Of a stretch of DNA of 64,000 nt, positions 1 to 64,000 are shown piece after piece. The stretch is from a virus. Location: the IMG/VR virus record IMGVR_UViG_3300021373_002437, positions 31,981 to 95,980 of that record; one strand, given 5' to 3'. The notes beneath the pieces are model-generated. The model was not told the origin of the DNA, ran no database searches, and was given only the letters and a program-made list of their open reading frames with translations. The translations under genes and the position numbers were made by a program. How positions within the stretch are numbered: the first letter of the stretch is position 1; every line of letters starts with the position of its first letter.

Positions 1-241
1 GTTTGATATTGAATATCGGTATAGGAAAAAAGATGGGACCACAGAGCGAAATAAATATCTTAGCAGAATATCTACCTGTGCATTGACAGATATGAAAGTT
101 ACTTATGGTGGTCAGGATGGGTTTACTTCATTCATCGATACTGATGGCGCTCCATCCGAGATACAAATGGATTTGGTCTTTGCAGAACTAGAGACACTTA
201 CCAACGACAGAGTTGGATTAGATTACGGGGATAGCCTATAA
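1..241 (+). CDS. 48: Baseplate tail-tube cap gp48, C-terminal part (5' end outside window)
   Basis: Frame 2 is open from the window start: FDIEYRY...NKYLSRISTCALTDMKVTYG...GAPSEIQMDLVFAELETLT...*. Its TAA overlaps the ATG of gene 53; 48-53 synteny. Confidence 0.8.
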   Translation, partial: FDIEYRYRKKDGTTERNKYLSRISTCALTDMKVTYGGQDGFTSFIDTDGAPSEIQMDLVFAELETLTNDRVGLDYGDSL

Positions 242-768
242 TGTTTTTTAAAAGTATGCCCACGATTCGGTACACTGCAGATGACCGGCCTAGAATTGTA
301 ACTGATATATTCAGACGAATAATCTTTACAAATTTTCAAAACTCTAAACTTGCGCTCGAAGAATACTATGTTCAAGAGGGGGAAACCCCGGAAACAGTAT
401 CATATAATTTCTATGGTACTTCTTATTACCATTGGTTGGTTCTTGCTATTAATAACATTGTAGATATTCCTAATGAATGGCCCAGACCAACGGCTGCGCT
501 TTTTGACTATGTTGAAAATAAGTATGGTCAGAATAACGCATCTGATGTACACCACTACATTCTAAAGAGAGATGTTAATGGCAACGAGGTAGAAGAAGAA
601 ATTATAGTTGACTATGATGCTGCCAAACTCGCCAGTGGTGATATAGAGGTCGTTACTAATTATAATTATGAACTAGCTTTGAATGATGATAAGCGCCAAA
701 TTTTTCTACTACTCCCAGCATATGTTGGTGAGGCTATTACAACATACAAGAGATTAATGTCGCAGTAA
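241..768 (+). CDS. 53: Baseplate wedge gp53 (LysM-like)
   Basis: YYVQEGETPETVSYNFYG..YHWLVLAINNI.D..EWP motif; position before hub and gene 5. Confidence 0.9.
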   Translation: MFFKSMPTIRYTADDRPRIVTDIFRRIIFTNFQNSKLALEEYYVQEGETPETVSYNFYGTSYYHWLVLAINNIVDIPNEWPRPTAALFDYVENKYGQNNASDVHHYILKRDVNGNEVEEEIIVDYDAAKLASGDIEVVTNYNYELALNDDKRQIFLLLPAYVGEAITTYKRLMSQ

Positions 769-769
769 T

Positions 770-2167
770 ATGCCAGAACCAAATAGCGAAATATTAATTA
801 AAGCTGGAGACTATGAATTAGAGTCTTTGCTTATCCATACAGTTGGAGCCAATGGGATTGTTGATCTTAGAAACTTCATGCTGGAGATGCATCTGTATGA
901 AGATATTTTTTCCAGCACTCTTAGCGGAAATGTTATTATTGCAGACGCAGTAAACTTGATATCTTCTCTGCCGATTTTTGGTGATGAAGCAATCACTATG
1001 AAGATAAGAACCCCGACTCTGGAAGATGACTCTTACAACATTATAGAAAAGACTTTCAACATTTATTCTATACAAGATAGAATGTCAAATACAGAAGGTT
1101 CTCAATACTACAAGCTGTGCTTTACTTCAATTGAAAACTATGTAGATGCTGCTGCTCCAATATCAAAGACGTTTCGCGGAACAACTGATGAGGTTGCCGC
1201 TAAAGTTTTTGAAGACTATATTCAGACCGAAAGAGTTATTGGTAGTCCAGATAAAACCCAGATGGTGATCACAGATGCCCCACATAAGAGCAACATCACC
1301 TATACGTCAAACTTCTGGTCCCCTATTAAAAACCTTAGATTCATTTCTAAGCGGGTTCGCGGTAACCAATTAAATGGTTCTGATTATCTTTTTTATGAAT
1401 CTAATAAGAGATTTTATTTTGCCAGTATGGAATCCATTATCCAAGGACAAGTAGAATCTGCCATCTTTGAAGAGTATGTTGTTGAGCGAGATTCACAAAA
1501 CATTCCACGAAGAAAAACAGGTCTTCAGTATTACGGCAAACCAATGCCAAATGAAATGACCCGCATTGAAGATTTGAAACAGGTGAAAAACATCGACCTG
1601 TTAGAGAGCCAAGAAAAGGGGATACTTGCTAGTAGTATTTATGGTTACGATCTATCAACTAAAAAATTCGTACAGCGCAATTTAGATTTTGTTGACGAAA
1701 GCAAAAAGTTTTATAGAACTTCTGGTGGTAACCAGTTTTCCCAAACCATTCCAAGAAACCCTAGGGCTAAAGTAGATTTTGTCATGTACAACTCTTCGGT
1801 TTTTAACGGGTATGGGATTACAGATAACGACAACTTACCTTCAGGGCACCCAGCAGAGCAGTATAGTGACAGAGTTTTGTTTCGAAATTCTTATCTAAAT
1901 AGTTTAGGACAAAATGTTTTTGAAATGGTTGTTCCCGGTAGAACTGATATAGAAGTTGGTTGTTTAATCAATGTTCTCTATCCTACATCAGCGATACATG
2001 ATTCTAAAACAAAAGAAATAGATACTATATTTGACCCCTATTTGAGCGGTGTCTTTTTGGTGACTGCGATACATCACAAATTTAATAGGGACCGGCATGT
2101 AATGACTTTGGAAATAGTGAAGAATGGTTTAAATTATGACATGGGAGTAATTGCAGATGAATCCTAA
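770..2167 (+). CDS. Baseplate hub-like protein (gp27-like)
   Basis: LYEDIFS..LSG.V.I.D N-terminus, VPG...I.VG and YLSG.FLVTAIHH C-terminus; lies between 53 and 5. Confidence 0.6.
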   Translation: MPEPNSEILIKAGDYELESLLIHTVGANGIVDLRNFMLEMHLYEDIFSSTLSGNVIIADAVNLISSLPIFGDEAITMKIRTPTLEDDSYNIIEKTFNIYSIQDRMSNTEGSQYYKLCFTSIENYVDAAAPISKTFRGTTDEVAAKVFEDYIQTERVIGSPDKTQMVITDAPHKSNITYTSNFWSPIKNLRFISKRVRGNQLNGSDYLFYESNKRFYFASMESIIQGQVESAIFEEYVVERDSQNIPRRKTGLQYYGKPMPNEMTRIEDLKQVKNIDLLESQEKGILASSIYGYDLSTKKFVQRNLDFVDESKKFYRTSGGNQFSQTIPRNPRAKVDFVMYNSSVFNGYGITDNDNLPSGHPAEQYSDRVLFRNSYLNSLGQNVFEMVVPGRTDIEVGCLINVLYPTSAIHDSKTKEIDTIFDPYLSGVFLVTAIHHKFNRDRHVMTLEIVKNGLNYDMGVIADES

Positions 2168-3620
2168 TTTTGTATGGTGGACTGGTGTTGTTGAAGATCG
2201 GGCTGACCCAGAAAAGATGGGTCGATATCGTGTTCGCATTTTAGGATTTCATACTGAGGACAGAACAGAGCTTCCTGTTTCTGATCTTCCGTGGGCTACT
2301 CCAATCATGCCTGTAAGTTCATCTAGCAACACTGGGGTTTGCGAGACTCCTTCTTTGGTCGAGGGTACTGCTGTAATTGGATTTTTTAGTGATGGTGTGG
2401 ATGAGCAACTACCCATTATAGTTGGCTCCATCCCCGGCATGCCGCAGCAGAAAATCGAAGACCCAAATGTGGGATTCTCAGACCCCACTGGAGAATATCC
2501 ACGTTACTTAAATGAACCAGACATATCTAAGCTGGCGCGTGATAGTGCTGCAGAAAACCATGAGTCTCTAATATCAAAAAGAGAAACCCGTATTGGCGTA
2601 GAAGGGCCTATAGTAACGGCTAAGGCCCCTTCGGTTTCTACCATGTTGCCTGACAAGTCTGGAAAAGATTATGATGGGGCTACTTGGGAAGAGCCACATC
2701 CAAGATTTGGTTCGACTGATCAAGGAACCTATACTGAGGCTGGTCAGGCCCCAACCTTTGATGAAGGAGTTACTTCTGTTTATCCTTTCAACCAAGTAAA
2801 AGAAACTGAGTCCGGTCATGTTTTTGAAACTGACAATACCCCAGCCAACGGAAGAATACACGAATATCATAATGCAGGAACCTTCAGAGAAATTCAGGCA
2901 GACGGCAAAAGAATTACTAAAGTTGTGGGTGCTGATTACGAGGTTATCCTAGAAGGTAAGAATGTTTATATCCAAGGTGGGTGTAACGTTAACATTGTTG
3001 GCGATTGTAAGATGCGGGTGGACGGTGATTTCTATCAAGAGATAGATGGAGATTATTTTATGACTGTAACTGGTGATCGCATCGCCAAAATCAATGGTAA
3101 TGATATTGCTGAGATAGGTACAGATCAGGGAATAAATATTAACGGTAATAGAACTTCTCGTGTGGGTGGAGACAACACAGATTCTATTGTGGGTACCGAC
3201 ATACGAACTATCGGCAAAGACAAGATTCTAACCGTCAACCAAAAACTACAAGAACAAATTAAAGGAAAGGCGTACAGGCTCGTGGAAAAATCAAGCAATG
3301 AAGTAGTACTCGGAGACCGTAATACCCTGTCTGGAGCAGGAATTTATTTTGGTGCTGATGGTATAATCAGTGCTAAATCTGGTGGAGATTTTAACATCAC
3401 TTCTGACGGCGCACATACGGTAACGGTTAACGGGGTACACACAATAGAAGCTGGTGGTGAGTCGTTCATCAACAACAACTTGACGGTTGACGGAACTATA
3501 GATGCGACTGGTGATGTATCTACTGATGCCGGTGCTGGTGTCACGTTGGCTACCCATACACATATCGGTTCACCAACAGCCGGTACAGGACCAATTTCTG
3601 ATACAGGAACACCTAAGTAA
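2157..3620 (+). CDS. 5: Baseplate hub/spike gp5 (OB fold plus beta-helix, no lysozyme domain seen)
   Basis: FVWWTGVVEDRADPEKMGRYRVRILGFH, DLPWA, YPFN.V.ETESGH..E.DNTP and VxG beta-helix repeats. ATG 2157 follows GGAG. Confidence 0.93.
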   Translation: MNPNFVWWTGVVEDRADPEKMGRYRVRILGFHTEDRTELPVSDLPWATPIMPVSSSSNTGVCETPSLVEGTAVIGFFSDGVDEQLPIIVGSIPGMPQQKIEDPNVGFSDPTGEYPRYLNEPDISKLARDSAAENHESLISKRETRIGVEGPIVTAKAPSVSTMLPDKSGKDYDGATWEEPHPRFGSTDQGTYTEAGQAPTFDEGVTSVYPFNQVKETESGHVFETDNTPANGRIHEYHNAGTFREIQADGKRITKVVGADYEVILEGKNVYIQGGCNVNIVGDCKMRVDGDFYQEIDGDYFMTVTGDRIAKINGNDIAEIGTDQGININGNRTSRVGGDNTDSIVGTDIRTIGKDKILTVNQKLQEQIKGKAYRLVEKSSNEVVLGDRNTLSGAGIYFGADGIISAKSGGDFNITSDGAHTVTVNGVHTIEAGGESFINNNLTVDGTIDATGDVSTDAGAGVTLATHTHIGSPTAGTGPISDTGTPK

Positions 3621-3632
3621 TAGGAGACTATA

Positions 3633-4229
3633 ATGAGTTGTGGTGCAGCGGAAGAACTTCTAAAGTTAGCAGACCAGTTTGATGAGGTTGAGTCCCGAAT
3701 AGATGGTATGATTGGTGACGTTGAGGGGCAGGTTGGTCAAATACAATCTATTGTACAAGCCGAAATAGACAAGCTGACGGAGACTCTTACTGGGTATATA
3801 CCTGAAATCGATATTCCAATAGAAATAGATTCCCTTCAGGGAGATGTTGCTGGCATTTTGGAAAAGCTTATAGCAGGTCAGATTATTGCTGAAGACATTG
3901 CACAGGAAGTAGCCATACTGGAGGCGAAGTGGGGTGGCCTTGATCTTGGTAATATCAACTTCACAGATATCCCGAGATTGATTAGATCGGGGGCATTGGA
4001 CCTTCAAAATTTGTGTCAAGTTCTGCCAAATTATCAAAATTCGGGGGCTGAAGTTACCCTAAAAGGGACTCCAATATCTTTCCCAGAGATAAACGTACCA
4101 GACATTATTAAGGGCGGCAGTATCCCAAGAATCAATAAGCCAGAGTTCAGAGTTGACATAAACAGGAGAATATCTAATGGGACAAATAAGTTCTTAAATA
4201 TAAACATCCCAGACCTTTATGTGGGGTGA
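3633..4229 (+). CDS. Hypothetical protein (coiled-coil N-terminus), probably baseplate associated
   Basis: AGGAG SD; 198-aa ORF between 5 and 25. Confidence 0.6.
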   Translation: MSCGAAEELLKLADQFDEVESRIDGMIGDVEGQVGQIQSIVQAEIDKLTETLTGYIPEIDIPIEIDSLQGDVAGILEKLIAGQIIAEDIAQEVAILEAKWGGLDLGNINFTDIPRLIRSGALDLQNLCQVLPNYQNSGAEVTLKGTPISFPEINVPDIIKGGSIPRINKPEFRVDINRRISNGTNKFLNINIPDLYVG

Positions 4230-4236
4230 GATGAGT

Positions 4237-4244
4237 TATAAATA
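4237..4244 (+). promoter_or_regulatory. T4-type late promoter
   Basis: TATAAATA immediately upstream of gene 25. Confidence 0.8.
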
Positions 4245-4249
4245 GAACT

Positions 4250-4657
4250 ATGACTATACAAAAGTTAAAAGTTTCTCGTTTATACAAAGACTTGGATTTG
4301 GACATGAGTGCTCCAAATCCGGTCACTGGTGATGCTCCAAAGAAAACTGATGTGAATGCGGTTAAGCAATCCATTAAGATTTTAATGCTTACTAATTTTT
4401 ACGAGCGCCCCTTTGCCCCAAAGAAAGCGGGTAATATATCAGGGCTGCTCTTTGAACCTATGTCTCCTTTGGTTTCAAGTACAATGTCAAAGGTGATAGA
4501 GAAGCTGCTACAGTCATATGAACCAAGAGCAAATATTCAGTCTGTAACGGTGGAACCAGATTTCGATAATAACGCATACACAATCAATATCACTTTTTAC
4601 GTGGTGGGTATCAATAAGCCCCAATCACTGACAACCAGATTAAAGAGAGTAAGGTAA
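4250..4657 (+). CDS. 25: Baseplate wedge gp25
   Basis: YKDLDL, AVKQSIKILMLTNFYERPF.P, YEPR motifs. Confidence 0.93.
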   Translation: MTIQKLKVSRLYKDLDLDMSAPNPVTGDAPKKTDVNAVKQSIKILMLTNFYERPFAPKKAGNISGLLFEPMSPLVSSTMSKVIEKLLQSYEPRANIQSVTVEPDFDNNAYTINITFYVVGINKPQSLTTRLKRVR

Positions 4658-4658
4658 T

Positions 4659-6566
4659 ATGGCGCAGTTAAATGTAACAGAACTGGACTTTGACGAATTA
4701 AAACAGAGCCTGAAGACCTATTTAGAGGCTCAGTCTGAATTTGATTCTTATGATTTCGAAGGTTCAGCCATGTCAGTGCTGCTGGATACTCTTGCATACA
4801 ACACACACTATAATGGTATGTTGGCCCATCTTTTGGCTAACGAGTCCTTTCTGGACACTGCGATTAAAAGAACCTCAGTTGTATCCATAGCAAAAGCATT
4901 GGGCTATACCCCAAGGTCACGCAGAGCTTCGCTGGCGCAGGTAGATTTTTCGGTAGTTCCTGATTCGGGTTATACACAAACTACATACACACTTTCCCGT
5001 GATACCTTTTTCAATGGAACTGTAAACGGAACAACTTATACGTTCTATCCACAGGAAGACGTTACAGCCATTCTACAGAATGTAGAAGGAACCTCTACAT
5101 TCGTTTTCCCCGAATTGAATATTAGGCAGGGTGCCCGAGTAGAGAACAGTTTTCTAGCAGACGCTCAGAGCTTGTCTGGACCATTCACACTGCCAAATCA
5201 GAACATCGACACTACAACATTGAGAGTTCGAGTGACAACTTCTGTAACAGACTCTACTACTGAGACATTTACCATCCAAAGCAGCCTTCTTGACGTAGAT
5301 GAAAATTCCAAAATTTATTTCTTGGAAGAAAATATTGATGGTCTTTACGTTATTCGATTTGGTGATAACGTAATTGGTAAGCAGCTTACAGTAGGTAACA
5401 TCATCAGTGTTGATTATCTAGTGACCGATGGTGAAGATGCAAATAAGATCGCGACCTTTTCTTGTCCAAATACTCTGACAGGTGGCAATGAAGTAAAATC
5501 TTTTGCCAACGTTTCTACGTCATCTGGTGGCGCTGAAGCGGAATCTATTGACAGCATACGTAGAACTGCCCCTAGATATAACGCAGCCAAAGAACGGGCT
5601 GTCAGTGCGTCTGATTACAAGAGTTTGATTCTGGCTAGGAATGCAAACATCCAATCGGTTGCGGTTTGGGGTGGTGAAGATAATGACCCACCAATTTATG
5701 GTAAGGTTTTCATCTCGTTGGACCCAGTTGACGGACAGATTATTACAGATGCTATCAAAGATGATATAGTAATCAATATCATTGAGCCTCGTTGTCCAGT
5801 TGGTATTTTACCAGAGTTCGTTGACCCAGAATATACCTACGTGGGAATTCGTGTAGGCATTGTTTATAATCCAAACAGCACTAGCTTTAGTGCCGGACAA
5901 ATTTCAAACTTGGCAATAACCGCAGTCAATGATTTTTTCAAAAACAATCTCAATCAACTGAACAAAAACTTTTATTATTCAAAGATTCACGATGCGGTAA
6001 AGGCTACATCAAACGCAATCATTTCTGTGAACATAACGCCTACCGTACAAAAGAGACTCACTCCAGATGTTTTGGGTGGTAACTCTAGTTACACATTGTT
6101 CTTTAATAGTAGGGTTCAGCCGAGAGAACTACATAGTACATTTTTTGATACTACTATTTCAGGTGCTTCCTATAAAGTTAAATTACAGGATGTTCCTGAT
6201 GCGGGGGTTGTTCCTCCAAAGTATAACGGCACCGGAACAGTTTTCCTACAGGATACAAATGGTACTAATGTTGCCAATGTAGGAACCATAGATTACGACA
6301 CGGGAAAAATTACAATACCTACTCTGAACATCAATGCTTTTTATGGTAGCGAAACTTTCCTGAGAGTTCAGACTAGACCACATGATGATTCAAAGGACAT
6401 ATTAACAAATATTTTGAGAACATCTACTGACCCAAGCGTTGCTGCAGTTTTTCCTAAGCCTTCTAAAAATACAGTGTTGGCTTTGGATGACAGCATACTC
6501 GACGCAGCTACAGGAGCAAGGGCAGGTTTAGAAGTTGTCGTAACTACGGATGATATAACCAACTAA
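4659..6566 (+). CDS. 6: Baseplate wedge gp6
   Basis: ELDFDELKQSLKTYL, YDFEGS..SVLLDTLAYNTHY, RAVSASDY, VWGGED.PP.YGKVFIS. Confidence 0.95.
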   Translation: MAQLNVTELDFDELKQSLKTYLEAQSEFDSYDFEGSAMSVLLDTLAYNTHYNGMLAHLLANESFLDTAIKRTSVVSIAKALGYTPRSRRASLAQVDFSVVPDSGYTQTTYTLSRDTFFNGTVNGTTYTFYPQEDVTAILQNVEGTSTFVFPELNIRQGARVENSFLADAQSLSGPFTLPNQNIDTTTLRVRVTTSVTDSTTETFTIQSSLLDVDENSKIYFLEENIDGLYVIRFGDNVIGKQLTVGNIISVDYLVTDGEDANKIATFSCPNTLTGGNEVKSFANVSTSSGGAEAESIDSIRRTAPRYNAAKERAVSASDYKSLILARNANIQSVAVWGGEDNDPPIYGKVFISLDPVDGQIITDAIKDDIVINIIEPRCPVGILPEFVDPEYTYVGIRVGIVYNPNSTSFSAGQISNLAITAVNDFFKNNLNQLNKNFYYSKIHDAVKATSNAIISVNITPTVQKRLTPDVLGGNSSYTLFFNSRVQPRELHSTFFDTTISGASYKVKLQDVPDAGVVPPKYNGTGTVFLQDTNGTNVANVGTIDYDTGKITIPTLNINAFYGSETFLRVQTRPHDDSKDILTNILRTSTDPSVAAVFPKPSKNTVLALDDSILDAATGARAGLEVVVTTDDITN

Positions 6567-9403
6567 TGTCACACGAAATACCAAGCTATTACAGGTATGT
6601 CTCCAACATCAATATTGATGATGCTGGTAGTGGGTACCCGTCTGGTTCTAATCCAGTAGTAACAATTACCGGTGGTGGTGGAACTGGCGCTGCGGCTGTG
6701 GCCGAAGTTCTTCCCGGCACAGACAAAATAGCAAGCGTTACTATTACAAACATTGGTAGTGGGTATACCTCCACCCCAATCGTCACCGTAGAAGGTAATG
6801 GACAACTAAGTGCAGAAGTCAGTTTTGCCAGCGCAACCCCAAGTTCAGTCACCAGAACTGCAAGCCCAAATATCAAATGGACTGTTCCTGAGTTTATCCG
6901 AAATGACTATTCCGGTGCCACGTCCTTTCTTGGGTTCATAGAAAAATACTATTCGCATCTGGATGAGCCGGGTAATGCTATCCATGAACTTTTGAATAAA
7001 AGATACTTTGATATCGATGACGCCGAGGGTGATATCCTTGATGCATGGAGCAGAGAATTAGCCTATAACTTCCCAAGAACAACGGAGCTTGATAGGCTAA
7101 CCCTTTTCAAATATTTAAAGAGCATCTATGAGTCCAAAGGTTCAAAGCGATCTATAGAAGCATTTTTCAAGATTGTTTATGATGAAGATGTTGAAGTCAC
7201 CTTCCCAAGTCAGTTTGTTCTTAGAGCATCTGATGGTCAATGGGTTGAAGAAAGATCAGTAAGAGCATTCGCTGGGTATCAAGACTACGAAGTTCTTAAT
7301 ATCGAAGGTACTCTGGTAGACATTGTTTATTACGAGACTACTGGTTCTGTAACCATTGCTAAACGTGTCCAAACATCAGTACCAAAGGTATTGAAGATTT
7401 CTTATACGTCTCCGCAAAAATATGAAATTGTTTTAGACGTACCAAAGGGAACCGTGATACCGGGTCCCGGCGCACAGGCTTCAGCAACACCAGTTATTGT
7501 TGGTGGTGTTATAACCGATTTTACGATATCAAATGCTGGATATCAATATACCGCTGCCCCAACAATACAGATTTTTGATATTAACGCAAGCCCCGGTTCT
7601 GGTTTTGAGGGAAGGGCTGTTGTGGAGAACGGACAAGTCACCGACATTGTTATCAGTGATGGTGGTAGTGGATATAATGATGGCGATACTTCAATCGTTT
7701 TCAATACAGACTCGGTTAGAACTATAATTGTAGATCGCGGTGCCACTGCTGAAGAGGAAAATGTTCGTGCATACCTAGATCGAACTTTGGACACGATTAC
7801 TTCAGGTACATATGTCGGTTCTGATGCTGGTTTCAAAGTGGGAGATACTTTCATTATCAGTGAGACTGGTGATGACGGTAGAGGATACGCTCTTGATTAT
7901 TTTGCACAGGATTATGTTTTCATTGGTGGCGGTAACGATGCGATTATTCGAGTTGTTGCTGTTGATGCAAATAATGTACCCACGGCATGGGAAATTGTGA
8001 ATCCGGGTAACGGGTTTATTAATTCAGTTACAACGATAACCATTACATCAGATACTGGTGAGGATTTAGATGTTGTAATTACCACCAATTACCTGTACGA
8101 ATCCCCCGGAAAATATAAAGATGACCGAGGATTCTTGTCTGATGTAAATAGGTTACAGGATAATGACAAATGGCAAAGCTACTCTTATATCATTCAATCA
8201 AACAATCCAAAGAGCCAGTGGGAGGATTCGTTTAAGGAATCCGCTCACATCGCTGGCATGGAAGTTTTTGGGGATATTGTAGTACAGTCCGAATTAAATT
8301 ATGGACCAAATATTTCTATTGTTTCTATACCATATGGTCTGGTGTTGTTTGTGGTCGATACTATTAATATTGATGATAGCACTATAGTATTTGCTGTAGA
8401 TAAGGTATTGGCTGATACTGCAACAACCTCTGACTCTACAGCAATAGCAACTGCAATTGCCCTTGCTGATGCGACCTCTGGCGCTACAGATAATGATTTT
8501 GATGTCGCGATGGGTCTGAGTAAAACAGATACAGTCACTACTAGTGATGCTGATATTTCATTTGTTACTTCTTATGCGTATTCAGATTCAGCAACGGTAG
8601 CAGAGGCACCAGTTTTTGATGTTTCTAGGCCGCTTACAGACAGTGCAACAGCATCTGAAAGTGCCAGTATAAATACAAGTATAGTAAAATCTGACTCAGC
8701 TACTGCAATTGACTTGTTAGGTGGTTTTGTCTTTGGTAAGGGACTGTTAGACACAGTAACTACCTCTGACGTATTGATTACATTTGATGTTTCTATACTT
8801 CTGACAGATAGTGCTGATGCATCCGAATCAATAAGCTTTCAGCCTGAGTTGAATATTTCAGACTCGACTGGTGCATTTGAGAATATAAATCGATTTGATA
8901 TTGATAAGCCGTTTACAGATTCGGCTAATGCAACCGAATCCATCAGTTTACATCCCAATAAGGTTAGAGGGGATTCGGTAACTACATCAGAAGCAATTGA
9001 TGATTTCTTTGTTGGAAAGGCATTATTTGATACCGGTACTGCGACAGATGAAATCAATTCTTTTGATGTAGATTATACGCTGGCTGACTCAGCGGCGAGT
9101 AGCGATTCGGAAGTTTTCGATTTTTCTAAATCGCTTACAGATACTGCCAGTCCATCAGAGAGTCTAGTAGTATCTGGGTTTGAAAGACCCTTAACAGACT
9201 CTGCTACTGCGTCAGAAAGTGCTAGTATAAATACAGGTATAACTCTAACAGATTCTACAACAAATGCAGAATCTGTTGTTAAAGCAATTTCATCAAATCC
9301 AACTAATTCTGTAAGTACTTCAGATGTTGGTTTAATTAACGTTCAAGACTTTGCCGGTGATTTTTTTGCCGAGGATTATGTCGGAACAAACTATATACTT
9401 TAG
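6566..9403 (+). CDS. 7: Baseplate wedge initiator gp7-like with a C-terminal Ser/Thr/Asp repeat region
   Basis: IYESKGSKRSIEAFFKIVY, LRASDG.W, LQDND.WQ.YSY.I, H.AG..VFG; follows gene 6. Confidence 0.8.
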   Translation: MSHEIPSYYRYVSNINIDDAGSGYPSGSNPVVTITGGGGTGAAAVAEVLPGTDKIASVTITNIGSGYTSTPIVTVEGNGQLSAEVSFASATPSSVTRTASPNIKWTVPEFIRNDYSGATSFLGFIEKYYSHLDEPGNAIHELLNKRYFDIDDAEGDILDAWSRELAYNFPRTTELDRLTLFKYLKSIYESKGSKRSIEAFFKIVYDEDVEVTFPSQFVLRASDGQWVEERSVRAFAGYQDYEVLNIEGTLVDIVYYETTGSVTIAKRVQTSVPKVLKISYTSPQKYEIVLDVPKGTVIPGPGAQASATPVIVGGVITDFTISNAGYQYTAAPTIQIFDINASPGSGFEGRAVVENGQVTDIVISDGGSGYNDGDTSIVFNTDSVRTIIVDRGATAEEENVRAYLDRTLDTITSGTYVGSDAGFKVGDTFIISETGDDGRGYALDYFAQDYVFIGGGNDAIIRVVAVDANNVPTAWEIVNPGNGFINSVTTITITSDTGEDLDVVITTNYLYESPGKYKDDRGFLSDVNRLQDNDKWQSYSYIIQSNNPKSQWEDSFKESAHIAGMEVFGDIVVQSELNYGPNISIVSIPYGLVLFVVDTINIDDSTIVFAVDKVLADTATTSDSTAIATAIALADATSGATDNDFDVAMGLSKTDTVTTSDADISFVTSYAYSDSATVAEAPVFDVSRPLTDSATASESASINTSIVKSDSATAIDLLGGFVFGKGLLDTVTTSDVLITFDVSILLTDSADASESISFQPELNISDSTGAFENINRFDIDKPFTDSANATESISLHPNKVRGDSVTTSEAIDDFFVGKALFDTGTATDEINSFDVDYTLADSAASSDSEVFDFSKSLTDTASPSESLVVSGFERPLTDSATASESASINTGITLTDSTTNAESVVKAISSNPTNSVSTSDVGLINVQDFAGDFFAEDYVGTNYIL
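8400..9330 (+). repeat. Degenerate ~20-aa L-x-D-S-A-T-A-S-(E/D) protein repeats in the gp7 C-terminus
   Basis: e.g. LADTATTSDS, LTDSATASES, LTDSADASES, FTDSANATES, LTDTASPSES; two near-identical units RPLTDSATASESASINT at about 8628 and 9185. Confidence 0.8.
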
Positions 9404-9412
9404 GAGATTAAA

Positions 9413-9865
9413 ATGATTGATCAGAAAGATAAAGCGGGTGCTACTGGTGTAGTAAATCTCGTACTTAAAGACGAATTTGGCAACGTAAAAGAAGATATCA
9501 GTGTCCCCAACCTCGTTGTGGACACTGGTCTTGACTTTATCGCAGACCGAATGGAAGGCGTGGGCACAAATGTAATGTCCCACATGGAAGTTGGTACCGG
9601 TGGTACTGCCGCTGCTTCTGGTGACACTACACTAGAAACCGCTGTTGGTAGTTCACGTACTGCCCTCACTTCCACAACAGTCACTAACAACACAGTAGAG
9701 TACGTATGTACTTTTGCTGCTGGTACTGGTACTGGTGCTCTGGTAGAAGCTGGCATTTTTAATGCAGGTGCTTCTGGTGACATGCTTTGCCGTACAGTGT
9801 TCTCTGTTATTAACAAGGGCGCTAACGATAGCATGACTATCACTTGGACAATTACTATTTCTTAA
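9413..9865 (+). CDS. Conserved small virion structural protein
   Basis: AGGAG SD; NLVVDTG, MEVGTG, EAGIFNA..SG.ML.RT.F, ITWTITI pattern typical of baseplate/fibre-associated proteins. Confidence 0.7.
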   Translation: MIDQKDKAGATGVVNLVLKDEFGNVKEDISVPNLVVDTGLDFIADRMEGVGTNVMSHMEVGTGGTAAASGDTTLETAVGSSRTALTSTTVTNNTVEYVCTFAAGTGTGALVEAGIFNAGASGDMLCRTVFSVINKGANDSMTITWTITIS

Positions 9866-9877
9866 TAGGAATAACTC

Positions 9878-11473
9878 GTGTCACTAATACTAACAAGAGA
9901 AGGTAGGGTACAAATTGCTCGTTCGATGTTGAGAGACATTCAAAACGAGAACGACTATTATTACTTTACCATAGGCAGAACGGAAGCTTGGTCGGACGAA
10001 GAATTGCCCGATACTCCTTTGGACTCCCCAGAGTCTTTGAATGAGTATCGACGCAGAATTATGTTTGTCCAACGAGTTACCGGTGCCGATGTTTGTCACT
10101 TAGTGACACGAATAAACTGGGTGTCTGGTACTGTATATGACCCATACGATGACAATTACAGTGCCAGCAATCCAGCGTATTCTGAGGCTACCACACTTGC
10201 CGATGCAAACTTTTATGTGCTAACTGATGAGTTTAAGCTTTACAAGTGCATCGACAACAATAACAACGCTCAGAGTACAGTAAAACCAACCACAACCAGC
10301 ACAGATACGGTCACTCTAGCAGACGGGTATGTATGGAAATTTCTTTTGCAAGTCACTTCGGCTGACCAGACAAAATTTCTAAATTCATCCTACATACCGG
10401 TGCGGAAGCTTACGGGCAACCCTACCTTTGATGTGAATGGAGAGGTTGATTCTGTAAGTGTTGTTAGTGGTGGTAGTGGTTATACCACCGCGTCAGTAAC
10501 TATCAGCGGTGACGGGTCTGGAGCCACGGCAACTGCCACGATTGTTGGTGATGCCGTTGATTCTATTAATGTCACCAGTGAAGGTAGTGGGTATAGCTTT
10601 GCAATCGCCTCTATAAATGGAGACGGGACTGATGCAACGGCTGATGTAATTTTGGGTGACGCAGACAGTCTACCAGCACTCCAATCTGCAGTAGAGGCTG
10701 CGGCAAGTGCTGTGGGTGGGGGTATAGATAGAATTGTTGTTACTGATGTAGGACAAGACTACAGTGAAGGAGATGTTGAAGTAGTTATCACAGGTGATGG
10801 AACTGGCGCAGAAGCAACCGCAACCGTATCAGCTAATACTGGTGCTATTACTGGAATAACCGTAACATCACCGGGCACTGGATATACTTTTGCAGACATT
10901 ACATTTACTCAGGCTATTGGTATTGGTACCGGTGGAACAGCCAGAGCGGTGATTGGTCCTATTGACGGACATGGAGCAAATTCAGTTAAAGAACTTTTTG
11001 CAAACAACCTTGCTTTGGTAAGTCCATTGGCAGACCCAAATAACATCGATCTTATTGTGGATAACGATTTTAGACAAGTTGGGCTTATAAAGAACATACA
11101 AAATTTTGCAGAAGATGCCAACTGGACAGAATCAACCGGTTCGGCTACCTTTGTAATAGATGTAAACGATGCTAATGATTATGCTGTTGATGATGTCATT
11201 ACTACTGATGAGGGTGGAAGTTTTAGGGTGTCCCATTTATCAGATGATAATAGTGGTACTTTTCAGGTACATTTGATACCAGTCATACCATCAATTACTG
11301 CGAGTAGTGTTCTGACAAATGTTACTCAAGGTTTGACTCCACTGAGTATAAATAGTGTAACCTCTCCAGAAATAAGCAATACTACAGGCGATATTTTCTA
11401 TATTGAAAACATTGTAAGTATTACGAGACAAGACAATCAAGTAGAGACAATTAAGGTACTGATCACTTTTTAG
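9878..11473 (+). CDS. 8: Baseplate wedge gp8
   Basis: YYFTIGR..W.DE..P, RINW.SGT.YD.Y, LYKCIDNN, DGYVWKFL, NDFRQVGLI, G.I.YIEN..R...Q.E.IK. GTG start. Confidence 0.9.
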   Translation: MSLILTREGRVQIARSMLRDIQNENDYYYFTIGRTEAWSDEELPDTPLDSPESLNEYRRRIMFVQRVTGADVCHLVTRINWVSGTVYDPYDDNYSASNPAYSEATTLADANFYVLTDEFKLYKCIDNNNNAQSTVKPTTTSTDTVTLADGYVWKFLLQVTSADQTKFLNSSYIPVRKLTGNPTFDVNGEVDSVSVVSGGSGYTTASVTISGDGSGATATATIVGDAVDSINVTSEGSGYSFAIASINGDGTDATADVILGDADSLPALQSAVEAAASAVGGGIDRIVVTDVGQDYSEGDVEVVITGDGTGAEATATVSANTGAITGITVTSPGTGYTFADITFTQAIGIGTGGTARAVIGPIDGHGANSVKELFANNLALVSPLADPNNIDLIVDNDFRQVGLIKNIQNFAEDANWTESTGSATFVIDVNDANDYAVDDVITTDEGGSFRVSHLSDDNSGTFQVHLIPVIPSITASSVLTNVTQGLTPLSINSVTSPEISNTTGDIFYIENIVSITRQDNQVETIKVLITF

Positions 11474-11482
11474 GAAAAAATA

Positions 11483-14400
11483 ATGGCACTAGATTTAAAT
11501 ACTTCCCCATATTATGATGATTACGATGGTGACAAAAACTACAATCGGATTTTATTTAAACCGGGTGTTGCTGTGCAAGCAAGAGAACTCACACAGCTTC
11601 AGACTGCACTTTCAAATCAGATTGGTCAATTAGGCAGCTTCACTCTTAAAGATGGTGCAATCATCAGTGGCTGCGAAGAAACCCTCACTCCACTGAAGTA
11701 TGTGAAGATTATTGACACCGATGCCGGTGCTCAAACCGTTGAAAATGCCAATCTAACAAACTATGTGGGTGCTACCGTTACTGGTGGGACCACAGGACTG
11801 ACTGCTCAAATCGTGGCAGTAAAGCCGGGAACCACTGGAAGTTCCCCTGATCTCAAAACTCTTTATCTGGTTTACACTGGTCGAAACAATGGAGATACCC
11901 GAGTTTTTGATCGAACAGAAACCCTTACCGTGTCTTCTGAGGATTCTACCATTCAGGGCGATACCTTTGTAACCCACGATTCTGGAACTGACGCTGCTGC
12001 GCCTCCGGGTGATCGCACTCGATATGAGGGCACTGCACCAAAACTTCAACTTTCAGAGGGAATAATTTTTGCCCGTGGTGCTTTTGTAAGAACAAAGGCG
12101 CTTTCTGTTTTTATAGACCCATACACATTCAATGCAAACAAGCGAGTAGGGTTTTATGTAACTGAAAATATTGTCGGCTCTACTGATGACCAGACTCTCT
12201 TAGACCCGGCTGGCGGTTCTTTTAATTTCAATGCTCCGGGTGCTGATCGTTTGCAGTTGCAGGTATCTTTACGTTCATATTCCGAAGATGTCACTCTACC
12301 AGAAAACTTTTACCAGTACGCAAGCTTCCAGAACAGAAAAATTTATCGTTCGGACATAAAGACAGACCCATTGCGTGGTCTTGGTGACATTCTTGCTCAA
12401 CGAGCATATGACGCCAACGGTAGTTATAATATTTCTGGAATGCATGTCTCTATTCAAGAAGATTTGAATGATGGTTTTAACAAAGGTCTTAAGGGTGCAA
12501 CACAGGGTGGTGATGCCACAAAACTCAATTTTATAGTTAGTCCCGGTAAAGCCAATCATATGGGTTACCCGGTTGAAATTCGGGCCCCATCATACTTTCA
12601 AGTTAGTAAGCCAACTACATTTGATACCGTAGATGATATAACACAGTCAACTGCTTATGGAAACTTTGTTGTTCTTGACGAACTTTGTGGTGCGTGGGAT
12701 ATAGATGGTGGTGATAGCACTGCTGGTGATGGTATTGTAGACCTATACGATACTGCCCAGACCGCAGTTACCTCTGCAACATATTCTGGTACCTCTTTAT
12801 CTGGTACCAAGATTGGTAGAGCAAAAATCCGACAAATAGTTCACCGCTCTGGAACCCAAGGTGCGGCTGCTGCAGAATACGAATTGTATCTATATGATAT
12901 TAAGATGGACTCTGGAGTTTTTGCTGATGTTCGTTCGGTGTCTTATCAAAATAATAATGCCGTTGGTATCGCTGATGCCGTTTTAGAAGGTGGTGCTGCA
13001 ATTCTGAAGGAGCCAAACTTCAATAAGTTATTCTGGCCCCTCCCATACGCCCACATGAAAACATTGGCACCAAGCGCAACATATGATTATAGTTTCGTCT
13101 ACCAAAAAGAATTTGACACATCAGCAACCGGTGGTGGAGTCATTACTTTAGATTCTGCTCTATTACAAACCGGGCAGACATTTACTTTTGGTAATGGTGT
13201 TCTGTCAGACTCACAAATTTTAGCCAACATTAACGTGGTTGCTATAGACCCGTTCACTGCAGCAAATACTTATGTTGCTGGCGAGCATATTGATCTTACT
13301 GATGCGAGTGTTACAGTAACCCAAAACAGTACAACATCACTATCAATCGATCTGGGTGGCACTATTGCCGCATCAAACCGTGATGTGCGGGTGTATTGTA
13401 ATGTTCAATATGCAGACATTACTCCAATAGCAAAGACTCTCAACGAAGATCGTCTTGTTAAGATTGATGCAACTACAAACGAAGAAGGCGCTTCAAGTGG
13501 AAAATATTGCTTGGGTGTAACCGATGTATTCCGAGTAGTACAGATTACTGCAACAGATAATGCAGATTATGAAACAAACATCCGAAACGTCACAGATGAA
13601 TTTTTGTTGGACAATGGACAGCGCGACAACTATTACGGTCTTGCGTCTATTAAGCTTAAGGCATCAAGCACATTCGATTTGTCAACATATAGATATGTCA
13701 CAGTAAAACTGGATTTCTTTACCCACAGTGTAAATGGTCCTACTTTTTCTGTTGTTGATTCTTATCCAATTGACGATACTGGTGCCACTGGAATTAAGAC
13801 TGAAGAGATTCCGGTGTTCGCTTCTTCAAGAAATAAGATTTACGATCTTAGGAATGTGATTGACTTTCGACCTTACATGGAAAACACTGCAGCAAATACA
13901 AGTGTTATTGGTTCTGCTACAGAAAATCCATCTAACACACAGGTTGTTGATCGTCCATCAAATGGGTTAACAAACCCATCCCCAGTGAACAGCATGACTA
14001 CTGACCTAGAGTATTATCTCGGTCAGGGATATAAAGTATTTATCGCGGCTGATGGTAAAATTCGCGTCGATTTGGACACACCAAAGGCGCTACCCAAGAT
14101 TCCTGTCACTCCACCAAATTCTTTGGTGTTGGCGAAAGGTATTCTTACACCATATCCGTGTCTGTCTCCAAACGCAGCAAACTACTACAATAGAGAAGAC
14201 CTTGCTGCTGATATTGAACAAGTCAGAACCAAGCGTTACACCATGCGAGATATTGGTGGGCTTGAAAAGCGAATCGAAAACCTTGAGTATTACACTGCAC
14301 TCAGTCTGTTAGAAACTGAGGCGAAGAATAAAGTTATTCTTGATTCAACTGGCACAGTAGATAGATTTAAAAACGGTCTTATGATCGATGCCTTCAAAGG

Positions 14401-17400
14401 TTATAGTGTTGCCAACGTTGCATCTGATGACCACAATTGCTCAATTGACCGTAAGCGTCAAGAGTTACGCGCACCGTTTGATCACAGCATTGTAGAGTTT
14501 AAACCGATCACCGGCTCTACTGTGGGTCAAACTGGAGAAATGTTTCACGTAACATACCAAGATGCTGTTTATACTAAGCAGATGCAGGCGAGTAGCTTGC
14601 GTAACGTTGTGGGTGAACTACTATACGCTGACCCAGATGCGAGCAATCCATTAATTCAAACCTCAGATGAGGTTGAAGCCTTAGCAATTATTGATCGGGT
14701 AAATGAGTCTTGTGTTACCCCATACACCACACCACCAACGGCTTCAGGAAAAACCTATAGCCTGTTCCGTTCACATCAAAGCATAAACGAAGGTCAGACT
14801 TTAACTATCCGTCTGGAAACCCGTAATGTAACTGAGAATACAACTGTAGGTTATACGATTACGGGTATTGCAAGTGCAGATATTGATGGGGCACCTTTAA
14901 CTGGAAACTTCACAGTAGATGCGACTGGTGATTCAGTAGCCACCTTTAACATTACAGCAGATGGTAGTACAGAAGGAACAGAAACACTCACTCTTACGTT
15001 GGATGCTACTGATAGCCTTGGCAATTCCACAGGCTCTACTGCACCGGCTACTGCTGTAACTATCAACGACACAAGTACTTCAGTAACCCCACCGGTTTCT
15101 CCATATGGCCCATATGCTGGTAGTCTCAACATTGTCCCCAATGAGGACAGTTGGTATGATTTGGATTACGCAGAACCGGCCTACGATAATGTTGTTGGTG
15201 AATGGGACAATCTGAACATCAGCGGTAACTGGTCTGATGAGTGGGGTTCTTGGGAAGAGGTTAGTCGAGATATCATTTCACCATTCTCCACAAATACAAG
15301 CACTATTGTAGAAGAAGGAAATGAAGTTCTAGACTCTCAATCAACCACTACGGAAAAAGTTTCTGGTGGTACTAACACTATTTTGGTTAAGAACTACTAT
15401 ACACCAATTACTACTTACGATGAAACCACCACGATTAATGCTACTGTTTTGGTACAGGAACAGCGTACTGGTTTGCGTTACATCGACTATGGTTCAATCC
15501 CAGAAGAAACTACAGTAGAGTCTGAAGAAGTTCTTTCTGTTGTTGCGGCTACATTTGTACGCCCACAAGCGATTTCTGGTACCGCGACTGGTTTGATTCC
15601 AAACACGCTTCACCACGTTTCTATGGGTGGCAATAAGAAGGCAGAAGTGACCACAAACAGTCAGGGCAATGCTTCTTTCTCATTCAACATCCACCGTGGA
15701 GAGTTTGAGTGTGGCAACATTCTTGTGACTATCAGTGATGCAAATCACTTCGATTCCATTGAATCTGCTGCATCTACTTATTTCTCTGCTAATGGTGAAA
15801 AGAGAACATTACAAAAAACCTATACTACAACCAAGTGGACTCCACCATCAACAGCAGTTCCTTTGTTCGATACTAGAGACAGAACTGAAGGTGGTGGTAG
15901 CGGCATTTCATTACAAACCACTCCTACTGTGGATAAAATTTGGAGAACCACTACTGAGGTTACTGGTTTTGAGCCAGACCCAGAACCAGTTGTTTATGAA
16001 GACATTCTTATTTCTCAGGTTTGTAATGTTCCCGCAGATGGAACCGCAACACAAACTTGGCAACGTGGTGGCTCTTCTGGGGACACATACACAATAGAGA
16101 TTTCAGACTCTGGTTGTCAGCCAGAAGTTACTGGTGCGAGCGGCGAAACCGAATGTGGAGATGGATATTACTACAACTCTACCTTGGGGATTTGTGTTCA
16201 GGCTGATGCTAACATCACTGACATTGTAATGTATGACGAAATTGAAAACACCAGTACAGTTTCTGGTTCACAAAACGTTGCGGTGGCTAGTTTTACAAAT
16301 GATGTATTAACAACTTTTGTAGAGACTACTCGTGGCGATACATATGGTGATGGTGATATTGATACGGAAGGTGTAACGGAAGAAATCATTGAGTTGATGG
16401 TTCAGGAAGATTTGGGTTATCTGCCATACACAGAAACTATTAACGATGTTACTACTGACCCAGCAATCACCACCAAACTGGAAACTGCTGCCACATTTGA
16501 TTTTTCATATGACTTTGATATCTATGAAGAGTGGAACTATTGTTTCTGGGGCAGAGACCCAATCGCTCAAACATTCCTCGTAACAGGAATGGAAGGTGGT
16601 ATGTTCGTTCCTAGCATCAACGTTTATTTCAGACATGTTCCTGCAGAGGGTAACAACAATGGTATCACCATGCAGATTCGTGAGGTTGTTAATGGGGTTC
16701 CGGGTCCAGATACGGTCCCTAATGGAACCAGACATTTAAAGCGTTCAGAAGTTTTCTGTTCGTCTACTAACCCAGATGGAACTCATAATTATATTGCGAC
16801 TAAATTTAAGTTTAGGAATCTTGTACACCTAGAAAATAACAGAGAGTATGCTGTTGTTCTTCTTCCAGACGCAGATGACCCAAATTATGTTGCGTATACT
16901 GGGGTTCTTGGTGAAACCACTTTTGGTACTACTACTAGAATAACTAAGCAAGCACACGGTGGTATCTTTTTTACTTCCGCGAACAACAGAACTTGGACTC
17001 CTCATCAAGACGAAGACCTGATGTTTGTTGTACATCGTTGTAACTTTAAGACCGACGAAGCACAGACCCTACTTACTGCCAATAAAAACTTTGATTGGCT
17101 ATCCTTTACTGCTGATGGATGGGAAACTGGGTCTCGTTCTGGATTCGTAGTTGGTGATGAATTGAACAGCATGACCTTTACAATTACAGATGGTGGAACC
17201 GGATATGGCTCCGACCCGACAGTTACAATTACCGATAACAATGGTCTGGGAACGGGTGCAACCGCAACCGCTCAGAGAAGTGGTGGTGTGGTTACAAGCA
17301 TTACGCTAACAGACCCCGGCTCTGGTTTTACTAGTGAATCTGATATCAGTGTAGCATTCTCTGGTGGAAGCCCGTCCACAACTGCTGTTGCAACGGCTAC

Positions 17401-18556
17401 TCTAAACAGAGGTATTATCCGATACATCGAAGACGGTCCTTCTTACAAGGTCGAGGTTACTGATGGTCGCTTTTACGATACCAATACAGCAGCAAACCCA
17501 GCAAGAACTCTTGTTGGTGGTGTAGAAACATTTGGCACAGTTTCTGCAATTGGTGATCGGGTTGTTAGTGCTTATGTACTAAAATCTTCAGAAATAAATC
17601 CAGCCAGTTTTGGTTCGATTACAAAGACCATAGCACTCACTGATACTGGTGCAGGTGCTGCTGGTTCAACTTTCGTGGACTTGGATACCAATACCACGGT
17701 TGAGCTTGAAACAGAGAAAACTATTTACAGCTATTCAAATGAGGCAGATAGTTATTCTGGAAACAAGACAGCAAACGCATCATTTGTTCTTCAAACAAAC
17801 AAGAATAATCTTTCGCCAATGATAGATTTGGCGTCACTGTCAATGGGTGTTTTTAAGAACAATATCAATAATGATGCCTCTACTGAAGAAGTTCGTTTTG
17901 GTGGGGACTCAACTATGAAGTATATCTCCAAGACGGTCATTCTTGCCGATGGTCAGGATGCGGAAGACATGCGAGTATATCTGGATAACCAAATCCCAAC
18001 CGGTTCTAGTGTTAATGTATTTGGTAAGTTCATGGCGAAAGAAGATGACGGTGAAATTAATGACGATATTTTCTGGAAAGAACTTGAACTTGAAACCGGT
18101 CCATTGGTCGCTACAGAGAGTTTTGCCGAATACGTGTATAAGATTCCAGACAAAGCAAGCAGTTCTGGCTTGAATGCTGGTGTCTTCGAATATGATGTTG
18201 ATCGTATTTCTGCAATAGGTATTTCTGCAGGTGGTAGTGGATATGGTTCTGCTCCAACGGTAACCATTTCACACACTGGAGATGGGTATGGAGCAACAGC
18301 AGAAGCTATCATCTCTGGTGGTGTAGTTACTGAAATCCGAATTACAAATCCGGGTCGTGGATATACTGGTGGTGTTATTACTGCTACTCTAACCGGTGGT
18401 TCACCTTCAGTGGCAGCTACTTTGAACACACCCACAACCAACACAGTGACCTATAGCACTTATAAATATTTTGCAATAAAGATTGTTCACACTAGTCCAA
18501 ATACAACGCAAATTCCAAAATCATCTGGATTGAGGGCGTTTGCATTGCAGGCATAA
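11483..18556 (+). CDS. Large VrlC-like / DUF4815-like virion structural protein
   Basis: [87 protein letters not shown]. Confidence 0.85.
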
Positions 18557-18558
18557 AA

Positions 18559-18831
18559 ATGAACTTAGAAAAAAAGGCAAAAGAACTTAAATTGGGTGAT
18601 ATACATGTTGCTACCGAGGCACCGGGGTTTCATAGGAGTGTAAAAAACAAGGCACTTTTAAACACGGACTCTCGTGGGTTGGCTGAGTATAAAGCCCAAA
18701 GAAAGGTTCGTAAAGAACAGCAAAAGAGGCTTGATAAATACGAGCAAGACGTTGAAGAAATTAGAGATGACGTTACTGAAATTAAGGATGCCCTTAGAGC
18801 CATTCTTAATAAAATGTCTAATGAAAATTAA
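18559..18831 (+). CDS. Small coiled-coil hypothetical protein
   Basis: 90-aa ORF after the VrlC-like gene; TATAAATA at 18461. Confidence 0.65.
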   Translation: MNLEKKAKELKLGDIHVATEAPGFHRSVKNKALLNTDSRGLAEYKAQRKVRKEQQKRLDKYEQDVEEIRDDVTEIKDALRAILNKMSNEN

Positions 18832-18835
18832 CAAG

Positions 18836-18843
18836 TATAAATA
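18836..18843 (+). promoter_or_regulatory. T4-type late promoter
   Basis: Intergenic TATAAATA followed by AGGAG. Confidence 0.8.
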
Positions 18844-18870
18844 GTTGTACATATATAAAAGGAGAACTTA

Positions 18871-19350
18871 ATGTCAACTTTAACCCTTCGATCTGTTAAA
18901 GGTAGTCCCTTAACAAATACAGAGGTCGATGATAATTTCACAAACCTGAATACTGATAAGTATCAGTCGGGGGATTCTCCTAGTTTTGCTGCATTAACAT
19001 TGACTGATTCACACACCGCTGCGGCTGAATTGATAGTTGCTGCTGGTTCTGTTCAGGGTGATGCGGCTGCAATTACTAAAACGCATGCCATAGTCACCAC
19101 TGCCACTGCTGATCAGGGAGTCCAATTGACCGCAGCAGCACTAGGGCTGACACATGAAGTAACCAACGAAACTGCTGTTAATGTTAAGGTTTATCCACAA
19201 ACTGGAGAAAATATCAATGATCTTGCATCCAACATTGCAATTGATCTAGCTCCCGGTGCGACTTTAAAATTCGTAGCACGAGACGGTACTGAGTTTAGAA
19301 CTCGGGTCGATGTAGTAATTTATGACGAAGGCGGCAACCGTCTAAACTAG
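18871..19350 (+). CDS. Fibre-like structural protein
   Basis: N-terminal TLRSVKGSPLTNTEVDDNFTNLN motif seen in phage fibre/appendage proteins. Confidence 0.6.
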   Translation: MSTLTLRSVKGSPLTNTEVDDNFTNLNTDKYQSGDSPSFAALTLTDSHTAAAELIVAAGSVQGDAAAITKTHAIVTTATADQGVQLTAAALGLTHEVTNETAVNVKVYPQTGENINDLASNIAIDLAPGATLKFVARDGTEFRTRVDVVIYDEGGNRLN

Positions 19351-19359
19351 AGTATTTAA

Positions 19360-20466
19360 ATGCGCCCATTACGAATTAAAGCGTCAGGTACACCTATAGC
19401 CTCTGATAATTTTCAGGGTCTGCAGGCAATGACCGATGCAGAGATTAATGAATATCTGTCTTATGTTGTAACTAATAAATTTGCTACAGATACTGACGGC
19501 ACCGGTGCGGGTGAGCTAAACGTAGATACAGCAAACCTTCTTACCGGCTCCGCAATCGGTACTTTCATAGATACAATTCGTGATGAGACCATTGGTACGC
19601 ATCCAGCTACGGGGGCCACTACCCCTACAACCTATTATTTTAAGCAAGTCACCGCTGCAGTCGCAGAAAGCATAACCAATCGTCCAGTCGGTTGGGATAA
19701 TGGCGTCAATGAGTTTACCGATGCTGAATTGGATGTTGATATTCTGGATAAAATTATTCAGGATATGGTAACAGAAACAGACTATACTGTTGGACAATAT
19801 CAACTTAAGGCAACTTCTCCTGTTGGTGGTACTTGGACTTCTAGGTATACAATAACAGATACTAGACAGTCTGGAAATCTCACCACAACACTTTGGCAGA
19901 AAACCGCCCCAACATCTTCAGCAAATGCTGATTTAACCGCTTTGAAAATTGAGAATCAAACTTCATTGAGAGGAATGACTGCTGCTGAGATTGAACAAAT
20001 TGTACCAAATTTCAGAAATAGAATTGTTGAAGATTATGGTACCACGCCGGGGGTTGGGTGTTACCTTGTACAAGCTACTGCTCCTACCGAAACCGGCACT
20101 TGGGTCCAAATGGGAGATGACCTTATCGATACCAGACAAGAAAATCTGGACGATGCCTACGCAGGAAATTTCGATCAAGCTTTTACTGGTGCTTACACCG
20201 GAACACAAGACTATACTGGTGCTTATACTGGAACATTTACTGGTGTATATACTGGTGATTACGATTTTTCATACTCTGGTTTTACTGCGGTATTTACCGG
20301 TTCATATACTGGTGGGTATGACCAAACATTCACGGGGCCATACACTGGCGAAGCAGATTTCACTGGTGCCTACACAGGAACCTTCACTGGTGCTTATTCT
20401 GGACTAACGATACAAGCGACTACTGAAGACGTAACTAATCTGAAGCTTTGGTTACGAACAGCTTAA
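19360..20466 (+). CDS. Putative virion protein with three internal repeats and a (Y/F)-T-G repeat tract
   Basis: MTDAEI/FTDAEL/MTAAEI and G.Y.L.AT.P..GTW...DTRQ...LW repeats; 16 (Y/F)(T/S/A)G units near the C-terminus. Confidence 0.7.
   Translation: MRPLRIKASGTPIASDNFQGLQAMTDAEINEYLSYVVTNKFATDTDGTGAGELNVDTANLLTGSAIGTFIDTIRDETIGTHPATGATTPTTYYFKQVTAAVAESITNRPVGWDNGVNEFTDAELDVDILDKIIQDMVTETDYTVGQYQLKATSPVGGTWTSRYTITDTRQSGNLTTTLWQKTAPTSSANADLTALKIENQTSLRGMTAAEIEQIVPNFRNRIVEDYGTTPGVGCYLVQATAPTETGTWVQMGDDLIDTRQENLDDAYAGNFDQAFTGAYTGTQDYTGAYTGTFTGVYTGDYDFSYSGFTAVFTGSYTGGYDQTFTGPYTGEADFTGAYTGTFTGAYSGLTIQATTEDVTNLKLWLRTA
20158..20403 (+). repeat. (Y/F)-T-G-x tetrapeptide repeat tract
   Basis: YAGNFDQAFTGAYTGTQDYTGAYTGTFTGVYTG...YDQTFTGPYTGEADFTGAYTGTFTGAYSG. 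Confidence 0.95.
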
Positions 20467-20471
20467 GCTGT

Positions 20472-20479
20472 TATATATA
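20472..20479 (+). promoter_or_regulatory. Variant late promoter
   Basis: Intergenic TATATATA (1 mismatch to TATAAATA) before 20510. Confidence 0.55.
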
Positions 20480-20509
20480 GTATTATAATTTATTTTATGG
20501 AGTGTTATC

Positions 20510-20992
20510 ATGACAGACATGACTGTTCCTGCAGATAATGTATCTGTGGAAATTCCCCCCGAACCACCAAAAAAAGAATATCTAAATCCCTACTGGTCCA
20601 ACAAGGAAAATCGTCACCTTATAGTTACGATTAAATTCCCCAATGGAAAAACTTCCACTGCATCTATTCAAGACACGGATGGTAGTAACCCAGACATGAA
20701 AGAAATTATGAAGGTTTATACCGAGGAAGACATTGATGCTAATACACAAAAGGGTCTTGATGTCCGTAATGAAAAAATCCGAAAACATGCAGAGAGAAAA
20801 GAATCGCAAAAAGCAAGGGCAAAGCAAGAGGCGCTTTTTGCAATTAAGCTTGAGATGTTTGAAATCGATACAATCAAAAATTCAGAAAATAAAGAATTGA
20901 AAAGACGCATTAGAAAAGCGAAGACCATTCCTGAAGCACAAGCCTACTGTACAATTTTGTTAATGAAAGAGATGGAAAATGAGTCAAAGTAA
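20510..20992 (+). CDS. Hypothetical protein (charged helical C-terminus; possibly chaperone/adaptor)
   Basis: GGAG SD; 160 aa; overlaps the next gene. Confidence 0.65.
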   Translation: MTDMTVPADNVSVEIPPEPPKKEYLNPYWSNKENRHLIVTIKFPNGKTSTASIQDTDGSNPDMKEIMKVYTEEDIDANTQKGLDVRNEKIRKHAERKESQKARAKQEALFAIKLEMFEIDTIKNSENKELKRRIRKAKTIPEAQAYCTILLMKEMENESK

Positions 20993-21677
20993 AGGATTTG
21001 TAATAGTAGCTTCCAAGAAAAAAGCATTCTACAAGTATGCAAAAATTCTAGCAGAATCTGTTAAGGATTTTTATGAGGACGCGAACATAACTTTTTTTAC
21101 CCATGCAAACTGGATTGAAGAAGAAGACCTTGAATTGTTTGATAATATAGTTTTCGAGGGCATTCCAGACCACCCAAGAGCAAAACTTTGGGCACTGAAT
21201 AAAACACCATACGACATAACGGCATATCTCGATGCAGATATGATTTGTGAACATGAAGATATAAGAAATGTATTCGATCTTTTACCAGAAGACAAGGATA
21301 TTGTATTCACAAAGAACCGACCTTATAACGCCGCCTTGACTAAGTTATCGGAATCAGAAGAAATGACATGTCATTGCGGCTTTTTTGTTTATAGAAAAAA
21401 TGATGAAACAATGTCTCTGATGGGTGCTTGGTGGACCGAGTATTGTAAACAGTGGGAACCCGACTATGATATGATGCACTATCCAGAAAGTGCTAGGAAG
21501 TGGGACACCTTCACTATGTGGAGGCTTCTTGAATATGGGCATCAAAAAGTAGATTGGGGATATATAGAAGAGCCTGATGCTCGTTGGAATTTTGTTAATG
21601 GATACCACTACGAAGAATTGCAGGGTACCGAAATCGTTCTGTACCACCATACCATACCAAAGGACGAACTCATTTGA
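20979..21677 (+). CDS. GT-A fold glycosyltransferase (GT8-like)
   Basis: RAKLWAL..TPYD.T.YLDAD (DxD), H.G.F.Y, WDT, RWN, HHT. Confidence 0.75.
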   Translation: MSQSKGFVIVASKKKAFYKYAKILAESVKDFYEDANITFFTHANWIEEEDLELFDNIVFEGIPDHPRAKLWALNKTPYDITAYLDADMICEHEDIRNVFDLLPEDKDIVFTKNRPYNAALTKLSESEEMTCHCGFFVYRKNDETMSLMGAWWTEYCKQWEPDYDMMHYPESARKWDTFTMWRLLEYGHQKVDWGYIEEPDARWNFVNGYHYEELQGTEIVLYHHTIPKDELI

Positions 21678-22315
21678 AATGGGTAGACATACATAACCAA
21701 GAGTTACTTGATATACTCACTGCTTATAGTGACTGGTTTTTCACGACTGATCTAGAACCACTGGAAAAGGTGTGTGATAATCCTAAGCGACATTGTGATA
21801 CTAAAATTGACGATGGGTGTAGTCATAAGTACCTTTTGGAGATTTTGAATAAGCGAGAAGAACATATTGGATTCCCAGAGAAAGCATTCAGTGTCGATTT
21901 AGCCCGAGAAGAAAGGGTTCCCTCTGAACACAAGAAAAAGCGTCTGGAGATATGCACTACCCTTTGTTCGTATTTGGGGGCTCGCAATCAAGCAGTCAAT
22001 GTTTTCTATCCAGCCGGTGGATATATGGGATGGCATACCAACTGGAATGCCCATGGCTATAACATATTGCTTTCATATTCAAAAACAGGCAATGGGTTCT
22101 TTCGATACAAAAACCCATTACTGAACCGAAAAATCGTAACCATGGATGACAGGCCGGGGTGGTCTTGTAAGGTTGGATATTTCGGAAACAAACAGGAGCA
22201 CAGCGATATCTATTATCACTGTGCCGGTTCTTATGAGCCTAGAATTACATTAGGGTTCATAGTTCCTCACAAAGAAATGTGGGAAGACATGATTGAAGAC
22301 ATTTCTGGAAACTAG
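21674..22315 (+). CDS. 2OG-Fe(II) oxygenase-like protein
   Basis: YPAGGYMGWHTN ... YHCA...RITLGF double-stranded beta-helix pattern. TTG start overlaps the upstream stop. Confidence 0.65.
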   Translation: MKWVDIHNQELLDILTAYSDWFFTTDLEPLEKVCDNPKRHCDTKIDDGCSHKYLLEILNKREEHIGFPEKAFSVDLAREERVPSEHKKKRLEICTTLCSYLGARNQAVNVFYPAGGYMGWHTNWNAHGYNILLSYSKTGNGFFRYKNPLLNRKIVTMDDRPGWSCKVGYFGNKQEHSDIYYHCAGSYEPRITLGFIVPHKEMWEDMIEDISGN

Positions 22316-22974
22316 CTCTTAGTTCCAATCACCATAAACCTATCAAATTCATTTAACCCGTCGAAAGTCCAGTACTTCTGTTTAATAGAACCTTCATAGT
22401 ATGGGTTACTGATACCAGTATTTTTCTTGTGCTCTTCAATACTATCTACGCAATTGATACCGTACATTTCTTTGATCACGTTTGAGTTTTGAATGGCGAA
22501 AACACAATCTGGATTGGCTGTGGTTAAATCTTTCAGTGGGTACATTGTTTCCGCACACATTGAAATTACAATATCAGTTTCCAATGCATTGATATCATGA
22601 AAGGCGAACGGTACGTCCCAATTTAGGTGAGATAAATCAGTTCCTTCATCAACGTAGTTCTTATTAAAAATTTTAGATAGTTCTAACGCATCTTTATCAA
22701 CGTCGATAAGATTGATTTTAGCAACATCAAAATTTTCACACAGCATGGGAACTAGTGGAAAACCAAGCCAAGAATTTAAGATGGTTATATTTAGACCCAC
22801 ATTCTTTTTGGTTGGCATGTTTGACAAAGTTTCACACAGCCAAATGGTAGCCTCCATGGAATTGGGGTTCAAAGATTTTCTGAAATCCTCATGTTTATGT
22901 GGCATTTCATGATGTATTTTGTCTAGAGCATTACCCCAGTGGGCAAAGTTGTTTAAAAAATCAAAGCTTAACAT
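22312..22974 (-). CDS. Class I methyltransferase-like protein (degenerate motif I)
   Basis: ITILNSWLG, INLIDVD, DIVISMCAETM, HINC-like GINCV, DRFMVIG. Start placed at MLSFDF. Confidence 0.55.
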   Translation of the reverse strand: MLSFDFLNNFAHWGNALDKIHHEMPHKHEDFRKSLNPNSMEATIWLCETLSNMPTKKNVGLNITILNSWLGFPLVPMLCENFDVAKINLIDVDKDALELSKIFNKNYVDEGTDLSHLNWDVPFAFHDINALETDIVISMCAETMYPLKDLTTANPDCVFAIQNSNVIKEMYGINCVDSIEEHKKNTGISNPYYEGSIKQKYWTFDGLNEFDRFMVIGTKS

Positions 22975-23650
22975 CTTCAGGTCTCTCCATAGAGTCATAT
23001 AATCTTACAAGTGGGTCTTCCCGTATTACTCTCTCTTCAATATCTGAGGGCCAGACAAAGCCATTGTTGAAGCTATATACCCAGCCAGACGGGAAGAAAT
23101 CAAAATTGAGCAATCGTTCTCGTTGGTGACCAAACATATTGTCCAGCCCCCGGTAATAAAAAAACATTTGTGACGGATAAGACTTGACAAAGTGTGTGAG
23201 TTTGTCAGAATCAAATCGGTCATTCCATCTTAGGATAGAGGAATTGAACTCGGTGTATTTCCAAGGAGTGTCTTTCACATCCTCTTTCATTTTATTAAGG
23301 TTGTGCCACCAAGTCTTGATAAAAACTAAATTGTTACCGGGTTCATAATCAACAATACAATCTATATTCTTCTGGATAAAAACATCAAGATCAAAGAATA
23401 ACTTTTCACCTTTCTGTGTTACCACGCTTCGATCAAATAGATGAAGTTTATTCCACCATTTCTCATAATAGCTATTTTCTGGTATCGGAATTACTTCAAT
23501 TTCTGGCCTCAATCCAAAGGGCATTTCTGTCAAACAGAAGAACTTAAAATCCCCTGTTATGTGCTCTTCGCACATCCTATAGATTTCATTCACATGATCG
23601 TGGGAATATTTCTGCCCCCACTTCACTGTATAGATATTAATCATCGCCAA
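22961..23650 (-). CDS. GT-A fold glycosyltransferase (KWGxKY family)
   Basis: VKWGQKYS, F.CLTE, WWNKLHLF, LFFDLD, FNSSILRW, VYSF. Confidence 0.75.
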   Translation of the reverse strand: MAMINIYTVKWGQKYSHDHVNEIYRMCEEHITGDFKFFCLTEMPFGLRPEIEVIPIPENSYYEKWWNKLHLFDRSVVTQKGEKLFFDLDVFIQKNIDCIVDYEPGNNLVFIKTWWHNLNKMKEDVKDTPWKYTEFNSSILRWNDRFDSDKLTHFVKSYPSQMFFYYRGLDNMFGHQRERLLNFDFFPSGWVYSFNNGFVWPSDIEERVIREDPLVRLYDSMERPEDVKL

Positions 23651-24471
23651 TGCTCCAATAAATCTGGGTCAGCCAGATCATCTTGTTTGGTGCTACCCCT
23701 ACTAGAATCTTCAAAAGGTAGTAAATCAATATTAAACACACATAGAATTGAGTCCGGTCTATATTTATCTACTTCCAAATCCCTCGCACCCCAATCTCTT
23801 CCCCGGTTGTAAGAATACGCCATGTGGCTGGGGAAGTGTCCCCAAAGTTTATTCTCACTAAAGTCTCCCCACCTCCAACTGTGGTAGTTGTCTGTACCAT
23901 CTGTAAATGTGAACCAGATTCTTTCTTGATGTTCCAACACATCTTTCCAGATCACCTCGCACTGGTCATCGCTCCAGACCTGACAGCTTCCGTTGGTGTA
24001 TGCACCATGCGCCAGCTTAAAATTGCGTGACTTCATGGGTCTCGGGTCTTGCCACCAACTTCTAAGCTTCGTCGGCCTATCCAGATCGTACATGATGATA
24101 GGCTCCATGTCGTTCTGAATGATTACGTCAAGGTCGAGAAATACAAATCTGCCAGTAGGTTTATCATCAGCAAAATTATGAGTATTAAAGACAAAAGTTT
24201 TAGGCCGGTCCCAACAACGAGCCATACCGTACTTGAAGTTATCAGAGCCAAACCAATACTTAGGATGAATATCGGGAATATCAGGAAACTCAATGACTTT
24301 AATTTCAGGTTTAAGACCTTCAGGCAAATCGGTATAGCAATAAAAGTGAACATCAAATTTATCTGGATTGGTATTGCGGAGGGCCATGTTATAAAGCTTG
24401 TTAACAAAGTGTGGTCCATACTTAGTTCCCCATTTACAACAGACGTAGTTGACTCGGATTAAGTCCCCCAT
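23641..24471 (-). CDS. GT-A fold glycosyltransferase (KWGxKY family)
   Basis: CKWGTKYG, FYCYTD, VFLDLD, NGS..VW, GTDNY, YSYNRG. Confidence 0.75.
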   Translation of the reverse strand: MGDLIRVNYVCCKWGTKYGPHFVNKLYNMALRNTNPDKFDVHFYCYTDLPEGLKPEIKVIEFPDIPDIHPKYWFGSDNFKYGMARCWDRPKTFVFNTHNFADDKPTGRFVFLDLDVIIQNDMEPIIMYDLDRPTKLRSWWQDPRPMKSRNFKLAHGAYTNGSCQVWSDDQCEVIWKDVLEHQERIWFTFTDGTDNYHSWRWGDFSENKLWGHFPSHMAYSYNRGRDWGARDLEVDKYRPDSILCVFNIDLLPFEDSSRGSTKQDDLADPDLLEHWR

Positions 24472-25211
24472 AATGTTAACAACCTATCGTCTTCAAGTTG
24501 GTCAAGTTTGATTTGAGACTTTGCCCTTGGGTCTGGTGTCAGATCGGTGTTAAAAATACATACCTTAGCATCCGGTCTGTATGTAAATGGTTCTAGATCA
24601 TTTGGATACGTCATGCCCCGATTGTAACTATACACCCAATCGTATGGTATGTTTGCCCAGAAATCTCTTTGTCTCCAATAATGGTAGTTGTCGGTGCCTT
24701 TGAAAAAAGTTTTGAAAATCATTTCCGAGTTTTCTAGTGCATCATGATATATGTGCTTTGTTTGTTCACCATACCATAACATCATACTTGAGTTATAAAA
24801 TGTTCCTCGCATGTCAATGAAAAGTCTTTCATGTTTTTGTTTAGGGTTTTGCCACTGAACATGAATAAGTCTGGGTTTGATTGCGAGGGCGTCTAGCTCA
24901 TCCAAATTGTTTTGTATGATCACATCAAGATCAAAGTAGCACCATTTTCCTGTGTGTCCAGTCCACTCTTGGGAATTAAACACCAAAAATTTAGCCCGGT
25001 CCCAACAATACCCTTCTTCCCCAAACCAATATTTTGGGTGTAGTTCACCATCATCAGGGATTGGAAGTGTGTCACACTCAATACCTTCAGGGTCATCTGT
25101 AAAACAGGTGAATGTAAATTCTTTTGTGTAGTTCTTTCGGACCATGTTGAATAGGTTATTCACATAATCCGGGGTGTACTTATCTCCCCATTTGAGGCAC
25201 ACAAAATTCAT
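24459..25211 (-). CDS. GT-A fold glycosyltransferase (KWGxKY family)
   Basis: LKWGDKYT, FTCFTD, YFDLD, YNSSMMLW, GTDNY, YSYNRG. Confidence 0.75.
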   Translation of the reverse strand: MNFVCLKWGDKYTPDYVNNLFNMVRKNYTKEFTFTCFTDDPEGIECDTLPIPDDGELHPKYWFGEEGYCWDRAKFLVFNSQEWTGHTGKWCYFDLDVIIQNNLDELDALAIKPRLIHVQWQNPKQKHERLFIDMRGTFYNSSMMLWYGEQTKHIYHDALENSEMIFKTFFKGTDNYHYWRQRDFWANIPYDWVYSYNRGMTYPNDLEPFTYRPDAKVCIFNTDLTPDPRAKSQIKLDQLEDDRLLTLWGT

Positions 25212-25827
25212 ATTCTTTCTCTATGTTAGGAAAATCATCTTGACCATTTAGCAAAGCTATCCTATACTCTGGTTTGTACTCACTACCGGAGAACTTGAAG
25301 GAGTATATCATTTCTTCAGGCCAGTGTTCAAAGGTAAAACTTTCATGAAATAAAAAGCGATCATCCCCGGCATACTTGACCATGAAATAATCTTGGTCCT
25401 CTAGCCAGTGATCGTATATATATTTAGCATCTTCCCACAGCATCACGCTGGAGTTGAAGTTGCTCAAATAATTGTAAGACCACCTATCATCCACATGGTA
25501 TGGAAATTCGGTAGGTTTCCAATAAGTATAGCAAATCACAGGGGTCTTGTCAAGAGCATCGAACAAAATATCTATATCTTGTTGAATCCGCACATCTAGG
25601 TCTAGATATAGTATTTTTCCTAGATTATCATACTGAAATAGCTTGATTTTTTCCCAGTGACCCTCAATTTCCCAGTCTATGTCAATTATCTGGATGTTTT
25701 CATTGATTCCTGATGGATTATCGGTCACACAGACATAGTTATACTTCCCACCGGTAGCCTCGTATATCCGATTCACATCTTCGTGGGAGTACTTATCACC
25801 GTACTTCAATGTCAAAATAGTCTTCAT
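25180..25827 (-). CDS. GT-A fold glycosyltransferase (KWGxKY family)
   Basis: LKYGDKYS, CVTD, WEKIKLF, LYLDLD, FNSSVMLW, GDD.FL, YSFK. Start placed at MKTILT. Confidence 0.75.
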   Translation of the reverse strand: MKTILTLKYGDKYSHEDVNRIYEATGGKYNYVCVTDNPSGINENIQIIDIDWEIEGHWEKIKLFQYDNLGKILYLDLDVRIQQDIDILFDALDKTPVICYTYWKPTEFPYHVDDRWSYNYLSNFNSSVMLWEDAKYIYDHWLEDQDYFMVKYAGDDRFLFHESFTFEHWPEEMIYSFKFSGSEYKPEYRIALLNGQDDFPNIEKEYEFCVPQMGR

Positions 25828-25841
25828 TAGATTATTGATTG

Positions 25842-25849
25842 TATAAATA
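25842..25849 (+). promoter_or_regulatory. T4-type late promoter for the neck operon
   Basis: TATAAATA upstream of 25883. Confidence 0.8.
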
Positions 25850-25863
25850 ATGTAATACACCAA

Positions 25864-25871
25864 TACTTATA
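25864..25871 (-). promoter_or_regulatory. Variant late promoter for the minus-strand glycosyltransferase operon
   Basis: Reverse complement TATAAGTA (1 mismatch), about 36 nt upstream of ATG 25827. Confidence 0.55.
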
Positions 25872-25882
25872 AGACTTTTCAT

Positions 25883-26218
25883 ATGACTCTAACAAAAAAT
25901 CTCGTACTGAATCAAGGCGCATCTTTCAGCCAAGAATTCATCATTACTGATTCTGCTGGTGCTGTCCGTAACCTTACTGGGTACACGGCAACTGCTCAGA
26001 TGCGAAAAAGTTATTTCACACAAACCAACGTGGTGTTTACCGTTGCACAAGTGGATGTTGAGGGGAAGATTACAATTAGTCTAGATGACACAGCAACCGC
26101 TGCACTTTCAATCATACCATCTAATAGATACGTGTATGACGTTGAGATAACGGATGGTTCTAATGTAGAGAGGGTCAGAGAAGGTATCATAACAATTAAG
26201 CCAGAGGTTACGAAATAA
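25883..26218 (+). CDS. Ig-like small virion structural protein
   Basis: NL.LNQGA.F, NLTGYTATAQMRKSY, RYVYDVEI, RV.EG.ITI.PEVT. Confidence 0.75.
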   Translation: MTLTKNLVLNQGASFSQEFIITDSAGAVRNLTGYTATAQMRKSYFTQTNVVFTVAQVDVEGKITISLDDTATAALSIIPSNRYVYDVEITDGSNVERVREGIITIKPEVTK

Positions 26219-27186
26219 TGGCGCTATCGACTAGACAAGAGCTAATAGAATATTGTCTTCGAAGGCTTGGTTTCCCTGTAATTGAAATCAACGTTGATGA
26301 AGATCAGATTAGTGATCGAATTGATGACGCTCTCCAGTATTGGTATGAGTACCATTTCGATGGTAGACAAAAGATTTTTATAGAGCACAGGGTATCAGGT
26401 GATACACTGACTCTTGCTGCACCAGAAGCAGATAACTTTACTATTGGCGAAAGGTTGACAGGGGATGTCTCTGGAGCCACCACGATATACAAAGTAAAAA
26501 CTTCAGACACAGAACTTGAAGTGGAAGGCACACGAGGAACATTCCAAGACGGTGAAACCATAACCGGTACAAACGGTGGAGGCTCTATACTAGCTGGTGC
26601 GAGTGCATTCACTGCAGGTGATATGTCAAACAAGTATGTCCCCGTTGGTGACGGTGTGTTGTTTGTCAATCGCATGTTTAACTTCGGTGGGGCTACAAAC
26701 TCAACCAGAAGCGGTTCGGAAATTTTCGATGTGATGTACCAGTTCCGACAGAACGATCTTTACAACTTGCTTGGTGCAGATATGACTTACTATGCAGTAG
26801 TTCAGTCACATCTATCGACACTTGAGCAGTTGCTGGTTAGTCAGAGACAAATAAGATTTAATCGAAAGATGAATCGAATCTATGTAGACACGGACTGGGA
26901 CAAGACATTCAACCCCGGTGACTATGTGGTGTTTGAGGCATATGCGACAGTAGACCCAACGGAATTTTCTGAAGTCTATGATGACATGTTCCTGAAAAAA
27001 TATGCCACAGCACTTATCAAGAGACAGTGGGGCAGTAACATGAAGAAGTTCGGCGGGATTCAATTGCCCGGTGGAGTTACTTTGAATGCAGATCAAATTT
27101 TTGAAGAAGCCAATGTGGAGATATTGCAGATAGAAGAGGACATGCAGCAGAAGTACGAGTTACCCCCAAGATTTATGATAGGGTAA
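26218..27186 (+). CDS. 13: Neck protein gp13
   Basis: RQELIEYCLRRLG.PVIEINVD.DQ, LKKYATALIKRQWG.N..KF.GIQLPGGVTLN. Confidence 0.95.
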   Translation: MALSTRQELIEYCLRRLGFPVIEINVDEDQISDRIDDALQYWYEYHFDGRQKIFIEHRVSGDTLTLAAPEADNFTIGERLTGDVSGATTIYKVKTSDTELEVEGTRGTFQDGETITGTNGGGSILAGASAFTAGDMSNKYVPVGDGVLFVNRMFNFGGATNSTRSGSEIFDVMYQFRQNDLYNLLGADMTYYAVVQSHLSTLEQLLVSQRQIRFNRKMNRIYVDTDWDKTFNPGDYVVFEAYATVDPTEFSEVYDDMFLKKYATALIKRQWGSNMKKFGGIQLPGGVTLNADQIFEEANVEILQIEEDMQQKYELPPRFMIG

Positions 27187-27190
27187 TACC

Positions 27191-27940
27191 ATGCCTACAA
27201 ATCATTATTTCCAATCAGGCAACACCAGTGGCACAACTGCTGAACAGCGACTAGTTGAAGACTTGGTTATTGAGAGTTTAAAAATTTACGGACACGATGT
27301 TTACTACGTGCCCCGGACTCTCGTGGATGAGGATGAAATTTTTGACGAAGATACTCTGTCCGAATTTAATCAAGCATATCCACTAGAAATGTACCTAGAG
27401 AACGTAGAAGGGTTCGATGGGGACGGTGACCTGTTCAGTAAATTTGGTATAGAGGTTAGAGACAAAGCAACCTTTGTAATGGCGAAACGCAGATGGGAAG
27501 ATAATGTAATCACATCTGGTGGAACTTTTACTCAGGACTCAAGACCATCTGAGGGTGATCTTTTATTTTTTCCTAAGACTGGTTCTCTGTTTGAAATCAA
27601 GTATGTGGATTTCCAGAATCCTTTTTATCAATTGGGTAAAATCTACACCTTCAAATTGGAATGTGAATTGTTCGAGTACAGTTCAGAGAGATTCAACACT
27701 GGTATTGAAGACCTTGACAACATCTATACTGATCAGAATCTTGACATGCTGCAATTTGAATTTTTACTGGAAGACGATACCAAACTTCTTCTGGAAAATT
27801 CCAGCAACTTGATACTAGAAGAATATGCTGCAGTCAAGTCTACAGAGAATACCGACAACATTAACTTCACCAATACTGATGAAGCAAGTGATATATTGGA
27901 TTTCACTGAGATTAATCCATTCGGGGAAATAAGAAACTAG
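27191..27940 (+). CDS. 14: Neck protein gp14
   Basis: EQRLVEDLVIESLKIYGHDVYY.PR, RP.EGDL.F.P, PFYQLGK, NPFGE. Confidence 0.95.
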   Translation: MPTNHYFQSGNTSGTTAEQRLVEDLVIESLKIYGHDVYYVPRTLVDEDEIFDEDTLSEFNQAYPLEMYLENVEGFDGDGDLFSKFGIEVRDKATFVMAKRRWEDNVITSGGTFTQDSRPSEGDLLFFPKTGSLFEIKYVDFQNPFYQLGKIYTFKLECELFEYSSERFNTGIEDLDNIYTDQNLDMLQFEFLLEDDTKLLLENSSNLILEEYAAVKSTENTDNINFTNTDEASDILDFTEINPFGEIRN

Positions 27941-27941
27941 T

Positions 27942-28955
27942 ATGTTTAAGAATAAGCAATTTTATCACCAGCACGTAAAGAGAGCAATCGTTGCTTTTGG
28001 TATGATATTCAATAATATCAATATCAATCGTGTGGATGGTAGTGGCATAACCCAACAGGTGATGCGGGTTCCTTTGGCGTATTCTACCAAACAGAAGTTT
28101 CTGTCTCGTATAAGATCGGTAACAGATACTGAATCCCGTGGTGAGGTTGCGATCAATCTGCCTAGGATGGGTTTCGAGATTACGAGTCTGGACTATGACT
28201 CTACAAGAAAAATCTCCCCCATACAAAAGAACAAGGTAACCAACAACAGTTCCCTTAACGTGTCTCGGGCATACGTATCTACACCCTACAACATGTCCCT
28301 GTCCCTGTATGTTTTTGCTAAGAATCAGGAAGACGGTCTTCAGATCATTGAGCAGATTCTTCCATTCTTTAACCCAGATTTTAACGTGACAGTCAATGAG
28401 TTGCCTGAGTTGAATATTAAAAGAGATATTAAAATTACTCTGGACAATATAGGCTATGATGATTTGTACGAAGGGCCATTTGCCGAGAGACAGAGCATCA
28501 TGTGGACATTGAACTTCACAATGAGACTCAACTTCTTTGGATTTGTTTCTAATGAGAACATCATTAAAGAAGCGATTGCCAAGACGTATGATGATACGGA
28601 TAGTTCGAACATTAAGTCTTACTCACAAATCACTGCCAGTGTTGCGACCACCAATGCTACGGCTACTGCTGTTACCGATGGTGATGCTATCACAAATGTA
28701 TTAATCGACCATATAGGTAGCGGATACATCAACGCACCAAACATCACAATTTCTGGTGGTGGAGGTTCTGGTGCCACGGCTGTAGCCACAATAGAAGATG
28801 GTTCGATAAACACCATAACTGTTACTGCGGGCGGTACAGGATACACCACAGCCCCAACAGTGACTATCGATGCACCACCAGACATAGTTGACCCACCGGG
28901 ACCAGATGACCCGTTCAGGTTCTTACTGGAATTTGAAAATGTTATTGAGGATTAA
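27942..28955 (+). CDS. 15: Tail terminator/sheath stabiliser gp15 with an extra C-terminal domain
   Basis: FYH...R.IVAFG..FNNI, VPLAY..KQKFL.R, LPRMGFEI, QIIEQILPFFNP. Confidence 0.93.
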   Translation: MFKNKQFYHQHVKRAIVAFGMIFNNININRVDGSGITQQVMRVPLAYSTKQKFLSRIRSVTDTESRGEVAINLPRMGFEITSLDYDSTRKISPIQKNKVTNNSSLNVSRAYVSTPYNMSLSLYVFAKNQEDGLQIIEQILPFFNPDFNVTVNELPELNIKRDIKITLDNIGYDDLYEGPFAERQSIMWTLNFTMRLNFFGFVSNENIIKEAIAKTYDDTDSSNIKSYSQITASVATTNATATAVTDGDAITNVLIDHIGSGYINAPNITISGGGGSGATAVATIEDGSINTITVTAGGTGYTTAPTVTIDAPPDIVDPPGPDDPFRFLLEFENVIED

Positions 28956-28957
28956 AA

Positions 28958-29404
28958 ATGAGCACTTTCGATAAACTGGATGAAACATTTAATACAGAGT
29001 CTACTGAAGAACTTCCTATTGAAACTAAGGTTGAAGAGGAAAATCTTCCAGTTGTGGCTTCTGAAGACCTTCCAGAAAAAGAGTTGGAGGATGACTATCA
29101 GTCAGCAAGACAGACTCTGAAAGACGCTGAGAGCTTTACTAAAGAAGCCATACAGGGCATGATGAAGGTTGCTAAGAATAGCGATCAACCCCGAGCATGG
29201 GAAGTGACTGGACAACTCATAAAAACCCTGCAAGATAATGCAGGAGCTATGATGGAAGTCCAAGAGAAAAAGAAAAAGGTTACTGGAGTCACGCCAGCAG
29301 CACCCAATAAAGTCACCAACAACATTTTAATGGCAGGGACAACAAAAGAATTGCTGGATGCCTTGAATAAAAAGGACGGTCCCGTAACAATCGATCATGA
29401 GTAA
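28958..29404 (+). CDS. 16: Terminase small subunit gp16
   Basis: DDYQSAR, S.QPRAWEV.GQLIK, VTNN..GTT.EL. Confidence 0.93.
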   Translation: MSTFDKLDETFNTESTEELPIETKVEEENLPVVASEDLPEKELEDDYQSARQTLKDAESFTKEAIQGMMKVAKNSDQPRAWEVTGQLIKTLQDNAGAMMEVQEKKKKVTGVTPAAPNKVTNNILMAGTTKELLDALNKKDGPVTIDHE

Positions 29405-31049
29405 AGCACTAAATTCCTATCATGGAAATCCTAACCTAAAAGGTCTTGGATATCAACATGAGTTTACGGAAGACGAATTAAAAGAATACGTTCGATGTAA
29501 GAACGACCCAATCTATTTCATAGAGAATTACTGTAAGATTGTAACTCTAGATGATGGTCTTCAATACTTTAAATTATATGAGTGTCAAAAGAAAAAAGTT
29601 GACCTCATCTTAAATAATCGAAAAGTAATCTTGATGGAAGGTAGACAGCAGGGTAAGACTGTAACTGCCGCAGCCTGTATTTTGTGGTACACCATTTTTG
29701 ACTCAGATAAAACTGTTGCCATCATGGGTAACAAGACTGCCTCTGCTCGTGAGGTATTAAATCGTTACCAGATCATGTATGAAAACCTACCTCTGTGGAT
29801 GCAGCAAGGTGTTAAGACATGGAACAAAGGTGACGTTGAATTAGAAAACGGTTGTAAGATTTTCACTGCTGCGACCACCGCTTCTGGTATTCGTGGTAAG
29901 TCTGTTAACTGGCTGTATATCGATGAGGCTGCAATCATTCCAAACAATGTCGCAGATGAATTCTTTGCTTCAGTATACCCCACGATTTCAGCGGGTGAGA
30001 CTACTAAGATTCTTCTTACGTCTACTCCACTTGGTTACAACCACTTCTGGAAGTTCTGGAATGAGGCAGAGAAGGGTCATAATGGTTTCGTACATCACTT
30101 CATCCCGTACACTGAGATTCCGGGCAGAGATAAGGCGTGGGCTGATGAGCAATTCAAGCTACTTGGTGAGCTTAAGTTTAACCAAGAGGTACTTTGTGAG
30201 TTCCTTGGTTCTGCCAACACCCTCATTAGTGCTCGTACAATTGCGAACCTTAGCTCTAAGGAGCCAATCTTTTACAACGATGATGGTCTCAACATATATA
30301 AGGCACCAGAAGAAGGTCACTTTTATACCATCATTGCAGACACTGCGAGGGGTATTGGTGGAGACTACTCAGCCTTCGTGGTTATTGACATAACTGAAAT
30401 GCCTTATCAAGTTGTGGCTAAGTACCGGAACAATAAAGTCGCTCCGATGCTATATCCAGAGATAATAAATAAGATAGGGGTGGATTATAACAATGCGTTT
30501 GTCCTGATTGAGAACAATGATATTGGTGGGCAGGTGGTAGAAATTCTTCATGAAGAAATTGAGTATGAGAATATCTTCCAGACAGCCACAGAAAAATCTC
30601 GACAGTATGTAACAGCGGGATTTGGTAAGACTAGTAGATTGGGGGTCACCACTTCCAAACAAGTTAAAAGGCAAGGATGTTTTTCCTTTAAGTCACTTAT
30701 AGAGGAACAGAAGCTTCTCCTTTTTGATGCAGATATAATCCATGAAATTTCTACCTACATTGAAAAGGGACAGACCTATCAGGCCGATGAAGGATATCAT
30801 GACGATCTGGTAATGTGTTTAGTTTTATTTGGGTGGCTTTCCACGATGCCTTTCTTCGCAGACCTTGTGAATGTTAATACAAGGGAAGAATTGTATAACC
30901 AGATGGCACAAGAAATACAGAAACACATGACTCCATATATAAGAAATGATGGAAATACCCCAGCACCGGCAATGGTTGCTTCAGGAGATTATTGGATAGA
31001 AGATGAAAAATTTGATGACCACTACAGAAAAGCCTTCAACCTCGACTGA
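29397..31049 (+). CDS. 17: Terminase large subunit gp17
   Basis: Y.GNPNLK, RQQGKT, YIDEAA (Walker B), STP.G.NHF, D.ARG.GGDYSAF, HDDLVM. Confidence 0.97.
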   Translation: MSKALNSYHGNPNLKGLGYQHEFTEDELKEYVRCKNDPIYFIENYCKIVTLDDGLQYFKLYECQKKKVDLILNNRKVILMEGRQQGKTVTAAACILWYTIFDSDKTVAIMGNKTASAREVLNRYQIMYENLPLWMQQGVKTWNKGDVELENGCKIFTAATTASGIRGKSVNWLYIDEAAIIPNNVADEFFASVYPTISAGETTKILLTSTPLGYNHFWKFWNEAEKGHNGFVHHFIPYTEIPGRDKAWADEQFKLLGELKFNQEVLCEFLGSANTLISARTIANLSSKEPIFYNDDGLNIYKAPEEGHFYTIIADTARGIGGDYSAFVVIDITEMPYQVVAKYRNNKVAPMLYPEIINKIGVDYNNAFVLIENNDIGGQVVEILHEEIEYENIFQTATEKSRQYVTAGFGKTSRLGVTTSKQVKRQGCFSFKSLIEEQKLLLFDADIIHEISTYIEKGQTYQADEGYHDDLVMCLVLFGWLSTMPFFADLVNVNTREELYNQMAQEIQKHMTPYIRNDGNTPAPAMVASGDYWIEDEKFDDHYRKAFNLD

Positions 31050-31605
31050 CTTTATTACTAAGTTGGATTTTAAGTTTGATGTGGCTGCTCTGAGAGAGGA
31101 TATGGATGACTTTACATTTATGCTGGACGATTACAGCAGGAATGAGTGTACAGTCTATAACCAAATGGGATTGAAGCACAGGAAGGGTGCTGAGAATGTC
31201 CATATAGATTCCATGGGGAGTTTATATGACCGTGAAAAAAAGGAAGTCATATCAAAAGAAAGTGACTTCTCAGAGTACAATCCGAATATCGGAATGTACA
31301 CTAAGTCTGTTATAGAAAAAATAGAAGAAGAACAAAAAATAAGAATAGGTAGAGCCAGATACATGACCCTACTACCCAAGACGGGGCTAAGTGTACACTT
31401 CGATATAGAAGAGAGGCTACACTTAGTATTGAAAACCAACAAGACTGCGTTCATTGCGAACTATACAGGGGATGAAGGTTGTGAAGCTATTTGTACCCAT
31501 TTACCAGCAGATGGTTACGTATACAAAGTAGATACTACCCGAAACCATTTTGTATATAATGGTGGTTGGGAGGACCGCATTCACTTAGTTCTATGCATTA
31601 CTTGA
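31015..31605 (+). CDS. Aspartyl/asparaginyl beta-hydroxylase-like 2OG-Fe(II) oxygenase
   Basis: RARYM.L.P...LSVHFD...RLH..L.TN, HLPADG..Y.VDT...H...NGG..DRIHLV (HxD...H...R). Start may be 31003 or 31015. Confidence 0.75.
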   Translation: MTTTEKPSTSTDFITKLDFKFDVAALREDMDDFTFMLDDYSRNECTVYNQMGLKHRKGAENVHIDSMGSLYDREKKEVISKESDFSEYNPNIGMYTKSVIEKIEEEQKIRIGRARYMTLLPKTGLSVHFDIEERLHLVLKTNKTAFIANYTGDEGCEAICTHLPADGYVYKVDTTRNHFVYNGGWEDRIHLVLCIT

Positions 31606-31617
31606 ATTTCTGTTATT

Positions 31618-31625
31618 TATAAATA
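31618..31625 (+). promoter_or_regulatory. T4-type late promoter for gene 18
   Basis: TATAAATA. Confidence 0.8.
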
Positions 31626-31676
31626 TTCTAAGTAATTTACAGAAAAACGCAGTAATTTTTAATAAGGAGAAAAGAT

Positions 31677-33371
31677 ATGGCTTTTCAGCTATCACCGGGA
31701 GTACAGGTAACAGAAAAAGACCTAACTTCAGTTGTTCCCGCAGTGGGAACTTCCATTGGTGGTTATGCAGGCGATTTCCCATGGGGGCCTTGCAACGAAG
31801 TAACCACAATCACAAGTGAAAACGAATTAGTAAGACGTTTTGGTAAACCCCCTGCTACTGCTTATGAGGGTTGGTATTCCGTGGCGTCTTTTCTAGCTTA
31901 CACTGACAACTGTAAGGTGGTTCGTGCAGTAGATACTGCTGCTGCTCTTAATGCCACATCAGATGGTGCAGGGGTTCTGATTACAAACGAAGACGATTAC
32001 GAGAACAACCATGAAGCTGGTGGTGCTGGTGATGGCATGTGGGCTGCTAAATGGCCCGGTCTTGTTGGCGGCAACCTGCTTGTTTCTTTCGCAGACAGTT
32101 CTGGTGACGGTACCGCTATGGAAACCTACACTGACTGGGCGTATGCAAATCAGTTTGATTTCGCTCCGGGTACTTCAGAGTTTGCTGCTGCAGACGGTGC
32201 TTCTGATGACGAACTGCACATCATTGTAATCGATGCCGGTGGTTACTTCACTGGTCAGGCTGGTACTATCCTTGAGAGGTTTGCTGGTGTTTCTAAAGCA
32301 TCCAACGCAAAAGATTCCTTGGGTCGTTCTAACTACTACAAGACGGTAATCAATCAGCGTTCACAGTACATCTGGTGGACTGACCATCCAGTTTCTGCTC
32401 CTACTTGGGGTGGCAGTACTCTTGGTGGAACCGCTTTTGCAGATGGTCATACTGCTGCAGAATCCACGGTTACTCTTGGTGGTGGTGCTAATGGTACTAC
32501 CGTCGATGCTGACGTAGTTACTGCTTTGGACCTGCTTGAGAACGACGAACTTGAAGACGTAAACTTGATCTTCTCTGGTAACGGTTCAGCCACGGTCAAC
32601 ACAAAGATTCAGTTGGTTTGTGATACTCGTAAAGATTGTATCGGTTTTGTATCGCCACCTTCTGCTGCTGTTCTGGACAATGTTGGTTCTGAGGCTGCAG
32701 ACATTGTAACCAATGCAGACACTTATACTCGTAGCTCTTACATGGTCTACGATTCTGGTTGGAAGTATATGTATGACCGCTATTATGATCGCTACTTGTA
32801 CGTTCCCTGTAATGGTGACGTAGCTGGTCTTTGTGCGAACACTGACTATGTAGCAGACCCTTGGTTCTCGCCTGCCGGTTTTAACCGAGGTAAGATCAAG
32901 AATGCTCTTAAGCTGGCATACTCTCCAGACAAGGCAGATCGTGACACACTTTATCAGAAGGGTGTTAACCCAATAATAGCGGCTCAAGGCTCTGGTATTA
33001 CTCTGCTAGGTGATCGCACTATGCTGGACAAGCCAAGTGCTTTTGATCGAATCAACGTTCGACGCTTGTTTATTGTTCTTGAGAAGGCTATCGCAACTGC
33101 TGCTAAATTCCAGTTGTTCGAATTCAACGATGCCTTTACCCGAGCACAATTCAAGAACTTGGTAGAACCTTTCCTGCGTGACGTACAAGGTCGCCGGGGT
33201 GTGTATGACTTTAGAGTAATCTGTGATGAGACCAACAACACTCCAGAGGTCATTGACCAGAATGGATTTGTTGCTGATATTTTTATCAAGCCTGCTAAGT
33301 CAGTTAATTTCATTCAGTTGAACTTCATTGCAACTAGAACGGGCATTTCTTTTGAAGAGCTTATCGGTTAA
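31677..33371 (+). CDS. 18: Tail sheath gp18
   Basis: FQLSPGVQVTEKDLT, F.WGP, PWFSPAG.NRG, SAFDRINVRRLF, IFIKPA.S.NFI.LNF.ATRTG. Confidence 0.97.
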   Translation: MAFQLSPGVQVTEKDLTSVVPAVGTSIGGYAGDFPWGPCNEVTTITSENELVRRFGKPPATAYEGWYSVASFLAYTDNCKVVRAVDTAAALNATSDGAGVLITNEDDYENNHEAGGAGDGMWAAKWPGLVGGNLLVSFADSSGDGTAMETYTDWAYANQFDFAPGTSEFAAADGASDDELHIIVIDAGGYFTGQAGTILERFAGVSKASNAKDSLGRSNYYKTVINQRSQYIWWTDHPVSAPTWGGSTLGGTAFADGHTAAESTVTLGGGANGTTVDADVVTALDLLENDELEDVNLIFSGNGSATVNTKIQLVCDTRKDCIGFVSPPSAAVLDNVGSEAADIVTNADTYTRSSYMVYDSGWKYMYDRYYDRYLYVPCNGDVAGLCANTDYVADPWFSPAGFNRGKIKNALKLAYSPDKADRDTLYQKGVNPIIAAQGSGITLLGDRTMLDKPSAFDRINVRRLFIVLEKAIATAAKFQLFEFNDAFTRAQFKNLVEPFLRDVQGRRGVYDFRVICDETNNTPEVIDQNGFVADIFIKPAKSVNFIQLNFIATRTGISFEELIG

Positions 33372-33375
33372 CTGG

Positions 33376-33383
33376 TATAAATA
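33376..33383 (+). promoter_or_regulatory. T4-type late promoter for gene 19
   Basis: TATAAATA then AGGAG. Confidence 0.8.
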
Positions 33384-33404
33384 AAGAATAAACAGGAGAT
33401 ATAA

Positions 33405-33920
33405 ATGAATATTACAGAGTTTAAGTCACGGTTAGGTGCTGGTGGAGCCAGACCCAATCAGTTTAGAGTCCTTCTGGGATTTCCAAGCTACGTGCCTAAT
33501 GTAGATACTTCATATAGCCTTCTGGTAACTGGCGCAGCGGTTCCTGCTTCCACAGTGAACCCTGCCATTATCCAGTACCGAGGTCGTGAAGTTAAACTAG
33601 CAGGCGAGCGTATCTTTGACCCATGGACAATTACAATCGTTAACGACACAGAGCAGAATCTGCGTCGAGCTTTCGAAGCTTGGATGGAAGGTATGAACAC
33701 TGTTGCTGAAAACACAGGTGTACTGACTCCTTCTGACTACCAATCTGACATTGTTGTTCAGCATCTGGACCGCAATGATGAAGTTTTGACTGGTGGCACA
33801 TACACACTTCGAAGCGCATTCCCAATTCAAATGAGCGAGATTGCATTGCAGTATGGACAAAATGATATCTTGGAAGAATTCACTGTAACCTTCCAGTATC
33901 AGCATTACGAAAATACATAA
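33405..33920 (+). CDS. 19: Tail tube gp19
   Basis: GGARPNQF.V, RGR.VKLAGER.F.PWT.T..ND, EEFTVTFQYQ. Confidence 0.96.
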   Translation: MNITEFKSRLGAGGARPNQFRVLLGFPSYVPNVDTSYSLLVTGAAVPASTVNPAIIQYRGREVKLAGERIFDPWTITIVNDTEQNLRRAFEAWMEGMNTVAENTGVLTPSDYQSDIVVQHLDRNDEVLTGGTYTLRSAFPIQMSEIALQYGQNDILEEFTVTFQYQHYENT

Positions 33921-33942
33921 AATCTCACAGTAAGGATATAGC

Positions 33943-35550
33943 ATGAATATATTTGGGTTTGAGATAACTCGAAAGCAGCCACCTAAGACTGAAAAATCTT
34001 TCGTGGCTCCTTCCGATGAAGGCGGCGTTGAAAGCATACGGGCGGGTGGTTATTACGGCACCTACTTGGATGTGGAAGGCGTTGCCAACACGGAAGCGGA
34101 GTTAATCAAAAGATACAGAGACATTTCCCTCATGGCAGACGTTGATACCGCGATACAGGATATTGTGGATGACGCTATTGCCTATCTGGATAATGAAGAC
34201 CCGGTAAAGTTGAACATGGACAAGGTTAGCCTGTCCAAATCAATCCAAGAAAAAATCCAAGCAGAATTTGAAGGTATCATTGAGCAACTTGATTTTAAGA
34301 ATCGTGCTCAAGATTACTTTCGTCGTTGGTATGTCGATGGGCGTTTATATTTTCATAAGGTAATTGATACTGCCAAAACTAAGGAAGGTATCAAGGACAT
34401 TCGTTACATCGACCCGCGCAAAATTACCAAGGTAAAAGAAGTACATAAAGAAAAGAATGCACAGGGTATTCAATTCATCAAATCAGTTGATGAGTACTTC
34501 ATTTTTAATGATAAAGGTCTAAAGACTAACCCCGGACAATATCAAGCACCTACTAATGACAATGCGCTGAAGATACCAAAAGACACTATTACTTTTGTTC
34601 CGTCTGGTATGGTAGACCAAGACAAGAACATTCCTCTTTCATATCTACATAAAGCTATTCGTACAGCAAATCAGTTGCGTATGATGGAAAATGCTGTAGT
34701 GATCTACAGGATTACTCGTGCGCCAGAGAGACGTATTTTTTATGTGGACGTTGCCAATATGCCTTCAGGTCGTGCAGAACAATACCTGAAAGATATTATG
34801 GACCGCTATCGTAACAAGCTGGTATATGATGCTAGCTCTGGTGAAATCCGAGACGATAAGAAGTTCATGTCTATGTTGGAAGACTTTTGGATTCCTCGTA
34901 GGGGTGGTAGCACCGGTACACAAATCGATACTCTACCTGCAGGACAGAACCTAGGACAAATCGAAGACGTAGAATATTTCCAGAAAAAACTGTATCAGTC
35001 TTTGAATGTACCCGTCTCCCGTTTGGAGCAACAGGGTGGTCTTAATTTTGGTCGTTCTGCGGAGATTAACCGAGACGAATTAAAATTTACTAAGTTCATT
35101 GATAAGCTTCGAAGAAAATTCGGTTCATTGTTTGATGATCTTCTCAAGACTCAGTTGATTCTGAAAGGAATTATCACCGAAGAAGATTGGGATAAAATCA
35201 AAGATGACCTCTATTATGAATTTGCTCAAGATGCTTACTATTCAGAATCTAAGGAACAGGAAATTCTTAGAAGTCGAGTAGAACAACTTAATGGCATGGC
35301 CCCTTTTATTGGTACTCTTTTTAGTAAAGGGTATGTACAGAGAGAAGTTTTGAAATTAGACGATGAAGAAATTAAGAAAATAGAATCTGAAATCAAGACA
35401 GAAGTTCCAATGCCAATGCCAGATGAACAGGAGTTTGCTCCAGAAGAATTCTCTGAGGAACCAACAGAAAAACAAGAGCTTTCTGAAGCAGACGAAGCAA
35501 CATTACAATTGGTGAAGAGTGCTACTGATTATTTAAATAATGGTAATTAA
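33943..35550 (+). CDS. 20: Portal protein gp20
   Basis: [16 protein letters not shown]...[38 protein letters not shown]. Confidence 0.97.
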
Positions 35551-35552
35551 TT

Positions 35553-36674
35553 ATGGAAAACCCAAAAGACTTAGGTAAGACGCTTGGGTTAGTCGTTGCT
35601 TTAATAGACCGAGTTAAAAACGAACTAAAAGCTGAGATAGACGCTCTGACCAGAATGGCTGGACCCAAGGGGGATGCTGGTGCAACTGGAGAAAGGGGCG
35701 AACAAGGTGATCGTGGACCAAAAGGTGAGACCGGATTGCCGGGTATTGCTGGTCCCCGTGGAGACGTTGGAGCGGTAGGACCACAAGGGATACAAGGCGA
35801 GCGTGGCGAGAAAGGAGACAAGGGTGAGCAAGGCGAGACTGGACCCAAGGGCGATGTGGGTGAGGTTGGTCCACAGGGCGAACAAGGCATACAAGGTGTT
35901 GAAGGACTGGTGGGCCCCATTGGTCCTCGTGGTGATGTCGGTCCTGTGGGTGAGACAGGAGCACAGGGACCAAGTGGACAACGTGGTGTTAAGGGAGAAA
36001 AAGGTGACACGGGACCACAAGGAAAGCGTGGAGAAAAAGGAGAAATAGGAGCCCGAGGTCAGAAGGGGGCCAAAGGTGCTAAGGGTGACAAAGGTGACAC
36101 CGGAGCACAAGGCCCTAAAGGTGAGAAAGGTGCCAAGGGTGATAAAGGAGCCAAAGGTGCTAAGGGTGACAAAGGAGATAAGGGCGAGAAGGGCGATACC
36201 CCAGAGATAGACCTCGACCCTATCAAGAAAGACCTTGAGAAAAATTTCGAGACCTTCACGACAAAATTAAATACAGATGTACAAAAGTTTAAAGGAAACA
36301 TCATCAGCACATCAAGCGGTGGTGGTTCAGTAAGAATACTCGACAATGATGATGTTGAGTTTAAGCGGGTCCACCAAGTAGAGGGCAACGCTATTTTGAT
36401 ATTCGACTCAGTGAAAAAGAAGTTTGTCTCTGAGTCACTAGAATCCATATTACAACGACTACAGATAGATTTAGAAGTGCAATACGATAAACTAGTAGAT
36501 GACGAAGGAAGTTTTACATATGTAGGTGAAGCCACTCCCGGCTCTGCTACATCTGCTGCTGCGTGGAGAATCAAGAGAATCGAGGATGTTAACGGTGATC
36601 TTGAGATTCGCTTTGCAAATGCCACAGCAGATTTTGATAAAATATGGGATGATAGGGCAACCTACACATATTAA
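35553..36674 (+). CDS. Collagen-like fibre protein
   Basis: 60 uninterrupted Gly-X-Y triplets; coiled coils on either side; C-terminal YVGEA.PG...WRIKRI...WDDRA.Y.Y domain. Confidence 0.9.
35661..36200 (+). repeat. Gly-X-Y x60 collagen repeat
   Basis: Counted from GPK GDA GAT to GEK GDT. Confidence 0.95.
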
Positions 36675-36678
36675 ATTT

Positions 36679-36686
36679 TATAAATA
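36679..36686 (+). promoter_or_regulatory. T4-type late promoter
   Basis: TATAAATA before the 836-aa ORF. Confidence 0.8.
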
Positions 36687-36747
36687 TCAGTATTGATTAG
36701 ACAATATACAGAATTCCTAATAATAAAAATAAAAGGAGAGAGTTAAA

Positions 36748-39258
36748 ATGGCTCTAATTACAGACCCAGATTTTCTATCACAAGGTCAACAAACAGACGC
36801 TACTGGTGTGACTTTTGGTACCCCTTCAGGTTCCGAGGTTACTATTAGTGGTACCGGTCTTCCGGGGTTGGCTGCAGGTGATTACTTTGAGGTTCGTGGT
36901 GCTAACCAATCCGAGAACAACGGTCTTTATGTTGAGACTGGTGGTTCCCCCACAACTTCAGATATAACTGCGACTAAGGTTGCTGGTGACAACGGTGCCA
37001 CTCCAATTGCAGATGCGGTGTCTTCTGCTACATCATTTCTTCACGACGATGATACTGCCGCAGAAGAGAAGTCAGTATACTTCGACGTTTACACCCGTGA
37101 AATTTGGCTACTTAAGCAAGGCTCACTAAGTGCAGATGGTGCAACCCTTCAGGCTATTTACTCCTTTGCTAAAGAAGAGTGGAAGGACGATGCTGAGTTG
37201 ATCAACCATCCTTTCCCATTCGTTGCGATTACACCAGAACAGTTCGAAACCACAGCTAATTGGGCTTTCCATACTGGTACTGATGCTGCTGGTATTGGTG
37301 TCGGTGATATCGTACAAGATACTGAAACTCGTAAGCTGGTTCGTACTGGTGGATGGAGAGAGATTTCGATTAACGGCGATATCTTAAAAGAATATGCATC
37401 AATTATTACGTTGGGTAACTTTGAAGATAACACCAATGACTTGGCTTATTTCCAACAGGGCGATGACCCAACAGACACTTCTGCTGCTACAGACTTTACT
37501 TTTAACGGTCCTGTAAATGAAGCAGTACTTACTTACGACTTGGCTACTCCGGGTCCATTTGCAACAACTGAACTGGTAATTACTGGCACAGACACTATCA
37601 CTCGCTCTGATGCCGGTGGTAGCTTCATCACTGACGGTTACTTGGTTGGTGGTCAGATCACAATCCTGACTTCAAACGAAGCTGGGAACGTTGGTACATA
37701 CACAATCACTGCAGTCTCCGCAACAGTTATTACAGTTGACGCCACACCACTTACTAACGTGGCTGACGATACTGGTTTCAGTGCTGCTGTAAATAACCGA
37801 AACGTATTGAACGTGTTCTTGCGATCAGATTACCTGTTCCAAGGCGGCGATACTTCCGGTAAGACTTACGCACAACAAGCACTAGGCGATATCGGTGTAA
37901 GCGAGGTTTCGAACCAAGTATTTAGATTTCCATTGTCTAATGTTCTTGACCTCAACATCACAGAAACAGATGCTAACGTTGGTACTTCTACTGCTCTTGA
38001 TTCAGGTAGCGGTACTTACGATGACATTACTGTTAAATTCTTTGACGGTGCCTTTACTCGTGATGTAGATGACCCATCTGGTTCTACTCCACGTTCTTTC
38101 GGTATCGTAATTGAAATTGGTGTACATTGTGGTATTGATGGTTCAACTTCTGGTTCAGTACTTACTTCTACTGATGGTGGTATAGATTTAACTGCGTATG
38201 ACGGTGGTACTCTTGTAATTCACGAAGGTAATGACAAGGGTTCTTATAACATCACCGGAACAACCGCAACCACAATCACGGTATCTGAAACTTTTACCGG
38301 AGACACTGGCGCATCCTTTACAGCACAGCGTGAAGACGATGCTGATGTTCGTGTTAAAGCAACCACTACTGAAGTTTATGAAAAAGTTCAGTACTTGCTT
38401 CGTCAATCCGTAGATATTAACAGCCATAGCTCTGCTGCGGTTGTTGGTAAAACTGCTGATGCGTTGCTACGATTCATTGGTACTGAATTGGAAGCAGGTC
38501 AAGCTGTACCTACTAACCCGAATGGTGGTGGTACTGGTGTTATTGTTGAGGGTCTTCTTGACCATTCAGGTTCAACCTCGAACGATTATACATTCTTCGA
38601 GAACGGCTCAACATCAATTGCATTCCCGTTTGTTGCTGGTGGTACTATTTCATTCAACAACAACCTGTTCAACGATGCAGACGCTAACTTCTGGATGTTC
38701 TTCACTTACACCAAGCGAACAACTGGAACTACATTCTCAATCTCTGGTGCTTCAGGTCAAGCTGGAACATTGGGTGGTTCTGGGGCGACTCTTCCAGTGC
38801 TGGTCGATGATCAGTACATTCGTATTTCCGGGTTTGCTGAAGAGGCTAACAACGGTCTGTATCGTGTTGACGATGCTTCACCAGACACTACTGATGTAAC
38901 CGTTTTTAAATCTGATGGTACTACATTGGTTGACGAGTCTGCTGGTGCAACTGTTAATATCGATGAAGACCCAATCGATTCTCCTGCTGCCATCATTGTT
39001 AATGACAACGATGGTGTGCCAATCGAAGGTGCTATCCCAGCGGCTGTATCGGGTGTTTCTACACGCTCCTTTACATTCGACTACGATAATAATGCACAGG
39101 GTGAGCGAACTGCAGGTGACGGTGATGCGGCTATTACAATCCGAGCAATCGGTTTTCAAACTGCTGCATTCGTGGAAACAACCGGTACCATTGGTCAAAC
39201 CGGTAACAACTTTTCACTCGTTGCGGCTCTGGAACGTAACTACTCCAACGCAGCTTAA
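36748..39258 (+). CDS. Large acidic Thr/Gly-rich putative virion protein (836 aa)
   Basis: Own late promoter, strong SD and own terminator; internal repeat (G.Y.EV.G....NNGLY twice). Confidence 0.75.
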   Translation: MALITDPDFLSQGQQTDATGVTFGTPSGSEVTISGTGLPGLAAGDYFEVRGANQSENNGLYVETGGSPTTSDITATKVAGDNGATPIADAVSSATSFLHDDDTAAEEKSVYFDVYTREIWLLKQGSLSADGATLQAIYSFAKEEWKDDAELINHPFPFVAITPEQFETTANWAFHTGTDAAGIGVGDIVQDTETRKLVRTGGWREISINGDILKEYASIITLGNFEDNTNDLAYFQQGDDPTDTSAATDFTFNGPVNEAVLTYDLATPGPFATTELVITGTDTITRSDAGGSFITDGYLVGGQITILTSNEAGNVGTYTITAVSATVITVDATPLTNVADDTGFSAAVNNRNVLNVFLRSDYLFQGGDTSGKTYAQQALGDIGVSEVSNQVFRFPLSNVLDLNITETDANVGTSTALDSGSGTYDDITVKFFDGAFTRDVDDPSGSTPRSFGIVIEIGVHCGIDGSTSGSVLTSTDGGIDLTAYDGGTLVIHEGNDKGSYNITGTTATTITVSETFTGDTGASFTAQREDDADVRVKATTTEVYEKVQYLLRQSVDINSHSSAAVVGKTADALLRFIGTELEAGQAVPTNPNGGGTGVIVEGLLDHSGSTSNDYTFFENGSTSIAFPFVAGGTISFNNNLFNDADANFWMFFTYTKRTTGTTFSISGASGQAGTLGGSGATLPVLVDDQYIRISGFAEEANNGLYRVDDASPDTTDVTVFKSDGTTLVDESAGATVNIDEDPIDSPAAIIVNDNDGVPIEGAIPAAVSGVSTRSFTFDYDNNAQGERTAGDGDAAITIRAIGFQTAAFVETTGTIGQTGNNFSLVAALERNYSNAA

Positions 39259-39272
39259 TCTTTGTTTTGAAA

Positions 39273-39303
39273 GGGTGGTGGCTTTTGCCGCCACCCATTT
39301 TTT
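39273..39303 (+). terminator. Rho-independent terminator
   Basis: GGGTGGTGGC-TTTT-GCCGCCACCC followed by A and a T run. Confidence 0.8.
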
Positions 39304-39316
39304 AGAGGTATGGTAT

Positions 39317-39538
39317 ATGATTATTAGTCTTTCACAGACAGCTAAAATATTGGCTCTCACAGAGGATGAAGTGATGTTCTATGTGCAGAGTAAAAAAATA
39401 ACAGCAGGAACTAATCAGGAAACTCTCACATGGGAATTTGACATGGATGAGATTCTTGGTTTCAAAGAAGTTCTTGATCAAGCCCGTGAAGAAAAGCGTT
39501 TAGAGGAAGAGGCAAAACAAACAGAAGAGGATAACTGA
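39317..39538 (+). CDS. Small helix-turn-helix (excisionase/MerR-like) protein
   Basis: ISLSQTAKILALTEDEV..YVQSKKI.A......WEF; GAGG upstream. The longer track ORF from 38915 overlaps the 836-aa gene. Confidence 0.6.
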   Translation: MIISLSQTAKILALTEDEVMFYVQSKKITAGTNQETLTWEFDMDEILGFKEVLDQAREEKRLEEEAKQTEEDN

Positions 39539-39960
39539 TGAAGATTCTTTTTCATTTCGATGAATGGCACAAAGATGTTTGGTCAGGTCGTTATATTGAT
39601 TTAGATACTTGGTTCATCCTCCGTTCTCTTTGGGATGTTGGTGACATGGCATGTGTTAACAACACAAATCTTGATATCCTAACTGGTCGGTCTAATTTTG
39701 AAGTATTTGATACGTTAGATGATTTCATGACTGCTCATTCCGGTGAGCCCATGGTACAGATACAACACGTTTCGAAGACGAACAACTTACTCACAAACCT
39801 ACCCACCCCAACAGCAGACACATGGTATTTGTTTGGCCCTTCTGCTGGCTTTGAAAATATAAACGGTATTGATGTTGTTAGTATTGGACAAAACGGCGTT
39901 GATAGTCACCACGCACCCTACATAGCATCGATTGTAGCACATGAAATTTGGAATAGATAA
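39538..39960 (+). CDS. Divergent SPOUT (TrmL/SpoU-like) fold protein
   Basis: VFDTLDDFM ... WYLFGPSAGF ... VVSI....DSHHAPYIASIVAHEIWNR mirrors the layout of the SPOUT C-terminal knot. Confidence 0.5.
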   Translation: MKILFHFDEWHKDVWSGRYIDLDTWFILRSLWDVGDMACVNNTNLDILTGRSNFEVFDTLDDFMTAHSGEPMVQIQHVSKTNNLLTNLPTPTADTWYLFGPSAGFENINGIDVVSIGQNGVDSHHAPYIASIVAHEIWNR

Positions 39961-41549
39961 TGGCCGTAACAGCGACAGGCACAGGGGTTAGGAACTCGGC
40001 AGATTCCACAACGGGTTGGTCGGCTGGGTCACTGAACACAGAAGGACAGGTTGAAGGCACTGGCTATATTGGTGCCAAGACAGGTTCCGGTATCACTCGT
40101 TATAATCATCTCGGCACCCCAACACTAGACTTTACCCCGTCAACCGGCGCTGAAGCGGGGGAACACGTTGTTATTTGGTGGAACGTACTGACCCCGGCGA
40201 ACATCGACACAGATGCGAACGGCGGTGTCAGGGCTTATGTCGGCAATGATGCGGGAACCAACTTTGAAGAACAGACGATAACGACAGTTGGTTATTCTGG
40301 TGGCTGGCAAGCGGCTGCATTTAATCCCCAAATAAACTCTAATGCTGGTGATTTCTCTGGCGGCACATACGACGATTCTGTTGCTGATGCATTCGGAATT
40401 ACCTATAACATGACAGCCGGTATCATGGGTAACTTCACCAACGCTGGTGTTGACCAGATCACTATTGGTTTTGGTGTTCAGGTAACAGGAACCACCCAAT
40501 CCTTCTCAGACATACTCACAGCCGAATCTACCAACGTGTGGGGTTGGGTGATTGAATTTGAGGGGGTGCTTTACCCACAAGGCAAGATTGAAATTGGTGA
40601 CGGTACTACAACTACCACATTTTCAGACACTGATCAGACGGTTGTTTTTCGTAATCAGCCGGTAGCATCTGACTTCTACGAGATTCTAGTAGATACTGAT
40701 GCGACATGTACCTTTGGGAGTTTGAGTTCTGGTGTTACATCTGGTGGTTGTTTTTTCAACTCTGCAGGAACTGCACAGTATTCTCTTAACGTGGTTGAGG
40801 GCGGTACTGTAGAGGCTGTTTTGAATGCTTACGCGAGCACATTTACAAATTTTCGAATTGCTTCATTAAACCCAAGCACAACATGTCAAGACACAACATT
40901 CTCAGCAGGTGGGCAGATTGCGTTAAACGGAGCAACACTTACCGGGTGTAACGTTCTATCATCTACGGTGGGTGCTGACACTGGTGCGTTGTTGTTGGAT
41001 GACGATGTAGAATTTGCTAACAGCGGCTCTCCACTCGTTCAAGATTGTTTCTTTGGTGACAATGCAGCTAACGCAAATTCCGGTGCCATCGAGATTTCTG
41101 ACATAGGAACATATAACTTCAACAATATTACTTTTTCTGGTAATTCTTTTGATGTTATAAATTCTAGTGGGGGTTTGGTAACAATTAACGTCTCCGGTGG
41201 AGATGTGCCTACCGTAAGAAACTTGACTACTTCAACTACAGATGTAGTGGCAGATTTGACTATTACTGTCACTAACATGAAGGACAATACAGAGGTTAGG
41301 GTTTTCGAAACCAGTACACTGGACAATACTCCCCCGTATGGAACCCCGACAGAGATAGCTGGCATTGAAAACGCCACAGCAGGAACGACAGATGCTAGAA
41401 CTTTTGCGTTTACGATTTCTTCTGGTACGGGAATAACCATCAGAACCTTTAATCAAAACTGGTTAGCTGATGATGTTGCGATAACCCCAACTTCTGATCA
41501 GGAGGTTCAGATCGCACAAAGGGTTGACAGGGTATTTAGTAACCCGTAA
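39960..41549 (+). CDS. Putative virion protein, beta-rich (possible beta-helix)
   Basis: Thr/Gly/Asn-rich 529 aa; CTF/CFF/ITFSGN-type repeats; TAATG coupling to the upstream gene. Confidence 0.65.
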   Translation: MAVTATGTGVRNSADSTTGWSAGSLNTEGQVEGTGYIGAKTGSGITRYNHLGTPTLDFTPSTGAEAGEHVVIWWNVLTPANIDTDANGGVRAYVGNDAGTNFEEQTITTVGYSGGWQAAAFNPQINSNAGDFSGGTYDDSVADAFGITYNMTAGIMGNFTNAGVDQITIGFGVQVTGTTQSFSDILTAESTNVWGWVIEFEGVLYPQGKIEIGDGTTTTTFSDTDQTVVFRNQPVASDFYEILVDTDATCTFGSLSSGVTSGGCFFNSAGTAQYSLNVVEGGTVEAVLNAYASTFTNFRIASLNPSTTCQDTTFSAGGQIALNGATLTGCNVLSSTVGADTGALLLDDDVEFANSGSPLVQDCFFGDNAANANSGAIEISDIGTYNFNNITFSGNSFDVINSSGGLVTINVSGGDVPTVRNLTTSTTDVVADLTITVTNMKDNTEVRVFETSTLDNTPPYGTPTEIAGIENATAGTTDARTFAFTISSGTGITIRTFNQNWLADDVAITPTSDQEVQIAQRVDRVFSNP

Positions 41550-41556
41550 AAAAAGT

Positions 41557-41564
41557 TATAAATA
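41557..41564 (+). promoter_or_regulatory. T4-type late promoter
   Basis: TATAAATA. Confidence 0.8.
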
Positions 41565-41600
41565 GTCTATAAGACTTAAATTTATCCTAGGAGAACAAAT

Positions 41601-43706
41601 ATGGCAGGTGAAAGATCGTATGTGCAAATTCCACCTGACAGCACAGGAAAACAAATTTCGCATGACCCTTGGCACCGTCTTGGTTACACTACTAGGATTG
41701 GTAATCACATTTGGCGAATTGGTGAAAAATACACGGTAAATCGATTATCGGGGAGTCCAGCTACTATTACTGTGACTATGTTCACTGGTACGGATGCTGA
41801 TACCGGGCAAATAGGTGTGTTGTTTAATAATGTTGACGAGTATGCCAACGTAGAGTTGGCTAGTGGGGATACTATTCTCTATGATGGTTCTACTGTAGCC
41901 ACATTAACGTTCGACGAAATCATATTTAGTCCCACCACAAAAATTTCTGGTGGAGACAACCCTGAAAATACAGCCAATGTAGACAGAACCGGGTCGATGA
42001 ACATCCGATTCTCAGACGGCAGACCCCAGACGGATGCTTTTGGTAGACTGCGTGTATCTTCTGGTACGACTCTAGGTGATTATGTTTTTGCTAATAATGA
42101 GCTTCCAGAATATTTTTCTACCCTCAAATATGGTAATGCTTCTATCACACATGACGGAGACTTAAGGGCAATGAAACTTGTTTGTCCTTCTGGTACGCCT
42201 GCTTCTGGGGCGGTTAACGAAGGTGCTGCTGGATTCTTCGGTGATATTGATTATGTCGCTCACACAACAGATACATACCATCATTACTTTGCTGGGTTCT
42301 CTACTGAAGCACTGCTTACAGTTGCGCTAAGTGACGCTGGAAAAACTGGTGTTACCCGAGAGTGGGGTTATTTTGACGAAAATAACGGATATGGTTTTCG
42401 TGTAGACGATGACAGCAGTGGTTTAAAGATTTTTATTAGAACTGGTGCTACTGGCTCTGTTACTGAAACTGTTATTGCACAGGCAGATTTTAACAAAGAC
42501 ACTATTTTAGATGGCAGTGGTCTCTCTCAGTTTACCTTAGATTTAACAGACGACAATCTATACTGGATTGACCTTCAGTGGTTGAGTACTGGTCGAATTC
42601 GATTTGGTGTTTACTATCGTGGTGAACGTGTAATCATTCACGAACATTATCATGAAGGAACTTTGAATGATGGTAAGCCACATTCACAGTCAGGATCGTT
42701 GCCAATTTCCTACGTCCAGTATAATGATACCAGTCAATTGGCTGAATCGACTATGGTTGCTTGGTGTTCTTCTGTACACACAGAACATGAAGTGGACTTA
42801 TCTACTGTTGGATTAACACAGATAGAAACACTTTCAAAAACATTTGACCCAACTTCAATCGAAAATGGTCAGACGTATGAACTAATTGGGGTATTCGCAC
42901 CAATAAATGAGAAGCTTGGTTCTAACGGGTCAGTCAATAGAGACATATACATACCAAAATACATTGAGTGTTTAGCTTATCACGCCAATGGTGATGAGGC
43001 TTATGTGGAACTAAAGGCTTACGTGGACCCAATTTTGGGTGGTGGTGAAAATTCATTTGATATTATGGATAGCGAGACATTGGATACTCCATTTTTAGTT
43101 CCGGTTTCTTCTTCACCTTCCGTTGGTTCTAATGTATATAAGCCGACAGATTATGTATTAGCAGATAGACCTAAGCTTTGGAGTACTACTGTTGGGCAAC
43201 ATAAGTTTGCATCTAACCTTAAAGGGTATTCCATACAAGACCTGTCAAATTATTTTAACGACCATCAGCGTGGCGCTTATAAAAATTATGCTAATGATGG
43301 TGGTACTGTGGTTGCACCAGTAACATCGATTACTCCGGGTGCTACAACAACAGTACAGTTTACTTCTGATCATACATTGCGTGAAGGACAACCAATTAAA
43401 TTTAGTGGCATTGTTGGTACAGTAGGAACAGATGGAACTAATGGTCTGAACTGGGGTTCTGTTAGAGACAACCAATACTACCTCAAAATAACTGGAACAG
43501 ATACCGCAGAATTGTATGAGGATATAGAGTTCACAACTGCAGTAGATACTACCGCTCTTTTATATACCAGTGGTGGTGATGCAGAGGGTCCATATGGACC
43601 GGGGGTTTATTTTGCTGTTGTGGTCAAGCCACTGGCACCTAGTGTAACTATTGCGACAGATATAACAGTGAACATAAGTATTGGTTGGAGAGAGATTAAT
43701 CAATAA
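41601..43706 (+). CDS. Putative virion protein with a lectin-like beta-sandwich domain
   Basis: QIPPDSTGK, DAFGRLRVS, WGYFD..NG..F, IDLQWL..GR.RFG motifs familiar from phage structural proteins. Confidence 0.6.
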   Translation: MAGERSYVQIPPDSTGKQISHDPWHRLGYTTRIGNHIWRIGEKYTVNRLSGSPATITVTMFTGTDADTGQIGVLFNNVDEYANVELASGDTILYDGSTVATLTFDEIIFSPTTKISGGDNPENTANVDRTGSMNIRFSDGRPQTDAFGRLRVSSGTTLGDYVFANNELPEYFSTLKYGNASITHDGDLRAMKLVCPSGTPASGAVNEGAAGFFGDIDYVAHTTDTYHHYFAGFSTEALLTVALSDAGKTGVTREWGYFDENNGYGFRVDDDSSGLKIFIRTGATGSVTETVIAQADFNKDTILDGSGLSQFTLDLTDDNLYWIDLQWLSTGRIRFGVYYRGERVIIHEHYHEGTLNDGKPHSQSGSLPISYVQYNDTSQLAESTMVAWCSSVHTEHEVDLSTVGLTQIETLSKTFDPTSIENGQTYELIGVFAPINEKLGSNGSVNRDIYIPKYIECLAYHANGDEAYVELKAYVDPILGGGENSFDIMDSETLDTPFLVPVSSSPSVGSNVYKPTDYVLADRPKLWSTTVGQHKFASNLKGYSIQDLSNYFNDHQRGAYKNYANDGGTVVAPVTSITPGATTTVQFTSDHTLREGQPIKFSGIVGTVGTDGTNGLNWGSVRDNQYYLKITGTDTAELYEDIEFTTAVDTTALLYTSGGDAEGPYGPGVYFAVVVKPLAPSVTIATDITVNISIGWREINQ

Positions 43707-44326
43707 TGCATACTTCAACCCACTATGGGTTCTGGAATTATTGGAGTATATACGATACTCCTTCAGACCTGTTTGGTGATCAGAAGGTAACTTTTGATGG
43801 ACCCAATAAACTCGTGCTTGTCAATCAGGGGGTCACGGAATTAAATTTTGAGACTGATGTTTATTCGGCTTGGAAGGAATGGGTAAAAGACCCCTACCAT
43901 TTAAACGCAGGGTACGAAGAGGCACTATCTGCGGTTGGTGGAGACGATCTTCCGGGTGAAAGAAAATTGGGAACTACATTCTTCTTCGAGAACGGTTGGA
44001 GAATGAGGACATGGGAGGGGAACCACGAGTTGATTCTTTCTGGTAACGTGTTTACTCGTGAGGGTGAAGCGATTTTTATACCAACATTAGACCCATGGAC
44101 AATTACAATTAACTTGAATACTTCTACTCTAGTGGAGGTTGTTACTCCAAGCATATCCATCGACCAATCAACTATCGATGGAATTGCAGCAGCTTCTGCA
44201 GATGCTGTGTGGGATGAGCCGGTTGCAGACCATCAAAATGCCGGTTCTACAGGTGAAACTATCAAAGATACAAACGATGAGGTCAAAAATAGACTCAAAC
44301 GTAACGAATATCTTGCTAGGATTTAA
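43706..44326 (+). CDS. Putative virion protein (206 aa)
   Basis: TFDG.NKL.LV, YSAWKEWV, VGGD.L, FF.NGWR, AVWDE......GS.G. Confidence 0.65.
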   Translation: MHTSTHYGFWNYWSIYDTPSDLFGDQKVTFDGPNKLVLVNQGVTELNFETDVYSAWKEWVKDPYHLNAGYEEALSAVGGDDLPGERKLGTTFFFENGWRMRTWEGNHELILSGNVFTREGEAIFIPTLDPWTITINLNTSTLVEVVTPSISIDQSTIDGIAAASADAVWDEPVADHQNAGSTGETIKDTNDEVKNRLKRNEYLARI

Positions 44327-44332
44327 GAAAAT

Positions 44333-44340
44333 TATAAATA
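44333..44340 (+). promoter_or_regulatory. T4-type late promoter
   Basis: TATAAATA. Confidence 0.8.
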
Positions 44341-44364
44341 TATATACAATTTTAGGAGAAAACC

Positions 44365-44619
44365 ATGACCGGACAAGAAGCGATCAGAGATATGATGGAC
44401 AGCATGGCATCAGGTAATGCCAGTGAGGTTCAGGATAAATTCAATGCAATCATGCAAGGTCGAGCCACAGATGCCCTAAGTGATTTCAAACAAGAACTGG
44501 CAACTAGTGTATTTAAAAACCCAGACCTTCAAGCAATGGGTCTCTCGGACGGTGAAGAACATGTCCATGAGATTGACCCAGCAGAAGGTCCACAGCCAGT
44601 AGAAGGTGCACCTGCATGA
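44365..44619 (+). CDS. Prohead core protein, gp67-like
   Basis: I.DM.D.M.SGN......F..IM..R...AL...K.ELA..VF with acidic tail; synteny between 20 and 21. Confidence 0.65.
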   Translation: MTGQEAIRDMMDSMASGNASEVQDKFNAIMQGRATDALSDFKQELATSVFKNPDLQAMGLSDGEEHVHEIDPAEGPQPVEGAPA

Positions 44620-44822
44620 ATTCATTCAAGGAGTATCTAGCAGAGATTGGTGGCCCAAAGCACTCTCCAGAAGATATTAAACGGCGAGATGCTTTGATGA
44701 AGGGGCAGACGAAGCTACACCAACAACGAAGAGACATGGCTAAGAAAGAAAAACATCCTTATCTTAAAGGATTGCTTGACCCACTTCACAGCGTGAGGAA
44801 AGAAGAAAATGAAAACTCTTAA
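44616..44822 (+). CDS. Putative internal head protein with capsid-targeting sequence
   Basis: N-terminus MNSFKEYLAE resembles the T4 CTS MKTYQEFIAE. Confidence 0.6.
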   Translation: MNSFKEYLAEIGGPKHSPEDIKRRDALMKGQTKLHQQRRDMAKKEKHPYLKGLLDPLHSVRKEENENS

Positions 44823-45021
44823 AGAATTTTTGGAAGAAGGAAATAATGTTCGAGACTCTGAGCGCAAAGATTATGGTAAGAGAGAAGAGCGAAAGAAAGA
44901 ATCCAATAAAAAGCGAAGAGAAAATGACAAGAAAGCTGTGAATGAAGAAGAAACAGGAAAATGTGCTGCTTGTGGTTGCAATCCAGAAAGCCCAGAAGAA
45001 GGCTGTGGTTGTACAGAATAA
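44809..45021 (+). CDS. Putative internal head protein with capsid-targeting sequence
   Basis: N-terminus MKTLKEFLEE; highly charged; C-terminal CAACGC...CGC. Confidence 0.6.
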   Translation: MKTLKEFLEEGNNVRDSERKDYGKREERKKESNKKRRENDKKAVNEEETGKCAACGCNPESPEEGCGCTE

Positions 45022-45039
45022 TAATAACGGAGAAAATAG

Positions 45040-45459
45040 ATGACGGTTTCAGTCGATGAATTAAAGCTAACCCAGTCCGAGGGGGTTTTTGCTGTTAGGG
45101 AAACAGGTACTACTCCTGCAACCGGCACTATTGCGTTGGCAACTACTCTTAAGAAGGCTAGTGAAACACAGTCTTCCCCAACTGCTAACATAAAATCACT
45201 AACTTGGTCTTTGGCAACAGGTGCAACCGCTACCATTACTAGAAACTCCAAGGTTATGTGGACCATGGTTGAATCTGGTCAGGTAGATTTTAATGGTTGG
45301 ACAGACAAAGACGAAAATGCATCAGACATTCTAGTAGACATTGCTGGTGGTGCTGGTACTGTTGTAGTTACAGCACGTAAGGTCGGTGGATATGGACCAC
45401 AGGCTCATCAGAATGCACCACTCGATACACCAGCACTTGGTGGAGGTACGATAGGATAA
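45040..45459 (+). CDS. Hypothetical head-associated protein
   Basis: GGAG SD; TAATG coupling to gene 21. Confidence 0.65.
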   Translation: MTVSVDELKLTQSEGVFAVRETGTTPATGTIALATTLKKASETQSSPTANIKSLTWSLATGATATITRNSKVMWTMVESGQVDFNGWTDKDENASDILVDIAGGAGTVVVTARKVGGYGPQAHQNAPLDTPALGGGTIG

Positions 45460-46118
45460 TGAAACTAATAAAAGAACTTAACGAAGACGTTCAGTACATC
45501 ACTGAAGTAAACGAAGAGACTGGTAAGAAAGACCTTTACATTGAGGGTATTTTTCTTCAGGCCAATCTTAAGAATCGCAATGGTCGAGTATACCCCAAAG
45601 CCACCATGCAAAATGAGGTTACCCGCTATGTAAAAGAGCAGGTAGCTACGAGGCGAGCATATGGTGAACTAGGTCATCCTGATGGTCCAAATATTAATCT
45701 GGACCGAGTGTCACACATGATTACTTCTCTTAAAGAAGATGGTGATAACTGGGTTGGTCGTGCCAAAATCCTTGATACACCCATGGGTAATATCGCAGCA
45801 AGCTTCATTAAAGAAGGTGCTGGTCTTGGTGTTAGCTCACGGGGATTAGGTTCTCTCAAGGAAGTCAACGGAATTAATGAAGTTCAGGACGATTTCATGC
45901 TAGCAACTGCTGGCGATATCGTGGCTGACCCTTCCGCACCAGATGCCTACGTAACCGGTATCATGGAAGGTAAAGAATGGGTTTGTGTGAAAGGTATCTG
46001 GGAAGAGATTGATATTGAGAAGACACAAGAATTCATTAATAAGAACAGTGGTAAGAACTTAGCAGAGGCACAAATTGCTGCTTTTGAATCGTTCCTGAAA
46101 AAACTGTCTAAAATCTAA
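45459..46118 (+). CDS. 21: Prohead protease gp21
   Basis: YIEGIFLQ...KNRNGRVYP, GELGHP, GVSSRGLGS, DIVADPSAPDA. Confidence 0.97.
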   Translation: MKLIKELNEDVQYITEVNEETGKKDLYIEGIFLQANLKNRNGRVYPKATMQNEVTRYVKEQVATRRAYGELGHPDGPNINLDRVSHMITSLKEDGDNWVGRAKILDTPMGNIAASFIKEGAGLGVSSRGLGSLKEVNGINEVQDDFMLATAGDIVADPSAPDAYVTGIMEGKEWVCVKGIWEEIDIEKTQEFINKNSGKNLAEAQIAAFESFLKKLSKI

Positions 46119-46123
46119 TTTTT

Positions 46124-46131
46124 TATAAATA
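46124..46131 (+). promoter_or_regulatory. T4-type late promoter for gene 22
   Basis: TATAAATA. Confidence 0.8.
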
Positions 46132-46170
46132 TAACAGTAATATTAAATATTAACCGAAAGGAGAATAACA

Positions 46171-47301
46171 ATGGGCGTAGAGTCAAAAATCAGAGAGCTA
46201 ATGGAGGGTGCTGCAAATCGCCCTGCCGACAAATCTCAAGGTGACGCTACTAATCCAACACAAGGTGATTCAAACCCTAACCCTGAACAGCAAGACCTAT
46301 CTGGTGCTGACAAGAACGGTGGTTTGACTTCTTCTGTTGGTAAGTCAGCTTCTAGTAAAGAAGATAAGGATAAGACACTCCCTGCTGGTAACGGTGCGAA
46401 AGACCCTAAAGCCAACATGGAAAACAAAGAAGACAGCGAGTCTGTAGTAATGCAGCCCAATTCTAAAGGCAACGTTCATCAGGAAGAAACTGAGTCTGAT
46501 GAAGAAGTTGTAGTTGAAGGCGCTGTTGAAGAAGTTGAGGAAGAAGTTACCGAAGAGACTGAAGTTGTTGAGGATGCTCTTTACGAGGAAGACCTTGCCA
46601 AGCTTTTTGAAGGTGACGAAACCCTAACTGAAGAATTTAAGACTAAGGCTGCTGAAATTTACGAAGCCGTACTTACTTCTCGTGTTGCTTCTGAGGTTGC
46701 AGAAATCGAAGAAGAAATTATTACTCAGGCTAATACTGCTATTCAAGAAGAAGTTGAGAAGATGATTGAGAACATCGACAAGTATCTCGCTTACTGTACT
46801 GAGCAGTGGATGGAAGATAACAAGATCGCCATCGAATCTAGCCTACGCACAGACATTACTGAGTCCTTCATCAAAGACCTACAAAAAGTCTTTACTGAGA
46901 ACTACATTGAAGTTCCAGAAGAAAAGTTCGACGTTATGGAAGAACTGGACTCCCAAGTTAAGAGCCTGCAAGAAGAACTTGATTCCAAGATTGATGAGAA
47001 CATTGAGTTGGCAGAAGAAGCAATCGCTCTTAAGAAAGAAAAGATTCTATCAGTTGTATCTGAAGACTTAGCGGATACTGAAGCAGAGAAATTCTCTACA
47101 TTGGTAGAAGATGTAGCGTACACAAGTGCTGAAGCATATGAGTCAAAGCTGGAAATCATTAAGGAAAATTATTTCCCTAAAGACAAGGCTGCGACTGATA
47201 CAGTACTTGAGGATAATGGTGAAGCAGTTGTACAGAATGAAAATACGAACAAGCGTATGGCTCGTTACTCTGCTGCAATAACTAACTCTACTAAGTTTTA
47301 A
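46171..47301 (+). CDS. 22: Prohead scaffold gp22
   Basis: Acidic coiled coil; LTEEFKTKAA.I.EA, DKYL.Y..EQW..DN..AIE, F.ENYI.VPEEK, IKENYF. Confidence 0.95.
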   Translation: MGVESKIRELMEGAANRPADKSQGDATNPTQGDSNPNPEQQDLSGADKNGGLTSSVGKSASSKEDKDKTLPAGNGAKDPKANMENKEDSESVVMQPNSKGNVHQEETESDEEVVVEGAVEEVEEEVTEETEVVEDALYEEDLAKLFEGDETLTEEFKTKAAEIYEAVLTSRVASEVAEIEEEIITQANTAIQEEVEKMIENIDKYLAYCTEQWMEDNKIAIESSLRTDITESFIKDLQKVFTENYIEVPEEKFDVMEELDSQVKSLQEELDSKIDENIELAEEAIALKKEKILSVVSEDLADTEAEKFSTLVEDVAYTSAEAYESKLEIIKENYFPKDKAATDTVLEDNGEAVVQNENTNKRMARYSAAITNSTKF

Positions 47302-47313
47302 AAACCTAATTTT

Positions 47314-47321
47314 TATAAATA
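47314..47321 (+). promoter_or_regulatory. T4-type late promoter for gene 23
   Basis: TATAAATA. Confidence 0.8.
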
Positions 47322-47365
47322 TAGATAGTTGTAATAAAAATAACATAAGATAAGGAGACATTTAA

Positions 47366-48634
47366 ATGTTTTTATCAGAAGAACTACAATCCAAGTGGTC
47401 AGATGTACTGGACCACAAAGAACTGCCTGAGATTCAGGACCGTTACAAGCGAGCGGTAACTGCAGTCGTTCTTGAAAACCAAGAGAAGGCTCTTGTTGAA
47501 GAGAAGCAAGCTCTTTTCGAAGCCCCTCACGCCAACAGCGTGGGTGGTGGTGGCGTTGACAACTACGACCCAATTCTGATTTCTCTGGTTCGTCGTGCTC
47601 TGCCTAACCTGATGGCATATGACGTAGCTGGTGTTCAGCCGATGACTGGTCCTACTGGCCTGATCTTCGCTATGAAGTCACACTACACTAGCCAAACTGG
47701 TGATGAGGCTCTGTTCAACGAAGCTGACACTGATTTCTCTGGTGAAGGTACTCACGATGGTTCTAACCCAGTTGACGGTACTTACACTACTGGTACTGGC
47801 GTTGCTACTTCTTCTGCGGAAGATTTCGGTGACTCTGTAACACTTAACGAGATGGCATTCTCAATTGAGAAGACCACGGTTACTGCGAAGTCCCGTGCTC
47901 TGAAAGCTGAGTACACCATCGAACTGGCACAAGACCTGAAAGCTATCCACGGTTTGGATGCTGAAGGCGAACTGTCCAACATCCTTTCACAAGAAATTCT
48001 TGCTGAAATTAACCGTGAAGTTATTCGTACTATTTACAAGGTTGCGAAGCCCGGTGCAGCTTCTACTGCTACTCCCGGTACTTTTGACCTTGACGTTGAC
48101 TCCAATGGTCGTTGGTCGGTTGAGCGTTTTAAAGGCTTGATGTTCAACATTGAGCGTGACGCTAACGTAATCGCACAAGATACTCGTCGTGGTCGCGGTA
48201 ACTTCATCATCTGTTCTTCAGATGTTGCAAGTGCTCTGGCAATGGCTGGTGTTCTGGATTACAACCCTGCCCTGAACAACAACCTGCAGGTAGATGACAC
48301 TGGTAACACTTTCGCGGGTGTTCTGAATGGTCGCTACCGTGTATACATCGACCCTTACAGTGCTAACACTGGTGCGGCTTCACAGTTCTACTGTGCTGGC
48401 TACAAGGGCCCCAACGCTTATGACGCAGGTATTTTCTACTGCCCATACGTTCCTCTGCAAATGGTTCGTGCGATTGACCCAGAGACTTTCCAGCCTAAGA
48501 TTGGCTTCAAGACTCGTTACGGTATGATCGCTAACCCATACGTGCTTGATGGTGGCGGCAACACTGACGCTGACAACTTCACTGCAGATCGTAACCAGTA
48601 CTTCCGTCTGGTAAAAGTAGCGAACTTGATGTAA
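47366..48634 (+). CDS. 23: Major capsid protein gp23
   Basis: DPILISLVRRA.PNL.AYD..GVQPMTGPTGLIFAM, EMAFSIEK, ELAQDLKAIHGLDAE, FYCPYVPL, FQPKIGFKTRYG. Confidence 0.98.
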   Translation: MFLSEELQSKWSDVLDHKELPEIQDRYKRAVTAVVLENQEKALVEEKQALFEAPHANSVGGGGVDNYDPILISLVRRALPNLMAYDVAGVQPMTGPTGLIFAMKSHYTSQTGDEALFNEADTDFSGEGTHDGSNPVDGTYTTGTGVATSSAEDFGDSVTLNEMAFSIEKTTVTAKSRALKAEYTIELAQDLKAIHGLDAEGELSNILSQEILAEINREVIRTIYKVAKPGAASTATPGTFDLDVDSNGRWSVERFKGLMFNIERDANVIAQDTRRGRGNFIICSSDVASALAMAGVLDYNPALNNNLQVDDTGNTFAGVLNGRYRVYIDPYSANTGAASQFYCAGYKGPNAYDAGIFYCPYVPLQMVRAIDPETFQPKIGFKTRYGMIANPYVLDGGGNTDADNFTADRNQYFRLVKVANLM

Positions 48635-48672
48635 GCTATAACAAAAAGAATACCCACAAGGTATCATTTTAT

Positions 48673-48699
48673 AAGGGACTCTATTGAGTCCCTTTTTTT
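48673..48699 (+). terminator. Rho-independent terminator after gene 23
   Basis: AAGGGACTC-TATT-GAGTCCCTT plus T run. Confidence 0.9.
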
Positions 48700-48713
48700 A
48701 TGTCAAAAAAAGC

Positions 48714-48741
48714 TTGACAAATAATCTCATGGTGGTATTAT
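48714..48741 (+). promoter_or_regulatory. Sigma70-type early promoter
   Basis: TTGACA-N16-TATTAT with TG upstream of the -10. Confidence 0.65.
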
Positions 48742-48791
48742 AGCAACCATTGAAACGAAGGGAGGATTAAAAAGACATAAAATGGTTTATA

Positions 48792-48962
48792 TTACCGGGG
48801 AGTTGTTGGATGACTGACAACATGAGATGCCATGCCTCGTTACAATCAAATCGGTGAGAGCTACTTCTCCCGTAACCCAAGCATCTAAGGGACCGAGAAC
48901 GTGAAAGTAGCCCAGTTAATCGCTGGTAGAGCAATACTCAGGAGCCTACAAAAGATTTTTTT
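48792..48962 (+). ncRNA. Putative structured non-coding RNA
   Basis: No long ORF; multiple complementary segments (see findings); ends in a T run. Confidence 0.45.
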
Positions 48963-48979
48963 AATTTTACGAGGATACT

Positions 48980-49216
48980 ATGATGGAAATTAAAAAGCCA
49001 ACACTGAATGACGTTAAACGAATAGTAAGCAAAGCCAATGGTGGTGTGAAGGTTAAAGCCTCATGGTCTCATCGCCCAACTTTGTGCAAAGATTTTGATG
49101 GGAACGAATATTATTCAGCAGTTGCTATTGTTGAATCCACTGGGTTTAGGACCAAAAAAATGTGTGTTCAATCATACCCACAAAATCATCAGTACTCAGG
49201 TATTTGGGTACAATAA
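48980..49216 (+). CDS. Hypothetical early protein
   Basis: GAGG SD; 78 aa, basic. Confidence 0.6.
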   Translation: MMEIKKPTLNDVKRIVSKANGGVKVKASWSHRPTLCKDFDGNEYYSAVAIVESTGFRTKKMCVQSYPQNHQYSGIWVQ

Positions 49217-49220
49217 TTAA

Positions 49221-49297
49221 GTTGCTGTGACCGAATTGGATTTAGGTGACGGGCTGCAACCCCGTTTATGCAGGTTCGAGTCCTGTCAGCAACTCCA
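49221..49297 (+). tRNA. tRNA-Cys(GCA)
   Basis: GTTGCTG/CAGCAAC acceptor, ACGGG-CT GCA AC-CCCGT anticodon arm, GCAGG-TTCGAGT-CCTGT, U73, encoded CCA. Confidence 0.95.
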
Positions 49298-49425
49298 TTC
49301 TCTGACAACCTTCTGTCACTTTCAAACACAAATCCGTTACTTTTCTACTCAAAGTGTTATATATAGTGCCAAGCACAAAAGGCTTACCTATAGAAACTCA
49401 ACGCCCACAAGGCAAGGAAAAGAAA

Positions 49426-49539
49426 ATGGAATTGGAAAAATCTGAAATCATGTATGCAATTGGTCAAGCACTGGTCATCGTATCATTTGCTGTTGTTGTA
49501 CCAATGGTTGTGGTTATGGCTGCTGCATCCAGTATGTAG
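49426..49539 (+). CDS. Small single-pass membrane peptide (37 aa)
   Basis: AAGGA SD; MELEKSEIMYAIGQALVIVSFAVVVPMVVVMAAASSM. Confidence 0.55.
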   Translation: MELEKSEIMYAIGQALVIVSFAVVVPMVVVMAAASSM

Positions 49540-49543
49540 CTGT

Positions 49544-49551
49544 TATAAATA
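49544..49551 (+). promoter_or_regulatory. T4-type late promoter for gene 3
   Basis: TATAAATA. Confidence 0.8.
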
Positions 49552-49576
49552 GTAGGTACAATTATGAGTATCTACT

Positions 49577-50164
49577 ATGGCTTACACACCTACCGCAAAT
49601 ATCACAGAAGGCACATGGGACGCTGGGAATCCTGATGACCTGAATTACCTTAGACCGAATACGTTTAAGTTTCAGGTACACAACTTACCCAACGTCTCAT
49701 TCTTTTGTCAATCTGCAAACATCCCCGCAATTAATATGAGTGTGGCTGAAGGGCCTACACCTCTGCACGATTTACCATATCCGGGTGAAAAGGTTCGGTT
49801 TGGTGAATTGAATATTCGTTTTTTGATTCAGGAAAAAATGGCAAACTACACCGAGCTATTCAATTGGTTAGTGGCTCTCGGTAATCCTGAGAAAACAGAA
49901 CAGTACACGAATTACGTAGAGAGTCAAGCTTACAGATACCCCGGCTCAAACAACAAAAAGAAAATTGAGAACGCACTGATGAGTGACGTTTCTCTTTTCG
50001 TATTGTCTTCTGATAATAATCCCACAATAGAAATCAAATTCCGTGATGCCTTTCCAACGTCTCTGAGTGGTTTGGATTTTGATACCTCATCTGGTGACAC
50101 GAGTTACTTCCAAGGACTGGCATCCTTTGCCTACAGACAGTACGAAATTATACCGTATAAATAG
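49577..50164 (+). CDS. 3: Tail tube terminator gp3
   Basis: NYLRPN.FKF....PNV.FFCQSANIP, PG.K..F..L...F, F.DAFP.SLSGL.F. Confidence 0.92.
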   Translation: MAYTPTANITEGTWDAGNPDDLNYLRPNTFKFQVHNLPNVSFFCQSANIPAINMSVAEGPTPLHDLPYPGEKVRFGELNIRFLIQEKMANYTELFNWLVALGNPEKTEQYTNYVESQAYRYPGSNNKKKIENALMSDVSLFVLSSDNNPTIEIKFRDAFPTSLSGLDFDTSSGDTSYFQGLASFAYRQYEIIPYK

Positions 50165-50186
50165 TATTACGTTATGAGGATATATT

Positions 50187-50630
50187 ATGAAAACATTGAA
50201 AGAACTGCAGGATGAATGGGAGGCTGACAGTAAGATCGATGATCTTGATCTGGGAGCCGAGTCTTTAAAGACACCAGAACTCCACGCCAAATACTTAAAC
50301 TACCTTTCCAATTTCAAATTACATCTCAGGAAAAAGGAGTCTGAGTTTTTAAACCTGCGCCGAAATAAGTGGAGATGGTACCGTGGAGAAATGTCTGAGG
50401 AAAAATTAGAAGAACTGGGTTGGCCCCAGTATCTTGGGAACACTCCTTTGAAAAATGAAATGAATGATTTCATTGACAGTGACCCAGATGTGATCAAGGT
50501 AGTGGACCACTATGAGTATGTCAAGACCTGTGTGTTCCAATGCGAGACGATTATGCGATCTATAAATAGTAGGACATGGGACATTAAAAATGCAGTTGAG
50601 TACACCAAGTTTACAAACGGATTGATGTAA
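50187..50630 (+). CDS. uvsY: Recombination mediator UvsY
   Basis: W..DS.ID...L..ESL.TP.LH.KYL, I.SR.W.IKNA.E..KF..G; TATAAATA at 50156. Confidence 0.92.
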   Translation: MKTLKELQDEWEADSKIDDLDLGAESLKTPELHAKYLNYLSNFKLHLRKKESEFLNLRRNKWRWYRGEMSEEKLEELGWPQYLGNTPLKNEMNDFIDSDPDVIKVVDHYEYVKTCVFQCETIMRSINSRTWDIKNAVEYTKFTNGLM

Positions 50631-51115
50631 TGAATATGACGGTTGAGATGGTTCAGCAGTTGAACCTTATGCACGAACAAAAAGGAATTTTTGCAGGAAC
50701 CTCTTTGAAAAAACATGTTCCAAAGATAAATCGAATCATCAGAGAGAAAGACATTGAAAGTGTTCTGGACTATGGATGTGGTAAGGCAATGTTTCACCAC
50801 AGATTGGTAGTGGACCCAGTAAAATATGACCCCGGTTACCCCCCATACTCAGAGAAACCAACTGGAAATTATGAACTGGTGATATGTACAGATGTAATGG
50901 AACATGTGGATGAACAATTCGTCTCTAAGGTTCTGGTAGAAATATTTTATTATGCCACCAAACACGTTTATCTTCATATCTCTACAAAGGAAGCTGTGAA
51001 AAAACTACCAGATGGTAGGAATGCCCATGTGACAGTTAAGCCAGAGAATTGGTGGCGAAATAAAGTAAACGCAGCAAACACTAAATTTTTGGACGTATCA
51101 TTAAGCTTTGATTAA
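50630..51115 (+). CDS. Class I SAM-dependent methyltransferase
   Basis: VLDYGCGKA, YDP, VICTDVMEHV, LPDGRNAH......WW. Confidence 0.85.
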   Translation: MNMTVEMVQQLNLMHEQKGIFAGTSLKKHVPKINRIIREKDIESVLDYGCGKAMFHHRLVVDPVKYDPGYPPYSEKPTGNYELVICTDVMEHVDEQFVSKVLVEIFYYATKHVYLHISTKEAVKKLPDGRNAHVTVKPENWWRNKVNAANTKFLDVSLSFD

Positions 51116-52583
51116 AGTAACTAAAAAAGACGAAGTTCACATAAAGATTGATTGTGACCCCGGAACTGGTCAGGAACTTAGTGAGTACTTTTCCTTTGAG
51201 GTTCCCGGTGCAAAATTTCATCCCAAGGTCCGAGCAAGACAGTGGGACGGAAAGATTCGTCTTTACAATATGTACAAACGGCTTCTTTACACTGGGCTCT
51301 TACCCTACCTTGAAGAGTTTGCAGAAAGACTTGAGTACAAAATAGAAGTGGATGTTCCCAATGTGGGAACTAATGTTTCTGAAGAGTATGTTGAGAACTT
51401 TGCTAAGGGTCTTAATCTACACTCACATGGCGATAAGATTGAAGCTAGAGACTATCAAATAGACGCTGTAACTCATAGTATCAGAGAGGGGAGGGCGTTA
51501 CTTCTGTCACCTACAGCCTCTGGTAAGTCTCTTATCATTTATCTTTTGATGAGATACCACCAAAAGTTTAACAGGAAACAACTTATCATTGTGCCCACTA
51601 CCTCTTTGGTTGAGCAGATGTATGGTGACTTTGCTGATTATGCTTCAGAAGTTGAATGGAGTCCTGAAGAAAACTGTCATCCGATCTATGGTGGTAAAGA
51701 AAAATCCAATGAAAAAAATGTAGTCATATCTACATGGCAATCTATCTACAAGTTGCCTAAGAAATGGTTTGATCAGTTTGATGTTATCTATGGGGATGAA
51801 GCCCATGGGTTTAAAGCGAAGTCTCTGGTAGAACTTCTGGAAAAAACTACCGAAGCTCCTTTTAAAATAGGGACTACTGGTACTCTAGACGGTACCAAGA
51901 CAAACAAGCTTGTTCTTGAGGGATTGTTTGGTAAGGTTAAAAAAGTCATCAGCACAAAGGAACTTATGGATAAGGGTGCTGTAGCTGATCTAGAAATTAT
52001 TTGTATGTCTCTTGATTACTCTGATGAAGATAGGAAGAAGGTTAAGGGGGCACTTTACAAAGATGAGATTGCGTGGTTAGTTAATAACGAGACTCGCAAT
52101 AGAGTCATAACAAATTTAGCAGCAAAACAAAAAGGAAATACTATGGTACTCTTCCGTGAGATTGCCCATGGTAAAACTCTTCATGCTGCGATACAAAAGA
52201 AATGTCCTGATAGAAAAGTTTATCTTGTTTATGGTGAGATTGATACTGAGAAACGAGAAGAGATACGACTGACAATTGAAAATGATACAGATGCAATTCT
52301 GGTTGCTTCTATGGGGACGTTTTCTACTGGTATAAATATGAAGAGTATAAGGAACATTATATTCGCAAGACCTACTAAGTCTAGAATTGCAGTACTTCAA
52401 AGTATTGGTAGAGGGCTTAGAAAAATGTTGGGTATTTCAGATTGTACCCTGTATGATATTGGTGATGACCTACAGTGGAAAACTAAAAAGAATCATACTC
52501 TAGAGCATATGATTGAGCGTATAAAAACATATAATGAAGAGCGGTTTAAATATAAACTAGTAAGGGTGCCTATGAATGAGTGA
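51108..52583 (+). CDS. uvsW: RNA-DNA/DNA helicase UvsW
   Basis: WDGKIRL, RDYQ, SPTASGKS, DEAH, GTFSTGIN, LQSIGRGLR. Confidence 0.96.
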   Translation: MIKVTKKDEVHIKIDCDPGTGQELSEYFSFEVPGAKFHPKVRARQWDGKIRLYNMYKRLLYTGLLPYLEEFAERLEYKIEVDVPNVGTNVSEEYVENFAKGLNLHSHGDKIEARDYQIDAVTHSIREGRALLLSPTASGKSLIIYLLMRYHQKFNRKQLIIVPTTSLVEQMYGDFADYASEVEWSPEENCHPIYGGKEKSNEKNVVISTWQSIYKLPKKWFDQFDVIYGDEAHGFKAKSLVELLEKTTEAPFKIGTTGTLDGTKTNKLVLEGLFGKVKKVISTKELMDKGAVADLEIICMSLDYSDEDRKKVKGALYKDEIAWLVNNETRNRVITNLAAKQKGNTMVLFREIAHGKTLHAAIQKKCPDRKVYLVYGEIDTEKREEIRLTIENDTDAILVASMGTFSTGINMKSIRNIIFARPTKSRIAVLQSIGRGLRKMLGISDCTLYDIGDDLQWKTKKNHTLEHMIERIKTYNEERFKYKLVRVPMNE

Positions 52584-53046
52584 ATTAAGAATTGTAAATT
52601 TGATTAATGGATTGGTTCTTGTTGGAGAAGTCAAGTTTAACGAGTATGAAGATATTACTATAGCATATCCATTAGAGGTAACTGCTAAAGCAATCTCAGA
52701 CCCAGAGACCGGAAAGGTTGTTGGAGAGCATATGATTCTCAAACCTCACTTAGTCATGACTGACGATAAAGAAGTTGATATTAGTGGTCTAAATATTATT
52801 TCTACACACAAGCTTGCAGAAAGGCTCTATAATAGCTATAATGATATGGTTGATTATGTTTATAAGAATGAAGACTTCTATGACAATCAAGGGAGTCTTG
52901 TTGATAAAGCTACTCCTAATGAGTCTTCTTCTGAACCCCCTAAACTCGAAGACTTAACGGATGAGCAGAGGAAGACTCTTAAGGATTCTGTGGACTCTCT
53001 TCTAGATAGTATTGGGAAACCCAAAAAAGACGATTCCATACATTAA
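52576..53046 (+). CDS. Hypothetical protein (possible Sm-like N-terminus) following uvsW
   Basis: IV.L.NG..LVGEV, I.YP..V; acidic tail ending in IH. Confidence 0.65.
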   Translation: MSELRIVNLINGLVLVGEVKFNEYEDITIAYPLEVTAKAISDPETGKVVGEHMILKPHLVMTDDKEVDISGLNIISTHKLAERLYNSYNDMVDYVYKNEDFYDNQGSLVDKATPNESSSEPPKLEDLTDEQRKTLKDSVDSLLDSIGKPKKDDSIH

Positions 53047-53071
53047 AATATCCCTTTAACCCAACAGGAAC

Positions 53072-53100
53072 ATTATAACAACATTTGAAAGGGGTGTCAA
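53072..53100 (-). promoter_or_regulatory. Consensus sigma70 promoter, antisense orientation
   Basis: Reverse strand TTGACA-CCCCTTTCAAATGTTGT(17)-TATAAT. Confidence 0.75.
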
Positions 53101-53107
53101 GGAAAAA

Positions 53108-53848
53108 ATGAATTATTTAATGCTAATTGTGTTGCCGCAATTTTTGTTGAGTTTGCTGGCACTCGCAATTTTACCCGGTGATACTCAGTGGCTTTTTCTT
53201 ACCTTCGTTTCATGGTTCTGCATGTATGTGATGGGTGAGGGGATATTCTTACACAAGTATTTTACTCACAGATCATTTGAAACCAGACCATGGATAGCCA
53301 AATTGTTTGCTACCTTTGCCATACTGGGTGGGTACGGGTCTCCCATAAGATTCAGGGGTATACATCTTCTTCATCATAAATATACAGATAAGGATGGTGA
53401 CCCTCATAGCCCAAGGGACGGGCTAGCACACGCTATGGGTTTGTGGTACGACTCTGATATTATTTTTCCTGCGATGTACTGTAGAGAACTTCTAAAAGAT
53501 AAATACTACCGGTTTCTAGACAAATATTCAATTAGTATACTTTGGGTAAGTGCTATGGTTTTGTCAATTTTTAGCATAAAAGCGGTACTTTTTGGCATTT
53601 TTTTGCCGGGTTTTATCGGTTTTTTGTTGATTGGTGTCAGTAATACTCTAACCCATACCATAGGCACCAGAAGGTTCAAAACTGACGATAACAGTAGAAA
53701 TATCGCATTGCTTAGTTGGCTGACTTGGCAGGGGGGTGTCTTGCATAATAACCATCATGCAAAACCTAATAGATATCACGACAGCCATGCGTGGTATGAG
53801 TTTGATATTGGTAAATATATAGTGCCTTTAATAGCCACTAAATATTGA
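53108..53848 (+). CDS. Membrane fatty acid (delta-9 type) desaturase
   Basis: Three His boxes HKYFTH, HLLHH, HNNHH; D..GDPHSP; hydrophobic segments. Confidence 0.9.
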   Translation: MNYLMLIVLPQFLLSLLALAILPGDTQWLFLTFVSWFCMYVMGEGIFLHKYFTHRSFETRPWIAKLFATFAILGGYGSPIRFRGIHLLHHKYTDKDGDPHSPRDGLAHAMGLWYDSDIIFPAMYCRELLKDKYYRFLDKYSISILWVSAMVLSIFSIKAVLFGIFLPGFIGFLLIGVSNTLTHTIGTRRFKTDDNSRNIALLSWLTWQGGVLHNNHHAKPNRYHDSHAWYEFDIGKYIVPLIATKY

Positions 53849-53874
53849 CACGGGTTACCATTTTGTGGTATAAT
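53845..53874 (+). promoter_or_regulatory. Sigma70-type promoter for gene 55
   Basis: TTGACA-N18-TATAAT with TG extension. Confidence 0.8.
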
Positions 53875-53898
53875 GACTAGTAAATATTGAGGTAAAAA

Positions 53899-54492
53899 AT
53901 GTCTGATAAAACCAACACTGCTCACTATGTGGACAACAAAGAATTCTTTGCTGCCATGTGTGAGTGGAAAGACCAAATGATTGAATCAGAGAGCGCAGGT
54001 GAACCAAGACCCCAGTGTAGTCGTTACATTGGAGAATGCTTTGTAAAAATCTGTAACCATCTTGCATACAAAGCCAACTTTGTTAACTACTCATACCGGG
54101 ACGAAATGGTTCTGGATGGGATTGAACAGTGTCTTCGTTATGCTCACAACTTTAATCCGGTCAAATCTAAAAACGCTTTCGCATACTTCACACAGATAGC
54201 ATACTATGCTTTTGTCCGAAGAATCAAGAAGGAAACTAAACAAGATACCACCAAGCTAAAGTACTTGAGTAGTATGGACCTTCACGAATTGCTGAATGAT
54301 ATTGAGGGAGAGTCATCTTCCAATGATTTCCTGCAGTGGGTTCGTGATCAGATAGATGCAATTGAGAAAGACAAGGCAGAGCTTGATACTTTAAACACAG
54401 ACAGTAATAAGCCGAAGCGCCGACCTCTGTATTTCGATGCCAAGAAAGAAGAAAATGATGAAGAAGTTATTGACAAACCACTAGGAATTTGA
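53899..54492 (+). CDS. 55: Late transcription sigma factor gp55
   Basis: HYVDNKEF, YIGECF.KI..HL, NF.NY.Y..EM..DGIE.C, NF.P.KS.NAFAYFTQI.YYAF.RRI.KE. Confidence 0.96.
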   Translation: MSDKTNTAHYVDNKEFFAAMCEWKDQMIESESAGEPRPQCSRYIGECFVKICNHLAYKANFVNYSYRDEMVLDGIEQCLRYAHNFNPVKSKNAFAYFTQIAYYAFVRRIKKETKQDTTKLKYLSSMDLHELLNDIEGESSSNDFLQWVRDQIDAIEKDKAELDTLNTDSNKPKRRPLYFDAKKEENDEEVIDKPLGI

Positions 54493-54498
54493 TAAACT
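54470..54498 (+). promoter_or_regulatory. Sigma70-type promoter
   Basis: TTGACA-N17-TAAACT overlapping the end of gene 55. Confidence 0.65.
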
Positions 54499-54521
54499 GT
54501 CACATTTTTAAGGAGATTTGT

Positions 54522-54731
54522 ATGCTAGAAAACCGACACAGCGTAATCCGTAGAAAGCCTTATATTGGTAGCGGAGGTCAAGGACCAGACACTATGTATG
54601 TAGTTGAGCTTTACGAGAACAAGCAGTTGGTTGAAGAACGGGAACTCCCCGGCAAATCTAAACATTATGCAGACTCAGTTAGTGAAAACTGGGGCGAGGG
54701 TATTTTAAATTATGGCGATAAATCTGGATAG
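54522..54731 (+). CDS. Hypothetical protein
   Basis: AAGGAG SD before ATG 54522; ends with K..HYA.SV.ENW..GIL. Confidence 0.65.
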   Translation: MLENRHSVIRRKPYIGSGGQGPDTMYVVELYENKQLVEERELPGKSKHYADSVSENWGEGILNYGDKSG

Positions 54732-55254
54732 CGTACAGTATGTTGTTGACTTAGAAACACTCAGCACAAGAAAGAACGCAGCCATTGTATCCATAGGCTG
54801 CGTAGAATTCTCATTGAAGGATGGGATTCTAGACGAATACTTTGTAAACATTTCCCCGAAGTCTGCGAAGGAGCATGGCTTACACATCGATAAATCTACT
54901 GTCCAGTGGTGGGCAGACCAGTCACAAGAGGCTAGAGATTCGTGGATGAAAGACCCAGTAGACTTGAAGACTGGGCTTATGGGATTTGAACAATTCTATC
55001 AGAAAGCGTGTCCCATATGGGGCTTCGGTGCTGACTTCGACATTGCAATTTTGGAATCAGCATTCTACGCAATCGATTACCATAAAGATAAAGTTTATGG
55101 TGAACATCTACCATGGAGATTCTGGGATGTGTATTGTCTCAGGACACTTTCAAACGTAGTTAAAATGAAGCTTGAAAAGACAGGCATCAATCACAACGCT
55201 TTGCACGATGCACACGCAGAGGCAGAGCTTATCATGAAAATTTTGAAAACCTAG
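54712..55254 (+). CDS. DEDD 3'-5' exonuclease (DexA-like)
   Basis: VDLETL, SIG.V.F, T.QWW, WG.GA.FD, HNALHDA. Confidence 0.85.
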   Translation: MAINLDSVQYVVDLETLSTRKNAAIVSIGCVEFSLKDGILDEYFVNISPKSAKEHGLHIDKSTVQWWADQSQEARDSWMKDPVDLKTGLMGFEQFYQKACPIWGFGADFDIAILESAFYAIDYHKDKVYGEHLPWRFWDVYCLRTLSNVVKMKLEKTGINHNALHDAHAEAELIMKILKT

Positions 55255-55263
55255 AGGTATATT

Positions 55264-55494
55264 ATGGACACAGCTAAAGTACGTTCAGCAGTTGTTGAGC
55301 TTGACCAATCCATGACTCGTGCAGACGCCGAGCGTGATTTCCAGAAAGAGAAGATCAGTGCGGTTGCTGAAGAGCAAGGCATTGATAAGCGAGTCCTGCG
55401 TAAAATGGCTCGTGCTTATCACAAGAGCAACTTCCAAGATGAAGCTGCCCAGAACGATGAGTTTGAGACCATCTACACCAATGTAATGAGCTAA
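55264..55494 (+). CDS. dsDNA-binding protein, T4 DsbA-like
   Basis: AERD..KE......E..GI.K..LRKMA..YHK.NF. Confidence 0.7.
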   Translation: MDTAKVRSAVVELDQSMTRADAERDFQKEKISAVAEEQGIDKRVLRKMARAYHKSNFQDEAAQNDEFETIYTNVMS

Positions 55495-55498
55495 GGCT

Positions 55499-56446
55499 AT
55501 GGAAAAAGTCTTAGTTACTGGTGGCAATGGGTTCATCGGCAGACAAGTTGTATGGCATCTTTTCGAGGCAGGCTATGAGCCAGTTGTAATTGACTGGGAA
55601 AATAAGCTTGGTCTCCCTTCCTTCACTCTTTCCTTCGATGATCGAAATGTATTACAGATCATGAAGAATAATGGGATTAAGAAAGTCATACACTTGGCTG
55701 CAGATCACGAGGTTGGCAGGAGCATGGATGAACCGTCCGTGTACTACAACAACAACGTAGCAAGTTCTATTCGCTTTCTGGATATGTGTATTCAAGCAGG
55801 CGTAGAGCAGTTTATATTCAGCAGTTCTAGTAGCGTGTACGATGCATATTCGACTGACAATGGTGTATGCCTTGAGTACAGTAAACTCGGTGGAAGTTCT
55901 CCATATGCCAGAACTAAACAAATGTTTGAGCATATCTTGTTGGACTATGGTGCTGCGTATGGCATAAAAACGATTTCTCTCAGGTACTTCAATGCAGCGG
56001 GGGCTTCCCCCGACTTACTTCATGGGTACACACAGGAACCACCGACACACCTGTTCCCAGTCTTAGCCAAATGCTTTGTAGAAGATGCTCCTTTCACAAT
56101 TCATGGCGACGATTACGGGACAGAAGATGGTACCTGCATTAGAGACTACACCCACGTAGATGACATTGCAAGGGCTCATGTGTCTGCGCTTAATTATAGC
56201 GGTCCCCGTGGTGCGTTCAATTTGGGTATGGGTGAAGGATATTCGGTTCAAGAAATCATACAGGAATTTTGTGACTACACTGGGAAAGTTATTTCAGTGG
56301 AGGTTGGTCCTCGCAGACCGGGAGATGTACCCAAGCGAATCGCAAACTGGGGTCTTGCATATAACCTTCTTAACTGGAAACCGATGTGGACCCTGAAAGA
56401 TATGGTGATGCATGCGTATGAATGGGAAAAGCTTAGATGCAAGTAG
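55499..56446 (+). CDS. galE: UDP-glucose 4-epimerase
   Basis: VLVTGGNGFIG, HLAA, FSSS, YARTK (YxxxK), LRYFNAAGA, DGTCIRDY.HV.D, RR.GD. Confidence 0.9.
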   Translation: MEKVLVTGGNGFIGRQVVWHLFEAGYEPVVIDWENKLGLPSFTLSFDDRNVLQIMKNNGIKKVIHLAADHEVGRSMDEPSVYYNNNVASSIRFLDMCIQAGVEQFIFSSSSSVYDAYSTDNGVCLEYSKLGGSSPYARTKQMFEHILLDYGAAYGIKTISLRYFNAAGASPDLLHGYTQEPPTHLFPVLAKCFVEDAPFTIHGDDYGTEDGTCIRDYTHVDDIARAHVSALNYSGPRGAFNLGMGEGYSVQEIIQEFCDYTGKVISVEVGPRRPGDVPKRIANWGLAYNLLNWKPMWTLKDMVMHAYEWEKLRCK

Positions 56447-57495
56447 CTTGGATAACTGATTTACATTTCGGTGCTCGTAATGATCACCCCGTGTTCAATA
56501 AGCACATTGAAACTTTCTATACAGAAACTTTCTTTCCACACCTGCGCGAGAATGGAATCAAAGATATCTTCATGATGGGTGACACTTTTGAGCGCCGAAA
56601 GTATATCAACTTCCACACTCTTTACCAGTGCAGGAAATATTATTTCGATGTTGCTAGGGATGAAGGAATCAACATTCATATCATTCCGGGCAATCACGAT
56701 ACATATTTCAAGAACACCAATGAGGTTAACTCCCCTAGGCTGTTGTTGAATGAGTATGAGAATATTATCCAGTACCACCATGTGACAGATGTTAAGGTTG
56801 GAAACTCTACCTTCTGCTTTGTCCCATGGATTACAAAGGAAAATGAAGATGAGTTTGTTAAAGCGATTAAAGCCTCGACTGCAGACGTTTGCCTTGGACA
56901 TTTTGAATTCACGGGTTATAAGATGCATCGTGACACCATTAATCCTCATGGCATGGCTCCTAGTGTGGTCGATCATTTTCCTCTGGTTATTAGTGGTCAT
57001 TTCCACCATCGGCATTCTAAGGGCAATATTACATACATGGGAAACCCATATGAAATAACTTGGTCTGACTATGGTGATACCCGTGGGTTCGCAGTATTCG
57101 ATTGCGACACTAAGAAGATGGAGTATGTGAATAACCCAGTCAAGATTCATCACAAGGTCTACTACAATGACACTGAAGAGAGTCAACATGGTGACCCTAT
57201 GGAAACAGACTTCGAATCACTTAAGAACGGCTGTGTGAAAGTCTACGTGGAAAAGAAGTCAGACTTGAAGAAGTATGATAAGTTCATGGATAAGATTGAT
57301 GAGCAAGACCCGATTGATGTTAAGCCGGTTGAAGACTTGAGTGAAGAGTTTGAGCGTGGTGATGAACACATTGATGTTGAAGACACTATGACAATCCTCA
57401 AAGACTATGTTGATGAGATTGAGATTACTCTGAACAAGGATGAGATTAAGAATAGACTGCAGACTTTGCATATTGAGGCACTTGAAATACTATGA
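56437..57495 (+). CDS. 47: Recombination nuclease gp47 (Mre11-like)
   Basis: TDLHFG.R, GD.F.RRK, GNHD, GH.E, SGHFH, Y.GNPY. Confidence 0.96.
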   Translation: MQVAWITDLHFGARNDHPVFNKHIETFYTETFFPHLRENGIKDIFMMGDTFERRKYINFHTLYQCRKYYFDVARDEGINIHIIPGNHDTYFKNTNEVNSPRLLLNEYENIIQYHHVTDVKVGNSTFCFVPWITKENEDEFVKAIKASTADVCLGHFEFTGYKMHRDTINPHGMAPSVVDHFPLVISGHFHHRHSKGNITYMGNPYEITWSDYGDTRGFAVFDCDTKKMEYVNNPVKIHHKVYYNDTEESQHGDPMETDFESLKNGCVKVYVEKKSDLKKYDKFMDKIDEQDPIDVKPVEDLSEEFERGDEHIDVEDTMTILKDYVDEIEITLNKDEIKNRLQTLHIEALEIL

Positions 57496-57502
57496 TAAAT
57501 TT

Positions 57503-57685
57503 CCAGACAGTCACCCAAGAACTCTTGCTGGAGTTGAGGGTGGTTATCATTTGGACCATATTATAGAAGTGAGAATTGGGTTTGATTGGGGTATTCCCCC
57601 AGAAGAACTCAGTAAAATTGAAAATTTGAGAATACTTCCTTGGAGAGAAAATCTTGCGAGGAATAGGAGGGTAGAACCGTCATAG
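57503..57685 (+). pseudogene. HNH homing endonuclease C-terminal remnant between 47 and 46
   Basis: PDSHPRTLAGVEGGYHLDHII...GIPPEE..IENLRILPWREN; no proper in-frame start with SD. Confidence 0.7.
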
Positions 57686-59349
57686 CGTTTCAGGTAGTCC
57701 GATGGAAGAATTTTCTAGCGACAGGCAATGCGTTTACCGAGATTCGGCTGGATGATGCTCCAACGAAATTGATCTTTGGTAAGAATGGACATGGTAAATC
57801 CACGGTGTTGGATGCGATTACCTTTGCCCTTTTCAATAAGCCATTTAGGAATATCTCCAAGCCCCAGTTGGTCAACTCAGTCAACGGGAAGAAGGCTCTG
57901 GTTGAGATTGAGTTCAGTATTGGTAATAAGCATTACCTGATACGTCGAGGCATTCAGCCAAACGTATTTGATATTGTCATTGATGGTGAGAAGCTAGACC
58001 AGAATGCAAACGTGCGTGACTTCCAGAAGCACCTTGAGGAAAACATTCTCAAGCTGAACTACAAGTCATTCACACAGATTGTGATCTTGGGCAGTGCTAC
58101 CTTCACACCATTCATGCAGTTGACCACGGCTGTCCGTAGAGAAATTATTGAAGACCTACTGGACATACGAATCTTTACAGCTATGAAAGACGTATTGAAA
58201 CAGAAGACCACTATTATTAAAGAGAGGTTGGTCGAGGTTGATGCTGATCTTCGTCGTGTTGGTGAGGTCATGGAGGTAACTAATAAGTACATTGATGTAC
58301 TCAAAACTGACAAGTCGGAAAAAGCAGATCGGATAACCAGTGAAATAGAGACCTTGAAAAAATCTAGCAAGGAGACATTCAAGGAAATGAATGCTCTGAT
58401 TGAAGAGAAGGATGAGATTGGTGATGTTGTTGGTGAGAAACAAAAGCTAGAGACTTATAAAAATGAAGTGACTTTTAAGATAAACCAATTAAAGAAACAA
58501 ATAACTTTCTATGAGTCTAATAGTGAATGTCCAACATGTAAACAGCCCATTGATGAGGATTTTAAAAAGGGTGTATGTGATGAGCATAATGGTAAGCTGA
58601 CCACGATGCAGGCTGGTAGTGAAGGCATCAATAAAAAGCTTGATGAAATTAACGAGGCACATAAAAAGTATGTTGGGTTGTCCGAGAAGACTGGGGAACT
58701 CCAGACAATACTGAGAACCAACAAGACTCTGTTAGATCGCTTGGAAAACGAATTAAAGGAAGTGGAAAAGCTTTCTGGTAATATTGAAGAAGAAGAGGCG
58801 AAGGCAGCGAGTTTAGTAGAAGAGATTGCTGCCCACCAAGCGTTGAAAGATGAACTGACAGAAGAGCAGCATTACAATACTGCCATCGAATCCCTACTGA
58901 AAGACTCGGGGATTAAGACGAAAATAATTCGACAATATTTGCCGGTGATTAACAAGTTGGTGAATAAATACTTGACAGCCATGGACTTCTATGTAAACTT
59001 TGAACTAGATGAAACGTTCAAGGAAACAATCAAGTCCCGGCACCGAGATAAGTTTACCTATGCATCCTTTAGTGAGGGGCAGAAGCAAAGGATTGATTTG
59101 GCATTACTGTTTACTTGGAGAGATATAGCCAAGCTGAAGAACAGTGCCAGCACCAATCTACTAATGCTGGATGAGATTTTTGATAGTTCTCTGGATGATG
59201 ACGGTATTGATATTGTGAAGAAGCTGATTCATAAGGTCAGTGAAGATAACAATGTATTTGTAATAACACCTAAGCCAGATGACCTGTTTGACATGTTCAA
59301 GGAAGTCATTGAGTTTAGATTAAACGGAAACTATTCACAGAAGGTGTAA
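57679..59349 (+). CDS. 46: Recombination ATPase gp46 (Rad50-like); start codon anomalous
   Basis: V-IAFQVVRWKNFLATGN, GKNGHGKS (Walker A), CPTC zinc hook, FSEGQK signature, LDEIFD. The frame is open only from 57667 and has no ATG/GTG/TTG until 57769. Confidence 0.93.
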   Translation, partial: VIAFQVVRWKNFLATGNAFTEIRLDDAPTKLIFGKNGHGKSTVLDAITFALFNKPFRNISKPQLVNSVNGKKALVEIEFSIGNKHYLIRRGIQPNVFDIVIDGEKLDQNANVRDFQKHLEENILKLNYKSFTQIVILGSATFTPFMQLTTAVRREIIEDLLDIRIFTAMKDVLKQKTTIIKERLVEVDADLRRVGEVMEVTNKYIDVLKTDKSEKADRITSEIETLKKSSKETFKEMNALIEEKDEIGDVVGEKQKLETYKNEVTFKINQLKKQITFYESNSECPTCKQPIDEDFKKGVCDEHNGKLTTMQAGSEGINKKLDEINEAHKKYVGLSEKTGELQTILRTNKTLLDRLENELKEVEKLSGNIEEEEAKAASLVEEIAAHQALKDELTEEQHYNTAIESLLKDSGIKTKIIRQYLPVINKLVNKYLTAMDFYVNFELDETFKETIKSRHRDKFTYASFSEGQKQRIDLALLFTWRDIAKLKNSASTNLLMLDEIFDSSLDDDGIDIVKKLIHKVSEDNNVFVITPKPDDLFDMFKEVIEFRLNGNYSQKV

Positions 59350-59382
59350 CATGGATATTGTAGCGATCAGTGAAATTAACAC

Positions 59383-59411
59383 TTGACATCTAGGAAACAT
59401 GGTGTTATTCT
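59383..59411 (+). promoter_or_regulatory. Sigma70-type promoter for the tRNA cluster
   Basis: TTGACA-N17-TATTCT with TG extension. Confidence 0.7.
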
Positions 59412-59423
59412 AGATAAAAATTT

Positions 59424-59509
59424 GGGTAGGTATGCAAAATGGTTGAAGCAGGCAGACTGTAAATCTGTCCCGTAAGGCACTGTTGGTTCAAGTCCAGCCC
59501 TGCCCACCA
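59424..59509 (+). tRNA. tRNA-Tyr(GTA)
   Basis: GGGTAGG/CCTGCCC acceptor, GCAGA-CT GTA AA-TCTGT, long variable arm, TTCAAGT T-loop, A73, CCA. Confidence 0.95.
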
Positions 59510-59517
59510 AATTAAAC

Positions 59518-59600
59518 GCGCGAGTAGCTCAGCATTGCGAAATCAGAGCGCCCGGTTATTATCGGTAGGTGCGGTGGTTCAAGTCCACCCTCGCGCACCA
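59518..59600 (+). tRNA. Atypical tRNA, anticodon undetermined
   Basis: Perfect GCGCGAG/CTCGCGC acceptor, GCTC/GAGC D stem, GGTGG-TTCAAGT-CCACC, ACCA; anticodon loop only 6 nt (TTATTA); 15-nt D-loop without GG. Confidence 0.7.
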
Positions 59601-59613
59601 AATTAAAAGCTTC

Positions 59614-59749
59614 GGGGGTACTGACATGTACTCGCAACACGAAAGTCGTACAACTTTCTACTGGTTGTGAGTCGGGCGAGTCGCGCTAGCCGTACACTAG
59701 CTATCAATACTATAGATTGTGATAGGTTCGAATCCATCTGCCCCCACCA
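59614..59749 (+). ncRNA. 136-nt tRNA-shaped RNA with a D-loop hairpin insertion
   Basis: GGGGGTA/TGCCCCC acceptor plus ACCA, TTCGAAT T-loop, GCTAG-CCGTACA-CTAGC anticodon-like arm. Confidence 0.75.
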
Positions 59750-59819
59750 AACATATGTCGCGGAAACAGACCGACTGGCTATGACCGCTGCCAGTAACCA
59801 AATCATGAAGGAGTAGTAA

Positions 59820-60185
59820 ATGGATAGAGATAGAATCAAACTTTGTGCAGAAGTGCTGGAAGATGCCTGCCATGGAGCCGCTAAAAGTGCGGGCTGGTGG
59901 GACCGAGAAAAAACTTGGGAAACATTTCCTCGTTGTCTTACGTTGATTCATAGTGAAATCAGTGAAGCCATGGAGGGTGATCGCAAAGGGTTGATGGATG
60001 ACCACCTTCCAGACCGTCCAATGCGAGAAGTTGAATTGGCTGATGCTGCAATACGAATTTTTGATTTGGCTGGTGCATATGATCTTGATATCGGTGGTGC
60101 AATTGCCGACAAGCTAGCGTACAATGCTCAACGTGCAGATCATAAGAAGGAAAACCGTCAAGCTGCTGGTGGTAAAACGTATTAA
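59820..60185 (+). CDS. MazG-like nucleotide pyrophosphohydrolase
   Basis: LIHSEISEAMEG.RK, EVELADA.IRIFDLAG, K..YN..R. Confidence 0.8.
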   Translation: MDRDRIKLCAEVLEDACHGAAKSAGWWDREKTWETFPRCLTLIHSEISEAMEGDRKGLMDDHLPDRPMREVELADAAIRIFDLAGAYDLDIGGAIADKLAYNAQRADHKKENRQAAGGKTY

Positions 60186-60206
60186 TCAGGCTAATAGGAG
60201 AATAAT

Positions 60207-60719
60207 ATGGAACTGATTCCTTTCAGCGACCCAATGCTGAAACACCCACCCAAACCGGTGGACTTTGAGAAAGACGATGTAGAAAAAATTAGTCAAGAAA
60301 TGATTCAATACATGAGTAAGGTTGGTGGTGCAGGATTGTCTGCCAATCAGGTTGGTGAAGACCTAGCCATGTTTGTCATGGGGGGCTTTGGTAACACACC
60401 AATTCGTGTAGTTGTGAATCCAAAATTACAATCAGTTTCAGAAACTCAGGTTCTTATGGAAGAAGGTTGTCTGTCTTATCCGGGCCTCAGACTCAAGCTT
60501 AAACGCTCAGATGCTTGCGCCCTTTCTTATCAAAATGAGAAGGGTGAAATGGTGGTGGAGAAGTTTGAGGGCGTCGAGGCTCGTGTTGTTCTTCATGAGT
60601 ACGATCATATGGTTGGACAGAACTTTACACAGCGAGCTTCACCGTTAAAAATCCAACGAGCCATGAAGAAGCTGGATAAGAAGGTCAAGAACTATAAGCG
60701 TATGAAGGGAATGGTATGA
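60207..60719 (+). CDS. def: Peptide deformylase
   Basis: GAGLSANQVG, EGCLS, HEYDH. Confidence 0.95.
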   Translation: MELIPFSDPMLKHPPKPVDFEKDDVEKISQEMIQYMSKVGGAGLSANQVGEDLAMFVMGGFGNTPIRVVVNPKLQSVSETQVLMEEGCLSYPGLRLKLKRSDACALSYQNEKGEMVVEKFEGVEARVVLHEYDHMVGQNFTQRASPLKIQRAMKKLDKKVKNYKRMKGMV

Positions 60720-61081
60720 GCACTTTCGATTTCGGATTTACAGCCGTTGATGAACCACCTACATCAGAGCCACAACCAACTGAACCGGTAGTGGCTCATG
60801 TAGATGATGCCCAGATACAATCCGTGATGGATAAGCTGGAACACCTTCAAGCTTTGATTATAAATTCAGATAACAGTGGTTTGATTAATGAACACAGGGA
60901 ACTGGTTCAACAAGACGTTGCTGCTAAACTACATCAGGTTGAAGATTTGATTCTGCCACTACTGCAGAACCTACAATTGAATCCTGATAAGGACTACATC
61001 TATTGGCCTAATCGAAATGCCATTTTGGATGAACAAATAGAAAAAATAAAAGCGGTGACCCGCTACTACGATACCATTTAG
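60716..61081 (+). CDS. Conserved hypothetical protein
   Basis: FDFGFTAVDE N-terminus; I.PLL.NL..NP.K.YIYWPNR. Confidence 0.75.
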   Translation: MSTFDFGFTAVDEPPTSEPQPTEPVVAHVDDAQIQSVMDKLEHLQALIINSDNSGLINEHRELVQQDVAAKLHQVEDLILPLLQNLQLNPDKDYIYWPNRNAILDEQIEKIKAVTRYYDTI

Positions 61082-61089
61082 GAGTTTAT

Positions 61090-61704
61090 ATGGGCAAAGA
61101 TAAGGGAAAAATGAATGCTGAAGAAAGAACTACTGAGGCAATTGCTAACGGAGTATTTCACAGACCACTAGGAAGCGTTTTTGATTTCTATCTCAATGGT
61201 GAGATAGAGGGCCCAGAAAGCTACCTTGAATGGAATCATATCATTAGGACAGCCGGTCCTGCTGATGTAATCTATTTACATATCAATTGTTATGGTGGTG
61301 ATATGTTCGCTGCCATTCAACTGCTACGAGCATTATCTGAGACACAAGCACAAGTTGTGGCTTCTGTTGAGGGTGCCTGTATGTCAGCAGCAACATTCTT
61401 ATTTTTGGTTGCAGATAGTTGTGAAGTATCAGATCATTCCATGTTCATGTTCCACACATATTCGGGTGGAACTATTGGTAAGGGGCATGAAATGGCTGTG
61501 CAGATTAAGTATGAAGAGAAATGGGCTAGGAATGTTTTGGAAAGCCTGTACAAAGATTTCTTGACTGCAGAAGAGATAAACGATATCTATGAAGGTAAGG
61601 ACATTTGGATGGGGCAGGAAGAGGTCATGAAACGACTTGAATTGCGAAACGCAGCCCGACAACCCACACCAGCCAAGAAGAAGGCATCCAAGAAAAAGGC
61701 TTGA
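61090..61704 (+). CDS. ClpP-like serine protease
   Basis: YL.GEI, LHINC.GG, G.CMSAAT (catalytic Ser), FMFH, KDIW. Confidence 0.85.
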   Translation: MGKDKGKMNAEERTTEAIANGVFHRPLGSVFDFYLNGEIEGPESYLEWNHIIRTAGPADVIYLHINCYGGDMFAAIQLLRALSETQAQVVASVEGACMSAATFLFLVADSCEVSDHSMFMFHTYSGGTIGKGHEMAVQIKYEEKWARNVLESLYKDFLTAEEINDIYEGKDIWMGQEEVMKRLELRNAARQPTPAKKKASKKKA

Positions 61705-61729
61705 CAACACCCCCATTCTTTGATATACT
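61701..61729 (+). promoter_or_regulatory. Sigma70-type promoter
   Basis: TTGACA-N17-TATACT with TG extension. Confidence 0.75.
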
Positions 61730-61761
61730 GGCTAACATAATTTAACACGAGGTATATCAAA

Positions 61762-61917
61762 ATGGGTAAAGTAAATGATTTCTGGTGGGTTGAACAAAAC
61801 CAAGACGATGCTTGGATTGATGTACAGTCCGAAAAATTAGAAATGATAGAAGAAAATTATGAGATTCCCCCTGTAAGGATTATAAATAGTAATGAAGAAA
61901 CCCGACTACCGATTTAA
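61762..61917 (+). CDS. Small acidic hypothetical protein (51 aa, below track cutoff)
   Basis: GAGG SD after the promoter; MGKVNDFWWVEQNQDDAWIDV... Confidence 0.5.
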   Translation: MGKVNDFWWVEQNQDDAWIDVQSEKLEMIEENYEIPPVRIINSNEETRLPI

Positions 61918-62173
61918 TGAAGATAAGCTGCTAGAAGAAGTAAAAGCCTATATTGATGCCACTTATGCAGGACACTACGGCACCGGGGGAATCCAATCCT
62001 CTGAGGTCATTGTCTCTCGTGGTAGAGGTCTGGACTTCTTTCTCGGGAATGTTGACAAATACAATGACCGGTATGGTAAGAAAGGTGATGTAGAGGATTG
62101 GCGTAAAGACCTTCTCAAAATCATGCACTATACAATACTGGCATTGAATGAACACGATAGGAGCAACAAATGA
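61892..62173 (+). CDS. DUF3310-like conserved T4-like phage protein
   Basis: YRFNED.LL.E...YID.TY..HY, F..GN..KY..RYGKK, KDLLK..HY; TATAAATA at 61881. Confidence 0.7.
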   Translation: MKKPDYRFNEDKLLEEVKAYIDATYAGHYGTGGIQSSEVIVSRGRGLDFFLGNVDKYNDRYGKKGDVEDWRKDLLKIMHYTILALNEHDRSNK

Positions 62174-62234
62174 TACTAAAAAATGACGGTAAAGTAACCA
62201 CTAGCAAACGACCACAGACTGTCAAGGAATACTA

Positions 62235-62528
62235 ATGGCATACATATACAAAACAACATACACTCGTCCAAGTACCGATGTTGAGTTTGTCCCACCAGAA
62301 ATGCCTGTAGAACTGAATGATCAGGTTCAGGCTGACTTGGGAATCACCACGGAAAAAACATACAGCGAAGACAACTTGTCTGTTGATGTAGTGATTACAT
62401 GCCCTACAGAAGCGGCATTTGATGATTGGCAAAGCACAATGTCACCACACTGGGTAGAAGCTTTCTATCTAGATTGGTTGTTTAACAACGACATTGATGT
62501 GACGCATGAGGTTTTAGAAAACACTTAA
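62235..62528 (+). CDS. Hypothetical acidic protein
   Basis: AAGGA SD; TRPST.V.F N-terminal motif. Confidence 0.6.
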   Translation: MAYIYKTTYTRPSTDVEFVPPEMPVELNDQVQADLGITTEKTYSEDNLSVDVVITCPTEAAFDDWQSTMSPHWVEAFYLDWLFNNDIDVTHEVLENT

Positions 62529-62545
62529 CCGAAGGACTTTATATT

Positions 62546-63211
62546 ATGAAGATAAGCGATAGAACTGTTGAGATTTTGAAGAACTTCTCAGCTATCAACA
62601 CAAACATTCTCATTCGCCCCGGAAATCTTTTGTCTACCATCACGGTTGGGCAGAATATTTTTGCGACTGCGGAAATTAACGAGTCGTTTGACCGAGAGTT
62701 TGCTGTATACGACTTGAATAATTTTCTTGGCATCTTGACTGCTCAAGAAGGCAGTGAGGTTGTGTTTGGGGATGACTCTTTGACTGTATCAAAAGACCAT
62801 AGTTTTTTTAAGTACTACTATGCAGAGAAAGAGATTATCACCGCAGCCCCGGATAAAACTATCCCAGTTGTTGAATTCTTTTCCTTTAAGATGGACAAGG
62901 GTTTCTTGAATCTAATTCTCAAGGCAGCAGCAATTACTGCAGCTAACACCTTGACGCTTGAGGGTGATGGTAAGACCGTTACCGTGACTGTTGGTGACCC
63001 AGATACCCCCAAGACAAATACGTACAGCAATGTTATTGGCGAAAGTGATAAGGTGTTCAAAGCACACCTAGCAATCGAAAACCTGAAAGTTATTCCGGGT
63101 GATTACAAGGTTACAATTTCTCCAAAGAACTTTATTCACTTTTCAAATCAAGATATGAATCTGCAGTACTGGATTGGTCTTGAGAAAACTTCGGAGATTC
63201 CAAATGGATGA
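62546..63211 (+). CDS. 45: Sliding clamp gp45
   Basis: MKIS..T..ILKNFS.IN.NI, F..YDLN.FL, ENLK.IPGDY.V.IS, YWI.LE. Confidence 0.95.
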   Translation: MKISDRTVEILKNFSAINTNILIRPGNLLSTITVGQNIFATAEINESFDREFAVYDLNNFLGILTAQEGSEVVFGDDSLTVSKDHSFFKYYYAEKEIITAAPDKTIPVVEFFSFKMDKGFLNLILKAAAITAANTLTLEGDGKTVTVTVGDPDTPKTNTYSNVIGESDKVFKAHLAIENLKVIPGDYKVTISPKNFIHFSNQDMNLQYWIGLEKTSEIPNG

Positions 63212-63389
63212 GACTAAGCTAAGAATTGAAATACAAGAGACTTCCAACGGTTGGATTCTTGAATACACTCGCTGGGAAGAGACCGTACAGTTTGTGTTCT
63301 CCCGGTACAACCCGCTGATGCGTCATGTACGAGCAGTTTTTCGTGGTGATCTAAACCCATTTGAAAAGGAAGGCTCTGATGACTCTTAA
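63204..63389 (+). CDS. Hypothetical protein
   Basis: GGAG SD; I.I....NGWIL motif. Confidence 0.55.
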   Translation: MDETKLRIEIQETSNGWILEYTRWEETVQFVFSRYNPLMRHVRAVFRGDLNPFEKEGSDDS

Positions 63390-63603
63390 AAGATCGATAC
63401 TGGTTGCTATTGATCTGGTTGATGAAAGACATATAGAATCTCTTTCTGAAGAAGATGGCAGTCCAGAGTTCTGGCAATCGGTTCTGGATGATCTGATGCA
63501 AATCAGAGATTCTATGGATTTTAATGATGGGACCACAGATGCTGGTCAACACATCGAACTTCACTTTTCAGATGAAACAAACGTCAAAGAGAAGATCGGT
63601 TAA
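63379..63603 (+). CDS. Hypothetical acidic protein
   Basis: AGGAAGG SD; fills the gap before gene 44. Confidence 0.5.
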   Translation: MTLKRSILVAIDLVDERHIESLSEEDGSPEFWQSVLDDLMQIRDSMDFNDGTTDAGQHIELHFSDETNVKEKIG

Positions 63604-63647
63604 TTATCGGGTATCTGCAAAATATATTATTAAAAATGGAGTTAAGA

Positions 63648-64000
63648 ATGAGTAGAGAACATTTTCTCTGGTCCGAGCGATACCGACCCAAGACTATTAA
63701 TGAGTGTGTGTTACCCCAAAGACTTAAAGACAAGTTTAACAATTATATAAAGGACGGTGAGACCTCTCATCTGTTACTTTACAGCAGTTCGGGCACTGGA
63801 AAAACCACAGTAGCAAAGGCGTTGGCTGATGAGATTGACGCCGATGTATTGTTTCTCAATGGTTCTGATGAGGGTAGGCAGATCGACACTCTGCGAACCA
63901 AGATAGCACCCTTTGCTAGCTCTTTCAGCTTTGAGAACAAGCCGAAGATTGTGATCATGGATGAGGCTGACTACACCAATCCAGAGAGTGTACAGCCAGC
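63648..64000 (+). CDS. 44: Clamp loader subunit gp44, 5' part (runs off window)
   Basis: FLWSERYRPKTINECVLP, SGTGKTT, NGSDEGR.IDTLR, IMDEADY. Confidence 0.95.
   Translation, partial: MSREHFLWSERYRPKTINECVLPQRLKDKFNNYIKDGETSHLLLYSSSGTGKTTVAKALADEIDADVLFLNGSDEGRQIDTLRTKIAPFASSFSFENKPKIVIMDEADYTNPESVQP

Follow-up and report, generated by a model that had tools for sequence, protein, structure and literature searches.

How is a gene with an intact reading frame translated when no canonical start codon stands at its beginning? This question is raised by gene 46 (g46), encoding the Rad50/SbcC-like ATPase subunit, in the 64,000-nucleotide stretch of phage DNA analysed here (the window), in which all features described below lie on the plus strand. 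Upstream of it, gene 47 (g47; 56437-57495) encodes the Mre11-like nuclease subunit in an ORF of 352 aa that ends at TGA 57493-57495, matches Pfam Metallophos (E = 3.8e-8) and occupies the same position as in relatives. Gene 46 itself (57679-59349) is an intact frame of 556 codons. Its product, gp46, matches the Pfam models SMC_N, AAA_23 and AAA_29, carries the N-terminal strands, Walker A (GKNGHGKST) and an SMC-type ABC ATPase head at both ends, and aligns end to end with five relatives, with 150+ invariant columns.

Between the two genes the beginning of g46 is present twice. The first copy (57492-57566) is a vestige of the original g46 start, a 24-codon junk ORF whose ATG (57492, frame 3) lies in an ATGA overlap with g47; it reads MINFQTV and runs to the stop TAG 57564-57566, and what comes after MINFQ is HNH-derived sequence in the wrong frame. 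Frame 2 holds the remnant of an HNH gene for a mob-like homing endonuclease (57497-57685), made up of its C-terminal ~62 codons with the stop TAG 57683-57685. The second copy lies in the g46 frame (frame 1), which is open from TAG 57664-57666, reads E G R T and continues as GTC (57679) ATA GCG TTT CAG GTA GTC CGA TGG, that is, VIAFQVVRW. The position of codon 1 is thus taken by GTC (57679-57681), with an in-frame stop five codons upstream, and the next canonical start is codon 31 (TTG 57769-57771). Ahead of the GTC stands a cassette-borne Shine-Dalgarno (SD) sequence, AGGAGGG (57665-57671), whose GGAGG lies at -13 to -9 of codon 1 with an 8-nt spacer; a near-cognate candidate start, ATA (57682-57684), lies 11 nt after the GGAGG and overlaps the HNH-frame stop (AUAG). 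A strong SD at functional spacing, a conserved first codon and no canonical in-frame start are therefore found together. The ATG, the stop at 57564, VIAFQVVRW behind AGGAGG and the TTG had all been described for 57492-57720 in an earlier note made from the sequence alone, and each of these statements holds. Because the layout of vestigial N-terminus, HNH gene and second N-terminus recurs in many other phage contigs, it is not a chance feature. What the window contains is the stump of a selfish HNH nuclease gene inside the first codons of a Rad50-like repair gene of a marine T4-like phage. Neither a second g46 nor a second HNH gene of the cassette's family was found in the 96-kb record, which is only about 51% complete. 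The tRNAs in the window are tRNA-Cys and tRNA-Tyr only, and an initiator-like tRNA was not found there.

The sequence itself is sound. Compared with contigs X1 (2024) and X2 (2018, a 2019-nt contig), which come from different studies, the window shows 0 differences over 57000-57846 and 57336-58256, including 57679-57684, although X1 or X2 may represent the source sample of the record, so that only one of them is certainly independent. There is no sequencing error at 57681. A contig from a third study (X3) supplies the empty-site allele, which reads MINFQKIKWKNF: it matches 57416-57507 of the window exactly (including the copy-1 positions 57492-57507), continues with the 7 nt AAATAAA in place of a 194-nt cassette remnant (57508-57701), and then matches 57702-57753 exactly, giving in frame MINFQKIKWKNFLATGN. 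The protein of this uninterrupted allele begins MINFQKIKW. The earlier note had joined the two copies of the window into MINFQTVRW as the textbook N-terminus, which the natural allele does not have. Presence and absence of cassette sequence between identical flanks are seen in natural populations both here and in a deletion pair of loci, L139 and L141.

The HNH remnant can be placed with some precision. It matches the C-terminal ~60 aa of HNH proteins of ~200 aa (75% identity to P0004, E = 2.6e-20, phmmer) and proteins of T4-like Acinetobacter phages (2e-12, tblastn). The anatomy described in the earlier note is correct: the N-terminus is present twice, part of an HNH gene is left, and a canonical start is lacking. 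The catalytic motif (GGYxLDHI ... NL..LPW..N) is present, and the sequence agrees with alignment A2 in each of its 14 invariant columns. It is nevertheless a remnant and not a working gene: only ~62 of ~200 residues are left, out of frame with copy 1, and promoter, start and N-terminal DNA-binding part are gone. At its left junction the heptamer TTCCAGA is common to g46 codons 4-6 and the HNH 'NPD' codons. A microhomology-mediated deletion at TTCCAGA (or abortive homing repair) would have joined g46 codon 5/6 to HNH codon ~150, with loss of the promoter and of the DNA-binding two thirds of the HNH gene. A comparable event is visible in L139, which equals an L141-type cassette minus 371 nt between copy 1 and the HNH interior, with the microhomology ATATG; L009 and L010 are further independent truncations, and together with the window these loci exemplify cassette decay by microhomology deletion.

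Intact cassettes are found in other T4-like phages among IMG/VR contigs, where the order is g47, ~10 vestigial g46 codons, a TATAAATA late promoter, an SD, an HNH gene (190-215 aa) and then, behind a GGAG(G) SD with a spacer of 8 nt, a complete g46. The vestiges read, for example, MIQFNRVAWKN.., MITFEKVRWK.., MIHFSKVRWK.. or MIIFRYVKW.., and the two copies lie 650-800 nt apart, copy 2 having its own SD at fixed spacing. Over all loci the cassettes measure from 183 to about 800 nt, and what they contain is a protein gene, a promoter and SDs, not a conserved RNA core. Their insertion point is constant, after g46 codon ~10, which suggests site-specific cleavage of cassette-free g46 followed by homing. 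An arriving cassette would interrupt g46 after about codon 10 and leave the vestigial codons coupled to the g47 stop, bring its own late promoter, SD and ~200-aa HNH gene, and supply at its 3' end a replacement g46 5' end, in which a GGAG(G) SD is followed, after a spacer of 8 nt, by a weak AUU/AUC/AUA start and codons 2-10. The closest g46 in scans of viral and metagenome contigs has 59-62% aa identity, and no intact cassette from the phage's own lineage turned up in them; likewise, the GenBank phage collection holds no isolate with a cassette-type HNH gene beside g46. In Syn1 and S-RIM44 an unrelated 90-aa ORF lies between g47 and g46, and the starts are canonical.

The start codon of g46 is linked to the cassette. 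In 90 surveyed g46 loci the ancestral state is apparent: g47 and g46 overlap as ATGA in about 70%, and codon 1 is ATG in 74 (with ATG one codon upstream in two more), TTG in five and GTG in four. By contrast, 12 of 17 dereplicated HNH-linked alleles have ATT, ATC or ATA as codon 1, and non-canonical starts are strongly associated with the HNH gene (11/16 HNH-linked alleles vs 2/84 others; Fisher p = 2e-9). The weaker the start codon, the stronger the SD, with means of -9.0 kcal/mol for ATT/ATC/ATA alleles, -5.6 for GTG/TTG and -2.6 (essentially none) for ATG. A GGAG(G) that precedes ATT, ATC or ATA with a constant 8-nt spacer is found in L106, L107, L108, L110/111, L112-115, L116, L118/120, L121, L126, L009 and L010/011, several of which were recovered from different samples, and in at least six of these lineages no canonical codon lies between the upstream in-frame stop and codon 1. 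With 12 lineages having these codons at the same SD spacing, the arrangement is conserved in independent relatives, and on the HNH tree the start class requires two changes, vs 5.8 in shuffles. These comparative data lend support to non-canonical initiation, one of the options of the earlier note.

The window fits into this series. Its 'GGAGGgtagaacc GTC ATA' aligns with 'GGAGGgtaaaaca ATC ATA' of L121 and 'GGAGGgtaagccc ATT ATA' of L108, its SD geometry (8-nt spacer) is shared with 12 other loci, and its anti-SD duplex (-10.7 kcal/mol) is the strongest of the allele set. GGAGG is rare in the 96-kb record (52 sites, three of them before canonical starts), and the site at g46 is the only one before a long ORF without a canonical start. 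GTC as codon 1 is unique among about 100 dereplicated g46 alleles; since ATC or ATT stands here in relatives that share this SD and spacer, the C at the third position (57681) is the ancestral base, and it is 57679 that has changed, from A to G. The distance from the HNH stop to g46 codon 1 ranges from -7 to +132 nt among loci; a +1 or -1 frameshift from the g47 or HNH frame into g46 was considered and rejected in view of this variation and of the lack of a slippery site.

Taken together, these comparisons show that g46 carries a truncated HNH cassette in its 5' end, and they make it probable that synthesis of gp46 begins by ordinary SD-directed initiation at one of two weak codons, AUA 57682 or GUC 57679. 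The cassette-borne start ATC would have become GTC by the A-to-G change at 57679, and initiator fMet-tRNA at the weak site would yield M(I)AFQVVRWKNF...; the low rate of such a site would be compensated by an SD that is the strongest in the cassette family. Initiation at AUA, AUC or AUU in E. coli amounts to 1-2% of that at AUG (bioRxiv 10.1101/063800). Between the two codons, AUA (near-cognate, 11-nt spacer) is slightly favoured over GUC (at the spacing of the family, with two mismatches), and we infer both this choice and the sufficiency of the amount of gp46 so made. Several observations count against SD-directed initiation here: GUC mismatches AUG at two positions, the spacer of AUA is long at 11 nt, the change at 57679 could simply have damaged the start, a predicted helix would occlude the start region unless something opened it, and the search turned up no close relative of this phage with an intact cassette. 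If GUC turns out to be where translation begins, this would be a naturally occurring GUC start; we know of no other.

The helix just mentioned is predicted to be long-range, pairing 57472-57496 (the last part of g47 with its stop codon, together with the copy-1 AUG) with 57679-57703 (g46 codons 1-9). It comprises 23 bp with a duplex energy of -26 kcal/mol (z = -3.3, 0.3% of shuffles) and pair probabilities of 0.70-0.96, and a second, short predicted helix pairs 57511-57516 with 57669-57675, part of the SD. When 10 other cassette loci were examined for such a helix, none showed it (z from -0.9 to +1.6). In the window, the only place where it is seen, the predicted structure may make the g46 start inaccessible until g47 has been translated to its end, and may in this way re-couple g46 initiation to g47 translation. 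We also entertain, as a tentative idea toward which we do not lean, that the HNH cassette family is a travelling, selected expression-setting device, which would systematically have g46 begin, with a strong SD in front, at AUU, AUC or AUA (AUA or even GUC in the window) and, in this phage, add the 23-bp helix as a re-creation of the coupling to g47.

Other accounts of the g46 start must be weighed against SD-directed initiation at a weak codon. The simplest, and the favourite of the earlier note, is that the base at 57681 reflects a sequencing error, a misassembly or a private mutation, with GTC standing for the GTG of an ordinary GTGA overlap. One base change would be enough for it, and GTGA overlaps are common, but the contigs of two studies both have C, C or T is the family state at this third position (ATC or ATT in homologous cassettes), and a G would weaken the predicted helix from -26.0 to -22.2 kcal/mol, so that we give it practically no credence. 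More weight attaches to the view that the A-to-G change at 57679 destroyed a weak ATC start, leaving negligible gp46 and making g46 a hypomorph or young pseudogene in a lineage that would survive through a low need for gp46 or through co-infection. The uniqueness of GTC and its two mismatches to AUG agree with this, and the intact ORF says little if the change is recent; the identical allele in the 2018 and 2024 studies, the preservation of all motifs over 556 codons, the AUA that directly follows, the SD that no other member of the family exceeds and the standing of g46 as a core gene of T4-like phages speak against it, and we regard it as unlikely. Initiation at TTG 57769 would use the first canonical in-frame start codon and give an N-terminally truncated gp46; without an SD and only three codons before Walker A, it is not a credible start, and 30 residues, conserved at the protein level with all relatives, would be lost, much as the earlier note had said of the conserved strands. 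We consider it highly improbable.

Two further proposals of the earlier note would join copy 1 to copy 2. In a bypass of the gene 60 type, ribosomes starting at AUG 57492 would take off at GUC 57510-57512 and land at GUC 57697-57699, producing MINFQTVRWKNF...; the two GUC codons match, the predicted helix brings both sites together, and a bypass element linked to a homing endonuclease has a precedent in the T4 mobA/gene 60 gap, reportedly described by Bonocora and colleagues in 2011. Yet the take-off codon is followed by ACC and not by a stop (which comes only at 57564), the nascent chain would be only 7 aa long, and the gap would be 187 nt vs 50 in gene 60. The first GUC, moreover, consists of HNH-derived codons read in another frame (GAC AGT CAC, within the P-D-x-H-P-R-T motif of the HNH family), the natural uninterrupted allele has QKIKW and not QTVRW, copies in intact cassettes are separated by several hundred nucleotides with an SD of their own for copy 2, and the helix is absent from the 10 other loci; a bypass thus has a very slim chance of being correct. 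RNA-level excision, by which an intron or other processing would remove about 187 nt and join the copies, has in its favour that the ends of the copies are compatible and that T4-like phages carry group I introns with HNH genes. It is at odds with an Rfam search of 56800-58400 in which no intron or ribozyme family was hit at E up to 10 (only snoRNA noise), with junction bases that break the group I rule (a U preceding the 5' splice site and a G closing the intron), with a length of 187 nt, too short for a group I core, with the variable cassette sizes and with an uninterrupted allele that differs from the joined product. We judge excision vanishingly improbable.

If the cassette works as proposed, some consequences follow. 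In every phage with the cassette, gene callers will shorten g46 to a start that lies just before or after Walker A, or split it; the first canonical start is codon 42 in L009, L110, L112 and L121. At least 12 divergent phage lineages with AUU, AUC or AUA and a compensating SD would constitute a natural series for the trade-off between start codon and SD.

The predicted helix recalls the coat and replicase genes of MS2, in which long-distance RNA pairing couples the translation of neighbouring cistrons: in both, the end of the upstream cistron would be paired with the downstream initiation region in a helix that opens only upon upstream translation, with the difference that the helix at g46 is a prediction and is found in the window only. 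The weak starts resemble the AUU codons of infC and pcnB, where a near-cognate codon likewise goes with low-efficiency translation; there it is a feature of E. coli genes, whereas here it is a cassette trait across at least 12 divergent phage lineages, always with a strong SD and not known to be tied to IF3 autoregulation, and in the window the codon is GUC followed by AUA. To our knowledge, infC and pcnB have the only confirmed starts that are neither AUG, GUG nor UUG in E. coli, and such starts are very rare in bacteria.

The closest parallels are with mobile endonuclease genes. Like mobA-E, the free-standing HNH genes of T4-like phages, the cassette encodes a ~200-aa protein of the same family with a C-terminal HNH domain, has its own TATAAATA late promoter and SD (review PMC2988022), is polymorphic for presence and absence, and decays to fragments; in coliphages and Acinetobacter phages, homologs of its HNH protein are located between gp18 and gp19. 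Unlike mobA-E, it lies inside the g46 coding sequence after codon ~10, not between genes, and carries a replacement g46 5' end, systematically with AUU/AUC/AUA and a strong SD. Since gp46 and gp47 are listed as possible players in break processing for homing (PMC2988022), the gene that houses the element may itself influence how the element spreads. In Aeromonas phage Aeh1, according to the account in that review, nrdA is split by mobE, and each of the two parts is expressed before they assemble (the 'genes in pieces' of Friedrich et al. 2007, as cited in PMC2988022). Insertion of an HNH gene in a conserved gene would be common to both, but in g46 the upstream piece is a vestige of 5-10 codons and the downstream copy encodes the whole protein. 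With the 50-nt bypass of T4 gene 60 and its mobA neighbour, finally, the cassette shares an insertion that is linked to a homing endonuclease and placed in an essential gene of DNA metabolism that still works or, for g46, probably does. It differs in having no bypass signals, the interruption apparently being solved by duplication and re-initiation with its own ribosome-binding site. With the first ~10 codons duplicated and a fresh initiation region supplied, the cassette is an example of how an essential coding sequence can house a homing endonuclease with neither intron, intein nor bypass.

The IMG/VR record (95,980 bases, ~51% complete), of which the window is part, belongs to a T4-like cyanomyovirus; phages of Synechococcus and Prochlorococcus give its top DNA matches, with 65-67% identity in g46, the Rad50/SbcC-like ATPase subunit gene. 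The Mre11-like nuclease subunit gene, g47, occupies 56437-57495, and its stop overlaps (ATGA) the ATG at 57492 of a vestigial g46 N-terminus (copy 1), which encodes MINFQTV followed by junk up to a TAG at 57564-66. The full g46, carrying copy 2 and ending at 59349, lies in a frame that is open only from the TAG at 57664-66 and reads EGRT-VIAFQVVRWKNFLATGN..., with the Shine-Dalgarno sequence (SD) AGGAGGG at 57665-71. Frame 2 encodes at 57497-57682 the last ~62 residues of an HNH endonuclease of ~200 aa, all invariant catalytic-motif residues being present. No ATG, GTG or TTG occurs in the g46 frame between the TAG at 57664-66 and the TTG at 57769, which is codon 31, with Walker A three codons further on. 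ORFs and HNH matches thus bear out the earlier note's description of two N-terminal copies, an HNH remnant and a missing canonical start. An NAD-dependent sugar epimerase-like gene (55499-56446) lies immediately upstream of g47, and g46 is followed by tRNA-Tyr (59424-59509) and then by MazG-like and peptide deformylase-like genes (59820-60185 and 60207-60719); SDs are weak or absent at most genes of this phage.

Public contigs were compared with the window over 57000-58400. Two contigs from sequencing run X1 (2024; 57336-58256) and one of 2019 nt from X2 (2018, a separate study; 57000-57846) show zero differences, and GTC ATA is present in both runs; either could be the record's source sample, but not both. 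In a third study, X3, a single 151-nt contig of depth 2 matches exactly to 57416-57507 and 57702-57753 with AAATAAA between, so that 194 nt in the window (57508-57701) stand for 7 nt. This contig reads as an uninterrupted g46 with the usual ATGA junction to g47, ATG ATA AAT TTC CAG AAA ATA AAA TGG AAG AAT TTT. The supposedly textbook join MINFQTVRW is accordingly not the natural allele: the empty site encodes MINFQKIKWKNF. The first GTC of that join (57510-12) falls within HNH codons GAC AGT CAC, part of the family motif P-D-x-H-P-R-T.

A second survey, seeded with an HNH C-terminal profile, found the intact element in many contigs; none of the contigs surveyed holds an intact cassette in a close relative of the window phage. 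The intact order is g47, copy 1, TATAAATA, an SD and the HNH gene (190-215 aa), then GGAG(G), an 8-nt spacer and g46. Copy 1 comprises ~10 g46 codons, to near W-K, then some junk codons up to a stop, and lies 650-800 nt from copy 2, which has its own SD. Because TATAAATA, the T4 late-promoter consensus, precedes the SD of the HNH gene (by 10-20 nt in most intact cassettes: L110, L118, L119, L141, L150, L158), the nuclease is probably a late gene.

Two other loci, L009 and L010, share the window's layout of vestigial copy, HNH C-terminal fragment, and SD with full g46, whose codon 1 is ATC or ATT. Their vestigial copies read GTG..IVFRLILWKN and MLTFEKIRWQ, respectively; the HNH fragment is 88 aa in L009, and L010 has a 73-aa ORF that includes the vestigial copy's ten codons. 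There (L010:2959-3180) MLTFEKIRWQ is fused in frame with the HNH fragment, and translation of the ORF would begin at the original coupled start. The catalytic C-terminal domain is still open in 4/4 independent truncated cassettes. A further locus, L139, corresponds to an intact cassette of the L141 type that has lost 371 nt, with ATATG joining copy 1 to the HNH interior and the promoter and N-terminal half of the HNH gene gone. The two (IMGVR 3300008448_000723 and 3300027586_000358) are 99.5% identical in the right flank and only 88% in the g47 flank, and show, as a natural before/after pair, the same process as in the window. The window's left junction, TTCCAGA, is common to g46 codons 4-6 (TTC CAG A..) and the HNH (N)-P-D codons (.. 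CCA GAC), and is a microhomology junction. Deletion within a resident intact cassette would give this structure, as would abortive homing repair, with leftward copying from g46 and microhomology joining of the end; we prefer neither. We regard the remnant as inactive, because promoter and DNA-binding part are gone and its frame differs from that of copy 1.

Among 90 IMG/VR g46 loci, in ~70% the start overlaps the g47 stop as ATGA, and codon 1 is ATG in 74, TTG in 5 and GTG in 4, with ATG one codon upstream in 2 more; the only exceptions are the window, L009, L010/L011 and L087, all with extra DNA between the genes. In cassette alleles codon 1 is ATT (L106, L107, L108, L112-115, L116), ATC (L110/111, L118/120, L121) or ATA (L126), and several such alleles turned up in separate samples. 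In at least six lineages the stretch from the upstream in-frame stop to codon 1 is free of canonical codons, and several have their next one only past Walker A. After dereplication at 90% identity to 100 alleles, codon 1 is non-canonical in 11/16 HNH-linked alleles versus 2/84 others (Fisher p 2e-9), or 12/17 with L116, which is HNH-linked and was overlooked by the search pattern. Mean SD strength (anti-SD duplex) falls from -9.0 kcal/mol in ATT/ATC/ATA alleles through about -5.6 (GTG/TTG) to -2.6 (ATG); start class requires 2 changes on the HNH-protein tree against 5.8 with shuffled labels, and L119 and L141, ATG alleles nested among ATT/ATC/ATA alleles, have lost the SD. Fixed spacing and an inverse relation of SD to codon strength would be the pattern of real initiation sites, unexpected for internal or untranslated codons.

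Aligned on codon 1, the window (GGAGGgtagaacc GTC ATA GCG TTT) matches L121 (GGAGGgtaaaaca ATC ATA ATA TTC), L118 (GGAGGgtgaaaaa ATC ATA ATT TTC) and L108 (GGAGGgtaagccc ATT ATA GTC TTT), and so has the cassette initiation region, altered only by an A-to-G change at 57679 that turns ATC into GTC. The G-to-C error or mutation at 57681 that the earlier note preferred is thereby ruled out: X1 and X2 read GTC, and cassette relatives have ATC or ATT. The window SD (-10.7 kcal/mol) is the strongest of the set. GGAGG is scarce in the 96-kb record (52 sites, both strands), with only 3 of the 52 lying 4-11 nt ahead of a canonical long-ORF start and the window's alone preceding a long ORF without one; this rarity fits a foreign, cassette-borne signal.

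Of the mechanisms considered, non-canonical initiation is best supported, since relatives share an ATT/ATC/ATA codon 1, a strong SD and a fixed 8-nt spacer; gp46 is probably made by ordinary SD-directed initiation at AUA or GUC. AUA (57682) is near-cognate and 11 nt from GGAGG; in E. coli, AUA, AUC and AUU initiate at 1-2% of AUG (10.1101/063800). GUC (57679) has the family's spacing; its first-position wobble is like that of GUG and its third-position mismatch like that of AUC. We slightly favour AUA; the products differ by one residue. The main rival, that g46 is hypomorphic or dying, seems unlikely to us: the same allele was seen from 2018 to 2024 with its 556-codon ORF intact, which argues that it is viable. 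Ribosomal bypass between the GUCs at 57510-12 and 57697-99 lacks its signals, with no stop after take-off, a 7-aa nascent chain and a 187-nt gap, and is further disfavoured by the distance and separate SD of copy 2 in intact cassettes. RNA excision fares no better: an Rfam search gave no intron match, the junction bases break the rules for group I introns, and the inserts are cassettes that encode a protein and vary in size. A start at TTG 57769 is rejected too, as it would delete 30 conserved N-terminal residues.

In the predicted fold, 57472-57496 (g47 end and stop, copy-1 AUG) and 57679-57703 (g46 codons 1-9) form an imperfect helix of 23 bp, in which C57681 pairs with the G of that AUG; a second, short helix joins 57511-16 to 57669-75 (part of the SD). 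The duplex (-26 kcal/mol, z -3.3) is matched by 0.3% of shuffles, with pair probabilities of 0.70-0.96 in contexts of 290-600 nt. The long-range helix was not found in 10 other cassette loci, and so may be either chance or lineage-specific adaptation. We hypothesize that, if the helix is real, passage of ribosomes to the end of g47 and along the junk ORF would free the g46 initiation region and bring back the 47-to-46 coupling lost through the insert.

The boundary between g47 and g46 looks like a general insertion hotspot. Gaps of 178-699 nt occur in L016, L041, L051, L066-68, L071 and L088, and cyanophage isolates Syn1 and S-RIM44 (L188/L189) carry there an unrelated 90-aa ORF of another kind, whose starts are canonical and overlap. 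The allele L087 (1389-1503) is without any HNH, its 112-nt gap after g47 holding an intrinsic terminator and a TTGACA/TATAAT-like promoter; even so its codon 1 is ATC, with GGAGAG 6 nt before, and a TTG located 7 codons upstream lacks an SD.

The window is a decayed cassette copy with an extra start-codon change. In the T4 mobile-element review (PMC2988022) and further literature searched we found described neither an HNH element inside the g46 coding sequence, nor a duplicated g46 N-terminus around one, nor a replacement initiation region with systematic AUU/AUC/AUA. The element is a member of a mob-like family of free-standing HNH endonucleases, with homologs between gp18 and gp19 of T4-like coliphages and Acinetobacter phages (~200 aa and annotated as hypothetical in ECML-134, L005, and Acj61, L006), an interval that is likely another homing site of the family. 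Unlike those homologs, the window-type element resides inside the g46 coding sequence.

Follow-up and report, generated by a model that had tools for sequence, protein, structure and literature searches.

The window, the whole stretch of 64,000 nucleotides analysed here, occupies two-thirds, on the 3′ side, of an IMG/VR viral record of 95,980 bp, for which CheckV estimates a completeness of about 51%. Its source is an uncultured T4-like marine myophage, whose major capsid protein shares 70% identity with that of the OM43 phage Melnitz and 66–68% with those of the Pelagibacter phages HTVC008M and Mosig, all three being Kyanoviridae. This little-sampled marine lineage, kin to the Pelagibacter and OM43 myophages, also carries a two-piece tmRNA, which suggests a heavy investment in translation-related RNAs. 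Between the recombination-nuclease gene gp46, which ends at 59349, and the peptide deformylase gene, which starts at 60207, lie three RNA genes in a row, all on the plus strand, and a gene for a MazG-like pyrophosphatase (59820..60185, plus strand; phrog_5658, 7e-59). The row is preceded by a putative sigma-70-type promoter, recognized by its match to the consensus (59383..59411, plus strand; TTGACA-17-TATTCT, with a TG before the second hexamer), which lies 13 nt before the first tRNA gene. That gene (59424..59509) codes for a genuine class II tRNA-Tyr(GUA) with the anticodon loop CUGUAAA, recovered both by ARAGORN and by the Rfam tRNA model (49.2 bits). It is followed by an aberrant 83-nt tRNA-like gene (59518..59600; Rfam tRNA, 39.8 bits), in whose predicted fold the acceptor, D, and T stems and the CCA are intact and the D-loop has 15 nt; its anticodon arm bears a 6-nt (or 8-nt) loop, UUAUUA, and two non-standard stem pairs in the Rfam alignment, and ARAGORN makes no call on it. 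So irregular a neighbor may be a sign that the entire row is under relaxed selection. The third member, a 136-nt five-armed element resembling tRNA-Tyr (59614..59749), is the subject of this work; the genuine tRNA-Tyr gene lies 105 nt upstream of it and the pyrophosphatase gene 70 nt 3′ of it.

All three RNA genes encode their CCA, and the spacers between them (8 and 13 nt) each open with AAUUAAA immediately after it. From the promoter-like site and the absence of any terminator-like site in 59200–60000 we infer that the element is co-transcribed with the tRNA-Tyr, as an earlier interpretation made from the letters of the window (hereinafter the sequence-only reading) had proposed. The alternative that the element is a small ORF was rejected, as the frames that overlap it are all short and unsupported. 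The DNA itself is found in contigs of two public seawater sequencing runs from two studies, which are identical to the element over the parts covered, all of it in one run and 59454–59627 plus 59664–59850 in the other, and which show no sequence variants; a third run gave no cover. One of the two identical runs may be the source sample. These identical contigs indicate that the element is real DNA rather than a one-off assembly error. Among the sequencing runs listed, no RNA data set carries it.

Numbering the element 1–136 (window 59614–59749), we find a 7-bp acceptor stem that pairs 1–7 with 126–132 (59614..59620 with 59739–59745) and includes U6-G127, with the G1-C72 pair of tRNA-Tyr kept; its 3′ strand runs on into the discriminator A133 (A73) and the encoded CCA at 134–136 (59739..59749). 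Three pairs, G10-C69, A11-U68, and C12-G67, make up the D stem. The sequence-only reading had drawn this as a 4-bp stem, TGAC/GTCG; its other pair, U9-G70, could form, but a 3-bp D stem of the class II kind fits better. The D region is 54 nt long and contains a 43-nt hairpin (17–59; 59630..59672), retained in both the minimum free energy (MFE) and the centroid folds, in which 9 bp, an internal loop of 2/5 nt, and a further 6 bp (15 bp in total) are capped by the 6-nt loop CGUACA (34–39; 59647..59652), in which both UAC, the Tyr codon, and GUAC, a self-complementary tetramer, occur. On the 3′ side of the hairpin, G61 and G62 (59674..59675) would by their position take the place of G18 and G19. 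The anticodon-type arm (59685..59701) has 5 bp (72–76 with 84–88) and a 7-nt loop, CCGUACA (77–83; 59690–59696), in which G34, U35, and A36 are set between C33 and C37. It is followed by a long variable region of the class II type (89–107, 19 nt; 59702..59720), which ARAGORN draws as a 4-bp stem with a 7-nt loop, and by a T arm (59721..59738) with the consensus loop UUCGAAU, where 108–110 and 112–113 are paired with 121–125 and A111 (59724) is bulged. The features given in the sequence-only reading are thus all present, with only the length of the D stem revised, and we confirm in the sequence a 136-nt tRNA-shaped gene with a 43-nt D-loop hairpin and two CGUACA loops. Beyond these features, C8 and U14 stand in place of the usual U8 and A14.

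Every one of the 39 pairs of this cloverleaf is a standard one, and the GC content of the element is 50%, against 40.7% for the genome. The cloverleaf has a predicted free energy of –37.4 kcal/mol, which is 5.6 kcal/mol above the MFE fold (–43.0 kcal/mol); the latter retains the acceptor stem, the hairpin, and the anticodon arm and loses the T arm. The MFE fold of the genuine tRNA-Tyr at 59424..59509 likewise misses the cloverleaf, so that the mismatch says little about the element. Its folding z-score is weak (–1.9).

As it stands, the sequence received no ARAGORN call and no match to the Rfam tRNA model (RF00005), whether the gathering score or E≤10 was used as the cutoff. Indeed, no Rfam model at all, including those of the YrlA and Y RNA-like mimics, overlaps 59614–59748 at E≤10; the nearest match, to DapZ on the minus strand (14.3 bits, E 9.2), begins at 59749 and runs downstream. 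The element was thus found to belong to no known Rfam family with another function, an outcome on which the sequence-only reading had made its proposal depend. When 17–59 and A111 were deleted in silico, ARAGORN at its default settings called a 92-nt class II tRNA-Tyr(gta). In blastn searches of GenBank phages at E≤10, only the 3′ 25–31 nt found matches, these being the 3′ ends of many phage tRNAs, at least 10 of them tRNA-Tyr. With a single-sequence covariance model (R1) the element scores 175 bits; the best-scoring other RNAs are ordinary class II tRNAs at 17–36 bits, with none between. Among the features of a decoding tRNA, it has the 7-bp acceptor stem, A73, CCA, UUCGAAU, and a 5-bp/7-nt arm with GUA centered, and it lacks U33, a purine at 37, U8, and A14; its T stem is irregular, and its D-loop exceeds the normal size. 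All four elements of the bacterial tyrosine identity set, namely A73, G1-C72, the anticodon, and a long variable arm (PMC9976931), are present. Taken as a whole, the ARAGORN call on the edited sequence, the 3′-end matches, and the missing decoding features support the earlier suggestion of a tRNA-shaped RNA that is derived from tRNA-Tyr and unlikely to decode; judged by its sequence, the element is a tRNA-Tyr look-alike that is probably unable to read codons.

Several other identities were considered. That the element is not a tmRNA, as already held in the sequence-only reading, is upheld by a G-C pair at 3:70, the lack of a tag frame, the absence of an ARAGORN tmRNA call in the window, and the absence of an Rfam tmRNA match. 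A recent duplication of the phage's own tRNA-Tyr was rejected, as the similarity between the two (51 identical bases in an alignment of about 90 positions, z 3.7) is only at the level of generic tRNAs. An intron in the D-loop was likewise rejected: the exon ends flanking the hairpin are unpaired, and splicing would leave C33, C37, and the bulge in place. Moreover, the host is bacterial, and we know of no bacterial mechanism that excises a D-loop hairpin.

Searches for homologs of the element recovered none. In blastn against 50,697 GenBank phages at E≤1e-5, only the neighboring tRNA-Tyr found matches. An exact 25-mer spanning the T arm and acceptor had no match in IMG/VR; a first pattern with the two loops had at least 118 matches there, none with a T loop downstream, and a second had 24, all in unrelated families. 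A pattern joining the two loops to the T loop had 12 matches in 185,579 prokaryote genomes, none of which fits R1 at E≤1. The sequence-only reading had envisaged a covariance-model search across phages, and this was carried out with R1, which recovered the element itself and no homolog in a total of about 100 related or TyrRS-bearing phage records; as a single-sequence model run with a loose first filter, R1 may miss distant relatives. Three sets of whole viral records (30, 46, and 20, the last of which are phages bearing TyrRS), the genomes of Melnitz, HTVC008M, and Mosig, and the tRNA-containing stretches of the nearest long relatives all returned ordinary tRNAs only. The element is known from one gene in one uncultured phage.

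Gene neighborhoods were followed as well. Starting from the MazG-like gene, we examined 80 loci and found no tRNA cluster upstream of it; many small and unrelated phages encode relatives of the gene, never with tRNA genes adjoining. Via gp46, searches of IMG/VR and the JGI metagenomes yielded only relatives with at most 44% identity. Four longer related contigs (70–86% identity in the capsid protein and 47–52% in gp46) conserve the arrangement gp47, gp46, deformylase, followed by the next two genes, and their gap between gp46 and deformylase contains nothing or a different small ORF, with no row of RNA genes. Since the slot differs among these relatives, the RNA row and the pyrophosphatase gene amount to a lineage-specific filling of a variable slot.

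Taking these observations together, we tentatively favor the reading that the element is a processed, small, and stable non-decoding mimic of tRNA-Tyr, which bears the identity marks of tyrosine and whose most likely action would be to occupy, divert, or block a host factor directed at tRNA-Tyr; it is the retention of the identity marks together with the loss of decoding features that points to such a factor. Under this proposal, the element would be transcribed early from the promoter at 59383 along with the other two members of the row, the genuine tRNA-Tyr and the aberrant tRNA, and would be excised in the manner of a tRNA by RNase P and the 3′ trimming enzymes, which would require only the acceptor and T arms, both intact here, the CCA being encoded. 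The marks for the bacterial TyrRS or other tRNA-Tyr-binding proteins would have been kept (G1-C72, A73, G34-U35-A36, and the long variable arm), while the requirements of the ribosome (U33, purine 37, U8-A14, and a regular T stem) would have been lost and a 15-bp hairpin set at the elbow. The factor so occupied, diverted, or blocked might be an anticodon nuclease of the colicin E5 type, another tRNA-Tyr-directed defense, or a modification or charging enzyme, and the adjacent intact tRNA-Tyr would keep translation supplied. The absence of homologs, and of anything similar between gp46 and deformylase in the closest relatives, speaks against a mimic. In the 96-kb record, about half a genome (~51% complete), we found no match to TyrRS (PF00579) and none to the TGT family.

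The sequence-only reading had gone further and seen in the two loops a bivalent decoy for tRNA-Tyr-directed nucleases or binding proteins, naming colicin E5 and the retron Ec78 PtuAB. The determinant of colicin E5 is YGUN, with A preferred as N (PMC1635277), and both loops of the element read C-G-U-A, that is, YGUA, which is compatible with the decoy idea without being evidence for it. According to a study as quoted in the same source, C33 reduced cleavage by colicin E5 (PMC1635277), an observation that counts against a decoy. The link to PtuAB proved a poor fit: Septu and retron-Eco7 cut tRNA-Tyr, and phage tRNA-Tyr genes rescue infection, but nucleases of the Septu type have the variable loop as their site of action (PMC13096335), so that two loops of the anticodon type are not obviously relevant to them. 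The YGUA loops and the targeting of tRNA-Tyr make a role for the element as a decoy or competitor plausible.

The recurrence of the loop sequence bears on several competing explanations. A random 6-nt loop would equal one of the 6-mers of CCGUACA with a probability of 3.7e-4, and the genome shows no excess of CGTACA (22 occurrences on the plus strand against 20 expected); of the other copies in the 96-kb record, just one lies between paired flanks, those of a weak 4-bp stem at window position 63284. A repeated mobile hairpin was rejected as the origin of the insertion, for the 43-nt insert is unique in that record, with no second copy. A point absent from the sequence-only reading is that GUAC, present in both loops, is self-complementary. 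The loops could therefore be alike on structural grounds, through a 4-bp kissing helix, and not as two protein-binding sites: formed within one molecule the helix would mask the anticodon, formed between molecules it would yield dimers, and in a variant the hairpin loop (loop 1) could bind the anticodon of the real tRNA-Tyr by 3 bp in the manner of a T-box specifier. The duplex of loop 1 with the anticodon-type loop (loop 2) is predicted at –4.6 kcal/mol and would set UAC, preceded by G in loop 1, against G34-U35-A36 and the following C37 of loop 2, which would explain the unusual C37 as a partner within GUAC; from general tRNA geometry we estimate that 15 bp with an internal loop roughly span the distance from D-loop to anticodon in an L-shaped tRNA. 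That the two loops could pair means that part of the repeat is explained without any protein. Weighing against this, a random 6-nt loop has a chance of about 4% of forming an uninterrupted run of four Watson-Crick pairs with a 7-nt loop, the two loops also agree in the C and A on either side, bases for which pairing has no need, and a masked anticodon would be hidden from TyrRS too. We regard a purely structural origin of the repeat as unlikely, and note that loop pairing is compatible with the mimic we favor. A still bolder version, to which we assign a slightly smaller chance, is a mimic that decodes itself: the elbow hairpin would be a built-in ruler, a cis counterpart of T-box Stem I, whose Tyr codon, G-UAC, meets the element's own G34-U35-A36-C37 in the 4-bp kiss or clamps the anticodon of the host tRNA-Tyr. 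If true, codon-anticodon pairing outside the ribosome would hide or capture the anticodon loop of tRNA-Tyr from nucleases or modification enzymes. We also note that UACA occurs in both loops and that a MazG-like gene lies downstream. UACA and UAC are cleavage motifs of MazF; a decoy of the MazF type is just an idea to which we give no weight.

The most serious rival to the mimic, though we consider it rather improbable, is that the element is a decaying or neutral paralog, a tRNA-Tyr picked up with the cassette that suffered a palindromic insertion in its D-loop and point changes in its anticodon loop and persists, functionless, for want of deletion. This would account for its being an orphan in every collection searched, for the variable gp46-deformylase slot and the relatives without the cluster, for several independent defects (C8, U14, C33, C37, and the T-stem bulge), for the non-canonical neighboring gene, and for the distance from the phage's own tRNA-Tyr, of which it is no recent copy (51 identities over about 90 positions, z 3.7). 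Decay, however, sits poorly with stems free of mismatches (39/39 standard pairs), with the intact CCA, T loop, and GG, with a GC content of 50% against 40.7%, and with an insert that forms a well-built hairpin of two tiers, in whose loop six bases of the anticodon loop recur (probability by chance, 3.7e-4). Phage genomes are dense, and dead DNA is seldom kept in them. Given the standard pairs, the elevated GC content, the clean and unique 15-bp hairpin, and the confinement of departures to single-stranded, function-deciding positions (8, 14, 33, and 37) plus one bulge, the structure looks maintained rather than decayed. Alternatively, the element might be a functioning tyrosine tRNA made resistant to the nucleases of the host, in which the changes at 33 and 37, the bulge, and the hairpin block recognition while decoding goes on: phage tRNAs often have anticodon-loop changes proposed to evade anticodon nucleases (PMC10264068), and the tRNA-Tyr of T5 resists retron-Eco7 by virtue of a distinctive variable loop (PMC13096335). 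The GUA in a 5-bp/7-nt arm and the retained tyrosine identity marks would suit such a tRNA as well. Nevertheless, nearly all decoding tRNAs have U33 and a purine at 37, and here both positions are C; U8-A14 is lost, the T stem, to which EF-Tu binds, is bulged, RF00005 finds no match even at E≤10, the phage already has an ordinary tRNA-Tyr gene 105 nt upstream, and we know of no precedent for a 43-nt D-loop insert in an elongator tRNA. A hardened tRNA accordingly strikes us as quite improbable. Yet more so is the view that the element is mainly a tRNA-shaped processing signal, resembling the t-elements documented in plant mitochondria, and that its cleavage by RNase P and 3′ enzymes sets the 5′ end of the pyrophosphatase-deformylase mRNA; its position 70 nt before the next gene with no terminator between is in keeping with this, but the two tRNA-shaped units already upstream would suffice for the purpose, and the hairpin and the repeated loop would be left unexplained.

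Returning to the tRNA-Tyr mimic as our preferred reading, we compared the element with the known systems closest to it in form or setting. With the class II tRNA-Tyr(GUA) of bacteria and phages (RF00005), it shares the 7-bp acceptor stem with G1-C72, A73, CCA, the 3-bp D stem, the GUA arm, the long variable arm, and UUCGAAU; the element alone has the 43-nt D-loop hairpin, C8, U14, C33, C37, and the bulged T stem. The sequence-only reading had drawn a parallel to the species 1 and 2 RNAs of T4, and in gene order this parallel stands: the T4 row runs from tRNA-Arg through rnaD (species 2, 119 nt) to rnaC (species 1, 139 nt), so that both rows end with a tRNA, a shorter odd RNA, and an RNA of about 137 nt that is tRNA-like and has a consensus T arm, the odd RNAs of T4 and our element falling in the range of about 120–140 nt. 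rnaC further shares an acceptor-like stem and long hairpins with the element, but it has no anticodon-type arm with a GUA loop. The parallel fails at the level of the model, where similarity to rnaC does not exceed that to ordinary tRNAs: R1 aligns only with the 3′ 95 nt of rnaC and scores it at 10.1 bits, less than the tRNA-Leu, tRNA-Ser, and tRNA-Thr of T4 (17–22 bits for Ser and Leu). Neither rnaC nor rnaD has an Rfam family, and to our knowledge no function is known for either. By analogy the element may work like these two RNAs, but it cannot be filed with them.

Another study reportedly places phage tRNA-Tyr genes in a defense conflict centered on tRNA-Tyr. The tRNA-Tyr genes of T5 and T6 counter Septu and retron-Eco7, in a role that the authors raised as that of a decoy or a supplement (PMC13096335); they share with the element the phage-borne RNA of tRNA-Tyr type and the tRNA-Tyr-centered conflict, but are full decoding tRNAs with no extra arm, and the nucleases concerned cut the variable loop. 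Further afield, the TLS-Tyr of BMV and other bromoviruses is a non-decoding viral RNA which has A73 and the anticodon nucleotides and is read by TyrRS (PMC9976931), and which like the element keeps tyrosine identity marks; unlike it, TLS-Tyr forms the 3′ ends of the genomes of plant RNA viruses, is of the eukaryotic type (C1-G72), is not a free cloverleaf, and is unrelated in sequence and setting. Among phages, a TyrRS-bearing one of 401 kb has a tRNA-shaped RNA with a short hairpin in its D region and a 4-nt "anticodon" loop, against the 15-bp two-tier hairpin and open 7-nt GUA loop of the element, and one of 412 kb has two tRNA-Tyr variants beside the canonical gene. The design idea of a tRNA with a D-region hairpin thus recurs, with no homology between the 401-kb phage RNA and the element detected by R1.

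As a kind, we class the element among the tRNA-like stable RNAs of phages. tRNA-Tyr is a known target of anti-phage activity, by Septu, retron-Eco7, and nucleases of the colicin E5 type, to which phages are so far known to answer with ordinary tRNA genes. If the reading we favor is true, a non-decoding look-alike of tRNA-Tyr that retains the identity marks and displays the nuclease motif twice would represent a new design of counter-measure at the RNA level, and it would open a way to test what the species 1 and 2 RNAs do in T4.

The 136-nt tRNA-Tyr-like RNA gene with the D-loop hairpin (window 59614-59749) lies between gp46 and the deformylase gene, in a variable slot (window 59350-60206) that we compared with the corresponding junction in the related phage contigs L289-L292. 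In the window phage, the slot holds three RNA genes and a MazG-like gene, whereas among the relatives the two flanking genes directly overlap or enclose an ORF, which is some 80 aa long in L289 and some 180 aa long in L291. The second RNA gene of the row (window 59518-59600) is, like its 136-nt neighbor, non-canonical: it has perfect acceptor, D and T stems and an encoded CCA, a D-loop of 15 nt devoid of the GG, and an anticodon arm with the 6-nt loop UUAUUA, which becomes an 8-nt loop if the closing G-U pair opens. This gene scores 39.8 bits against the Rfam tRNA model and receives no call from ARAGORN. Both spacers between the RNA genes (window 59510-59517 and 59601-59613) open with AAUUAAA directly 3′ of the CCA; this common heptamer may mark a processing signal that they share or be a relic of tandem origin.

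Searches of IMG/VR with the loop pattern, built on the two CGUACA loops of the 136-nt element, also recovered, from ten contigs (L323, L324, L327, L330, L332, L333, L338, L339, L344, and L345), six of which come from one large metagenome, a conserved element about 150 nt long. With three copies of CGTAC and a terminal T arm of tRNA type, it surfaced only via this loop pattern and is unrelated to the 136-nt element.

tRNA-like genes with inserts or unusual arms were found in several other sequences. Serratia phage BF (NC_041917) carries an unannotated 125-nt gene (296567-296691; L387 1501-1625) whose acceptor, D and T arms are canonical and whose anticodon region holds a hairpin-containing insert of about 50 nt. 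In a phage contig (L064 3414-3513), a 100-nt gene that precedes those for tRNA-Trp and tRNA-Gly also bears an anticodon-region insert; ARAGORN labels it tRNA-??? with a 4-base anticodon. A 134-nt stretch (L336 2562-2695), bounded by a perfectly paired acceptor and a CCA, encloses another full set of T arm, acceptor, and CCA and is possibly a tRNA that is nested or interrupted. Two giant phages that encode a TyrRS each possess a pair of such RNAs. In the 412-kb phage, two tRNA-Tyr-like variants (L460 37-126 and 223-316; G081:C1:110416-110695) with one acceptor stem in common (CGGAAGG/CCTTCCG) immediately precede its canonical tRNA-Tyr; the D stem of one is 5 bp long, and the other carries the CUGUAAA loop atop a long hairpin directly 3′ of the acceptor. 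In the 401-kb phage, two tRNA-shaped RNAs (L463 about 151-233 and 420-498; G083:C1:267550-267897) share their 3′ end, the first combining a short D-region hairpin (ACTCC-TCTG-GGAGT) with a closed 4-nt "anticodon" loop.

Closer to the window phage, a related contig whose capsid protein is 80% identical to its own (L296) encodes a circularly permuted two-piece tmRNA on the minus strand (about 1330-1530; G054:C1:73726-73871 region), with the T arm, acceptor, and CCA of the 3′ part in front, followed by the GGGGGTGA... 5′ piece and a tag frame that encodes ANDNVAFALAA; a tmRNA of this form has likewise been reported for the Melnitz phage group (PMC9004378). The complete 171-kb relative (L376) has a tRNA-Tyr(GUA)-like gene (9196-9280; G053:C1:132196-132280), missed by ARAGORN and absent from the Rfam listing, with a normal anticodon loop (CUGUAAA) but a T loop AUCGAUA and an odd D arm; its best alignment partner is the genuine tRNA-Tyr of the window (z 7.3). 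The last unit of the 24-tRNA row of this relative is a 78-nt tRNA-like RNA (9453-9530; G053:C1:132452-132529) that scores a below-threshold 24 bits with Rfam, holds a small hairpin (CTGG-CTACGAA-CCAG) in its D region and has no clear anticodon arm: it is thus another odd RNA closing a phage tRNA row.
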